A program made the position numbers and the translations under genes. Positions 1 to 64,000 of a stretch of DNA of 64,000 nucleotides are shown in pieces (positions within the stretch are counted from its first letter, which is position 1; every line of letters begins with the position of its first letter). The stretch is from Desulfovibrionaceae bacterium (lineage in GTDB: Bacteria; Desulfobacterota; Desulfovibrionia; Desulfovibrionales; Desulfovibrionaceae): positions 125,552 to 189,551 of the forward strand of contig JACCQO010000004.1 in assembly GCA_015709205.1 (NCBI GenBank), given 5' to 3'. The notes beneath the pieces are model-generated. The model saw nothing but the letters and a program-made list of their open reading frames with translations. It was not told the DNA's origin and searched no databases.

Positions 1-8164: not shown

Positions 8165-9748
8165 ATGCAAGCCACCCTCCGCGTCAAGATCAACCTGGCG
8201 ATCCTCTTCACCTGCATCCTCGCCGGGTTGGCCGCGGGCATGCTCCTCTACACCTTCGAGTCCAACCGCCGCCAGGCCCGCTTCGAAGAAGCCCGGGCCA
8301 TCCTGGAGAACGTCTTCCGCCAGCACGAGAGCGACCTGGCCAACGAGATGTTCTCGGCCAAGCGGCTGGCCCTGCGCCAATCCCTGGACGAAATGATGCG
8401 CTTCAAGGGCGTGTGCGCGGCCACGATCTACGACGGCGAGGGCCGCATGGTCCTGGCCACGGACCCCACCCTGCAGCCGCCCCTGCCCCCGGAGGAGCGC
8501 GCCGTGCTGGACAGGAACGCGACCTTTGAGCACACCCTGACACCGGGGCGGACGCTTGCCCATTATTCCAACAAGATCGAAGTGATGGGCACGCACGTGG
8601 GCTACATCGACGTCTACTACGACCTGAGCGGCATCGAGGAGGAGAGCCGCATGACCCTGGTGCTCTTCTTCTCCTCCATCACCGGGCTGCTCCTGTGCAT
8701 GTCCCTGCTGCTCAATTCCCTGCTGGACCATTCCATGATCCGCCCGGTGCGGCGGCTGGCCGAGGCCATGCGCAGCGTGGGCGAGGGCGACGTGGGCCGC
8801 ACGGTCAAGGCCGAGGGCGACGACGAGATCGGCCAGATGACCGAGGCCTTCAACGCCATGTCCACGGACCTGCGGCTGGCGGCCATGGCCAAGGACGACA
8901 ACGCCCGCCAGCTCGAGGAGATCAACCGCCAGCTCTCGCTCAAGGCCGCCGAGCTGGCCCGGGCCAACACCCGCCTGCGCGAGCTGGACCGCATGAAGTC
9001 CGCGTTCCTTTCCTCGGTCTCCCACGAACTGCGCACGCCGCTGACCTCGGTGCGCGGGTTCTCCAAGCTCATCCACAAGGACTACCGCACGGTCTGCGCC
9101 GCCCTGAACGCCTGCGACGACAAGACCCGGCGCAAGATCGAACGCATCGAGACCAACCTGGAAATCATCGAGAAGGAGAGCGAACGGCTCACGGTCATGG
9201 TCAACGACGTGCTCGACCTCTCGCGCATCGAGGAGGGCAGGGCCCAGTGGCGCGACGTGCTCCTGGACACGCGCGCCTTCCTGCTGGAGACCGCGCGCAC
9301 GGCCCAGGGCTTTCTGGCCGAGACCCCGGAAGTGGCCTTCGCCACGGACCTGCCCGACAACCTGCCGCCGGTCATGGCCGACCCGGACCGGCTCCACCAG
9401 GTGCTCGTCAACCTGCTCTCCAACGCCGCCAAGTTTACGCTTCGCGGCGAGGTGCGCCTCCTTGCCGAGGCGCGCGGCGACATGGTGCGCATGGGCGTGC
9501 GCGACACGGGCGTGGGCGTGCCCGAGGGCGAATGGCAGAAGATCTTCGACAAGTTCCATCAGGCCGCCAAGGGCGACCAGATCGAGAACAAGCCCAAGGG
9601 CACCGGCCTGGGTCTGGCCATCTCCCGGAACATCGTGGCCCACTACGGCGGGCGCATCTGGGCCGAGCCCGCCCCGGGCGGCGGCAGCATGTTCCTCTTC
9701 GAACTGCCCGCGGCCCAGTCGCTCCCGGCGGCCGAAGCGGACGACTGA
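8165..9748 (+). CDS. HAMP-domain sensor histidine kinase
   Basis: 527 aa with two TM segments and a HAMP region (IRPVRRLAEAMRSVGEGD...EIGQMTEAFNAMS). H-box FLSSVSHELRTPLTSV. HATPase_c N/G boxes are present (LLSNAAKFT, DTGVGVP, GTGLGLAISR). Confidence 0.9.
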   Translation: MQATLRVKINLAILFTCILAGLAAGMLLYTFESNRRQARFEEARAILENVFRQHESDLANEMFSAKRLALRQSLDEMMRFKGVCAATIYDGEGRMVLATDPTLQPPLPPEERAVLDRNATFEHTLTPGRTLAHYSNKIEVMGTHVGYIDVYYDLSGIEEESRMTLVLFFSSITGLLLCMSLLLNSLLDHSMIRPVRRLAEAMRSVGEGDVGRTVKAEGDDEIGQMTEAFNAMSTDLRLAAMAKDDNARQLEEINRQLSLKAAELARANTRLRELDRMKSAFLSSVSHELRTPLTSVRGFSKLIHKDYRTVCAALNACDDKTRRKIERIETNLEIIEKESERLTVMVNDVLDLSRIEEGRAQWRDVLLDTRAFLLETARTAQGFLAETPEVAFATDLPDNLPPVMADPDRLHQVLVNLLSNAAKFTLRGEVRLLAEARGDMVRMGVRDTGVGVPEGEWQKIFDKFHQAAKGDQIENKPKGTGLGLAISRNIVAHYGGRIWAEPAPGGGSMFLFELPAAQSLPAAEADD

Positions 9749-9857
9749 ACCACGCCCGGCGCCGCCGGTGGGCGCTCCCCGCTCCGCTCCCTGCCACAGC
9801 CGCTCCCCCGGCTTTCCTCAGCCCCCGTCTTCCGTCTCTGCCGTCGGCCACCGTTCG

Positions 9858-9903
9858 AACAAATTCAATTTGTTATGCAAATTCCAGTGAAAAAATCTAT
9901 AAT
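9858..9903 (+). promoter_or_regulatory. Perfect 8-1-8 palindrome plus TATAAT box upstream of the nucleotidyltransferase-like gene
   Basis: AACAAATT-c-AATTTGTT lies at 9858-9874. A perfect TATAAT lies at 9898-9903, in an AT-rich island of a GC-rich genome, 92 nt upstream of ATG 9995. Confidence 0.3.
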
Positions 9904-9994
9904 GTACCCGCGCCGGGATGCGCGGCTATGCTCGGGGCAAGTTTTTCCCACAGCGCCGGGGGGAATCGCCCGGCGCGGAGAAAACGGAGCCGCA

Positions 9995-10966
9995 ATGTCC
10001 TTCCAGGTCGTCGTTTTCTGCAGCAACCACCGCGCGCCCGTTCCGGGGCTGGGGGAGCTCATGCCCTACGCCCTTCTGCCCGTGGGCGGCAGGGAGGCCC
10101 TCTTCCACCTGCTGGACCGCTTGGGGGCCTTCGGCCTGCGCCGCGTGCTGCTGATCGCGGACCGCTTTGCGGACCAGATCGGCGCGGCCGTGGGCACGGG
10201 CAACCGCTGGGGCGTCCGCGCAAAGGTCGTTGCGCAGCCGTCCTTCGCGGGGCTGGGCGAAAGCCTCGTCAAGATCGCCCCGCACCTGGACGCGGAGTTC
10301 CTGCTCTTTCCGCGCCTGGCCCTGCCGGGCGCGGACCTGCCGGGCATGATCCGCGAGCATGCGGAAAAACGCGCGTCCCTGACTTGGCTTGCGGACCTGC
10401 GCCCACCCTCCGGCCCCCAGGCCTATCCGGAACACCGCCACGCGGCCCTGTGCATGCGCAAGAGCCTCCTGGAACACCACCTGCCGCAGGGCAGCCGCTC
10501 CTGCGACGAACTCGTCGCCGGATTCCGCGACCGCGCCTGCGAATACGAACACTTCCGCACCGCCTCCTATCCCTCGGCCGCGGCCACTCCGGTCCTGGAC
10601 GACCTGGAAACCCTGTGGCGCGCCAACCGCGCCGCCCTGGACGGCGGCCTGCCCTTTCTCCGGCTCCCTCCGGCCGCGGACGAAGACGGCGTGCGCCAGG
10701 GCCGGGACTGCTCCATCGCCCGGTCCGCGCGCATCCAAGGCCCCGCCGTCCTGGGCGACGGCTGCGTGGTGGCCGCGGGGGCCTGCGTCGGCCCCCACGT
10801 GGCCCTGGCCCCGGGCTGCGAGGTGGGCAGCGGCGCGTGCGTGGCCGACGCCGTGGTCCTGGGCGGGGAGCGCGTGCCGCCGGGCGTGGAACTGCGCGGC
10901 GGCCTGCTGGGCCAGGGTCTGGTGGTGCGCCGCAACGGTTCGGTCGAGCCCGCGCCCCGGGCCTGA
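9995..10966 (+). CDS. Nucleotidyltransferase-like protein with C-terminal left-handed beta-helix (hexapeptide) region; degenerate NTP-binding loop
   Basis: Start ATG 9995 (RBS GGAG). The N-terminus FQVVVFCSN...LLPVGGREALFHLLDRLGAFGLRRVLLIAD resembles NDP-sugar pyrophosphorylases but lacks a clean GxGTRL loop. The C-terminus has hexapeptide-like repeats (GPAVLGDGCVVAAGACVGPHVALAPGCEVGSGACVADAVVLGG). Confidence 0.65.
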   Translation: MSFQVVVFCSNHRAPVPGLGELMPYALLPVGGREALFHLLDRLGAFGLRRVLLIADRFADQIGAAVGTGNRWGVRAKVVAQPSFAGLGESLVKIAPHLDAEFLLFPRLALPGADLPGMIREHAEKRASLTWLADLRPPSGPQAYPEHRHAALCMRKSLLEHHLPQGSRSCDELVAGFRDRACEYEHFRTASYPSAAATPVLDDLETLWRANRAALDGGLPFLRLPPAADEDGVRQGRDCSIARSARIQGPAVLGDGCVVAAGACVGPHVALAPGCEVGSGACVADAVVLGGERVPPGVELRGGLLGQGLVVRRNGSVEPAPRA

Positions 10967-11016
10967 CCCCGACGCCGCGCGCCCCGGGCCTGACCCCGAC
11001 GCCGCGCGCCCCGGGC
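10951..11016. repeat. 27-bp tandem direct repeat (2.4 copies) spanning the stop codon of the preceding CDS
   Basis: cgcgccccgggcctgaccccgacgccg occurs at 10951-10977 and identically at 10978-11004. A partial third copy (cgcgccccgggc) lies at 11005-11016. Confidence 0.85.
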
Positions 11017-11128
11017 GCACGCAGTTCGGGCAAAGTCCCCTTCCGGCCTTCACTTTGTGCGCTGGAAACGGTATCCTCCCGCGTCGAGGCATTCCTTCCA
11101 AGACCATAAAGCGCACAACGGAGTCGCC

Positions 11129-11341
11129 ATGGCCCGCACCCAGGAATTCTATACCAGCTACGTCAGGGCCCTGTTCCGCCGGGGCAAGGCCGACACCCTG
11201 CCCAACGACTACATCGAAACCGAAGCCGCCAAGGTGCTCCGGGGCGAGATGGACGACTTCCGCGCGGCCCTCGACCGGATGGTCGCCAGCGGCATGGTCT
11301 CCCGCGAGGGCGACAGCTACACCCTGCATCCCGAGGCCTGA
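11129..11341 (+). CDS. Small hypothetical protein (70 aa)
   Basis: ATG 11129 has GGAG 6 nt upstream. The sequence MARTQEFYTSYVRALFRRGKADTLPNDYIETEAAKVLRGEMDDFRAALDRMVASGMVSREGDSYTLHPEA has normal protein composition. I recognise no family. Confidence 0.5.
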   Translation: MARTQEFYTSYVRALFRRGKADTLPNDYIETEAAKVLRGEMDDFRAALDRMVASGMVSREGDSYTLHPEA

Positions 11342-11396
11342 CCCGGCCCCCACGGCCCCCGCCCGGGCCCGGTTCCGCCCGGCCCGGAGGAACGCG

Positions 11397-12209
11397 ATGC
11401 ACAGACGCACGGCCCTGGCCCTGGCCGCCCTCTGGCCCCTGGCCGTCCTGTTCGGCCGGGACGGCGTGGCGCGCGCCCAGGAACTGCGGCGCATCCGTCT
11501 GGCCAGCCTCTACTGGCCGCCCTACACCGGGCCGGACCTGGAAGGCCAGGGCATCACCGCGACGATCCTGCGCCGGGCCATGTTCGCCGCCGGACTGGAG
11601 CCGATCCTGAGCTTCCTGCCCTGGCAGCGCGCCCTGCACCTCGCCCGCCAGGGCGAGGTGGACGGCGTCTTTCCCGAATACCATTCCTTCGAGCGGGCCA
11701 TGGACTTTCTGTTCACCGGCCCCGTGGGCTACAGCGACCTGGGCTTTGCCGAGCGCGTGGACGCGCCCGTGCGCTGGTCGGACCTGTCGGACCTGACCGG
11801 AACGGCCATCGGCGTGGTGGCCGGCTACGTCAACGCCGAGCCGTTCGACGCCATGGCCGCGCGCGGCGAGCTCTCCGTGGACGCCGCGCCCGACGACGCC
11901 CTGAACCTGCTCAAGCTCCTGCACGGCCGCGTGCGCCTGGCCGTGGTGGACCGCTACGTCTTCGCCCACCTGATGCGCCACGACCCGCGCCTGGCCCCGC
12001 AGCGCGAGAAACTGCGCTTCAACGACCGCCTCCTGCGGGTCAATCCCCTGTACGTGTGCCTGCGCCGCCGCCCGGGCGCGGAGCGGATGGTCGCGGCCAT
12101 CAACGCCGGTCTGGCCACCCTGTCCGTGCGCCGGGAGCAGGAGGCCCTGTTCGCCACCCAGGCCGCCCTGCCCGCGCCGTCGGTGTTCAGCCTGCGCGCC
12201 ACGGACTGA
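11397..12209 (+). CDS. Periplasmic substrate-binding protein, SBP_bac_3 (polar amino acid-type) family
   Basis: These are the last 270 codons of track ORF 10389..12209, from ATG 11397. Signal peptide MHRRTALALAALWPLAVLFG. Family-3 features are present: YWPPYTG, LPWQRALHLARQGEVDGVFP, IGVVAGY. Confidence 0.8.
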   Translation: MHRRTALALAALWPLAVLFGRDGVARAQELRRIRLASLYWPPYTGPDLEGQGITATILRRAMFAAGLEPILSFLPWQRALHLARQGEVDGVFPEYHSFERAMDFLFTGPVGYSDLGFAERVDAPVRWSDLSDLTGTAIGVVAGYVNAEPFDAMAARGELSVDAAPDDALNLLKLLHGRVRLAVVDRYVFAHLMRHDPRLAPQREKLRFNDRLLRVNPLYVCLRRRPGAERMVAAINAGLATLSVRREQEALFATQAALPAPSVFSLRATD

Positions 12210-12409
12210 CTCCGCCCGCCCCGCGCCGGAGCCCGCTCCGGCCCTCTTCCGGTCCTTCCGGCCCTGCGCCCGGCCGGGAACCTCTGCCGCTGGCAGGGTT
12301 CTTGCTCCATGCCCGTGCGGCGGCACCGCCCGGCAAACCCTGCCCACCGCGCGACCCGGACGGCGCCGCTCCCCCAACCCATGCCCCAACCCATGATCCG
12401 GAGGCGACC

Positions 12410-12961
12410 ATGAAAATCGACGCGCAACTGGCCAACCAATACATCTGGTGGAACGACTCCTCCTCTTCGAGCTCGGGAGCCGCCTCCTTCTGGGACGAGG
12501 ACGACACCCAGGGCCTCGGCTCCATGTCCTCCGACCTCTCCGTGGTCAAGGACCAGCTCGACCAACTCACCGCGAGCATCGCGGCCAAGGTCTCGGCCGC
12601 CAACGTGCAGACCGACGCCGACGAAAAGACCACTGCCTTTGCCGAGGAACTGCGTACGGCCCTGGAGGAGAAAGGCATCGACCTGGGCGAGGGCGTGACC
12701 CTGACCCTGGACGATTCCGGCATGGTCCGCGTGGTCGGCGAGCACGAGGACAAGGAGGCCATCGAGGAGTTCTTCTCCTCCGACGAGGAGTGGAGCGAAA
12801 AATACGCGGACGTGCACCTGCGCAACGACCTGGCGCGCAAGCTGGCCCAGGCCAAGCAACTGGGCAACACCGCCAACAACCCGTATCTCAAGAACCTTCT
12901 GGCCTGGGAAAAGACCACCGTGACCGTCACGCCCGACGGCGTCACCGTGGGCACGGCCTGA
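12410..12961 (+). CDS. Acidic hypothetical protein (183 aa), no signal peptide
   Basis: ATG 12410 is preceded by GGAGG. The protein is Asp/Glu/Ser-rich (MKIDAQLANQYIWWNDSSSSSSGAASFWDEDDTQG...EEFFSSDEEWSEKY...). I recognise no domain. Confidence 0.6.
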   Translation: MKIDAQLANQYIWWNDSSSSSSGAASFWDEDDTQGLGSMSSDLSVVKDQLDQLTASIAAKVSAANVQTDADEKTTAFAEELRTALEEKGIDLGEGVTLTLDDSGMVRVVGEHEDKEAIEEFFSSDEEWSEKYADVHLRNDLARKLAQAKQLGNTANNPYLKNLLAWEKTTVTVTPDGVTVGTA

Positions 12962-12989
12962 TGCCCACGCAAAAGCGGGACGCGTCGAG

Positions 12990-13018
12990 TTGACTTGCGT
13001 CGCGCAATGGTATTTATT
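12990..13018 (+). promoter_or_regulatory. Candidate sigma70-type promoter of the cytochrome c3 gene
   Basis: TTGACT at 12990-12995, followed after 15-17 nt by a TATTTATT block (13011-18), about 45 nt upstream of the TTG start. Confidence 0.35.
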
Positions 13019-13063
13019 CTAGGGAAAGCGGCCTTCCCACGGCCGCTGCAAAGGAGGTCCACC

Positions 13064-13486
13064 TTGAAAGCGTATTCCCGTTCCTTCGCGGCCGCCGCGT
13101 GCGCAGCCGCCCTGTTGCTGGCCGGCATGCTGCTGGCATCGGCCCCGGCCTCGGCCATGGACGCTCCGGCCGCCCCCCTGAAACTGGCCTATTTCCCCAA
13201 CAAGGTCGTGATGTACCCGCATGCGGCCCACGCCAAGCTCGAGTGCAAGCAGTGCCACCACAAGCTGGACGCCGCGGGCAATCCCCAGAAGTGTAGCGCC
13301 AAGGGCTGCCACGACGTGTTCGACAAAAAGGACAAGTCCGAGAAGTCCTTCTACCGCATCGTGCACGACACCAAGTTGGAGACGATGCAGTCCTGCCTGA
13401 TGTGCCACAAGGCCGAGGGCGCCAAGCTGGACAAGGCCGCAAAGAAGGCCCTGACCGGCTGCGCCAAGTCCCGCTGCCATCCGTAG
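13064..13486 (+). CDS. cycA: Periplasmic tetraheme cytochrome c3 (type I)
   Basis: There are four heme motifs in the classical order CKQCH, CSAKGCH, CLMCH, CAKSRCH, plus a signal peptide (AAAACAAALLLAGMLLASAPASA). The probable start is TTG 13064, which has AAGGAGG 6 nt upstream. The track ATG at 12995 would add a non-signal-like N-terminus. Confidence 0.92.
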   Translation: MKAYSRSFAAAACAAALLLAGMLLASAPASAMDAPAAPLKLAYFPNKVVMYPHAAHAKLECKQCHHKLDAAGNPQKCSAKGCHDVFDKKDKSEKSFYRIVHDTKLETMQSCLMCHKAEGAKLDKAAKKALTGCAKSRCHP

Positions 13487-13535
13487 GCGCGGCCACCGAG
13501 CTCCGCCCCGGGCGGAGCGCACGGCCGGCGAACGC

Positions 13536-13572
13536 AAAAGCGCCGCCCCCTCACGGGGGCGGCGCTTTTTTT
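13536..13572 (+). terminator. Rho-independent terminator of the cytochrome c3 gene
   Basis: aaaaGCGCCGCCCCCtcacGGGGGCGGCGCtttttttt: an 11-bp GC stem followed by a T8 run. Confidence 0.85.
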
Positions 13573-13675
13573 CGGCGTGCATGCCGCGCGGGCATGGCGT
13601 CAACAGTCCGTTCTCCGCCAACGCCCCCCGCCGGAGGCCGCCACGCAAGGGGCTCCCCCGTGCGCGGCGAATGCC

Positions 13676-16600
13676 CTACTCCGCGTCGGCCAGCACCTCG
13701 ACGCGCTCCAGGTATTCGTTGTAGTGCGCCAGGTAAAAACTCAAGGCCTTGGAGAAGTTGCGGCCCACCAGGCCGTCCAGAAAGAGCTGGGTGATCTCCC
13801 GTTCGCGGCGCAGCACGTGCTGGGACAGGAGCAGGGCCCTGCGCTCCTCCATGGTCATGGCCCGGAAGCGGCGGCGGAACACGTCGCGCGCGCGCGGCTG
13901 GTACATCCAGAAGTACATCAGATCCAGGGCGTTGACGATGATGATGCGCAGCAGGTCGCGGTGCTCGTACTTGAGCGTCTGGGTGATCTGGTGCGAGGAT
14001 TCCAGCAGGGAGAGCACGTCCTCCTGGGGAAAGAGCATCTCCAGCCGGGCGTAGGTGTCGAAGACGCGCTCGAGCTTGTTGGCGTAGTCCAGGGCGCGAC
14101 GGCGCAGATAGGCGGCGCGGTCGGCGAGGCCCTCGATGATCCCGGCCACGCAGTCCGAGGCCAGCTTGGAGATGATCGCCGCCCACTTCTGGAGCACCAC
14201 GTCCGCCGCCGCCGCGCCCGCGGCCATGCCCACGCCCACCAGGGCCAGCCCGGCCAGGTAGTTGAACCCCACGGCCAGGGGCACGGAGAGCACACAGCGA
14301 AATATGTTGGCCAGGGCCGCGGAGCGCGGCAGCCCCCGGAAGAGGTTGTGCGTGGTGATGTAGGCCCCGTTGACCAGCCCCATGCCCAAATACACGGCCA
14401 GGGGATGCGTGCCCACTGTCATGCCCAGGACGTCTTCCATGAAGAGCGTCTTGACCAGATAATCCAGCAGCGGCACGGAGATGCCCGTGTACATCAGCGA
14501 ATCCGCCAGCCGGTTCCAGCTCACGTAGCTGTTCCAGCGCACCAGGGCCGGACGCCGCAGCCCGCCGCACCCGAGCACCGCCTGGATGATGTTGCGCACG
14601 CCGGTGATGGCGAACCAGATCAGCGCCCCGCCGTAGGCCAGCAGCCACCACTGCTTGGTCAGCAGGAAGGTCAGGAACGCGGGAATGAACCCGAGCAGGA
14701 CCTTCAGCCCGATCTTCAGCCCGGTCTTGAGGTAGCGCGGCGACCACGCGCCCTCGTGGTCCCTGGGCCGCGCGCACGCGCCCTCCCGGCGCGCCCCGCC
14801 CAGGGTGAAAAGGTTGCCCCGGCCGGGCGCGGCGGGCTCCACCCGGCGCAGCACCCACTCCTCCTGCCCGCGATAGGTCAGCCGCCCCAGGCCGGGCACA
14901 AAGCGCGCCGCGCGCAGCAGCAGCCCCGGGAACGCGGACGCGCATTCGCGCGGCACCCGGGTGACGCGGCGGAACGCGGTCATGAACAGGGGCAGGGCGC
15001 GGTGCATGGACGAGGGATCGGACAGGGTGCGCTGCGCGCGCCAGGAGAGCGAGGGCCGCAGCACCAGCCCCATGCCGTGCAGCCGCCCGGACTGGCCCGT
15101 GGAATCCGTGCCGATGGAGGAGCGCAGCGGCTTGGCCGTATAGAAGGAATGCAGGGTCGGGATGTCGAAGAGGATGTCCACGAGCTTGTCGCAACGGGCG
15201 CGCGCCTCCAGCCTTGCGCGGTTCCCGCCGCCCCCGGAGTCCCCGCCGCCCCCGCAGCCCTCGGCGTCGGCGGCCTCCAGCTCCTGGATGATCCCCGCGA
15301 TGTGCCGCTTGAGGCGCACCACGTTGTTTGAATTGATGGCCGCCTGCAGTTCCAGGATGGCGTCGTTGTCCGGGCAGCGGCCCAGGATGTGGTCCTTGAG
15401 GTTGAAGATCTCCAGGTGCGTGACCATGCCACGGCAGTCGTAGAGGATCTCCAGCACGTCGGCCGTGGTCAGGCCGTACAGGTTCAGGGTGATGCGCATG
15501 CGCGGATGGATGGCGCGCAGACGGCGCATGAGCGCGTCCGGCGGCAGGAAGAGCAGGTCCGGGACCTCGGCCGGGGAGAGCGCGGCGGACGTTGCGGGCG
15601 CATCCGACGCATCCGGCGCGTCCGGCACACCCGGCGCGGCCGGAGCGCTCGGGGGGCGCATGGGGTCGGGCAGGTCCGGGTTGGCCGCCGGACGCAGCCA
15701 AGCCTCCATGACCGCGTCCGCATCGAGGTCCGCCAGCAGCCGGGCGGCACGCGCCGCCTCGTCCGAATCCGGATCCCGCGTCGCGAGCTCCTCCACGCGC
15801 GCGGCCAGCAGCGGCCGCAGCCGCTCGCACACGTAGGTGCCCAGGTGGCGCAAGGAGGCCTGGCCCGGGCCCACGAACTCCCGGAAGCGGGTTTCGTCCA
15901 GGGGTTCGAACTCCACGCCGTAGGCCGCCCGCACCGCGGCCAGGTGGCGTCCGTTGAAGGCCTGGAAGACGCGCATGACGTGGCGGTCCATGTAGGCGGA
16001 TATCTCGCGCCCCTGGTCCATGAGCGCGCGCACCCCGGGCTCCGCGAGGAAATGCTGGAAGGACTCCACTTCCGTGAGCCCGCGCGGCACCCAGATGACC
16101 TTGACCGGCTTGCCCCGCAGCGCGGCCAGGTATTCGATGCCCACGGTCACCTTGATGTCCATGATCGCGGCGGCCTCCAGCAGTTCGCGCGCGGCCTCCG
16201 GGGCGATGAAGTTGTAGTAGACCACCGTGAGCCGCCGGATGCCCTTGATCCAGGCGTCCATGATCAGGTGCGTGGGCGACTTGCGGCCCTTGGTGTTGGC
16301 GTCGTGCACGTGGTCGTCGAAGGCCACCTGGTTCCAGGCCTCGGGCATCTCCACGAGGTGGTAGGCCTTGAGCTGGGCGCGCACCAGGCGCGGGTTGCCC
16401 GAGGCCACGGCGCGGAAGTCGTGGGCCAGCTCCAGCTGGCGCTGGTAGTCGCCCTGGCTGCGCAGCAGCTCCTTCATCATCTCCAGGAGGATGCGCGCCG
16501 TGTTTTTGCGCAGCGGGCTCATGGAGGTGTAGAGCACCTCGTCGCGCAGGGTGCTCAGGGCGTGCAGCCGCTCCTGGGGCGAGCCCTTTTCCAGGGTGCC

Positions 16601-16918
16601 GAGCAGGTGGGCCAGGGCGTAGGCGATGCGCAGCCCCTGCGGGGCGGCCATCTCCTTGATGCCGTGGGGGTGGAGGTAGGGCGCGAGCAGCCGCTTGTAG
16701 GCCGCGTAGTTCTTGCGCTCGGCGATGTCGCCCACGATACGGATGAGCTCGTGGTCGCGCTCGTCGAAAAAGGCGCGGGGCACGTCGTGCGGGTCCAGGG
16801 CGGGGTGCTTGTCGGGCCGGGCCTCGCCGGGACGGCGAGGCGAGCCGATCTCGCGGACCTCGCCGTCCCGGCGCGAGCCGACCTGAAGGGCGTCGTCTTC
16901 GTGCGCCGGGCCGCTCAT
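13676..16918 (-). CDS. Large (1080 aa) conserved-looking hypothetical protein: about 700-aa cytoplasmic region, multi-TM block, C-terminal helical domain
   Basis: The frame is clean and has normal composition. The overlapping track ORF 13551..16940 is a frame shadow. The hydrophobic block spans about aa 720-900 (LKVLLGFIPAFLTFLLTKQWWLLAYGGALIWFAITGV...). I recognise no catalytic motif. It lies downstream of a radical-SAM gene on the same strand. Confidence 0.8.
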   Translation of the reverse strand: MSGPAHEDDALQVGSRRDGEVREIGSPRRPGEARPDKHPALDPHDVPRAFFDERDHELIRIVGDIAERKNYAAYKRLLAPYLHPHGIKEMAAPQGLRIAYALAHLLGTLEKGSPQERLHALSTLRDEVLYTSMSPLRKNTARILLEMMKELLRSQGDYQRQLELAHDFRAVASGNPRLVRAQLKAYHLVEMPEAWNQVAFDDHVHDANTKGRKSPTHLIMDAWIKGIRRLTVVYYNFIAPEAARELLEAAAIMDIKVTVGIEYLAALRGKPVKVIWVPRGLTEVESFQHFLAEPGVRALMDQGREISAYMDRHVMRVFQAFNGRHLAAVRAAYGVEFEPLDETRFREFVGPGQASLRHLGTYVCERLRPLLAARVEELATRDPDSDEAARAARLLADLDADAVMEAWLRPAANPDLPDPMRPPSAPAAPGVPDAPDASDAPATSAALSPAEVPDLLFLPPDALMRRLRAIHPRMRITLNLYGLTTADVLEILYDCRGMVTHLEIFNLKDHILGRCPDNDAILELQAAINSNNVVRLKRHIAGIIQELEAADAEGCGGGGDSGGGGNRARLEARARCDKLVDILFDIPTLHSFYTAKPLRSSIGTDSTGQSGRLHGMGLVLRPSLSWRAQRTLSDPSSMHRALPLFMTAFRRVTRVPRECASAFPGLLLRAARFVPGLGRLTYRGQEEWVLRRVEPAAPGRGNLFTLGGARREGACARPRDHEGAWSPRYLKTGLKIGLKVLLGFIPAFLTFLLTKQWWLLAYGGALIWFAITGVRNIIQAVLGCGGLRRPALVRWNSYVSWNRLADSLMYTGISVPLLDYLVKTLFMEDVLGMTVGTHPLAVYLGMGLVNGAYITTHNLFRGLPRSAALANIFRCVLSVPLAVGFNYLAGLALVGVGMAAGAAAADVVLQKWAAIISKLASDCVAGIIEGLADRAAYLRRRALDYANKLERVFDTYARLEMLFPQEDVLSLLESSHQITQTLKYEHRDLLRIIIVNALDLMYFWMYQPRARDVFRRRFRAMTMEERRALLLSQHVLRREREITQLFLDGLVGRNFSKALSFYLAHYNEYLERVEVLADAE

Positions 16919-17068
16919 GCCCGCACCTCGCTGTAACCAAATCGTAACATCATAGTCCCTCTTTTCACAATATCAGCCCGGCCGCAAGAATAAAAACGTT
17001 CGTTATTTCGGCAAAATAGAACGAAAGGCCCCGTTGCGGAGCCCGTGCTGGAAAACGAACGGGAACGT

Positions 17069-17938
17069 TCAAAGGCCGCGCAGGGACTCGGGTTTCAGGG
17101 CCACGCGGCCGTCCAGGGCCCGGGCGATGTGCGCCAGGGCCGCCGCCTTGTCGCGCGGCAGGCGCAGGCGCATGGGCAGGTAGTTGGAGGCGTGGTCGGC
17201 CAGGAACAGGCCGCGCTCCAGGTGGATGTGTTCCAGCAGTTCGGCCAGTTCGGCGAGCAGCCCGGCGGGCGTGGGCAGGGTGAAGGCGCCCTCGTCGATC
17301 CAGCGCGCCAGGGGCGTACCCGGAATGGGCGTGAGCGCCAGGGCCGCGGTCTGCTCCGGCCGCATCCGCGTGAGCAGCTCGCCCGTGGCCCGGGCGTGGG
17401 CCAGGGAATCCTCCACGCCGCCCGCGCCCAGGAGCACGGTGACGCTCAGCCGCATCCCGGCGGCGCGGACCCGCGCGGCCTGGGCCAGGATGCATTCGGG
17501 ATCGCCCTTCTTGTTCATGCGCTCGAGCGTGGGCGCGTGGCCGGACTCCAGCCCCATGTACACGAGCCCCACCCCCAGCTCGCGCAGCCGGGCCAGCTCG
17601 GCGTCGGTCTTCATGGCCACGGCCTTGGCGTTGGCGTAGGAGGCCACGCGCGCCACGCGCGGCAGCCGCTCGCGGATGCGCAGGAGCAGTTCCTCCAGCC
17701 GGGCCTGGGGCATGACCAGGGCGTCCCCGTCGCACAGGAAGAGCCGCCGGTTGCCGCCCATGTGCCGTGCCGCGAATTCGATGTCCGCGAACACGGTGGC
17801 GCGGTCCTTGATGGCGAAGCGCACCCTTTGGTAGGCCCCGCAGAAGGCGCACTTGTTGTGCGAGCAGCCCACCGTGGCCTGCAGCAGGATGCTGTCCGCC
17901 TCGCTGGGCGGGCGGATGATGTCGCCGACGTAGTCCAT
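17069..17938 (-). CDS. Radical SAM protein (cluster motif with CX4CX2C spacing)
   Basis: Start ATG 17938 (RBS GGAGGG 3 nt upstream); the track ORF extends to 18106. The motif VGCSHNKCAFCGAY lies at nt 17840-17866. TIM-barrel-like segments follow (RLFLCDGDALV, VYMGLESG). Confidence 0.85.
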   Translation of the reverse strand: MDYVGDIIRPPSEADSILLQATVGCSHNKCAFCGAYQRVRFAIKDRATVFADIEFAARHMGGNRRLFLCDGDALVMPQARLEELLLRIRERLPRVARVASYANAKAVAMKTDAELARLRELGVGLVYMGLESGHAPTLERMNKKGDPECILAQAARVRAAGMRLSVTVLLGAGGVEDSLAHARATGELLTRMRPEQTAALALTPIPGTPLARWIDEGAFTLPTPAGLLAELAELLEHIHLERGLFLADHASNYLPMRLRLPRDKAAALAHIARALDGRVALKPESLRGL

Positions 17939-18072
17939 GTGTCCCTCCGCTCTCATGCTAGGTCCGGCGGCGGCGGGGCGCAAGACGATTCCGGCCTGTC
18001 GGGAGATTGAGTTGCCCACGGTTTTCGGGCATAGTGGCAACGTTACAAATTCTTCTACCACCCCGGAACGCC

Positions 18073-19491
18073 ATGCACGAGCACAGGAAACCATCCCAGG
18101 CCCCACTGCTGCTGGAAATCAGGGCGGCGGACCGTTTTTCCGTACTCGAACGGCGCATCGCCGAGAAACAGCACGACTTCGACCGCTACCAGTTCACCGA
18201 GGAAGAACGCCGCGCGCTGAACATCTTCTTCGACCTCTCCCAGGAGTTCGAGGCCATCGACGACTTCTATTCCATCTGCGTGCTGCTGCCCAAGGTCTGC
18301 TTCGGCGTCCAGGCCTGCCTCTACCTGCTGGGCGAGGACCAGCGCTTCGAGCGCGTGCGCTGCTCGGCCTTTCCCTCGTCCCAGCCCGGGCCCTGGACCG
18401 GCGATCCGGAGGCCCTGCGCCAGGGCTCGCACCTCGCCGGCCGCGCCCTGCAGGTGTCCATCCGCGCCAACCCGCACCTGGCCGAGCAACTGCCCTTCCG
18501 GCCCGCGGGCGACACCATCGGCATCCTGGAGCTGCACGCGGACGGGGAGTTCACCCCGCACCGGCGCCTGTTCTTCGAAAAGCTCGCCAACCGCATCGGC
18601 TTCCAGCTCTGCAACAAGCTGCTCTTTCTCAAGAACAAGGAACACATCAAGTTCATCCGCGACCTGGTGCGCGACATCGGCCACAACGTCATCGTGCCGA
18701 ACATGTACTTCAAGCTGCTCTTCAAGCAGCTCGACGGCAAGATCCAGGCCCTGACCGCCCTGCGCGAGGAGATGGACGACGAGCGTCCGGGCTCCAGCGC
18801 CGCGGCCGCCCTCTCGCCCTACGCCATGAAGCTGGGCTACGTGGCCGAACGGCTGGAGGAGCAGTTCAACGAGATCTACAACCACTACGAGCAAACCAGC
18901 CTGTTCCTGGAGACCCTGCTGCGCAGCAGCCACTTCGAAAAGGGCAAGTACGTGCTCGTCAAGCAGGACTGCGACCTCTGGGAGCGCATTATCCAGCCCC
19001 AGGTGGACCGCTTCGTCTCGCGCTTCGAGGAGCGCGGCATCGGCGTGGCCCGCGATTCCGGCCCCCAGGGCGATCCGCCGCGCTCCGTGCCCGCGGACGT
19101 GGGCCTGGTCAGCCAGGTGCTGGCCAACTTCTTCTCCAACGCCGTGAAGTACACCCGCGAGACGCGCGTGGGCGGGCGGCCGGAAAAGTCCGTGCGCTAC
19201 CGCTGGCGCGTGGAACCGGACTACTTCGGCCCGGGCCGCGACGGCATGCGCGTGGAGGTGCAGACCACCGGCCCGCTGATTCCGGCCGAGGACCGGCCCC
19301 GGCTCTTCGAGCCCGAGTACCGCGGCCACGACACGGACGGCGAATACGGCACGGGCCACGGGCTCTACTTCGTGCGCGGGATCGTGGCCCTGCACGGCGG
19401 GGACGCGGGCTACGAGCCCTGGGAGGGCGGCAACTGCTTCTACTTCGTGCTGCCCCTGGAACGCCAGCAAGCCCGCCCCGGCGAGCCATGA
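18073..19491 (+). CDS. GAF-like sensor histidine kinase (atypical H-box)
   Basis: Start ATG 18073. An N-terminal GAF-like region is present (CLYLLGEDQRFERV...IGILELHAD). The dimerisation/His region is IRDLVRDIGHNVIVPNMY. HATPase_c features are present: LANFFSNAVKYT, GTGHGLYFVRGIV. Confidence 0.8.
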   Translation: MHEHRKPSQAPLLLEIRAADRFSVLERRIAEKQHDFDRYQFTEEERRALNIFFDLSQEFEAIDDFYSICVLLPKVCFGVQACLYLLGEDQRFERVRCSAFPSSQPGPWTGDPEALRQGSHLAGRALQVSIRANPHLAEQLPFRPAGDTIGILELHADGEFTPHRRLFFEKLANRIGFQLCNKLLFLKNKEHIKFIRDLVRDIGHNVIVPNMYFKLLFKQLDGKIQALTALREEMDDERPGSSAAAALSPYAMKLGYVAERLEEQFNEIYNHYEQTSLFLETLLRSSHFEKGKYVLVKQDCDLWERIIQPQVDRFVSRFEERGIGVARDSGPQGDPPRSVPADVGLVSQVLANFFSNAVKYTRETRVGGRPEKSVRYRWRVEPDYFGPGRDGMRVEVQTTGPLIPAEDRPRLFEPEYRGHDTDGEYGTGHGLYFVRGIVALHGGDAGYEPWEGGNCFYFVLPLERQQARPGEP

Positions 19492-20942
19492 GCGGCCCGC
19501 GCGCCATCCGCCTGCTCGTGGTCGCGCCCGACCCGGCCACGCGCGAGGGGCTGCGCGAACGGCTCGAGCGCCAGGGCTACGCCGTGGACGGGGCACCGGG
19601 CCTGGAGGAGGCCCTGGCCGCCTTCCGCGCCGACCCGGCCGACGTGGTCCTGCTCGATCCCGGCGCGGACGCGCGCGGCGCGGCCGCCTTCATGGACACC
19701 GTGCACCGCGAGGTCCCGGGCACCTCGGTCATCGTGCTCTCGGCCAGCGGCGACCTGGACGAGGCCCTGGCCGCCTTCCGCGCCGGAGCCTGCGACTTCG
19801 TGACCATGCCCGTGGAGCACCCCGAGGTGCTGGAGAAGAACATCCGCAACTGCCTGGAGCGCCGCGCCCTGGCCCAGGAGGTGGACGCGGCCGAATCGCG
19901 CTACTTTCAGCTCATCCAGAACCTGCCCATCGTCATCTTCGCCCTGGACCGCGACTTTTGCCTGGAGTTCATCAACCGCACCTGCGAAGCCGTGCTCGGG
20001 TTCGAGCCCGCCGAGGCCGTGGGCACGCCGGGCTGGTTCCTGGAACGCATCCCCGAGCCGCAGCGCGACGCCGTGCGCGCGGCCTTTGCCCAGTGCCGGG
20101 CCGGGGACGCCCCGCCCCAGGACATCGAATTCGACTTCGAGCACGCCAAGGGCTACCTGGTGCGCCTGGCGGCACGGCCCATGCCCTGCAACGACGTGCA
20201 CCTGCCCGAACGCTGGCGCCGCGTGGAGGGCATCCTCATGGACGTCACCCGGCGCGCCTACCTGGACCGGGTCATGGTCCAGCGCGAAAAGCTCAACGCC
20301 CTGGGCGCGCTCTCGGCCGAGCTGGCCCACGAGATGCGCAATCCGCTGGTCTCCCTGGGCGGCTTCGCGCGGCGGCTGGCCGAGCGCCACCCGGACCTGC
20401 CCGAGGCGGCCATCATCCTGGAGGAGGCCAAGCGGCTGGAGGGCGTGCTGGACAAGATCCGCAACTACCTGCGCCCGGTGCCCACGCGCGCCGAGGAGGT
20501 CCACGTCAACGCGGTGCTGACCTTCTGCCAGAGCCTGACGGCCCCGCGTTTCGAACGCGAGGGGCTGCGCACCGACGTGCACGCCGACCCGCGCGTGGCC
20601 CCGCTGGTCTCGGACCAAGGGGTGCTCACCCAGGTCTTCGTCTCCCTGTTCAACGCCATCCGCGAGCGCATGCGCCCGGGCGACGTGCTCGAGGTGGCCA
20701 CCGGCGAGGACGCGCGCAACGTGGAGGTTTCCTTCCGCGTGCACGGCTCCGACCTTACGGTCGAGGACCCGGAACTGCTCTTCCTACCCTTTGACGAGGA
20801 CGGCGACCGGCTCAACCTGGCCCTGCCCTACCGGCTGGTGCAGTCCGTGGGCGGGCTGATCTCCTACGACGAGGGCCAGCGCCGCTCGGGCGGGGTGCCC
20901 GGCTTCTCCGTGCACCTGCCCAAGGACCGCTGCCCCATTTAG
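19488..20942 (+). CDS. Response-regulator receiver - PAS - histidine kinase fusion
   Basis: ATG 19488 overlaps the upstream stop (ATGA). REC features are IRLLVVAPD...DVVLLDP. The PAS region starts YFQLIQNLPIVIFALDRDFCLEFINRTCEAVLGF. H-box LSAELAHEMRNPL. A divergent ATPase domain follows. These are the last 484 codons of track ORF 17937..20942. Confidence 0.88.
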   Translation: MSGPRAIRLLVVAPDPATREGLRERLERQGYAVDGAPGLEEALAAFRADPADVVLLDPGADARGAAAFMDTVHREVPGTSVIVLSASGDLDEALAAFRAGACDFVTMPVEHPEVLEKNIRNCLERRALAQEVDAAESRYFQLIQNLPIVIFALDRDFCLEFINRTCEAVLGFEPAEAVGTPGWFLERIPEPQRDAVRAAFAQCRAGDAPPQDIEFDFEHAKGYLVRLAARPMPCNDVHLPERWRRVEGILMDVTRRAYLDRVMVQREKLNALGALSAELAHEMRNPLVSLGGFARRLAERHPDLPEAAIILEEAKRLEGVLDKIRNYLRPVPTRAEEVHVNAVLTFCQSLTAPRFEREGLRTDVHADPRVAPLVSDQGVLTQVFVSLFNAIRERMRPGDVLEVATGEDARNVEVSFRVHGSDLTVEDPELLFLPFDEDGDRLNLALPYRLVQSVGGLISYDEGQRRSGGVPGFSVHLPKDRCPI

Positions 20943-21147
20943 GGACCAAGCGGTAAATCAGGCGGCAAATCGGGTGCCGAATCGGGCGCAATTTATCATC
21001 CCGAAATAACGCTCCGGGGGTTGCCCGGCCCAACGGCCCGACCTATATGTGGGGTGACTGGAACGCTCGTCAGGGCTGGCAGGTCGCCGGGCTTACACTA
21101 CCAAACAAGTACCGGCGCGCTGAGCGCAACGGCGGATTCGGGTCGAG

Positions 21148-21218
21148 GAACCGGGCCATGGCCCGGTTCTTTCCTGCGCAAAAAGGAAGGGCCCCGCTCG
21201 GCGGGGCCCTTCCTTTTT
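21148..21218. terminator. Two consecutive strong hairpins; the second is a bidirectional terminator
   Basis: GAACCGGGCC/atg/GCCCGGTTC forms a perfect palindrome at 21148-21169. aaaaAGGAAGGGCCCCGctcgGCGGGGCCCTTCCTtttt at 21180-21218 is flanked by A-runs and T-runs on both sides. Confidence 0.65.
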
Positions 21219-21237
21219 GCGTGCCGGCGCGGCCGGG

Positions 21238-22245
21238 TCAGCCGTCCTGCATGGTGCAGTGGTCCCGGTTGCCCGTGCGCACGCAGTTGCGGCCGCTACG
21301 CTTGGCGTCGTACAGAGCGCAGTCGGCCATGTTCACCAGGGACTCGGGAGTCACGCTCCGGTCGGCCTTGATGCTCATCATGCCGAGGGAGATGGTCAGC
21401 ATGGGCCCGATGCGCGAGGCTCCGTGCTCGATCTCCAGGGCCGCCACGTTCTCCTGGATGCGCTCGGCCACCTCGCGCGCGCCCTCCCAGCCCGTGCCGG
21501 GCAAAAGGACCACGAACTCCTCGCCGCCGAAGCGGGCCACCTGGTCGCCGGGCCTGAGCGCGGCGCGGGTGATGGCCCCGGCCACCTCCTTGAGGCAGTC
21601 GTCGCCGCGCAGGTGGCCGTAGGTGTCGTTGTAGTCCTTGAAATAATCCACGTCCGCCAGGAGCACGGCGATCTCCGTGCCCTCGCGCAGGGCGCGCTGG
21701 TATTCGCGCTGCAGGAGCTTGTCGAAGTAGCGGCGGTTGGCCACGCCGGTGAGCCCGTCGAGGTTGGAGAGCTCCTCCAGCTTGCGGTTGGCCTCGCCCA
21801 GGCGGCGCGCCAGGTCCATGAGCTCGCGCTCGCGGGCCTTGCGCGCGTCCGTCTCCTCCTTCAGGCGCAGGGCCGAGGCCACGCGCGCGCGCAGCTCGGT
21901 CTTGCGCACGGGCTTCTTGATGTAGTCCGCGGCGCCGGCCTGAAAGGCGGCGGCCAGGGTCTCCTCGTCGTCGCTGACCGTGACCATGATGATCGGCACG
22001 TCGCGCAGCAGCGGATTGCTCTTGATGACCGAGGCGGCCTCGACGCCGTTCATGCCCGGCATGAGCACGTCCATGAGCACGAGGTCCAGGTCGGGCTCGC
22101 CCGCGTGCGGGTTGCCCACGTCCAGGATATCGAAGGCCTCGGCCGCCGATTCGGCGAAGGCCAGGTCGCAGTACCCCGCGTTGCCGAGCACGGTGGCCAG
22201 CAGCAGGCGCGAGGTTTCGGAGTCGTCCACGATGAGGATTTTCAA
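21238..22245 (-). CDS. Response regulator receiver - GGDEF diguanylate cyclase (PleD/WspR-like)
   Basis: REC features are KILIVDDSETS, DLVLMDVLMPGMNG, VTVSDD. The GGDEF domain has RFGGEEFVVLLPG. The probable start is TTG 22245 (LKILIVDD). The track ATG 22308 would overlap the upstream gene by 23 nt. Confidence 0.88.
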   Translation of the reverse strand: MKILIVDDSETSRLLLATVLGNAGYCDLAFAESAAEAFDILDVGNPHAGEPDLDLVLMDVLMPGMNGVEAASVIKSNPLLRDVPIIMVTVSDDEETLAAAFQAGAADYIKKPVRKTELRARVASALRLKEETDARKARERELMDLARRLGEANRKLEELSNLDGLTGVANRRYFDKLLQREYQRALREGTEIAVLLADVDYFKDYNDTYGHLRGDDCLKEVAGAITRAALRPGDQVARFGGEEFVVLLPGTGWEGAREVAERIQENVAALEIEHGASRIGPMLTISLGMMSIKADRSVTPESLVNMADCALYDAKRSGRNCVRTGNRDHCTMQDG

Positions 22246-22285
22246 GATGCCCCCCTGCGGCGGTCCGCTCCGTCCCCCCAAGGGA

Positions 22286-23122
22286 TCAGACGAAGACCAC
22301 CCTTGCAAGATAGTCGATTGCCTCGCGCGCGATGCGCAGGGCGTCGGCGCCGCGCCGCTCCAGGGCGGCGTTGCGCAGGTCCCAGCCCAGCTCGCCCAGC
22401 CCCGTGAGGTCGAAGGTCCCCCCCTCGCCCCGCAGATCGTGGCCCAGGCGGCGCACCTCGTCCCATTCCCCCCGGTTCACTTGGCCGAGAGCCTGTTCCA
22501 GCCGCTCGGTGAGCTTGGACACCACCCACGGGGCCAGATCCATGAATTCCGGGTCGGGATGGACCTCGATGGCGTCCCGGGGCGGCACCGTCTTATGCTC
22601 GTCCCGGGGGGAGGCGTCAAGCGGGCCAGGTGGGCGGACCGCAAGGGGGATCGCCCGCCCCGGAGCATCGGGCAGCTCGAGCGAGGTGAACTGCTCGAGC
22701 ACCTCCAGCAGGGCCTGGCGGTTCACCGGCTTGGTCAGCGCGCCGTCGAAACCCGCCCCGCGCAGGGAGGCGAATTCCGAGTCCGGCACAAAGGCCGAAA
22801 GCGCCACGATGGGCACGGGGTCGCTCCCACGGTTGCGCTCCATGGCGCGCATGCGCGCCACGGCGGCGACCCCGTCGAGCACCGGCATCTGCAGGTCCAT
22901 GAAGACCAGCGCGTAGCGGCGTTCGGCAAAGAACCCGAGGGCCTGCCCACCGTTCTCGGCCGCGTCGATGGGGCAGCCGAGCACGCGCAGCAGCCGGGTG
23001 ATGACCAGCAGGTTGGTCTCGTTGTCGTCGACTACGAGGATCCGGCCCCGGAAGTTGCCCGGGGATGGTTCCGGAGAGGCCGCCGGGGCCGGGCCGGGAT
23101 CGGGAGAGGACGGAGGGCTCAT
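22286..23122 (-). CDS. Response regulator receiver - Hpt (histidine phosphotransfer) fusion
   Basis: REC features are RILVVDDNETNLLV, ALVFMDLQMPVLDG, TKPV. The C-terminal Hpt has RRLGHDLRGEGGTFDL (an HxxKG-type motif). Confidence 0.85.
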   Translation of the reverse strand: MSPPSSPDPGPAPAASPEPSPGNFRGRILVVDDNETNLLVITRLLRVLGCPIDAAENGGQALGFFAERRYALVFMDLQMPVLDGVAAVARMRAMERNRGSDPVPIVALSAFVPDSEFASLRGAGFDGALTKPVNRQALLEVLEQFTSLELPDAPGRAIPLAVRPPGPLDASPRDEHKTVPPRDAIEVHPDPEFMDLAPWVVSKLTERLEQALGQVNRGEWDEVRRLGHDLRGEGGTFDLTGLGELGWDLRNAALERRGADALRIAREAIDYLARVVFV

Positions 23123-23256
23123 GCGGTCACTCTACACGGCGACGAGAATTTTTGTCGAGCCCCAAGGCGCCGAATGCTACTTCTCAAATAATAACGGGAT
23201 TCCATTTCCCAACGCCTTGCGATACGATGCGGGAAACCTCTTTTCGGAGCGATCCA

Positions 23257-23604
23257 ATGGACATCCAATCCCAGAAACACGGAAACTGCCTGGTGCTGCG
23301 CGTCAACGCCGACTCCATCGACTACACCACCTGCGACGAATTCAAGAACGCGGCCCTCGGGACATTGAAGACCAAGGACTTCAGCGTATTGCTCATCAAT
23401 CTCAAGGACGTCGGGTTCATGGACTCCATGACCATCGGGGCCATGGTCGGCATCAAGAACGCCCTGACCGAGGCGGGCAAGCGGCTGGCGATCACCAACG
23501 TGCACCCCTACGTGCGCAAGATCATCAGCGTGGTCACGCTCAACGCCATCTTCGACCTCCACGAAACCCAGGCCGACGCGCTCAAGGAACTGTGCTCGGA
23601 GTGA
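23257..23604 (+). CDS. STAS-domain anti-sigma-factor antagonist (SpoIIAA/RsbV-like)
   Basis: 115 aa from ATG 23257. Features are LVLRVNADSIDYTTCDEFKNA..., LINLKDVGFMDSMTIGAMVGI (phosphorylatable Ser context DSMTIG) and LAITNVHPYVRKIISVVTLNAIFDLHET. Confidence 0.85.
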   Translation: MDIQSQKHGNCLVLRVNADSIDYTTCDEFKNAALGTLKTKDFSVLLINLKDVGFMDSMTIGAMVGIKNALTEAGKRLAITNVHPYVRKIISVVTLNAIFDLHETQADALKELCSE

Positions 23605-23852
23605 GCTTTCTCCTTGACCGGTGGCGGCGGAAGTCTTATTTTAGGATCGAAGGCAAAGTCGATGCGGATGCACCTCAACGGAGGATAGTCACCGTTAATA
23701 CTTTGCTCCCATACCGGGCAGCAGGATGCCCCCAAAAGGATTCGCCAAGGTAAGCGAGTTCCCAGGCCACAAGGCGGGAAACTGCCGGTTATGCCGGTCA
23801 GGGCGCGGACAGAAGGCGAATTCCTTTTTGTTGTTGCGCCGTTCCGCCCTAC

Positions 23853-23930
23853 CCCTCTTCCCGCTGTCCCCCTGCTCCGCTGTCCCTCTTCCCGCTGTCC
23901 CATTGTCCCGCTATCCCATTGTCCCGCCGC
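23853..23930. repeat. Pyrimidine-rich degenerate repeat array (TGTCCC x5; an 18-mer x2)
   Basis: ccctcttcccgctgtccc occurs at 23853-23870 and 23884-23901. TGTCCC starts at 23865, 23881, 23896, 23904 and 23920. On the minus strand this reads as GGGACA/GGGAA/GGA-rich purine tracts. Confidence 0.7.
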
Positions 23931-24161
23931 CGCTCCGCGCCCCCAGGCAATCGCCGCCCGGTTCGTTTGCCCGCTCCCCCTGCTCCATCTCCGGCTCGTC
24001 CGCCCGCGACGCAGCCGCGTCGCGGGCTCTCGGGCTTTTTGGGCCCCTCGCCCCTTCCAGCACCGCTCTTCCTCCAGCCGAGATCCGGGAACCGACCTTC
24101 CCGGTGTGCCGAAGCGCCCGGAAAAACCACTCGCAGTCCCCCACTACCGGGCCGCTCGGCC

Positions 24162-25076
24162 TTAATCCCCGCCCTCCGGCAGCAGTTCCGGACGGTACTC
24201 GAAATGCATGGTGTCGTAATGGTGCCACTTGCCGCCCCAGATGAAGCCGTGGCGCTCGAATATCTCCACGATGGCCCAGGGCACGTGGTTGGCGTAGGGC
24301 ACGGTGTCGGCCTCGCCGGCCCGGGGGTGGTCCCAGCGCCAGTAGTCGCAGGCCCTGGCGTCCAGGTCCACGGCGATGCCGAAGCTGTGCATGGAGAGCC
24401 GGTCCGTGCCCGCGATGGTGCGCCAATAAAACGCGCCGGCCGGGTGCGCGAGCCAGGTGCGCCGCAGGGGTTCGGGCAGCGCGGCCAGCTCGCGCGCCGC
24501 CGCGGCCAGGCGGCGGTCCACGCCGTTGACCGTGGTCACGAGCAGGGTCGCGCCCGGCCCGCCCGCGGGCCAGGGCACGGCCGCCAGCCGCGCGCGCACC
24601 TCGGCCTCGCCACCGCCGTACAGGTGGCGGAAAAAGGCGTCGCAGCGCACGCGGCCCGGGTCCTGTCCGGGAGGCGGCGGCGCCGTGGGCTCGCCCGCAG
24701 GGTAGGCCTGGGCCATCTGGTCCGCCAGGCGCGGGGCGGCGAAGAGTTCGGCGGGGGTGCGCGGGGCCGGGCCGTCGGCCCAGGCCATGCGCGTGCCGTC
24801 GGCCCAGGTCAGGCCGTCGGGATCGGCGGCCGCGATCCGGCCGGGGTAGGCCCGGGCAAGGCGCGCCAAGGGCGCGGGCGTGCCCGGGGCCACGCGCACG
24901 GCGGAACGCTGCGGCTGCGGCCCCGCCCCATCCAGATCGGAAGCGGCCGGAGCGGCCGGGGCCACGGCCGGAACCGGGGCCGAAGAAGGCCGCGGAGCCG
25001 TGCGCGCGCAGCCCAGGAGCAGCGCGACCGCGCAACACAAGACCGCCAGACGCGACGGGGAATGAAGGACATTCAT
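24162..25076 (-). CDS. Peptidase M15 family (D-Ala-D-Ala carboxypeptidase/VanY-like) lipoprotein
   Basis: Lipobox LLLGC after MNVLHSPSRLAVLCCAVA. Zn-peptidase motifs are SMHSFGIAVDL and GFIWGGKWHHYDTMHFEY. The start is either ATG 25076 or ATG 25130 (uncertain). Confidence 0.8.
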   Translation of the reverse strand: MNVLHSPSRLAVLCCAVALLLGCARTAPRPSSAPVPAVAPAAPAASDLDGAGPQPQRSAVRVAPGTPAPLARLARAYPGRIAAADPDGLTWADGTRMAWADGPAPRTPAELFAAPRLADQMAQAYPAGEPTAPPPPGQDPGRVRCDAFFRHLYGGGEAEVRARLAAVPWPAGGPGATLLVTTVNGVDRRLAAAARELAALPEPLRRTWLAHPAGAFYWRTIAGTDRLSMHSFGIAVDLDARACDYWRWDHPRAGEADTVPYANHVPWAIVEIFERHGFIWGGKWHHYDTMHFEYRPELLPEGGD

Positions 25077-25197
25077 CGGAGGGAGGGTGCCCGCAACCCG
25101 CCCGGCGCATTCGCCCACGCGGCTTCGCACCGGTCCGGCCCGGCAAGGCTGCCTGGGCCGCCGAGCCGCGACGTCCGGACGGAGGCGCCGCGACGGC

Positions 25198-25596
25198 TCA
25201 CGCGTCGTTGCCGGCGCAGTAATCGCACACGCCGAAGAATTCCAGACTGGAGCCGGTGATGGTGAACCCGTCCACGTTGCAATCCAGGATCCTCGGAGGC
25301 TGCACCTTGGCGTGCACGTCGGCCACCCGGCCGCAGCGCACGCAACGCACGTGGTAGTGGTCCTCGGCGTTGCCGTCGAAACGCATTTGCGCCCCGGCGC
25401 GTTCGAGCTTGAGAATCTCCCCGCTCTCGGCCAGCAGGTCCAGGTTGCGGTACACGGTGCCCAGGCTCACGCGCGGCAACCGGCGGCGGACCATCTCATA
25501 GACCTCGTCGGCGGTGGGGTGGGAAGTAACCTTGCGCAGTTCCTCCAGGATCACCCGACGCTGGATGGTCATCCGTTTGGCAGATTGACGTTCCAT
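25198..25596 (-). CDS. Fur-family metalloregulator (Fur/PerR/Zur; subtype not resolved)
   Basis: 132 aa. RBS AGGAGGAG lies 6 nt upstream. Features are MTIQRRVILEEL, HPTADEVY, SLGTVYRNLDLL, HYHVRCVRCGRV and a C-terminal CDYC (two CxxC pairs). Confidence 0.9.
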   Translation of the reverse strand: MERQSAKRMTIQRRVILEELRKVTSHPTADEVYEMVRRRLPRVSLGTVYRNLDLLAESGEILKLERAGAQMRFDGNAEDHYHVRCVRCGRVADVHAKVQPPRILDCNVDGFTITGSSLEFFGVCDYCAGNDA

Positions 25597-25611
25597 CGTG
25601 TCTCCTCCTCT

Positions 25612-25630
25612 AATAGGAACTATTCTTATC
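25612..25630 (-). promoter_or_regulatory. 7-3-7 inverted repeat just upstream of the fur-family gene RBS (possible autoregulatory box)
   Basis: ATAGGAA-cta-TTCTTAT: the arms match in 6/7 positions, and 11/19 positions match the classical Fur box GATAATGATAATCATTATC. It sits in an AT-rich patch. Confidence 0.3.
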
Positions 25631-26066
25631 CGATCTTTCTGTCAAGCCAAGAAAAAGAAAAGGGCGGATATCCGCGCCCGGTCCGGGCCCATCCCGACCC
25701 GGCGCCCTCCCTGGCTGCCACGACCGCCTATCCTCCTGAAAAAGCTTGCCTAACCTGCCGGTTTCATGGAATAGAAGACGGGCGATCCGCGGCGCGACCG
25801 CCGTTTCGCAGCACATCCGCACCGCAAGCGATGCGGCGCCCCCGAGTTTGCCGGCCGGATTTCCGGGCCGGGATTCCGGGCCGCCGTTCAGAAACCGGCA
25901 CAGGCCAAACCGCGTCCGGCCTCCGACCGCCATGGGCGGCCGTGGCCGACCGGAACCTGGGCAGCCCGGACCGATGGTCCAGTGCGCCCGGACCGCGCGG
26001 GCGGGCCACGGCCACGCCCCGGGGAGCGGTGCAGACGCTCCCCGGCGGCCACAGAGGGGAGGTCGC

Positions 26067-27422
26067 ATGCCCGAAGCGTTGCACGATGTTTCCGTCCTGC
26101 TTGTGGAAGAAACCCCGTTCGTCCGCGAGCAGGCCGCGACCGCTTTGCGCCGGCTCGCCCGCACCGTGCACGCTCCCGGCGACCTCGCCGAAGCCGTCGC
26201 CCTGCTGCGCAGGCCCCCATCCGGCGTGCGCCCCGAACGCCCCGGCGATCCGCCTGCGGACGCCCCGCCCGCCCCACCCGACATCGCGATCGTCGCCGCC
26301 CTTCCCGCGCTGGACGACGAACTCGGCCTGGGTGCGGCCCTGGCGCGCAGGCGCCCGGCCCTGCCCCTTCTGCTGGCCTGCCCGGCAGACCAGCCCGCCC
26401 TGCTGCGCCGCGCCGCGGCGGCCGACGCCGACGGCCTGCTGCCCATCCCCTGCCCGCCCGAGGTGCTGGCCCGCGCCGTGGACAACCTGGCCGAACTGGC
26501 CCTGCTGCGCCGCGCCAAGGCCCAGGAGGACCGAACCCTGGGCCGCCTGCTCGACCTCGCGCCGGACCCGGCCCTGATCGCCGAAGGCGGGCGCGTGCTC
26601 TGCGCCAATCCCGCCCTGCTGCGCGCCGTGGGGCTGCTCTCCTTCCAAGGACTCGCGGCCGTTGCGCGCGGGTTCGACGCCTTTGTGGCCGAGTGCGGGC
26701 ACACACCCTACGCCGGGAACGGCGGCGCGTGGCTCGCGGCCCTGCGCGACGCCCCGGATGCGTTGCGCGTGCTGCGCCTGGCCCACCCCGAGCACGCGGA
26801 GTTGCCGGGGCACGCGTTCCAGGCCGTGATCGAGCCGCTCCCGGGGGCGGACCGCGCACTGGTGCGTTTCGCGAAGGCGGAGGCCGCCGAGGACGAGGCT
26901 CCGGCCCACTGCCTGGCGGAGGGGGCCGACCCCCTGACCGGCGCATGCAACCGGGCCGGATTCATGGACCTGCTGGAGCGCGAACAGCGCCAGACCGACG
27001 GCCGCGCCGCCGGTTTTTCCCTGGTCATGTTCGATGTGGACCGCTTCCAGGACGTCATCGACGGCTTCGGCCGCAAGACCGGGGACAGGGTGCTCCGGGA
27101 GGTGGCCTCGCGGGTGCGCGAGAATATGCGCGACCGCGACGTGCTGGCGCGCTGGGGCGGCGACGTCTTCCTGGTCCTGGCGCCCGGCTCGGATCTGGCG
27201 CGGGCCACGCGCATAGCGGAGCGGTTGCGGCGCAAGATCGAGGCCCACGACTTCGAGGGCGTGCCCTCGGTGGTCACGGCCAGCTTCGGCGTGGCGCGGC
27301 ACGAGGCCGGGGAATCCGTGGAGGACCTGCTGCGGCGCGTGGATGCGGCCCTGCGCCGGGCCCGGGCTGGGGGCCGCAACCGCGTGGTGGTGGCCGATCC
27401 GGAAACGCGGCGGGTGAGCTGA
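26067..27422 (+). CDS. Pseudo-receiver - PAS-like - GGDEF-domain protein with degenerate GGDVF site
   Basis: Start ATG 26067 (RBS GAGGGGAGG); the upstream part of track ORF 25746.. is Arg/Pro junk. The REC-like N-terminus lacks the acceptor Asp (DIAIVAALPALDD). The GGDEF domain reads ARWGGDVFLVLAPG. Confidence 0.8.
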   Translation: MPEALHDVSVLLVEETPFVREQAATALRRLARTVHAPGDLAEAVALLRRPPSGVRPERPGDPPADAPPAPPDIAIVAALPALDDELGLGAALARRRPALPLLLACPADQPALLRRAAAADADGLLPIPCPPEVLARAVDNLAELALLRRAKAQEDRTLGRLLDLAPDPALIAEGGRVLCANPALLRAVGLLSFQGLAAVARGFDAFVAECGHTPYAGNGGAWLAALRDAPDALRVLRLAHPEHAELPGHAFQAVIEPLPGADRALVRFAKAEAAEDEAPAHCLAEGADPLTGACNRAGFMDLLEREQRQTDGRAAGFSLVMFDVDRFQDVIDGFGRKTGDRVLREVASRVRENMRDRDVLARWGGDVFLVLAPGSDLARATRIAERLRRKIEAHDFEGVPSVVTASFGVARHEAGESVEDLLRRVDAALRRARAGGRNRVVVADPETRRVS

Positions 27423-27734
27423 CCCCGGCGCCGCCGCCCGGGCGGGACGCCACCGGCCGGGAAGAACCGGCCCATCGCCTGGCCCCGACGTGCCCGCCCC
27501 GCCGCCTGCGCCCGACGGCGGGCGCAAAAAAACCGGACGGATCCGGGAGTTCGGCCCAACCGGCCGGGCGGCCCCTGCGGCCGGTTCCATTTCTCTGTTT
27601 CCGCCCGACGCCGACGGTTCGCCCCACCCCTTCCGCGCCCCCGGATATCCCGGCCTGACCGGCAGGCCGGAGCGCCACCGGCGGACCGCCGGCCCCGCGC
27701 CTTCCCCCGGCATCGGGCCGGATCGCCCGGGCGG

Positions 27735-28391
27735 CTAGTCCTCGGACAGGGGCAGGCCGGAATCCGCGCCCATGAGCAGCCCCGCCTCGCGGGCCCAGGC
27801 CACGAGCCGGGCCACGGAATGCACGCCCGCCTTGCGCAGGATGTTCGAGCGGTGCTTCTCCACGGTCTTGACGCTGATGAACAGCCGCTCGGCGATGTCC
27901 TTGCTCTTGAGCCCCCGGGCAACCAGCTCCAGGACCTCGAGCTCCCGGCGCGTGAGCACGTGCCGCTGCGAGTCCGTGCGCTCCACCGCCGCGGCCAGGG
28001 TCTTGTCCACGTAGGTGCCGCCCGCGAGCACCGTATCGATGGCCTGCGCCAGCTCCTTCTGGTCCGCGCTCTTGTGCACGAATCCGTTGGCCCCGGCGTC
28101 CATGGCCATGCGATAGAGGGTGGCGTCCTCATAGCCCGTGAGAATGAGCACGCGGCAAGGGGACTCGGCCGCGCGGATGGCCCGGGTGGCGTCGATGCCG
28201 TTCATCACCGGCATGTTCACGTCCACCAGGACCACGTCCGGATCGTACTCGGCCACGGCCTGCACGAGATCGCGGCCGTTGCCGACCTCGGCGATGATGG
28301 AGAGGTCGGGGTTGTGCGCGGCCAGAAGATGGCGCACTCCCTGCCGGAGCAGGGCGTGGTCCTCGGCTATCACCAGTTTGATCCGGCTCAC
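27735..28391 (-). CDS. NarL/FixJ (LuxR-HTH) family response regulator
   Basis: REC features are IKLVIAEDHALLRQG, DVVLVDVNMPVMNG, VLILTGYED. The LuxR HTH is LTRRELEVLELVARGLKSKDIAERLFISVKTVEKHRSNILRK. The probable start is GTG 28391; the track ATG is at 28478. Confidence 0.88.
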   Translation of the reverse strand: MSRIKLVIAEDHALLRQGVRHLLAAHNPDLSIIAEVGNGRDLVQAVAEYDPDVVLVDVNMPVMNGIDATRAIRAAESPCRVLILTGYEDATLYRMAMDAGANGFVHKSADQKELAQAIDTVLAGGTYVDKTLAAAVERTDSQRHVLTRRELEVLELVARGLKSKDIAERLFISVKTVEKHRSNILRKAGVHSVARLVAWAREAGLLMGADSGLPLSED

Positions 28392-28870
28392 TGCGTCGCG
28401 CCCCCTGTACAGCCGCGATCTCCGATTCAGGCTTGCGAACGGTGGCGGGGTGTTAGGCCCCCCTTCGCCACAATGCATACATTCTAATATGTTGTCTTAC
28501 CCTTTTTCCCACACCACCGCAACTCCCCCTGGAGCCGACCGCATAAACCCACCAAAATACCTCACGCTTTTTCCCAAAAGAAAAATTCCATAAAAAAACC
28601 CGCGCGGTTACGACCACGACGGGCAGTGGCGGGCGAACCGCCGGGAGCTTCAATCGGCCCTTCCGTCGCGAAGCCACCCCCCAATGGTGGGCCTTGCGGC
28701 GCTGGCTCCGCGACGGATGAAAGCCGATACTCCAAATATGGCCCCCCCATATTACCCGCGCCGGGCGGCGGGCAAAGTAGGGAAACTACGTATTTTCATG
28801 CGCATGCCGGTTTTCATTCCTTCAGCGCGGTGCTATCGTCGACCCGCCCGCTCAACCCCGGCGACCGACC

Positions 28871-29254
28871 ATGAACCACGAACCTCCCGTAGCTCGAATC
28901 GACTATGGCCTGAAGGCCATCATCCCGGCATTCTTCCAGAACCTGCGCGACGACATGGAGCGCATCCGCGCGGCCATGGCCGCACGCGCCCCGTCCGAGG
29001 CCGGGCGCGTTGCCCACGGCCTCAAGGGCGCGTGCCTGGGCTTCGGGTTTGCCCATGCCGCGGAACTGGCCCGGCGCTTGGAAACCGCCATCGCCGGCAG
29101 CCACGTCCTGACCGCCCCGCCGGGCAACGGCCGCGCCGAAAACGGCGGGGGCGCCGCCCTGTCGAGCGACGCCCCCTGGCAGATTGCCCTGCGCGACCTG
29201 GCCCACCACGTGGACACCGTGCGCGTGGAATACGTGGACACCGGCCAGTTCTAG
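28871..29254 (+). CDS. Stand-alone Hpt (histidine phosphotransfer) domain protein
   Basis: 127 aa. The HxxKG motif reads RVAHGLKGACLGFGFAHAAELARRLE, in a four-helix-bundle-like context. Confidence 0.75.
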   Translation: MNHEPPVARIDYGLKAIIPAFFQNLRDDMERIRAAMAARAPSEAGRVAHGLKGACLGFGFAHAAELARRLETAIAGSHVLTAPPGNGRAENGGGAALSSDAPWQIALRDLAHHVDTVRVEYVDTGQF

Positions 29255-29348
29255 GACAGGCCCGCCGCCCCTCGGCCCGGCCCGGACGCCCTGCCCAGCG
29301 GGCGCCCGGCGCGACCCCCGGCGGACCTTCCGGCCCCCCCGCAAAAAC

Positions 29349-29681
29349 CTACATGGCCGCCTGCAGTTCCTTCTCGCCCTTGCGCATCAGGTAGCCGCCG
29401 GCCTCCAGCGGGCTCACCAGGGCCTCGCGCACGGAGCGGCGCTCCTCCACCAGGGCGTAGCCGAGTTCGCGGGCCATCTGCAGCAGCGGCTCCACATTGC
29501 CCGTGATCCTCATGATCTCCAGCAGCGTCTCGGCACCCAGCTTCGCCCCTTCGTCATAAGAATTCAGCTCACGCATCAGGGTCGGGTACGGCTTGCCGAT
29601 CTCCAGCGCAACGGCCTTGGCGGGCATGCGGCCTTCGAGAACGACTTCCTGGACGATCTTGGTGAGTTCTGCATTCTTCAT
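29349..29681 (-). CDS. Small putative DNA-binding protein (phage CII/CP76-like HTH), 110 aa
   Basis: ATG 29681 has AGGGGGA upstream. The sequence is MKNAELTKIVQEVVLEGRMPAKAVALEIGKPYPTLMRELN... The family call is weak. Confidence 0.55.
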   Translation of the reverse strand: MKNAELTKIVQEVVLEGRMPAKAVALEIGKPYPTLMRELNSYDEGAKLGAETLLEIMRITGNVEPLLQMARELGYALVEERRSVREALVSPLEAGGYLMRKGEKELQAAM

Positions 29682-30131
29682 GATGGTTCCCCCTTGGAAG
29701 AATAGGTGCAATCGATGCCTCTCCTCTTGGAAGAACCGTGCCGAAAATATCGATTTCCAATATCCCACTGATTATTAAGAAATTTATCTCGCAAATTCAT
29801 ACCGTGCCCGGATACGGAAGTCTGGCAACTTTTGTCCATGCCCAACGCGCGGCAACGAGCCCGGCGCCGCGCCGACGTCCCGGGGCCCTGCATTCACGGC
29901 ACGTTGCCCGCGCCTGCCCGGTGGTGCCCAAGGTTGCCGTGCGGACAAAAGTTGCCACGGTTTTATACGCTCTATCGCCGCTGCAAAGGGATTGATATCA
30001 AAGAACTTCGATGCTCGTTATTTTTTTTATCTATACGCCCCATGGCACGACGGCCCCGGCCCGGCCGCCCGGGAACACGCCCCCGGCCCTGCGTTCCACG
30101 TCCCTGCGGAGGGACGCGAAACGGCCGCGGA

Positions 30132-31607
30132 TCAGGAACCGGAGCGGCGCAGCCGCTTGGAGAGGGCCTGGTGGGAGATGCCGAGCATGGCGGCGGCGAT
30201 GCGCAGATTGTGGTCCGAACGGTTCAAGGCCTCGTTCACCAGGCTTTCCGTGGCCTGGCGGATGGTCGGCAGCCGGGGCATGGAGGCCCACAACCCCGCG
30301 CCGTCGTCCTCGCCGTCTCTTCCGCCCTGGCCACCCGGGCCCTGGCCGGACGCTTCCGCCTCGCACAGTTCGCCGCTCTGGCGCATGTGCTCCTTGAAGA
30401 CCTCCATGGACAGGGTGCGCGAGGAGTGGCGCGAGAGGGCGTCGTAGATCATGGCGCGCAGCTCGCGCACGTTGCCCGTGAAGTGGCAGGTGCGCAACAG
30501 GGTCAGCAGTTCCGCGGGATAGGCCGGCCGCTTCTTGCCGAACTCGCGGGCGGCCTGCTCCAGGAAGTGCTCCAGGAGCAGGGGAATGTCGTCGGCGCGG
30601 TCGCGCAGGGGCGGGATGCGGATGTGGTGGGTGGTCAGCCGGTAGTAGAGGTCGCGGCGGAAGGTGCCCGCGGCCTGCAGGTCGCGCACATCCTTGTGCG
30701 TGGCCGCGATGATGCGCGCGTCCGTGGGCCGCGGCGCGTCCGCGCCCAGGGGCATGTACTCGCGCTCCTGCAGTACGCGCAGCAGCTTGATCTGCGAGGC
30801 CTCGGGCAGGTCGCCGATCTCGTCCAGGAACAGGGTGCCGGACGCCGCGCTCTCGATGAGCCCGGGCCGGGCCGTTTCCGCACCCGTGAACGCGCCCTTG
30901 CGGTGGCCGAAGAGCGTGTCCGCGAAGACCTGGTCGTCCAGCCCGGCCGCGTTCACGGCCACGAACTCGCCGCTGCGCTCGGACAGGTCGTGCAGGGCGC
31001 GGGCGAAGAGTTCCTTGCCCGTGCCGGTCTCGCCGGTGATGAGCACGGGCTCCTGGCCCGGGGCCACGGCCTCGCAGTAGCGGAAGATGGCCCGCATCTT
31101 GGCCGTGCAGGTCAGGATGCGCGAAAAGGCCCCGGGGTTGCGCAGCTCCTCGTCCAGCAGGGAGCGCGAGAGCATGTCGTTCTGCAGGCGCAACCGGCGC
31201 ATCTGCACGGCGCGGGCCACGCTGGCCGTGAGCCGGTCGCGGTCCAGGGGCTTGAGGATGTAGTCGAAGGCCCCGCGGTGCATGCAGGCCACGGCGGTCT
31301 CCACGTCGTTGACCCCGGTGATGACCAGCACGGGAATGTCCGGGTGCTCCCGGGAGAGATGCTCGAGCACCTGCTCTCCGGGCATGGCGGGCATGATCAG
31401 GTCCAGGAGCACGGCCACGACCCCGCCCTCGGCCACGATCTCCAGCCCCTCGCGCGCGTCGGTCACGGCCACCGTGTCCTCGAAGCCCACGCCCCACAGC
31501 GCGGTCTCGTAGCTCATGAGCGCCTGACGCTCGTCGTCGATGAGCAGGATGCGTTCCCTGACAGGGGAGCCGGAAGGAGCGACGGAGGCGGAGGGGGAGG
31601 CGGTCAT
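30132..31607 (-). CDS. Sigma54-dependent response regulator (NtrC family: REC + AAA+ + Fis-type HTH)
   Basis: These are the last 491 codons of track ORF 30132..34154. REC features are RILLIDDE, VLLDLIMPAMPG. Walker A is GETGTGKE. GAFTGA loop, ESAASGTLFLDEI and RELRA are present. The HTH is NLRIAAAMLGISHQALSKRLRR. ATG 31607 overlaps the kinase stop. Confidence 0.93.
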   Translation of the reverse strand: MTASPSASVAPSGSPVRERILLIDDERQALMSYETALWGVGFEDTVAVTDAREGLEIVAEGGVVAVLLDLIMPAMPGEQVLEHLSREHPDIPVLVITGVNDVETAVACMHRGAFDYILKPLDRDRLTASVARAVQMRRLRLQNDMLSRSLLDEELRNPGAFSRILTCTAKMRAIFRYCEAVAPGQEPVLITGETGTGKELFARALHDLSERSGEFVAVNAAGLDDQVFADTLFGHRKGAFTGAETARPGLIESAASGTLFLDEIGDLPEASQIKLLRVLQEREYMPLGADAPRPTDARIIAATHKDVRDLQAAGTFRRDLYYRLTTHHIRIPPLRDRADDIPLLLEHFLEQAAREFGKKRPAYPAELLTLLRTCHFTGNVRELRAMIYDALSRHSSRTLSMEVFKEHMRQSGELCEAEASGQGPGGQGGRDGEDDGAGLWASMPRLPTIRQATESLVNEALNRSDHNLRIAAAMLGISHQALSKRLRRSGS

Positions 31608-34546
31608 GCGGCGTCCTTTGGCTGCGCGCCCCGGGCAGGCCCGGACGGCGGAGATTGCTTCGTTTTCCGCCTCCCGTGCAGGTGGGCTGCGGGCAGGGAA
31701 ATGGTCACGCACGTCCCCTTGCCGGGTGTGGATTCGAAGATCAGGTCGCCGCCGTGCTCCTTGATGATCGTGTTGGAGATGGACAGCCCCAGGCCCATGC
31801 CGCCCTGCTCGCGCTTGGTGGTGAAGAAGGGGTCGAAGACGCGGGCCAGGTCCTGCGGGGCGATGCCCTCGCCCTGGTCCTGCACGGCCACGCACACGCG
31901 CCCGGCGTCCGCTTCGTAGGAGGTGCGCACGGACAGGGCCCGGTCCGGCGCGGGCAGGGCCTGGCAGGCGTTGAGCAGCACGTTGACGAAGACCTGTTCC
32001 AGGCGGCCGAAATTGCCGCGCACCATGGGCAGCGTCTCGGCGTAGTCCGCGAAAAAATGCGCGGTGGAGCGTTTGAGGGTGTTGGCCAGCAGGGTCAGGC
32101 TGGCGTGGATGAGTTCGTTGACGTCCACCTCGCCGTCCAGGGAGGGCGAATCGTCCTGGCGCGCGAAGTCCTTCATGCTGTGGACGATGTCCTTGATGCG
32201 CCGCGCGCCCTCCTTGATGCCGTCCACGAGCAGGGGAATGCGGTCGCGCATCTTGGAAAAGGGCACGCCCGCCAGGCGGAAGGGCCCATGCTCCGCGGCA
32301 TAGGCGTCGAGCAGCGGCAGGGCAGCGCTCCAGGCGTCCTCCAGGATGGGCACGTTGACCATGATGAAGTTGTTGGGATTGTTGACCTCGTGGGCCACGC
32401 CCGCGGAGAGGATGCCCAGGGAGATCATCTTGTCCGCGTGGATGAGCTGCTGCTCGCGCTGGCGCGCGGCCTCCTCGGCGCGCAGCAGCGGGGTGATCTC
32501 GTTGGCGTACACGTTGATGTAGCCGCCGTCCGGGAACGGGGCCAGGGCCAGGGAATAGGCCCGGCCGTCGGCAAAGCGCAGTTCCGAGGTGGCCAGCCCC
32601 TGGCGCCTGAAGGCCGCGCGCACCTCGTCGCCGAACTCGCCCCCGGCGCGGCCGCCCAGGGAGAGCTTCAGCGCCGCCAGCAGGTGTTCGCTGGCCTTGT
32701 TGGCGAAGAGCAGCACCCCGTCGGGCGACAGGCGCAGCACCGGATTGGGGTTCTCGCTGGGAAAGCGCGCCAGGTTGCGCATCTCGTCCTCGGCGGCCTT
32801 GCGCGCGGTGATGTCGCGGGCCACGGCCACGACCGTCTCCACCGCCCCGGCCACGTCTCGCTCCGGGGCCACCACGCACTGATAGTGCCGCCGCCCGCCG
32901 CGAACCTCCAGGGCAAACTCCACCGTGCGCAGCCGCCCGAAGGCGAAGACCTCCTCGCGGGTCCGGTCCCAGCCGTCCTCGCCCTTGATCAGGCAGATCT
33001 CGCTGCAGGTCCGGCCGACGACGCGCGAGGGATCGAGCCCCGTGGCCTCGACCACCGCGGGGTTGGTGTAGAGCAGGCGGCCCGTGCGGTCCAGGCGCAT
33101 GATCAGGTCCGGCGAGTTCTCCGCCAGGGCCTTGAACTCCTTGCGGCTCTGCTCCAGGGCCTCCTCGGCCTGCTTGCGCTCGGTGATGTCCACGGCGCAG
33201 CCGATGTAGCGCAGGCTCCCGTCCAGCCAGTCGTCGGCGCGGCGGCCGCGGATCTGCATCCAGCGGAGCTCGCCGTCGCGGGTGATGACCCGGAGTTCGT
33301 GGGCCAGGGGCGCGTGCGTGCCCGTGCCCATGCGCGCGGCGAACTGCCGCAGCGGGGGCAGGTCGCCGGCGGGCACCAGGGCCGTCCACTCGGCCAACTC
33401 CGGGCCCAGTTCCTCCTCGGCAAAGCCGAGCAACCGCTTGAGATTGATGTCCCCGCCGAAACGGCGGCGACGCGGCCAGTATTCCCAGACGCCGGTGTTG
33501 CCGTGGGCCATGGCCTGGGAAAACAGTTCGCGGCTGCGGCGCACGGCCTGCTCGGCCAAACGGCGGCGGGTCATGTCGCGCACGAAGACCGCGGCCATGT
33601 CCGGCACGCCCTCGGCGTTGCAGATCGGCGTGATCTGCACGTCGGTGTAATGCTGGTCGAACTGCTCCTCGAAGCGCACCGCGGTGTTGGAACGAATCAC
33701 CGTGCGGATGCGCTCCAGGCGCTGGTCGTAGAGATTTTCCGGATACAGGCTGCGCGCCTCGCGGCCCACGATCTCTGCGGCGGTCATGCCGAAACGCCGG
33801 GCGTAGCGCTCGTTGGTCGCGCGGATGACGCCGCCCGCGTCGATGAGGTAGGCCATGTCCATGGTCGCGTTGAGCAGCGTCCAGACCGTGCGTTCGCGCT
33901 GGCGCAGCACCTCCTGCACGCGCTTGCGCTCGGCCACCTCGGCCTCCAGGGCCTCGTTGCGCGCCATAAGCGCACGGGTGCGTCCGGTGGCCTGTCGCCC
34001 TTCCGAGGCCTCGCGGTCCGTGGCGTCCTCCACGAGCATGGTCACGCGGCCGCCTTCGCCCGGGGCCAGGCTCAGCTGCAGCCAGCCGTCCCGGCCGCCG
34101 AATCCGAGCATCGCCTTGGTCTCGCGGCGCACGATGCGCCCGGTCGTCGCGCAAAGCTCCAGGTCCTCGACGACCTCGGGCCGCCCCGCGAGCAGCTCCG
34201 CCGCCGCGCCGCCCACCAGGCCGCCCACCGAGCCGCCCGTGCGCATCAACGCGGCGCGGTTGCAGCCGCCGAGCACGAAGCCGTTCCCGGTGCGCTCCCA
34301 GATGAGCAGCGGGGCGACCACGATGTCGTAGCGACTGGCCGCGCGGGACTCGGGCGAACCGTCCTCGGCCAGTCGGCCTCCCGCGTCGAGCAACCCCTCC
34401 AACTCGGCCACGCGGTTGCGCAGCCGCTCGAGCTCCAGGGCCGTCTCGGGCATGCCGGGCCCCCCGGGAATCGCCTCGCCAGTGCGAACCGCACCGCCGG
34501 AGACGGCCCCGTCCGGGACAGGATGCGGTGGATACACGGATTTCAT
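31604..34546 (-). CDS. Cytoplasmic multi-PAS sensor histidine kinase (NtrB-like H-box)
   Basis: 980 aa with a coiled-coil N-terminus and at least four PAS/PAC repeats (several blocks of the type RTVWTLLNATMDMAYLID). H-box GVAHEVNNPNNFI. ATPase features are NVLLNACQAL, DQGEGI, GMGLGLSISN. It has no TM segment. Confidence 0.9.
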   Translation of the reverse strand: MKSVYPPHPVPDGAVSGGAVRTGEAIPGGPGMPETALELERLRNRVAELEGLLDAGGRLAEDGSPESRAASRYDIVVAPLLIWERTGNGFVLGGCNRAALMRTGGSVGGLVGGAAAELLAGRPEVVEDLELCATTGRIVRRETKAMLGFGGRDGWLQLSLAPGEGGRVTMLVEDATDREASEGRQATGRTRALMARNEALEAEVAERKRVQEVLRQRERTVWTLLNATMDMAYLIDAGGVIRATNERYARRFGMTAAEIVGREARSLYPENLYDQRLERIRTVIRSNTAVRFEEQFDQHYTDVQITPICNAEGVPDMAAVFVRDMTRRRLAEQAVRRSRELFSQAMAHGNTGVWEYWPRRRRFGGDINLKRLLGFAEEELGPELAEWTALVPAGDLPPLRQFAARMGTGTHAPLAHELRVITRDGELRWMQIRGRRADDWLDGSLRYIGCAVDITERKQAEEALEQSRKEFKALAENSPDLIMRLDRTGRLLYTNPAVVEATGLDPSRVVGRTCSEICLIKGEDGWDRTREEVFAFGRLRTVEFALEVRGGRRHYQCVVAPERDVAGAVETVVAVARDITARKAAEDEMRNLARFPSENPNPVLRLSPDGVLLFANKASEHLLAALKLSLGGRAGGEFGDEVRAAFRRQGLATSELRFADGRAYSLALAPFPDGGYINVYANEITPLLRAEEAARQREQQLIHADKMISLGILSAGVAHEVNNPNNFIMVNVPILEDAWSAALPLLDAYAAEHGPFRLAGVPFSKMRDRIPLLVDGIKEGARRIKDIVHSMKDFARQDDSPSLDGEVDVNELIHASLTLLANTLKRSTAHFFADYAETLPMVRGNFGRLEQVFVNVLLNACQALPAPDRALSVRTSYEADAGRVCVAVQDQGEGIAPQDLARVFDPFFTTKREQGGMGLGLSISNTIIKEHGGDLIFESTPGKGTCVTISLPAAHLHGRRKTKQSPPSGPARGAQPKDAA

Positions 34547-34669
34547 ATCATTATATCCTTACCTCAATTACCGCTGCTTTCCTAGCCCCGGCGGACCTTG
34601 GGGCGTTTGCACCCACGACCGTCTTGGTCTAGGGTGCGGGCACACCCCAACCGCAATAAGGAGAACTCC

Positions 34670-35098
34670 ATGCCCGCAGCCAAGAAGGGCGACCGCGTCC
34701 AGGTCCACTACACCGGCACCTTTCCGGACGGAGAGCAGTTCGACACCTCGCGGGGAGCCGAGCCCCTGGAATTCGTCCTCGGAGAGGGCACGCTGATCCC
34801 CGGGTTCGAAAAGTGTCTCGTCGGCATGTCGCCCGGCGACACCAAGACCGTGACCATCCCGCCCGAGGACGCCTACGGCGAGCGCAGCGAAGCCTCCGTG
34901 GCCACCGTGGAGCGCGACCGCCTGCCCGACGATATCGCGCCCGAACTGGGCATGATGCTCCAACTGACCACCGAAGACGGACAGGTGGCCCACGCCTTCA
35001 TCGCCGAGGTCACGGAGACCGAGGTCACGCTGGACGCCAACCACCCCCTGGCCGGACGCGAACTGGTCTTCGAGATCAGCCTGGAAGCCATTCTCTAG
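34670..35098 (+). CDS. slyD: FKBP-type peptidyl-prolyl cis-trans isomerase (SlyD-like, short form)
   Basis: ATG 34670 has AAGGAG upstream. Features are KGDRVQVHYTGTFPDGEQFDTS, LEFVLGEGTLIPGFEKCLVGMSPGD and an IF-domain insert ending HPLAGRELVFEISL. Confidence 0.9.
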   Translation: MPAAKKGDRVQVHYTGTFPDGEQFDTSRGAEPLEFVLGEGTLIPGFEKCLVGMSPGDTKTVTIPPEDAYGERSEASVATVERDRLPDDIAPELGMMLQLTTEDGQVAHAFIAEVTETEVTLDANHPLAGRELVFEISLEAIL

Positions 35099-35177
35099 CC
35101 TGCGCCGAGCGGCGCCTCCCGTGTCCGCGGCCGACGCGCCCGGATACCGAAACGGCGCGGACCGCGCCCGCGCGATC

Positions 35178-35237
35178 GAAAACGGGGCGGCTCGCACCCA
35201 CTCCCCCCGGGCAGTGGGTGCGAGCCGTCCCGTTTTC
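35178..35237 (+). terminator. Very long (25-bp, one mismatch) hairpin downstream of slyD
   Basis: gaaaacggggcggctcgcacccact / loop ccccccgggc / agtgggtgcgagccgtcccgttttc. There is no clean T-tract beyond the stem, so it is either a terminator or a REP-like element. Confidence 0.55.
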
Positions 35238-35401
35238 ATCTCCCAGGAGGCCTGCGAAACGACCCTACCTCCGCGCCGGTGCGGCCGGACATGATTTTCT
35301 GCGTTCCGCCCGCAACCTTTTCCAACCATTCTCGCCGCCTGCCGGGCCCGGCCGGCGGCCTGCGGCGCGCTGCCCTCCTGCGCGCCCCGGGCCGCGGACA
35401 C

Positions 35402-35434
35402 AAAAAAAAGGGCCGGGGGTGAGGCCCGGCCCTT
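35402..35434 (-). terminator. Rho-independent terminator of the LivK-like gene
   Basis: The minus strand reads AAGGGCCGGGcctcaccCCCGGCCCTTtttttttg. Confidence 0.75.
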
Positions 35435-35464
35435 GCAAGGTCGAAGGAAGCGTCGCGCCGCGGG

Positions 35465-36613
35465 CTACATCTGCTTGGCGGGCACGAACTTCTGGTTGCG
35501 CACGGTCTTGACGAACGCGGGCTTCTGGCAATCGCCGTTGGCGTCGAAATAGGTGTTGCCGGTGATGCCCTTGTAGCCCTTCTCCGGGCCGTCGATGGAG
35601 GCCAGGTAGTCGCGGACCTTGGCGCGGTCCGGCCCAACGGCGGCGATGGCCTGGAGCAGCAGCCCCGCGGCGTCGTAGGCGTTGGCGCTCATCCAGTCGA
35701 GGTCGCGGCCGAAGCGCTTCTTGAACTTGGCGATGAAGGCCTGGGCCCCGGGGCCGGCGGCCTCGGCCAGGAAGGGCACGGTCAGGTAGGTGCCGTCGGC
35801 CGCGTCCTTGGCCAAGTTGATATAGTCGGCATTGTCCAGGCCGTCGGCGCCGAACTTGGCGACGTTCATGCCCAGCTTCTTGGCCTGGGAGGCGATCAAC
35901 GCGCCCTCGGTGTAGTAGCCGGAGATGAACAGGCCGTCGGGGTTCTGGCCCTTGAGCTTGGTCAACTGCGGGGTGAAATCCTGGGCGCCCTTGATGTAGG
36001 CCTCCTCGCCCACGACCGCGAGGCCGATGGCCTTGGCCTGGCCCACGAAGGCGTCCTTGAGGCCGATGCCGTAGTCGTTGTTCTCGTAGAACACGGCGAT
36101 CTTCTTCAGGCCCAGGACCTTCTTGGCGTAGTCGGCCAGGAACTTGCCCTGGAAGTCGTCACGATAGACGGTGCGGAAGGACCAGACCAGTCCCTTGCGG
36201 TCCTTGTTCTTGTCGCTGATGGTCACGTTGGTGGCCGTGGGCGTGATGGAGGGCACGCCCTTGCGCACGTAGGTGGGCAGGGCGGCGAGGTGCGCCGAGG
36301 AGCAGAGGTGGCCGACGAGGCCGGGGATGTCCTCCTCCATGACGATCTTGGAGGCCACGGTGGCCGCCTCGCGGGGCTCGCACTGCTCGTCCATGTACAC
36401 GACCTCGATCTGGTCGCCGTTCAGGCCGCCGGCCGCGTTGACCTCGTCCACCTTCATGGACACGCCGGCCTTGATGTTGTCGCCGTAGGCGGCGGCGCCG
36501 CCGGTGAAGGGCGAAGCCACAGCGATGCGGATGGTCTTGGCGTAGGCCGCCCCGGCCATCAGGGTGAGAGCGCAGCAGACCAGCAGCGCGCCCTTGATCG
36601 TTTTGCCGAACAT
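35465..36613 (-). CDS. Branched-chain amino acid ABC transporter substrate-binding protein (LivJ/LivK family)
   Basis: ATG 36613 has AGGAGG upstream. Signal peptide MFGKTIKGALLVCCALTLMAGAAYA. Features are IRIAVASPFTGGAAAYG, VNAAGGLNGDQIEVVYMDEQCEP and GHLCSSAHLAA. There are no adjacent permease or ATPase genes. Confidence 0.9.
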   Translation of the reverse strand: MFGKTIKGALLVCCALTLMAGAAYAKTIRIAVASPFTGGAAAYGDNIKAGVSMKVDEVNAAGGLNGDQIEVVYMDEQCEPREAATVASKIVMEEDIPGLVGHLCSSAHLAALPTYVRKGVPSITPTATNVTISDKNKDRKGLVWSFRTVYRDDFQGKFLADYAKKVLGLKKIAVFYENNDYGIGLKDAFVGQAKAIGLAVVGEEAYIKGAQDFTPQLTKLKGQNPDGLFISGYYTEGALIASQAKKLGMNVAKFGADGLDNADYINLAKDAADGTYLTVPFLAEAAGPGAQAFIAKFKKRFGRDLDWMSANAYDAAGLLLQAIAAVGPDRAKVRDYLASIDGPEKGYKGITGNTYFDANGDCQKPAFVKTVRNQKFVPAKQM

Positions 36614-36948
36614 GCACCTTCCTCCTTGGTGTTGCGGGAACAATGGCCTCCGGCGCCGCGCCGCGCGGCGTCGGGGTTTTCGCACGAAGGCTTGAAATTG
36701 CCACCGGAATCACGTTTCTGTCAAATGAAAACCACCCGCGCAGGCCCGGCCGGACGCGGATTCAGGCAGCGTCGGCCGGGCCCGGCCCCGACTCGAGGGC
36801 GGCCCCGGCGCGGGTCCGGGCGCAGCCCCTGGTGCCCGGGCGGTGGATTCGACAACGGCCCCCCAGGCGGGACATCCCGGCGTTGATTCCCCTTCTTTTT
36901 GGCGGTAAATATCCCTATCGTCGGCCACACACAACGGAGAGGAACGAC

Positions 36949-37314
36949 ATGGAAAAGATTCTGGTGATGGGGTGTCAGAGAACGATGAATTCCATCTGCG
37001 TGGCGTGCTCGCGCTGCCTGGTGGCCTTCAACCGCCGCGAGGGGGCCTTTGCCCGCTACAAGGACAAGGAGGCGGAGATCATCGGCTTTCTGGGCTGCGG
37101 CGACTGTCCGGGCCAGGGCGTGGTCGTGCGCATGGCGCAGTTGGCGCAGTGGAACGCCAAGCTGGGGGAAAAGCCCACGGTCATCCACCTGGGGCCGTGC
37201 CTGACCGGACACTGTCCGTATGCGGACGAACTGGTGACCAAGATCAAGGCCAAGGCGGGGTGCGAGGTGGTGGAAGGCGCGCATCCGTATCTGCCGGAAA
37301 ACGTGTTCGCCTAG
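36949..37314 (+). CDS. CGGC-domain protein (Cys-rich, 121 aa)
   Basis: ATG 36949 (RBS GGAGAGG). Features are ILVMGCQRTMNSICVACSRC, GFLGCGDCPG and GPCLTGHCPY. Confidence 0.8.
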   Translation: MEKILVMGCQRTMNSICVACSRCLVAFNRREGAFARYKDKEAEIIGFLGCGDCPGQGVVVRMAQLAQWNAKLGEKPTVIHLGPCLTGHCPYADELVTKIKAKAGCEVVEGAHPYLPENVFA

Positions 37315-37415
37315 TCGGCCGCCCGCTCGCGGGCGCGGCGGCCGTCGCGTTCGCGGATGCGGCCCGGTGGGAAGGCCCGCCCGAAAGGGCCGGAGAAACG
37401 CCGCCCTGAAGGCGC

Positions 37416-37450
37416 AAAAAGGGGCGCGCGGCAGAGTGCCGTGCGCCCCT
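37416..37450 (-). terminator. Terminator of the EAL-CBS-GGDEF gene
   Basis: The minus strand reads GGGGCGCACGGCActcTGCCGCGCGCCCCttttt: a 13-bp stem with one G-U pair, then T5. Confidence 0.65.
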
Positions 37451-37502
37451 TCATGACGGTGCATTAGGAAGGGCGGGCCGTCCCGCGACGCCACCCCCTC
37501 CC

Positions 37503-39839
37503 CTACTCCTCGACGGGACCGCGCCGGTCGCGCACGAAGGAGTTGCCCTCGATGGTCTTGGCGAACTTCTTCATCTCCGCGGAGCGCTGGGCGATGGTGC
37601 CCAGGCTGCAGCCCCGGCCGCAATCGACCATGGCCAGGGACACCGAGACCAGCGGAAACTCGCGCTCCACGCCGTTGCGGTCCTTGCCCACGACCATGCC
37701 GCGGGCGCGGTCCTGCTCGTTGTAGTGCCCGGGCGCGAGCCGCTTGAAGCAGCGGGTCACGGAGAGGCAGATGCGCTCGGCCTCCAGGATGGGCACGATG
37801 CCCACGAAATCGTCGCCGCCCACGTGGCCGAGAAAGGAACTTTCGCCGCCGTGCTTGCGCACGGCCCAGGCCAGGATGCGCGCCAGCAGCAGGATGATGT
37901 TGTCGCCGTGCTTGAAGCCGTAGATGTCGTTGTAGACCTTGAAGTTGTCCAGGTCGGCATAGACGATGGTGAAGCCGCATTCGGCCGAGGCGCGGGCCTC
38001 GATCTCGCGCTCGATGGAGAGGTTGCCGGGCAGGCCGGTGAGCGGGTTGGCGCCCTTGGCCATCTCCACCTGCACCGCGGCCAGGGTGTCGAGCATCTTC
38101 TGCACGGAGACGATGCCCGTGAGCTTGCCGGCGCGCGTGACCAGGATGTGGTCGTAGATCTTGCTGCGCTCGCGGTTCATGGCCCGCTTGGCCACGACCT
38201 CCACGGGCGTGCGCTCGTCCACCACCAGGGGCGAGGCGTCCATGATGCGGTCCACGGTGCGGTGGTAGTAGAGGCTCATGCCGTACTGGGAGCTCAGGGC
38301 GCGGTCCAGGTGGTGGCTCATGACCAACCCCACGGGCTTGCCGTCGTCGGTCACGGCCAGGGCGCTGATGGCCTCCTCGCCCGCGCACAGGGTGCGCACC
38401 TCGCGGACCACGCCGCCGGGCGGCACCTGGTAGGGGGGCTCGGCCACCTCGGAGACGGGGATGGAGCACTTGACCTCGCGCGCCGGGCTGGAGCGGCGCA
38501 GGGACCAGGCCGGGAGCTGGATGTCCACCTGCGGCTTGGGAAAGGCCGGACGGGAGAGGTGGAAGCCCTGGCCGAAGTGGGTGTTCATGGACATCAGGCT
38601 GGAGAGCTCGGTGGGCGTCTCGATGCCCTCGGCGATGATCTTGCAGCCGATCTTCTCGGCAAAGGTGACGAAGGTCTCCACCAGGGCGCGCTTGACCGGG
38701 TCGGAGTCGATGCCGCGCACGAAGGACATGTCGATCTTGAGGAAGTCCGGGCGGATCTCGGCGATGGAGGCCAGACCGGAGTAGCCGGTGCCCACGTCGT
38801 CCACCGCGACCATGTAGCCCTGGTTCCGGTAGTGGGCCAGGGTCTCGTAGAAAAGCGTGAAGTCGCGGATGGCGTGGCGTTCGGTGATCTCGAAGACCAC
38901 GTCCTCGGGGCTCAGCCCGGCGCGGTCCAGGAGCTTCCTGGTCTCGCCGGGGCTGAAGGCCGGATCGACCATGGTCTTGGGGTGGATGTTGAGGAAGAGC
39001 TTCTGGCCGGGCTGAAAGGGCCCGAAACTACCGATGGCCGCCTCGCGGCAGCGCTTTTCGAGCATGAAGATCTCGCCGATGTCCTCGGCGTAGTCGAAAA
39101 GGGCCGTGGGGCTCTGGAAGACGCTGTTCTCCGGCCCGCGCACCAGGGCCTCCCAGGCGAAGATGCGGCCCGAGGAGAGGTTCACGATGGGCTGGTAGAC
39201 CGGGCGGATGAGCGGGGTCTCGACGATGTCCATGAACTCGCGCAGCACGCCGGGGTCCTGGCGCTCGTACTGGCCGCGGGCCATGCGCTGGGCCTGGCAC
39301 AGGGCGTTGTAGAGCGCGGCCTCGGGACCCAGGTCGCCGTACTGGGAGAGCACCGAGGCCCCGGCGAGCAGGTCGAAGCCGCCCTCGCCGGTGAGGCCGC
39401 GCGCCTCGCTCTTGAGGCGGCCCTTGAGAAGCAGGCGCATGGTGGTGCAGCGGTCGGAGAGGTCCTCGCAGCAGGCGCTTTCCGGACCGCAAAGCAGCAG
39501 GAACTGGCCGGGCCCGGGCTGGTCCATCAGGCGGGTGTCCTTGAGCCATTCGCTGTCCGCGATCATGCGCTCCAGGGCCTCGTGGGCCACGTGCACGATG
39601 CGCGCGGCGAACCGCTCGCCAAAGAGGCTGCTCATGGCGAAGTAGTTTTCGATCTCGAAGAAGAACAGGTTCAGGGATTCGCCCGGCCGGATCACGGATC
39701 CGGCCAGGAAGGCGTTGCTGAGCGCGGGCAACCCGCCGTTGTCCCGCCTGCCCGACGCTGGGCCGTAGTCCCCCCTGCCCGACGAACGTCGGTATTCCAA
39801 GCCGGTAGCAATCATAATTGGACGCCTCGTAGTGTGCAT
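37503..39839 (-). CDS. c-di-GMP turnover protein: N-terminal degenerate domain - EAL - CBS pair - GGDEF (GGDDF)
   Basis: EAL features are YQPIVNL, VFEITER, VAVDDVGTGYSG, KIDMSF, IAEGIET and QGFHLSRP. A CBS pair is present (ISALAVTDDGKPVGLVMSHHL..., ILVTRAGKLTGIVSVQ). The GGDEF domain reads LGHVGGDDFVGIVP. Confidence 0.88.
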   Translation of the reverse strand: MHTTRRPIMIATGLEYRRSSGRGDYGPASGRRDNGGLPALSNAFLAGSVIRPGESLNLFFFEIENYFAMSSLFGERFAARIVHVAHEALERMIADSEWLKDTRLMDQPGPGQFLLLCGPESACCEDLSDRCTTMRLLLKGRLKSEARGLTGEGGFDLLAGASVLSQYGDLGPEAALYNALCQAQRMARGQYERQDPGVLREFMDIVETPLIRPVYQPIVNLSSGRIFAWEALVRGPENSVFQSPTALFDYAEDIGEIFMLEKRCREAAIGSFGPFQPGQKLFLNIHPKTMVDPAFSPGETRKLLDRAGLSPEDVVFEITERHAIRDFTLFYETLAHYRNQGYMVAVDDVGTGYSGLASIAEIRPDFLKIDMSFVRGIDSDPVKRALVETFVTFAEKIGCKIIAEGIETPTELSSLMSMNTHFGQGFHLSRPAFPKPQVDIQLPAWSLRRSSPAREVKCSIPVSEVAEPPYQVPPGGVVREVRTLCAGEEAISALAVTDDGKPVGLVMSHHLDRALSSQYGMSLYYHRTVDRIMDASPLVVDERTPVEVVAKRAMNRERSKIYDHILVTRAGKLTGIVSVQKMLDTLAAVQVEMAKGANPLTGLPGNLSIEREIEARASAECGFTIVYADLDNFKVYNDIYGFKHGDNIILLLARILAWAVRKHGGESSFLGHVGGDDFVGIVPILEAERICLSVTRCFKRLAPGHYNEQDRARGMVVGKDRNGVEREFPLVSVSLAMVDCGRGCSLGTIAQRSAEMKKFAKTIEGNSFVRDRRGPVEE

Positions 39840-40127
39840 GGACAGCCCCCCTGACGCCGGTCCGGGCGACGGTGCCGAACCTGCGGCGGCAGCCCCGAAA
39901 GCTACGCTTCGGGCGGGCCGGGCAAGTGACGGACCGGTGACGATTGAACGAAGGTTCGGACAAGGCGGGCCCGGCCGGGTTCACGGACGAAGCCGGGAAT
40001 GCGAAGCGCTGCAGGGAGTTGGACGGTCGGGCCGGGGACGCGCCCCGACCTGCCCGCAACGGAATTTTGTCAAGTTCCCGCCCTCCCTCGCGCGCCGGAC
40101 AAGGGCCCGGGGGATCCCCCGGCGGCG

Positions 40128-43055
<2,928 letters not shown>

Positions 43056-43879
43056 TGTTGATGCGCACGAGCAGTTCTTCGTCCCCCTCGCGCACCGCGA
43101 TGTGGGAGGAAGAGGTGTCGTCGGCGGCGGGCAGGGCTTCGCCCACGAAGTCGAAGCCCCTGCCGCGGGGGCCGGTCAGGAACCCGTAGAGCTGCAGGCT
43201 GTCGGAGAGGATCGCGTCCGCGCGCCCGGCGACCAGGGCGTCGTAGGCCGCGTTCATGTCCTCGGTCAGGAGCACGTCGGCGATGTCGGCGTAGTTGTCG
43301 GTCAGATACCTGGCCTGCTCGGTGCCCTTCTGGGTGACGAGGACCTTGCCCCGCAGGGCGTCGGGCAGGGCCGTGCCGCTCAATGTCTCCCGGGCCACGA
43401 AGGCCGACCGCGAGCGGTAGTAGCTGTCCGAGAAGTCCACCAGCCGGTCGCGCTCAGGGGTCTTGGCCATGCTGGCCACGACCATCTGGTACTTGTTCTT
43501 GACCAGGCCGTCGAGGATCTCCCCCCAAGGCACGGCCAGCAGTTCGCAACGGACCCGCAGGACCCGGCACAGGGCGCGGGCGATGTCCACGTCGAAACCG
43601 GCCAGTTCGCCCTTGTCGTTCATGAAGCTGAAGGGCGGATAGGTCCCTTCCGTGGCCACACGCAGGACCTCGCCCTCGGCGGCGCGGGCCGGGCCCGCGC
43701 CGGAGGCGGCCAGAACGAACACCGCCAGCAGGCAACCCAACGCGGCCAGTCGCGGCATGGTCGATCCCTCCGTTCGATATCAACGCGCAACATATTCAAT
43801 ACGTTCGCGCGCCGTTCCTGTAAAGCGCGCCCCCCGCGCCGGGACTGTGGACAACCCCCGGGCCTTCTGCTAGTGACCG

Positions 43880-44067
43880 CCGATACGGGTGGCCACGCGG
43901 AGCGTCTCCGCACGGCCTCAAAAGGGAACCCGGTGCGAATCCGGGGCGGACCCGCCGCTGTCATTCCGGCCCGACGCGCAGGCGTCGGGAAGTTTTTCGG
44001 CCCAGCACGCCACTGCCCCCGGGGCGGGAAGGCGGGCCGCGAACCGGGAGAGCCAGAAGACCTGCCC
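43880..44067 (+). promoter_or_regulatory. Cobalamin (AdoCbl/B12) riboswitch aptamer
   Basis: The core reads aaAAGGGAAcccGGTGcgAAtCCggGGCGGaCCCGCCGCTGT (43920-43961). The B12 box is GCCACTGcccccggGGCGGGAAGGC (44009-44033). The 3' element is GAGCCAGAAGACCTGCCC (44050-44067). It lies 177 nt upstream of cbiK. Confidence 0.88.
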
Positions 44068-44070
44068 GAC

Positions 44071-44091
44071 CGGACCCGAGGGGTCCGTTTC
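44071..44091 (+). terminator. Possible expression-platform hairpin of the riboswitch
   Basis: CGGACCCgagGGGTCCGttt lies immediately after the aptamer. The stem is short (7 bp) and the T-run is short. Confidence 0.4.
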
Positions 44092-44243
44092 CTCCCGCCG
44101 CGCGGCCGGGCCATGCCGCAACGGGAAGCAACTGCAAGGATCGCCGAACACGGGGCGGTCCCGGCGCACGCCGGGGCCGCCCCTTTTTTCGTTCACCCGC
44201 GACGGGCGCGGCCCAACCCTGTCGCACACCCCAGGAGGTTCGC

Positions 44244-45200
44244 ATGAACACCCCAAGCGCCGCGCCCCGGTCCGGCTTCCTCTCCGTCCTCGACCTGCGC
44301 CGCCTGTTGCGCCTGGCCCTGCTGCTGGCCCTGGCCTCGGCCGTGGCCATTCCCCTGATCGTTCCGCTGGCCGCCGGTTCGGCCCAGGCCGGGCACGGCG
44401 CGGCCAAGGCCGAAAAATCCTGCATCCTGCTCGTGGCCTTCGGATCGAGCATGGACGAGGCCCAGGCCTCCTTCGACAACATCGACCGCAAGGTGCGCGC
44501 CGCGTTCCCGGACACGGACGTGCGCTGGGCCTACACCTCGCGCATCATCCGCAAGAAGCTCGCGGCCCGCGGCCGCGTGATCCCCTCCCCGGCCGAGGCC
44601 CTGGCCACCCTGCTCGACGAAGGGTACACCCGGGTGGCCGTGCAGTCGCTGCACACCATCCCGGGCCAGGAATACGGCGACCTGGAGCGGACCATCGAGG
44701 CCTTCCGGCGCATGCCCGAGGGCTTTGCGCGCCTGACCCTGGGCCGCCCGCTGCTCTCCTCCACCGAGGACCTGGAGCGCGTGGCCGACCTGCTGATCAC
44801 CCTCGCGCCCAAGCAGCGCAAGGCCGAGCAGGCCCTGGTCTTCATGGGCCACGGCACCGAGCACCCGGCCAACGTGTACTACGAGGCCATGGCCGCGCGC
44901 CTGGCGCACCTGGACGGGCGCGCCTTCCTGGGCACGGTGGAGGGCTATCCGACCCTGGAGGACGTGGCCAGGCAGCTGGACGCGGCCAAGATCAAGCAGG
45001 CCTACCTGCTGCCGTTCATGTCCGTGGCCGGGGACCACGCCCGCAACGACATGGCCGGGGACGAGGACGATTCGTGGAAATCCGTGCTGACCAAGCGCGG
45101 CGTGGCCTGCACGCCCGTGCTCAAGGGCACGGCGGAATACGACGCCGTGGTGGACGTGTGGCTCGACCACCTCTCCGTGGCGGTCGAGGCACTCCGGTAG
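44244..45200 (+). CDS. cbiK: Sirohydrochlorin cobaltochelatase CbiK, exported (periplasmic CbiK-P type)
   Basis: RBS AGGAGG. A long N-terminal signal region (LLRLALLLALASAVAIPLIVPLAAGSAQA) precedes the CbiK core (ILLVAFGSS, VRWAYTS, AVQSLHTIPGQEY, VFMGHGTEH, LLPFMSVAGDHARND). Confidence 0.88.
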   Translation: MNTPSAAPRSGFLSVLDLRRLLRLALLLALASAVAIPLIVPLAAGSAQAGHGAAKAEKSCILLVAFGSSMDEAQASFDNIDRKVRAAFPDTDVRWAYTSRIIRKKLAARGRVIPSPAEALATLLDEGYTRVAVQSLHTIPGQEYGDLERTIEAFRRMPEGFARLTLGRPLLSSTEDLERVADLLITLAPKQRKAEQALVFMGHGTEHPANVYYEAMAARLAHLDGRAFLGTVEGYPTLEDVARQLDAAKIKQAYLLPFMSVAGDHARNDMAGDEDDSWKSVLTKRGVACTPVLKGTAEYDAVVDVWLDHLSVAVEALR

Positions 45201-45465
45201 CCGATCGAGATCACCGCCCCGCCCGGCCGCGCCGGGCGGGGCCGACCGCCGCCGCACGGCGGCCGGGAGGGACACGGGCGCGGGGCCGCCGACGGACGCC
45301 GGATGCCGCCCCGGGCCGACGGAACAAAAGGACGACGGACGGACGACGAAGCCTCGACGGGCCGACCGAAGCGCGGCCGCGCGCGGAGTAAGGCGGCGCG
45401 GAGCGGGGACGGCTTGCGGAACCTTGGGAACAGGCGTAACACGTTTGCAAAACGAGGAACACCGC

Positions 45466-46068
45466 ATGCATATCTCCGAAGGCGTCTTATCCGCCCCGGT
45501 GCTCATCACCGGCGCCGTGCTGGCCGCCGGTGGCGTGGCCATCGGCCTCCGGCGCATGGACCACGACCGGATCATGACCACGGCCATCCTGGCGGCGGCC
45601 TTTTTCGTGGCCTCGCTGGTGCACGTGCCGCTGGGGCCGGGCTCGGTCCACCTGCTGCTGCTGGGGCTGCTCGGGGCCTTCCTGGGCTGGGGCACGTTTC
45701 CGGCGCTGCTCGTGGGGCTGGCGCTGCAGGCCGTGCTCTTCCAGTTCGGCGGGCTCACGGTGCTGGGGGTGAACACCTTCTGCATGGCCGCCCCGGCCGT
45801 GGCCTCGCAGGCGATCTTCGCGCGGCTCCTGGCCGCCGACGGCCGCCGCCGGGCCCTGGGCGCCTTCGGATGCGGCTTCGTCGCGGTGCTGCTCTCCGCC
45901 CTGTGCATGTCCGCCGCGCTGACCTTCACGGACGAGGGATTCCTCTCCGCGGCGGAACTGCTGGTGGCCGCGCACGTGCCGATCATGGTCATCGAGGGGT
46001 TCATCACCATGTTCGCGGTCACCTTCGTGGCCCGCGTGCGGCCCGAGCTCCTGCAGCAGCATGCCTAA
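45466..46068 (+). CDS. cbiM: Cobalt/nickel ECF-type transporter substrate-capture component CbiM/NikM
   Basis: Start ATG 45466 gives the hallmark N-terminus MHISEGVL. Multi-TM features are HVPLGPGSVHLLLLG, LFQFGGLTVLGVN and IMVIEGFIT. Confidence 0.88.
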   Translation: MHISEGVLSAPVLITGAVLAAGGVAIGLRRMDHDRIMTTAILAAAFFVASLVHVPLGPGSVHLLLLGLLGAFLGWGTFPALLVGLALQAVLFQFGGLTVLGVNTFCMAAPAVASQAIFARLLAADGRRRALGAFGCGFVAVLLSALCMSAALTFTDEGFLSAAELLVAAHVPIMVIEGFITMFAVTFVARVRPELLQQHA

Positions 46069-46096
46069 CCCGTCCACGCCACGTTCCGGAGGCACC

Positions 46097-46762
46097 ATGT
46101 CCCTTTCCCGTGTTCGTCCCATGGCCCTGGCCGCCTGCGCGGCCGTGGCCCTGTTGCTGACCGTTCTGGCCCCGCGCCCGGCCCAGGCGCACCGCGTCAA
46201 CGTCTTCGCTTATGTCGATGGCGGTACGGTGCGCGCGGAGAGCTCGTTTTCCAGCGGCAACCCGGCCATGAACGCCGCCATCCACGCCGAGGACGCGGCC
46301 ACGGGCGCGGTGCTGGCCAAGGGAACCACCAACGGAAAGGGCGAATGGTCCTTTCCGGTGCCGCCCCAGGTGCCGGACAAGGGCGTCAAGGTGGTCATCG
46401 ACGCGGGCGGCGGGCATCGCGGCGAATGGACCGTGGAGCCCGACGAATTTGCCCAGGCCGCAGGCGCGGGTCCGGCCGCGACGCCCTCGGAGGCGGCCCC
46501 GGCCGTGACGACGGCTCCGGCCGCCACTGCGGGAGTGGCCCCGACGGTCCCGGCCGCGACCCGGCTCCCGGCCGACCAGGCCGAACTGGCGCGCGTCGTG
46601 GAGGCGGCCGTGGACCGCGCCCTGGAGCGCCGCCTGGGCGGGCTGATGCGCACGCTCACGCGCATGGAGTCCGGCCCGGGACTGACGGAGATCCTGGGCG
46701 GCATCGGTTGGATTTTCGGCCTGATGGGCGTGGCCGCCTATTTCAGGTACAGGAAGAACTGA
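46097..46762 (+). CDS. Exported metal-transport accessory protein (NikL/CbiL-transport-like) with C-terminal membrane anchor
   Basis: ATG 46097 (GGAGG 5 nt upstream). The signal peptide is cleaved at AQA/HRVNVFAYV, so the mature N-terminus is His. A beta-rich domain (GKGEWSFPVP) and an Ala/Pro/Thr linker follow. The C-terminal TM is ILGGIGWIFGLMGVAAYFRYRKN. The family call is tentative. Confidence 0.6.
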   Translation: MSLSRVRPMALAACAAVALLLTVLAPRPAQAHRVNVFAYVDGGTVRAESSFSSGNPAMNAAIHAEDAATGAVLAKGTTNGKGEWSFPVPPQVPDKGVKVVIDAGGGHRGEWTVEPDEFAQAAGAGPAATPSEAAPAVTTAPAATAGVAPTVPAATRLPADQAELARVVEAAVDRALERRLGGLMRTLTRMESGPGLTEILGGIGWIFGLMGVAAYFRYRKN

Positions 46763-46805
46763 CCCCCGGCCGCGCCGCGCGCGGGACGGGAGTCCCGGAG
46801 ACGCG

Positions 46806-47852
46806 GTGCGGCAGATCCCCCTTTCCGGCAGGCGCCATGCGCCCGCCCTCGCCATCCTGGCGGTCCTCAGCCTGGGCTCGGCCCTGGCCGGGTGCCTGTT
46901 CGGCCCCCTGCGCCTGGACCCGGCCACGGTGCTGCACGTCGTCTGGGCGCGCCTGAGCGGCGACGCCGCCGACCCAGCGCTTTCGACCATCGTGGTGGAC
47001 ATCCGTTTGGCGCGCTCGTGCCTGGCCTGGCTCACGGGCGCGGCCCTGGCCGTGGCGGGCGCCGTGTTCCAGGGCATCCTGCGCAACCCGCTGGCCGATC
47101 CCTTTACCATCGGCGTGTCCACGGGCGCGGCCTTCGGCGCGTCGCTGGCCATCGCCGCGGGCGCGGCCGGGCTGGGCGGGGCGCTGGGCATGGGACTTTT
47201 GCCCGTGGCGGCCATGGCCGGGGCCCTGGCCGCGCTGGCGGCCGTGCTCCTACTCGGCCGCGCGGGCGGGCGACTGCGGCGCGAGACCGTGGTCCTGGCG
47301 GGCATCGTGGTCGCCACCTTCCTCTCCGCGCTGATCTCCCTGCTCAAGTCCCTGGACGAGGAATCCCTGTCCTCCATCGTCTTCTGGGTCATGGGCAGTT
47401 TCCAGGGCCGCACCTGGACGCACGCGACCTTTCTCCTGCCCTACCTGCTGGCCGGACTGGCGGCCGTGGTCCTGTACTCGCGCGAGCTGGACATCCTCAG
47501 CCTGGGCGACGACCAAGCGCGCATGGTCGGCGTGGACGCGGACCGCGCGCGGCTGGTGCTGCTCGTGGCCGCCAGCCTGATCACGGGCGCGGCCGTGTCC
47601 GTGGCCGGGGTCATCGGCTTCGTGGGGCTGGTGGCCCCGCACCTGGTGCGCCTGGTGGTCGGCGCGGAGCACCGCCCGCTGCTGGCCTACGCCGGGCTGG
47701 TCGGCGGCGCGGCCCTGGTCTGGTCCGACGTGCTCGCGCGCGTGCTCCTGCCCGAGGGCCAGGAACTGCCCGTGGGCGTGATCACGGCGCTCGCGGGCGG
47801 TCCGTTCTTCTGTCTGCTGCTGCGGCGCAAGGCGCGTGGGGAGGAGCCATGA
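46806..47852 (+). CDS. FecCD/BtuC-family ABC importer permease (iron-siderophore/cobalamin/heme type)
   Basis: 348 aa, about 9-10 TM. Features are VDIRLARSCLAWLTGAALAVAGAVFQGILRNPLADPFTIGVSTGAAFG, LSLGDDQARMVGVD and GVITALAGGPFF. Confidence 0.9.
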   Translation: MRQIPLSGRRHAPALAILAVLSLGSALAGCLFGPLRLDPATVLHVVWARLSGDAADPALSTIVVDIRLARSCLAWLTGAALAVAGAVFQGILRNPLADPFTIGVSTGAAFGASLAIAAGAAGLGGALGMGLLPVAAMAGALAALAAVLLLGRAGGRLRRETVVLAGIVVATFLSALISLLKSLDEESLSSIVFWVMGSFQGRTWTHATFLLPYLLAGLAAVVLYSRELDILSLGDDQARMVGVDADRARLVLLVAASLITGAAVSVAGVIGFVGLVAPHLVRLVVGAEHRPLLAYAGLVGGAALVWSDVLARVLLPEGQELPVGVITALAGGPFFCLLLRRKARGEEP

Positions 47853-48643
47853 TCCGCCTGGAGAACCTGGCCTGCGGCCACGGCCGGACCGAGGTGCTGC
47901 GCGGCGTGAACCTCTCCGTGGCGCGCGGCGAGGTCTGCGGCCTGCTGGGGCCCAACGGCGCGGGCAAGTCCACCCTGCTCAAGACCCTGGCCGGGCTGTT
48001 GCCCGTGCGCGCCGGATCCGTGCGCATCGCCGGGCAGGACCCGGCCGCGCTCTCCGCACGAGAGCGCGCACGGCTGGCGGCCTCGGTGCCGCAGCGCGCC
48101 GAGGTGCCCTTTCCCCTGACCTGCCTGACCGTGGCGCTCATGGGCCGCTACGCGCACCTGTCCCCCCTGGGCAACTACGGCCCGGCGGACCGCGAGGCCG
48201 CGCTGGACGCCATGCGCGCCACGGGCTGCGCCCACCTGGCGGACCGCCCGGCCGACGCGGTGTCCGGCGGCGAGCTGCAGCGCGTGCTCATCGCCCGCGC
48301 CCTGGCCCAGGACGCGGACGTGCTCCTGCTCGACGAGCCCGCCGCCAGCCTGGACCTGGCCGCGACCACGGCGCTCTTTGATCTGCTGCGCGCGCGCGCC
48401 GCGCGCGGGGCCGTGCTCTGCGCCGTGCACGACCTCAACCTCGCCGCGCTCTACTGCGACCGGCTCGTGTTTCTCAAGGACGGAACCGTGGCCGCCGAAG
48501 GCCCCACGGACGCGGTCTTCACCGAGGACGTGCTCGGCCGGGTCTACGGCGTGCCCCTGCGCGTGGGCCCGCACCCGGCCCCGGAGACCGGCGGCGCGCC
48601 CCAGGCCCATTTCGTGCCCGCAACCCCCAGACGGCGCGCCTGA
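47849..48643 (+). CDS. ABC importer ATP-binding protein (FecE/BtuD type)
   Basis: ATG 47849 overlaps the permease stop (ATGA). Walker A is GPNGAGKST, the signature is VSGGELQRV and Walker B is LLLDEP. Confidence 0.92.
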   Translation: MIRLENLACGHGRTEVLRGVNLSVARGEVCGLLGPNGAGKSTLLKTLAGLLPVRAGSVRIAGQDPAALSARERARLAASVPQRAEVPFPLTCLTVALMGRYAHLSPLGNYGPADREAALDAMRATGCAHLADRPADAVSGGELQRVLIARALAQDADVLLLDEPAASLDLAATTALFDLLRARAARGAVLCAVHDLNLAALYCDRLVFLKDGTVAAEGPTDAVFTEDVLGRVYGVPLRVGPHPAPETGGAPQAHFVPATPRRRA

Positions 48644-48681
48644 GCGCGCGCAGGAGGCGGCCGCCGCGCGGCCGTGCGACG

Positions 48682-49779
48682 ATGTCCAACCCGACGCCCC
48701 ACACCCCGGAAAACCACAACGGTTCGCGTCCCTCCACCCTCCGGCGGCTGGCGGCCGCGTTCGCGGCCGTGCTGCTGCTCGCGGCCGCGGGCCCGGCGAC
48801 AGCGGGCCTTGCGGCCACGGCCCGGGCGGCCGACGCGCCCGCCGCAAAGCCCATTGCCGCACAGCCCGCCCCCGGCACCGCGACCGCCCTGCACGCCACC
48901 GACGGCCTGGGCCGCGAGGTGGCCCTGGCCGGTCCGGCCCGGCGCGTCATCTCGCTGTACGCGGCCTTCAACGAGACCCTGCTGGCCATGGACCTGGGCG
49001 ATCGCATCGTGGCGCGGACCAAGGCCGACGGCGAGGAGCCGCGCCTGGCGGACCTGCCCGCCGTGGGCACGCACCTGCGGCCCAACGTGGAGCTGACCCT
49101 GGCCATGCGGCCGGACCTGGTGCTCCAGCTCGGCGGCCGCAGCACGGCCCTGGCCCCGGTGGAGCGCATCGAGCAGGCCGGGGTGCCGGTGGCGGTCTTC
49201 AACCCCGTGAGCCTGGAGGACTACTTCGCCCTGGTGCGCACCCTGGGCGAGCTGCTGGGCGCGGCGGAACAGGCCCGCGACCTGGAGGCCGGGCTGCGCG
49301 CTCGGCTGGCGCGCGTGGCCCACGTGCTCGCGCACGATCCCCGCGCCGCCGCGCGGCCCACGGTCTTCTTCGAGGTCCGCTCGCCCGACCTGCTCGCCGC
49401 CGGGGCCAAGTCCATCGTCAACGACGTCATCCGCCTGGCCGGTGGAGCAAATTGCGTGAAAACGTCCAAAAAGCTTGTCAAACTTGGCGACGAAACGCTT
49501 ATCGGACTCGATCCAGAGGTCTATATCGTGCAGCGCGGGCCCATGAATCCCGCCCCCGCCCCCCTGGACCGGCGACCTCTGCTGGCCCCGCTCGCGGCCG
49601 TGCAAAACGGCCGCTGGCTGGAAGTGGACGAGGCCGAATTCTCGCGCCCTGGCCCGCGCGTGGTCGATGCCGTGGAAAAACTGGCGCGCCGGCTGCACCC
49701 GGAAGCGGACTGGGGCCCGGAAACGTCCGGCGCGCCGACGTCCGATGCGCCGACGCCCCCCGCGCAACAGGAAATGTAA
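48682..49779 (+). CDS. Periplasmic binding protein, BtuF/FepB (Peripla_BP_2) family
   Basis: The signal has an RR motif (STLRRLAAAFAAVLLLAAAGPATA). Features are RVISLYAAFNETLLAMDLGDRIV, PNVELTLAMRPDLVL and EVYIV. Confidence 0.85.
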   Translation: MSNPTPHTPENHNGSRPSTLRRLAAAFAAVLLLAAAGPATAGLAATARAADAPAAKPIAAQPAPGTATALHATDGLGREVALAGPARRVISLYAAFNETLLAMDLGDRIVARTKADGEEPRLADLPAVGTHLRPNVELTLAMRPDLVLQLGGRSTALAPVERIEQAGVPVAVFNPVSLEDYFALVRTLGELLGAAEQARDLEAGLRARLARVAHVLAHDPRAAARPTVFFEVRSPDLLAAGAKSIVNDVIRLAGGANCVKTSKKLVKLGDETLIGLDPEVYIVQRGPMNPAPAPLDRRPLLAPLAAVQNGRWLEVDEAEFSRPGPRVVDAVEKLARRLHPEADWGPETSGAPTSDAPTPPAQQEM

Positions 49780-49810
49780 CCGCAACCTCTGCACAAGGAA
49801 CGACGCACCC

Positions 49811-50536
49811 ATGTACGGAACCGTCTACGGCGTGGGCGTGGGTCCCGGCGACCCCGACCTGCTGACCCTCAAGGCCGCCAAGCTGCTCCAGGAGGCCGAG
49901 CGCATCTACGCGGCGCGCTCCACCAGGAACACCTACTCCGTGGCCCACGACATCGTGGCCCCGCACCTGCGCGAAGGCGTGGAGATCGAGACCCTGGCCT
50001 TTCCCATGACCCGCGACAGGCAAACACTGGAAACCGCATGGCGCGAGAACGCCGAACGCGTCATCACGGACTCGCGCGCCGGGCGCACGGTCTGCTTCCT
50101 CACCCTCGGCGACCCCATGACCTACTCGACCTTCGGCTACCTGATGCGCACGGTGCGCGCGCTGGATGCGCAGGTGCCCTTTGCCGTGGTCCCGGGCGTG
50201 ACCAGCTTCGCCGCGGCCGCGGCCGAGTCCATGACCGTGCTCGCCGAGCGCGAGGAGACGCTGGCCGTGGTCTCCGGAGCCGACGGCGGCGAACGGCTGG
50301 AGGCCGCCGCGGCCGCGGCCGACACCGTGGTGGTGCTCAAGGCCTACAAGCGCTTCGACGCCATCCGCGAGACCCTGGCTCGGCTGGGCTGGGAACGATC
50401 CAGCGTGCTGCTGAGCAACTGCACCATGCCCGCCCGCCCGGACGGAGCGGGAAGCTGCGAGATCCGCGACTTGGCCTCGGTCACGGAGCAGCCCGGCTAC
50501 TTCACCCTGGTCCTGGCCCGCCGCCCGCGCGGCTAG
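49811..50536 (+). CDS. cbiL: Precorrin-2/cobalt-factor-II C20-methyltransferase
   Basis: 241 aa from ATG 49811. Features are YGVGVGPGDPDLLTLKAAKLLQEA, FLTLGDPMTYSTFGYL, VPGVTSFAAAAA and VVLK. Confidence 0.88.
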   Translation: MYGTVYGVGVGPGDPDLLTLKAAKLLQEAERIYAARSTRNTYSVAHDIVAPHLREGVEIETLAFPMTRDRQTLETAWRENAERVITDSRAGRTVCFLTLGDPMTYSTFGYLMRTVRALDAQVPFAVVPGVTSFAAAAAESMTVLAEREETLAVVSGADGGERLEAAAAAADTVVVLKAYKRFDAIRETLARLGWERSSVLLSNCTMPARPDGAGSCEIRDLASVTEQPGYFTLVLARRPRG

Positions 50537-50561
50537 GGCATTTTCGGATGGCCTCCGGCGG

Positions 50562-50591
50562 CCGGAGAACCCTTTGAAAAGGGTTCTCCGG
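50562..50591 (+). terminator. Perfect 13-bp hairpin after cbiL
   Basis: CCGGAGAACCCTTtgaaAAGGGTTCTCCGG. No T-tract follows. Confidence 0.5.
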
Positions 50592-50694
50592 ACTCTCCCA
50601 AACTTTTTCACGCGCCTGCGGCGGGGGGCGCTCGCGGAAAAACGCTGTTTCGTACAGCACGTGCCGGAGCGGGGCGGGCCGAAAACAGGCGCAC

Positions 50695-50727
50695 AAAAAG
50701 GGCGCGCCCAACCGGGCGCGCCCTTTC
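50695..50727 (-). terminator. Rho-independent terminator of the Rrf2-family gene
   Basis: The minus strand reads AGGGCGCGCCCggttGGGCGCGCCCTttttg. Confidence 0.7.
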
Positions 50728-50780
50728 CTGTCCAGGACGATGCGATAATCCGTTCCGGCGGCCTGCGCGGCCGCGCCGCC

Positions 50781-51203
50781 CTAGCCGTCCTTGCAGGGCC
50801 TGTGCGAGGAGGCCAGTTCGGCGAAGGTCACCGCGTCGAGCTTGGCGTACATGGCCTGGCTGGCGTCGATCCAGATCTGGCGGGTGAGACAGTCCTCGGA
50901 ACTGGTGCAGACCTTGCCGTTGACCACGCACTCCACCAGGGCCAGATCCCCCTCCAGAAGCCGCACCACCTCGCCCACGGTGATGCCCTCGGCCGGGCGC
51001 GCGAGCATGTGCCCGCCCTTGGGCCCCCGGCGGCTCTTGATGTACTTGGCCTTCTTCAGGGGTCTGATCAATTTTTCCAGATACTTGACAGAAACGCCCT
51101 GGCGCTTGGAAATATCGCTGATGCGCACCGGGCCATCGTGGCCGTGGATGGCGATGTCCAGCACCATCCGTGTCCCGTAGCGGCTGCGTGTGGAAAGCTT
51201 CAT
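50781..51203 (-). CDS. Rrf2-family (IscR-like) transcriptional regulator with three-Cys cluster motif
   Basis: Features are MKLSTRSRYGTRMVLDIA, ISDISKRQGVSVKYLEKLIRPLKKAKYIKSRRGPKGGHML and CVVNGKVCTSSEDC. A candidate promoter on the minus strand has TTGACA (51311-51316) and TATTTT-like (about 51285-51291). Confidence 0.9.
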   Translation of the reverse strand: MKLSTRSRYGTRMVLDIAIHGHDGPVRISDISKRQGVSVKYLEKLIRPLKKAKYIKSRRGPKGGHMLARPAEGITVGEVVRLLEGDLALVECVVNGKVCTSSEDCLTRQIWIDASQAMYAKLDAVTFAELASSHRPCKDG

Positions 51204-51470
51204 GAACCCTCGCTTGTTTCCGGCCCGGGGGCCGCGTGTGCGCAAGGTCGCCCGTGCCGGCGGACATTCCCTACCCTTGCGGTACAAAATAGAGCGCAGA
51301 GCCGACGTTTTGTCAAGGGGATTGGCGCAATTCGGGTCGAATTCGGCATAAAAAGTATCCGTTTTTGACGATGGCGGACGGCCGCACGGACCAGCCCCAG
51401 GGCGAACGCCCTAGAAAGGAAGAGGAAACCGGGCCGTCGGGAAAAAGCAAGGCCGTCCCGGGCCGGGCGG

Positions 51471-52541
51471 TCAGGGCATGTCCCGCTCGTGGCCGGACGC
51501 GCCAAGACGATCGGCCAGGGTGAGCACGGTCTCGATGTAGGTGCGGCTGTGGTTGTAGCGGTAGAGCACCTTGCGCATGGAGGCGCGGTTCATGCGCCCT
51601 TTCCAGCCGTTGGCCTGCAGGAAGCGGCCCATGGAATGCAGGGCGTCGGCGCGCGTAAAGAGGTTCACCCGGCCGTCGCCGTCGCCGTCCACGCCGAAAC
51701 GCACGGCGTTGGAGGGCATGAACTGGCAGATGCCGATGGCCCCGTAGGCCGAGCCCGGCAGTTCCAGCGGATCGAGGCCGTTGCCCAGGGCGTGGTCCAG
51801 CAGGGCCGTGAGCTCCTCGTAGGCCCAGTCGGCCTTTTCCGCCTGGCGGCGCGCCAGCCAGGCGCGGCGGCCGCTCGTGAGCCCCTTTTCGACGAAGAGG
51901 TCGGCCACCTGGCTCCACTCGTCCGTGGCCGCCATGCACGCCAGGGTCACGAAGGCCGACGTGGTGCCGAGCACGCGGCCGATGCGCGTCTCCACGGAGA
52001 GGATGGCCACGGCCAGTTCGCGCGGCACGCCCCAGCGGCTGACGAAACGGTTGAGCAGGAAATGGTTGCCGTAGAGAAAATCGCGGGCCTCGCTCATGCG
52101 CTCGGGCGTGAGGCACTGTTTGTAGACGGGCGGGGTGCGCTGTGCGGTCGCGCGCTTGGCCGCCGGGGCGCGCTCGTACTTGCGCCGGTACAGGGCCAGA
52201 AGCTTGCGGCCCATGTATTCCGAAGAATAGTGCTGCTCCTCGGGCCCCTGCTGCACGCGGGCGAACAGGGCGGCCACGGTGGCGCGGTCGTAGCCGTCGG
52301 CCGCCAAACGCCGGATGAGGCCGTCCCAAGGGTTGGAGGCCGCAGCCGATGCCGCGAGGGCTACGCCGCCCCCGACCGGCGCGGCCCACGACGCGCACAG
52401 CGCCAGCAGCCAGAACAGGGCGAACCGGGCGAGCGGTGCGCCGTTCACGCCGCGTGCGGAGCGGCGGGCGGTGCCGTAGGTGCTCATGTGTGCGTCTTCC
52501 TTCCGTGGGTGGAGCGACGCGGGCGCGCGCGGAGCCATCAT
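51471..52541 (-). CDS. mltB: Lytic murein transglycosylase (MltB/SLT_2 family)
   Basis: Features are VAILSVETRIGR, GSAYGAIGICQFMPSN and YNHSRTYIETV. The start ATG 52541 overlaps the upstream stop in an ATGA arrangement. An alternative start is ATG 52487. Confidence 0.85.
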   Translation of the reverse strand: MMAPRAPASLHPRKEDAHMSTYGTARRSARGVNGAPLARFALFWLLALCASWAAPVGGGVALAASAAASNPWDGLIRRLAADGYDRATVAALFARVQQGPEEQHYSSEYMGRKLLALYRRKYERAPAAKRATAQRTPPVYKQCLTPERMSEARDFLYGNHFLLNRFVSRWGVPRELAVAILSVETRIGRVLGTTSAFVTLACMAATDEWSQVADLFVEKGLTSGRRAWLARRQAEKADWAYEELTALLDHALGNGLDPLELPGSAYGAIGICQFMPSNAVRFGVDGDGDGRVNLFTRADALHSMGRFLQANGWKGRMNRASMRKVLYRYNHSRTYIETVLTLADRLGASGHERDMP

Positions 52542-52885
52542 CCGCCGCCGGCGCCGTTCGGGCCTTGACCGTCCCGGCCGTCCGGACTGCCCGGCCCGGT
52601 CCGGCCGCGCGCCGCCTCCCGCAGCCTGCGCGCCAGCTCCTGAAATTCCTCACGCGTCAGGCCGCCGCGGCGGTACAGGACCTTGATCCCCTCCAGGGCC
52701 TCGTCCAGGGACAGGGTCCGGTCCACGAGCCCGCGGCGCAGGGCCGCCGCACCGGCGTGGTCCAGCAGGGCCTGCCCCGTGCGGCGCGCCGCCGGACCGG
52801 CGACGCGGGCGACCGTGCGCCCGGCCTGCCCGCCGATTCGGCGGAGCAGTTCCGCCCAATGCTGCGTCGCGTCTTTCGCGTCCAT
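52538..52885 (-). CDS. Small protein with SHOCT-like C-terminal motif (115 aa)
   Basis: Starts at ATG 52885 (MDAKDATQHWAELLRRIG...). The motif LDEALEGIKVLYRRGGLTREEFQELARRL resembles the SHOCT short C-terminal domain. A Gly-rich tail follows. Confidence 0.55.
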   Translation of the reverse strand: MDAKDATQHWAELLRRIGGQAGRTVARVAGPAARRTGQALLDHAGAAALRRGLVDRTLSLDEALEGIKVLYRRGGLTREEFQELARRLREAARGRTGPGSPDGRDGQGPNGAGGG

Positions 52886-52920
52886 GTGTCGTTCCGATGC
52901 GTCCGGGTGTCGTTCCGATG
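52878..52920. repeat. 21-bp tandem duplication covering the start codon of the SHOCT-like gene
   Basis: The minus strand reads CATCGGAACGACAC-CCGGACG / CATCGGAACGACAC-ATGGACG. The identical 14-mers lie at 52886-52899 and 52907-52920, with a 21-nt period. Confidence 0.8.
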
Positions 52921-53142
52921 GCCGTTGGGCGCACGCGCCGCAGGACGGCGGGCGCACCGGGGCCGGGTCCATGCTAGCCCATCCGCGCGCCGATGCAAAG
53001 GCCCGCGCACACTTGGCGCGCCGCAGGCTGCGACCGGGCCGCCCGCACCGATTTATCATTGCCGCGGCGGCCCGGGTATCCTACTGTGCAATCGTGGGCG
53101 GCCTCCTGCCCGAGACAAAGACCCCGCCCACGGGGGAACAGC

Positions 53143-53682
53143 ATGCAGCACCGGTTTTCGCTTTTGGCCGTGGAGCAGGCCATCGACCGGATGGCGCTGG
53201 CCCTGCATACCGCTTCCAGTCTCGATCTCCCGGTGGACCACCGGGCCATGGCGGAACCCGCCGCGACGAACCTTGCGTTGCGCGCCGGACCGCACGCCGC
53301 GCCCCTTGGCTCCTGGGCCCGCAGTGGGACGGACCTTGCACCCGCCGGATCCGTCCAGGCCCGCCCCATTCCCTCCGGCGCGCCCAGCCCGCGCTCGCGC
53401 ATCGTGCACGCCACCGCGCCCGGCCGGGGCTGGTGGGTGCTGGCCCTGGGCGACAACCTGGACGAAAACGACTTCGCACAGCGCGAGGCTTCGCGCGGAC
53501 GGCTGCGCAAGGCCGTCAGCGACGCCGGGGTGGCCCCGCGGGAGTACTGCTGGGTCTGGGACCGCACCGGCGTGGCGCAGCTCGTGCTCGGCACCTACGC
53601 CGACCGCCCCCAGGCCGAGACGCAGGCCGTGCGCTTCGCCGGGCTGGGGTTGCGCGTGCGCGTGACCAGGGAATTCACCTAG
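53143..53682 (+). CDS. Hypothetical protein with SPOR-like C-terminal region (179 aa)
   Basis: ATG 53143. The C-terminus WWVLALGDNLDENDFAQREASRGRLRKA...AQLVLGTYADRPQAETQAVRFAGLGLRVRV has the beta-alpha-beta-beta pattern of SPOR peptidoglycan-binding domains. The call is weak. Confidence 0.45.
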   Translation: MQHRFSLLAVEQAIDRMALALHTASSLDLPVDHRAMAEPAATNLALRAGPHAAPLGSWARSGTDLAPAGSVQARPIPSGAPSPRSRIVHATAPGRGWWVLALGDNLDENDFAQREASRGRLRKAVSDAGVAPREYCWVWDRTGVAQLVLGTYADRPQAETQAVRFAGLGLRVRVTREFT

Positions 53683-54352
53683 CGCGCCGGGCCGCTTCAG
53701 GCGGCGCGGGCGCGCCGCCCCGGGCATCAGCCGGGCATTCCCAGGCATCCGGCATTGCGCCCCGCCCGACCCCATGCGCAACGCGCCTGCGCGCGCTCCG
53801 GACACCACGCCCACATTTTCCCCGACGTGCGCCACCGCACCCGCGCCCCCGCCCCCACACCGGAGGCTTTCCGGACAACGCATGGCCGCGCGATCCCGCG
53901 CAACGCACAACGGCGCGCCGTGGCGCGCCGCTCGAACATCCTGACGAAAAAGGGGGAAACGTGTCCCGGAGAGGAGGCCGGGACGCCATCCTTGGCGTGA
54001 ATGCGGAACCCGGCGACTTAGGGGGGCGTGGTCCAAACCGCGGCACCCGCGCTTGTTCCAAATCCGGCGCGGGTACTTGATGACCTCATCGGCGCGCCGC
54101 TGTCCGATCTTTACCCGCCCTGCGCCCCCGTGTCCGCCACGCGGCGCAAAAGCGAAACATCCCGCGCCACAAGCCCTAAAAAATTTTCGGCCAGCGCCCG
54201 GAAAAATCCAGAGCCCAGCCCCACCGCGTTGCGGAAAACGGGACGCGGGCGCAGGAGCGCGTGGGCGTGCGCCCGATGCCGCACGGCGCACGACGCACGG
54301 GCCCCGCGAACGGCGGGAGCAGGAGGGATGCTGCGCCGAGGGAGGAACCCGC

Positions 54353-56011
54353 TCAGGCTTTGCGGCGGGCCCAGTGCACCAGGGCATCCAGGCCGCAGCC
54401 CAGCCCCAGGACCCACAAAAACCAGTCGCCCCACTGGGCCGCGAGCGTGGGACGGCCGCCCGGGGCGAGCGCGGCCACAGCCTGCGCGCTGCGCCCGCGC
54501 GGCAGCTCGACCGTGATGCGCCCGGCCGGATCCACGGCCGCGCTCACGCCCGTGTTGGCCACGCGCACCAGGGGCGCGCGGAACTCCACGGCGCGCGGCA
54601 GGGCCAGGGCGAAGTTCCAGTCCATGCCCGCGCCCGGGCCGAACCAGGCGTCGTCCGACTGGACCACGATCACGGCGTTCCGTGGTGCAAAGGCGCGCAC
54701 GTGGCTGCTGAAGGCCGCCTCGTAGCACAGGGCCGGGACGATCCGGACCCGCCCGGCGTTCGGGGACGCGCTCGAAAACGCGTCCAGATCCACGTCCAGG
54801 GGCGCGGCCGGGCCGCCGGGCGCATAGTGCTTGACCCCGGGCAGCAGACGCCGCAGCCAGGGAAGCCGGTCCTCCAGGGGCAGGTACTCGGCAAAGGGCA
54901 TGAGCACGCGCTTGTCGTAGACCTGCGCGGGCCCCTGGCCCGGAGCCAGGAGCACGGCGGCGTTGCGCACGCGGCGTGCGCCGTCGGCCGCGCGGTCCGC
55001 TTCCTCAACGCGGTGGCCGCACTGGGTCAGCAGCCGGGTGGCGGAGTCCGCGATCACCAGGAAGTTGGCGTAGGCGTCCGGCGAACTGATCGTGCAGTCC
55101 AGCCAGCCCGGGGTCTCGGGCCACACGGCCAGGTCCACCGGGCCGGAGGCCATGGCCCGGCGCGTCAGCTCGCGCGCCTTGTCCCAGGAGTTGGCGCGGT
55201 CCGCCGGGGCCACATCGGCCTCGCGGCCGCGCACCGGGATGGCCGGTTGGATCAGGGCCACGCGCAGGCCGCGCGTCCCGTCCGGGAGCCCAGGGACAAA
55301 GGTCGCCAATCGCGCCGCGCCCCACCCCGCCACCGCCGCCAGGACCAGCGCCCCGGCCAGCGCGGGCCGCCAGGCGGCCGGCACAGCGAGCGGCGCACCC
55401 GACTCGCGCCGGATGCGCCGCAGGGTTTCGCCGCAGCAGGCGTTGACCAGGAACACGAGAAAGAGCAGCAGCGGCATGCCGCCCAGCTCCAGGGGCTGCA
55501 GGAACAGGGGGGAGCGGTACAGGGCATGGGCCAGATAACCGGGCAGGAGAAACGGATAGACGCCGACCAGGGTCGCCAGCCACGCCGCCCGGCGCAACGG
55601 CCCCCACGGGCCGCCCCCCAGCCGCGCGTGCAGCGCGCCGTAGGCCGCGTAGGGCACGGCCCCGTAGACGCAGAGCGCGAGCACGGCGGCCACGCCCGCC
55701 ACCGGCCCCATGTGCAGCCAGGCGTCCACGCCGATGGCCACCCACCAGATGGAGCCCAGCCAGCCGAACACGGCGTAACCGCCCGCCAGCAGCGCGCCGC
55801 GCCGGGCGCTCACGCCGCCCAGGGCCGCGAAGAACGGGGCCATGGCCACCCAGGCCACGCAGCCCGCCGCCGGTCCGGCCAGCAAGCCCGCCGCGCCGCC
55901 CGTGGCCGTCCAGCCGGAGACCAGCCGACCCGCCAGCGCCAGCAGCCCGCCCGGGGTGCAGGCCCAGAACAGGAGCACCGCCGTCCCCATGAGCAACCAT
56001 CGTCCGAGCAT
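54353..56011 (-). CDS. lnt: Apolipoprotein N-acyltransferase
   Basis: 552 aa. An N-terminal block of about 7-8 TM segments is followed by a CN-hydrolase domain (VALIQPAI, DLAVWPETP, YDKRVLMPFAEYLP, PALCYEAAF). Confidence 0.9.
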   Translation of the reverse strand: MLGRWLLMGTAVLLFWACTPGGLLALAGRLVSGWTATGGAAGLLAGPAAGCVAWVAMAPFFAALGGVSARRGALLAGGYAVFGWLGSIWWVAIGVDAWLHMGPVAGVAAVLALCVYGAVPYAAYGALHARLGGGPWGPLRRAAWLATLVGVYPFLLPGYLAHALYRSPLFLQPLELGGMPLLLFLVFLVNACCGETLRRIRRESGAPLAVPAAWRPALAGALVLAAVAGWGAARLATFVPGLPDGTRGLRVALIQPAIPVRGREADVAPADRANSWDKARELTRRAMASGPVDLAVWPETPGWLDCTISSPDAYANFLVIADSATRLLTQCGHRVEEADRAADGARRVRNAAVLLAPGQGPAQVYDKRVLMPFAEYLPLEDRLPWLRRLLPGVKHYAPGGPAAPLDVDLDAFSSASPNAGRVRIVPALCYEAAFSSHVRAFAPRNAVIVVQSDDAWFGPGAGMDWNFALALPRAVEFRAPLVRVANTGVSAAVDPAGRITVELPRGRSAQAVAALAPGGRPTLAAQWGDWFLWVLGLGCGLDALVHWARRKA

Positions 56012-56228
56012 GGGCCGAACCTACCCCACCACCCCGAATTTGTGAACAAAGCGGACGGAGCGGGGCGGGGCGGGCAGGGCCCGCTGCCGGTGGGCGAACG
56101 GCTGGTGCTGCGGGAAGGATGAGGTTTCCCCCCGTTCGCGTCTGAAGGCGTCGGGAGGCGTCAAGAAACGGCGGGAGGTCGGGCAGCCCGTTGCGGCCCG
56201 GCGTGGGGGCAAACGGCGCGCCGAGCCG

Positions 56229-64000: not shown

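Follow-up and report, generated by a model that had tools for sequence, protein, structure and literature searches.

Introduction

The occurrence, side by side and in the same orientation, of a gene for a radical-SAM enzyme and a gene for a 1080-residue membrane protein raises the question of whether the two form a functional pair and, if they do not, what each protein may do on its own. The locus lies in a 64,000-nucleotide stretch of a contig (JACCQO010000004.1) from a Desulfovibrionaceae bacterium, which is referred to here as the window. In this study, the conservation of the gene pair, the affinities of the radical-SAM protein (P0002) and the architecture, fold and metal-ligand pattern of the membrane protein (P0001) were analyzed computationally.

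Gene layout

Both open reading frames were confirmed on the minus strand. The ORFs, the translation and the GC content agree with the original prediction of a 289-residue radical-SAM protein and a co-oriented 1080-residue membrane protein separated by 150 nt. The features of the two genes and of the gap between them are as follows.

17069..17938, minus strand: radical-SAM gene P0002, 289 aa (ORF and translation)
13676..16918, minus strand: 1080-aa membrane protein gene P0001 (ORF)
16919..17068, minus strand: intergenic gap, 150 nt (sequence and GC content)
17026..17044, minus strand: terminator-like hairpin with a T-rich tail after it (consensus scan)
16949..16976, minus strand: sigma-70-like promoter match CTGATA-16-TATGAT, upstream of P0001 (consensus scan)
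16924..16929, minus strand: GAGGTG ribosome-binding site, 5 nt ahead of the ATG at 16918 (read from the sequence)

Upstream of the pair lies a divergent gene and downstream a convergent one, which makes a two-gene unit possible; co-oriented adjacency is by itself not above chance expectation. The gap has a GC content of 51%, compared with 70% for the window. The hairpin lies 25 nt past the radical-SAM stop codon and has an 8-bp stem by folding; because its z-score is just −0.86, which is statistically not distinctive, a role as a terminator is suggestive only. The promoter match agrees with the consensus at nine of 12 positions, which is a consensus match alone and no proof of function. A start of P0001 at the ATG preceded by GAGGTG gives 1080 residues, the gene call of the assembly itself gives 1040, and residues 1–40 are without conservation and are disordered in the AF2 model.

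Conservation of the gene pair

When 80 loci that encode homologues of P0001, each with up to 8 kb of flanking sequence, were searched by tblastn with P0002, there were zero matches. Among 41 related genomes, 20 have a P0002 orthologue and 30 have a P0001 homologue, and the presence or absence of one gene is not associated with that of the other (odds ratio 1.2, p = 1). Both genes occur in 14 related genomes, a count that leaves out the genome of the window itself, and in all 14 they are located on different contigs or 200–420 kb apart. Clustering of the neighbours of either gene revealed no conserved partner. The 136 immediate neighbours of P0001-family genes match 127 distinct Pfam families, with Radical_SAM absent from the 25 commonest that were listed. 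The closest homologue of P0002 (65% identity) is located within a riboflavin operon, and that of P0001 (56% identity) adjoins GGDEF and PilZ genes.

The functional pair that had been proposed is contradicted by these data (none of the 80 loci and none of the 14 two-gene genomes is syntenic, and the closest homologues are in unrelated contexts) and by the terminator-like and promoter-like sites in the gap. Conservation of the neighbourhood was the test put forward with the proposal itself, and the pair is not conserved. P0001 and P0002 are probably unrelated genes that are neighbours in this genome by happenstance.

The radical-SAM protein

17840..17866, minus strand: CX4CX2C [4Fe-4S] cluster motif, C25-SHNK-C30-AF-C33 (translation)

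The translation of P0002 contains GCSHNKCAFCG, that is C25-x4-C30-x2-C33 (nt 17866–17840). Its sole Pfam domain, PF04055 (E = 2.6e-14; 54.2 bits, the cut-off being 29.5), places it in the radical-SAM superfamily, and C25, H27, C30, F32 and C33 are invariant among 38 homologues. The translation, the domain match and the invariant motif thus bear out the unusual CX4CX2C spacing noted earlier, and the motif would hold the SAM-binding [4Fe-4S] cluster. No NCBIfam model matched above its cut-off; TIGR04479 gave E = 5e-8, which is far below the cut-off of that model. Of 8000 candidates scored, 7878 were homologues at E ≤ 0.001, and the best 120 listed are nearly all 284–300 residues long, mostly exactly 289, at 55–65% identity. 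P0002 is a stand-alone radical-SAM enzyme in a large unnamed family with an invariant CX4CX2C motif.

In a profile search of the PDB with the P0002 family, the best match was the Elp3 radical-SAM domain (E = 8.5e-11), followed by 9ccb, NocN and OxsB. The link to Elp3 suggested in the original prediction therefore stands, since the motif of this best match, CPHGKCIFC, has identical spacing; the pattern C-x-H-x-K-C-x-F-C is common to P0002 and Elp3 (PDB 6iad, 6ia8 and 5l7j). However, P0002 is not an Elp3: it does not have the C-terminal KAT/GNAT acetyltransferase domain, its 289 residues amount to roughly 60–65% of the matched Elp3 chains (446–518 residues), and the strong alignment spans residues 111–228 only, the similarity being confined to the radical-SAM core. 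The class B enzymes OxsB, PhpK and NocN show weak core similarity to P0002, seen in the sub-threshold TIGR04479 match and in the profile matches to OxsB and NocN, and OxsB also carries CX4CX2C (PMC9204698), whereas P0002 has no B12-binding domain, has only 24 residues ahead of the cluster motif and falls outside this class. Neither an acetyltransferase nor a B12-binding domain is among the Pfam matches of P0002, which consist of PF04055 only. The nearest relatives of the P0002 core are the radical-SAM domain of Elp3 and the cores of radical-SAM enzymes that depend on B12 (class B).

Architecture of the membrane protein

P0001 had been described as an orphan, and it indeed has no match among Pfam or NCBIfam models or PDB sequences, including when the family profile was searched against the PDB. 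A search gave 2386 homologues, and the family forms at least 680 clusters at 50% identity; it is strongly conserved, with an identity of ∼50% over several orders, and hypothetical protein is its only annotation. The PADLOC defence-protein models matched neither P0001 nor P0002. The AF2 model of P0001 (pLDDT 81.9, pTM 0.78) comprises a ∼715-residue soluble part, a membrane block at residues ∼732–930 and a helical tail, in agreement with the layout read earlier from the sequence. The regions are as follows.

16349..16771, minus strand: N-terminal all-helical domain, residues ∼50–190 (AF2 helices H53–185)
15059..16324, minus strand: predicted divergent TrpH/RNase AM-type PHP (beta/alpha)7 barrel, residues ∼199–620 (Foldseek and hhalign)
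14804..15001, minus strand: beta-sheet linker domain, residues ∼640–705 (AF2 strands E644–656, E682–695 and E703–705)
14129..14725, minus strand: membrane domain, probably of six helices, residues ∼732–930 (AF2 helices and hydropathy)
13679..14128, minus strand: predicted cytoplasmic C-terminal helical bundle, residues ∼931–1080 (AF2)

The P0001 family is widespread and unnamed and has one fixed architecture, in which, according to the model, an N-terminal helical domain is followed by the PHP barrel, the beta linker, the six-helix membrane domain and the helical bundle. Many residues of the N-terminal domain are invariant, and no separate structural match to it was found. The membrane domain probably has six helices with both termini intracellular, as judged from the AF2 helices, hydropathy and the K+R counts in the loops; R775, Q779, D806, H857, N858, R861, R874, K918, D922 and E929 are invariant or near-invariant. 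A separate AF2 run on residues 718–1080 reached a pLDDT of 86.2, and the membrane domain and helical tail had no match among PDB folds (best E = 0.5, probability 0.12).

The PHP-like barrel

The core of P0001 appears to be a divergent TrpH-like PHP barrel, which in the model is interrupted by two large helical insertions. In a Foldseek search of the PDB, the best matches were 3e0f/3o0f (E = 3e-4, probability 1.00, TMt 0.60) and the top nine were all PHP structures; other matches were 9etk (RNase AM), 2yb1 and the PHP domains of PolC and Pol III. Only PHP/DnaE was returned from BFVD, a viral library. Alignment of P0001 with 30 TrpH-like proteins by hhalign (probability 87.8%, E = 3.4e-6) placed HxH on HxH and Glu on Glu, and is limited to the N-terminal half of the barrel, from beta1 to beta4 and into the TrpH-type helical insertion. 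PF02811 (PHP) did not match P0001 even at E ≤ 0.1, while it found six other PHP proteins in this genome. Because this search and those against PDB sequences were empty, the PHP homology is argued from the fold and from one profile–profile match (88%); P0001 has the barrel fold of the PHP superfamily and no match to its family model.

Two strand–helix–strand segments in the AF2 model, E229–235/H240–252/E256–267 and E474–479/H485–494/E501–506, are beta2–alpha2–beta3 and beta5–alpha5–beta6 of one PHP-type barrel.

P0001 shares the (beta/alpha)7 barrel and the HxH motif with TrpH/YciV (RNase AM) and Cv1693-type PHP proteins (PDB 9etk, 7ug9, 2yb1 and 3e0f), as well as the final-strand Asp, a match made by eye only, and, in ∼60% of its family, the beta3 Glu. 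However, at ∼1000 residues compared with ∼290, P0001 has larger insertions, replacements of ligands 3, 4, 6 and 9, and an added N-terminal helical domain, beta linker, six-helix membrane domain and helical tail. It lies outside the TrpH/RNase AM subfamily, which is characterized by a stand-alone protein of ∼290 residues, a helical insertion following beta4 and a complete set of ligands.

Metal-ligand pattern

16301..16318, minus strand: D201-D-H203-V-H205-D206, equivalent of the PHP beta1 'HxH' (hhalign to TrpH DLHTHS)

The nine canonical PHP ligands are H, H, D/H, H, E, H, C/H, D/N and H, of which those at positions 4, 6 and 9 are most often lost, with basic residues replacing them (PMC3666897). 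In P0001, positions 1–6, 8 and 9 were assigned, positions 8 and 9 by eye and not by hhalign. Ligands 1 and 2 are kept as H203 and H205, which are invariant together with D201 and D206 in 56 sequences and in 21 more diverse ones, and ligand 8 is kept as the near-invariant D605. Ligand 5 (E262) is Glu in 34 of the 56 members (∼60%) and Ser in 21. Ligands 3, 4, 6 and 9 are replaced by K210, by H/Y/F at position 237, by R/K at position 273, which adjoins the column aligned with ligand 6 by hhalign, and by T607. The site has thus lost four or five of its nine ligands and departs from the canonical nine-ligand set. Furthermore, even among subfamily members at 22–26% identity, D201, H203, H205, D206, K213, D221 and E503 do not vary and D605 scarcely does, and R212 and N506 are near-invariant in the family.

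The PHP domain in the DNA polymerase III alpha of E. coli (PDB 2hnh), which is catalytically dead, has likewise lost several of the nine ligands, with basic substitutes at some (PMC3666897), and the losses in P0001 include positions 4 and 9, which are among those most often lost. However, the E. coli protein is a replicase and not a membrane protein, and position 1 is lost there, whereas the HxH of P0001 is strictly invariant.

Discussion

Taken as a whole, the explanation that we consider probable is that of unrelated neighbours: a stand-alone Elp3-like radical-SAM protein, and a PHP barrel with a reduced metal site joined to a membrane domain. For P0001, we lean towards a membrane-anchored phosphoesterase or phospho-ligand sensor. 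From the fold, the profile homology and the retention and loss of ligands, we infer that the trinuclear PHP site may be reduced to a one- or two-metal site, surrounded by D201, D206, K213, D221 and E503, which are invariant, and by R212 and N506, which are nearly so. At the cytoplasmic side of the inner membrane, such a site would hydrolyze or bind a phosphorylated ligand; both catalytic competence and the nature of the substrate are conjectural here, as is the coupling by which the activity of the barrel might act on the membrane domain.

The strongest rival is that the barrel is catalytically dead and serves as a ligand-sensing or structural module regulating an effector in the membrane domain, such as a channel, a transporter or an intramembrane enzyme. 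The loss of ligands 3, 4, 6 and 9, two of them to basic side chains (K210 and R/K273), and the Ser at ligand 5 match the pattern of catalytically dead PHP domains (PMC3666897), and a dense set of invariant charged residues, R861, R874 and K918 among them, belongs to the membrane domain itself. However, the invariance of D201, H203, H205, D206, K213, D221 and E503 and the near-invariance of D605 in distant members looks catalytic rather than scaffold-like, and we regard a dead barrel as possible but doubtful.

Far less probable is a lineage-specific operon, in which P0002 and P0001 have come to act together in this lineage only, for example with P0002 modifying a lipid or cofactor that is handled by the other. 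The equal orientation, the 150-nt spacing and the arrangement of the flanking genes are consistent with such an operon; its genes, however, neither keep synteny in the loci and genomes compared, or around their closest homologues, nor co-vary in presence, terminator-like and promoter-like sites lie in the gap, and P0001 has a ribosome-binding site of its own.

The idea of a phosphodiesterase or transphosphatidylase with a duplicated PLD fold in the cytoplasmic part, its HKD motifs lost, can practically be dismissed, being a mere visual impression of two alike strand–helix–strand segments, which are real in the AF2 model but are successive beta–alpha–beta units of a single barrel and not PLD halves. 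The absence of an HKD motif, already remarked upon in the original prediction, holds for the P0001 sequence and alignment: the duplicated HxK(x)4D is missing, PHP structures head the Foldseek list for the soluble part and PLD structures are absent from it.

As a conserved unit, the radical-SAM/membrane-protein system does not exist and need not be pursued, and P0002 represents one more stand-alone CX4CX2C family near Elp3. The P0001 family, for which neither Pfam nor NCBIfam has a model, lends itself well to a new family definition and to characterization in a tractable sulfate reducer; its TrpH-like PHP barrel, with a specific and coherent loss of ligands, offers a first testable handle, and its membrane domain stands out in having no solved structural relative. 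As a tentative proposal, the ∼1000-residue family might constitute a new class of inner-membrane machine, in which a one- or two-metal PHP barrel would process a phosphorylated lipid, a lipid-linked intermediate or a nucleotide signal and would be mechanically coupled, by way of the beta linker and the long TM6 helix, to a six-helix membrane domain whose fold is unseen among solved structures; its conserved function, in Desulfobacterota and some scattered other phyla, would concern the envelope or signalling.

Gene layout and the intergenic gap

The two genes lie on the minus strand and are separated by a 150 nt gap with a GC content of 51%, compared with 70% for the window. Because both open reading frames, the cluster motif of the smaller protein and the gap were verified, the factual part of the original prediction is confirmed.

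13676-16918, minus strand: large protein, 1080 aa
17069-17938, minus strand: radical-SAM protein, 289 aa
17866-17840, minus strand: radical-SAM cluster motif from the translation, residues 24-34, GCSHNKCAFCG (C25-x4-C30-x2-C33)

The ATG of the large gene is preceded at 5 nt by GAGGTG, and the assembly's own gene call (P0003) gives a protein of 1040 aa; residues 1-40 of the longer form show no conservation and are disordered in the AlphaFold2 model. Within the gap, 25 nt past the radical-SAM stop, lies a terminator-like hairpin that runs into a T-rich tail; it is a consensus match only and, as a fold, not statistically distinctive (z -0.86). A promoter-like CTGATA-16-TATGAT comes next, likewise a consensus match only. 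Convergent with the large gene is a 163-aa open reading frame (12995-13486, plus strand). In translation its N-terminus resembles a signal peptide and four haem-binding motifs can be read (CKQCH, CSAKGCH, CLMCH and CAKSRCH), so that it looks like a tetrahaem cytochrome c3.

The radical-SAM protein

The assignment of the 289-aa protein to the radical-SAM enzymes with CX4CX2C spacing was upheld by translation and by PF04055, its sole Pfam domain (E 2.6e-14); no NCBIfam model came close to its cut-off. Homologues number in the thousands (7878 with E <= 0.001 among 8000 candidates scored), and the 120 best listed are nearly all of 284-300 aa, most of exactly 289 aa, at 55-65% identity, with names, where given, such as 'radical SAM protein' or equally generic ones. 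CX4CX2C is a true trait of this family, since C25, H27, C30, F32 and C33 are invariant in an alignment of 38 homologues. The variant is already documented, for OxsB (PMC9204698) and for an entire megacluster in RadicalSAM.org (PMC9477430).

The likeness of this spacing to that of Elp3 was also substantiated. The top match of the family profile among PDB sequences was the Elp3 radical-SAM domain (6iad, E 8.5e-11), with weaker matches to 9ccb, NocN and OxsB, and the Elp3 cluster motif CPHGKCIFC equals that of the present protein in spacing and in the positions of H and K. However, the acetyltransferase domain of Elp3 is missing from the 289-aa protein, which also has no room for a B12 domain. 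Judged by its sequence, the protein is a new member of the radical-SAM superfamily with a predicted Elp3-like core.

Genomic context of the two genes

The radical-SAM gene and the large membrane-protein gene had been proposed to form a functional pair. Gene neighbourhoods were compared in 80 loci fetched from species-representative genomes, each with a large-protein homologue of 44-52% identity and up to 8 kb on each side, and tblastn of the radical-SAM protein against these loci and flanks gave zero matches. Of 41 related genomes searched in full, 20 have a radical-SAM orthologue and 30 the large protein; 15 carry both genes, the window's own genome included, 15 the large protein alone and five the radical-SAM gene alone (odds ratio for co-occurrence 1.2, p = 1). 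In the other 14 genomes with both, the genes lie on separate contigs or 200-420 kb apart, for example at 940,639 and 1,358,384 in genome G013 and at 822,926 and 1,029,474 in G009. Furthermore, the nearest recorded homologue of the radical-SAM protein (65% identity) lies inside a riboflavin operon on the opposite strand, and the closest large-protein homologue (56%) adjoins GGDEF and PilZ genes. The pair hypothesis fails on its own terms, because synteny is absent from the 80 loci, from the 14 genomes and from the closest homologues, and the radical-SAM/membrane-protein system as framed is not real.

All-against-all clustering of the open reading frames in the 80 large-protein loci and 12 radical-SAM loci gave neither gene a conserved partner, with no family common beyond a single clade. 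The 136 open reading frames directly flanking the large gene matched 127 different Pfam families, and the 25 commonest listed for them do not include Radical_SAM. The commonest, DUF4136, was matched in 11 loci of a single group, to which the loci labelled Desulfosarcina belong. The large gene is a solitary gene whose product has a fixed architecture. AsmA/YhdP genes beside it in four loci give a weak hint towards the cell envelope.

Two local arrangements were also observed. In the L037-L064 group of loci, several of them labelled Desulfosarcina, the large gene is preceded in 11 cases, at a distance of 50-260 nt and in the same orientation, by a DUF4136 lipoprotein gene; no other neighbour was seen to recur. 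In locus L141 the closest radical-SAM homologue (6001-6870) interrupts the riboflavin operon, lying between ribBA and ribE-ribD but on the other strand; none of the 12 related loci examined shows this placement.

Family and fold of the large protein

No match to the large protein was found in Pfam or NCBIfam or in PDB searches by phmmer or family profile, and neither protein matched a PADLOC defence-system model. A full-text literature search on membrane-bound PHP proteins in Desulfovibrio turned up a single paper, on another organism; homologues of the large protein are named 'hypothetical protein' in all sources. A sub-threshold match to MS_channel_TM1 was spurious, and one to retroviral Env reached only E 0.34. 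An exhaustive profile search gave at least 680 clusters at 50% identity, 310 of them at E <= 1e-30, with all full-length members of about 920-1170 aa. Conservation is considerable, with a mean column identity of 52% and well over 100 invariant positions across 56 sequences from several orders. A distant subfamily (P0369, P0372 and P0378-P0388; 920-970 aa, 22-26% identity) retains D201, H203, H205, D206, K213, D221, E503, R861, R874 and K918, a set that marks out the minimal conserved core of the superfamily.

Several individual homologues deserve mention. One (G040:C1:1408235-1411306) is part of a 2027-aa open frame, roughly double the normal size, which may be a fusion with another protein; another (G001:C44:25756-28764, 37% identity) has one in-frame TGA, which could reflect codon recoding, an error in sequencing or a pseudogene. 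In some relatives there are two full-length paralogues (G009:C1:1029474-1032458 and 2858919-2861903; G011, contigs C55 and C183), and the window's own genome has a single copy.

The AlphaFold2 model, with the family alignment as input, was confident (pLDDT 81.9, pTM 0.78) and comprised the following regions.

Residues ~50-190: helical domain
Residues 199-620: alternating beta/alpha region with two long helical insertions
Residues 640-705: beta-sheet linker
Residues 732-896: membrane helices
Residues 901-962: 60-residue helix, then a helical bundle

In Foldseek searches against the PDB, phosphoesterases of the PHP barrel fold occupied every top rank, led by 3e0f and 3o0f (E 3e-4, probability 1.00, TMt 0.60); further matches were Vibrio cholerae RNase AM (9etk), Cv1693 (2yb1), the RNase AM PHP domain (7ug9), 3e38, and the PHP domains of PolC and Pol III, and a viral library returned PHP/DnaE proteins. 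In addition, family residues 190-720 were compared by hhalign with a TrpH/RNase AM-like reference alignment of 30 proteins from the window's genome and its relatives (probability 87.8%, E 3.4e-6), which paired residues 200-363 with TrpH residues 4-140 and reached into the TrpH-type helical insertion. The original prediction had likened two segments to duplicated PLD-fold halves; they are instead beta2-alpha2-beta3 and beta5-alpha5-beta6 of the PHP barrel, and the family alignment and Foldseek rule out the PLD hypothesis.

The PHP insertions are interrupted by two low-complexity inserts that are lineage-specific and modelled with lower confidence: a Pro/Ala/Asp-rich stretch at residues 416-447 (window ~15578-15673; PDPMRPPSAPAAPGVPDAPDASDAP...), at which whole-genome matches in several relatives are split, and a Gly-rich stretch at residues 557-570 (window ~15209-15250; GCGGGGDSGGGGN).

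The PHP active site

The first metal in amidohydrolase and PHP sites is bound by ligands 1, 2, 5 and 8, the second by 5, 6 and 7, and the third by 3, 4 and 9. A metal-binding PHP domain coordinates its three metals through nine residues (H, H, D/H, H, E, H, C/H, D/N, H), and variant domains most often lose positions 4, 6 and 9, frequently to basic residues (PMC3666897). The large-protein family was mapped on this scheme from column counts and the hhalign alignment. For ligands 7-9 the mapping was done by eye, because among the alternative alignments to the C-terminal half of the barrel the one co-linear match was insignificant.

Positions 1 and 2 (H, H): H203 and H205, invariant
Position 3 (D/H): K210, K in 43/56
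Position 4 (H): H/Y/F mixture at 237, beside invariant Y235
Position 5 (E): E262 in 34/56, Ser in 21/56
Position 6 (H): column 272 (V/I/L) by hhalign, with basic R/K at 273
Position 7 (C/H): no counterpart assignable
Position 8 (D/N): D605, by eye (GSDFH versus G(S/T)DSTG), invariant among the 56 sequences, near-invariant in the wider set
Position 9 (H): T607, by eye

The ligand loss is partial and coherent. On the three-metal scheme the third site would be wholly gone, the second largely gone and the first mostly kept. Further invariant or near-invariant residues (D201, D206, G211, R212, K213, D221, E503 and N506) lie close to where the barrel strands end on their C-terminal side and, to judge from this, are probably arranged around the same face.

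Membrane domain and proposed function

A topology of six helices with both ends in the cytoplasm agrees with the hydropathy profile and with the K+R content of the loops, with four such residues in loop 784-803, two in 861-865, seven after residue 930, and none in loops 829-838 and 896-904. The long 901-962 helix begins as the sixth membrane helix, which carries invariant K918 and nearly invariant D922 and E929. Elsewhere in the membrane domain, R775, N776, Q779, D806, H857, N858, R861 and R874 are invariant or near-invariant. Residues 718-1080, folded separately, gave a confident model with a pLDDT of 86.2, and their PDB fold search gave no meaningful match (best WzxE, E 0.5, probability 0.12).

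For a barrel with a partly retained metal site joined to a membrane domain full of conserved charges, one reading is a non-catalytic module that would bind a phospho-ligand and thereby control the membrane domain in a role as channel or transporter; we regard it as the less likely of two readings. The large protein is a true uncharacterised family, and its catalytic-looking core can be placed in the PHP superfamily, of which it is a new architectural variant. We tentatively propose that it may be a phosphoesterase with one or two metals, anchored in the membrane, whose substrate at the inner face would be lipid-linked or a small phosphorylated molecule.
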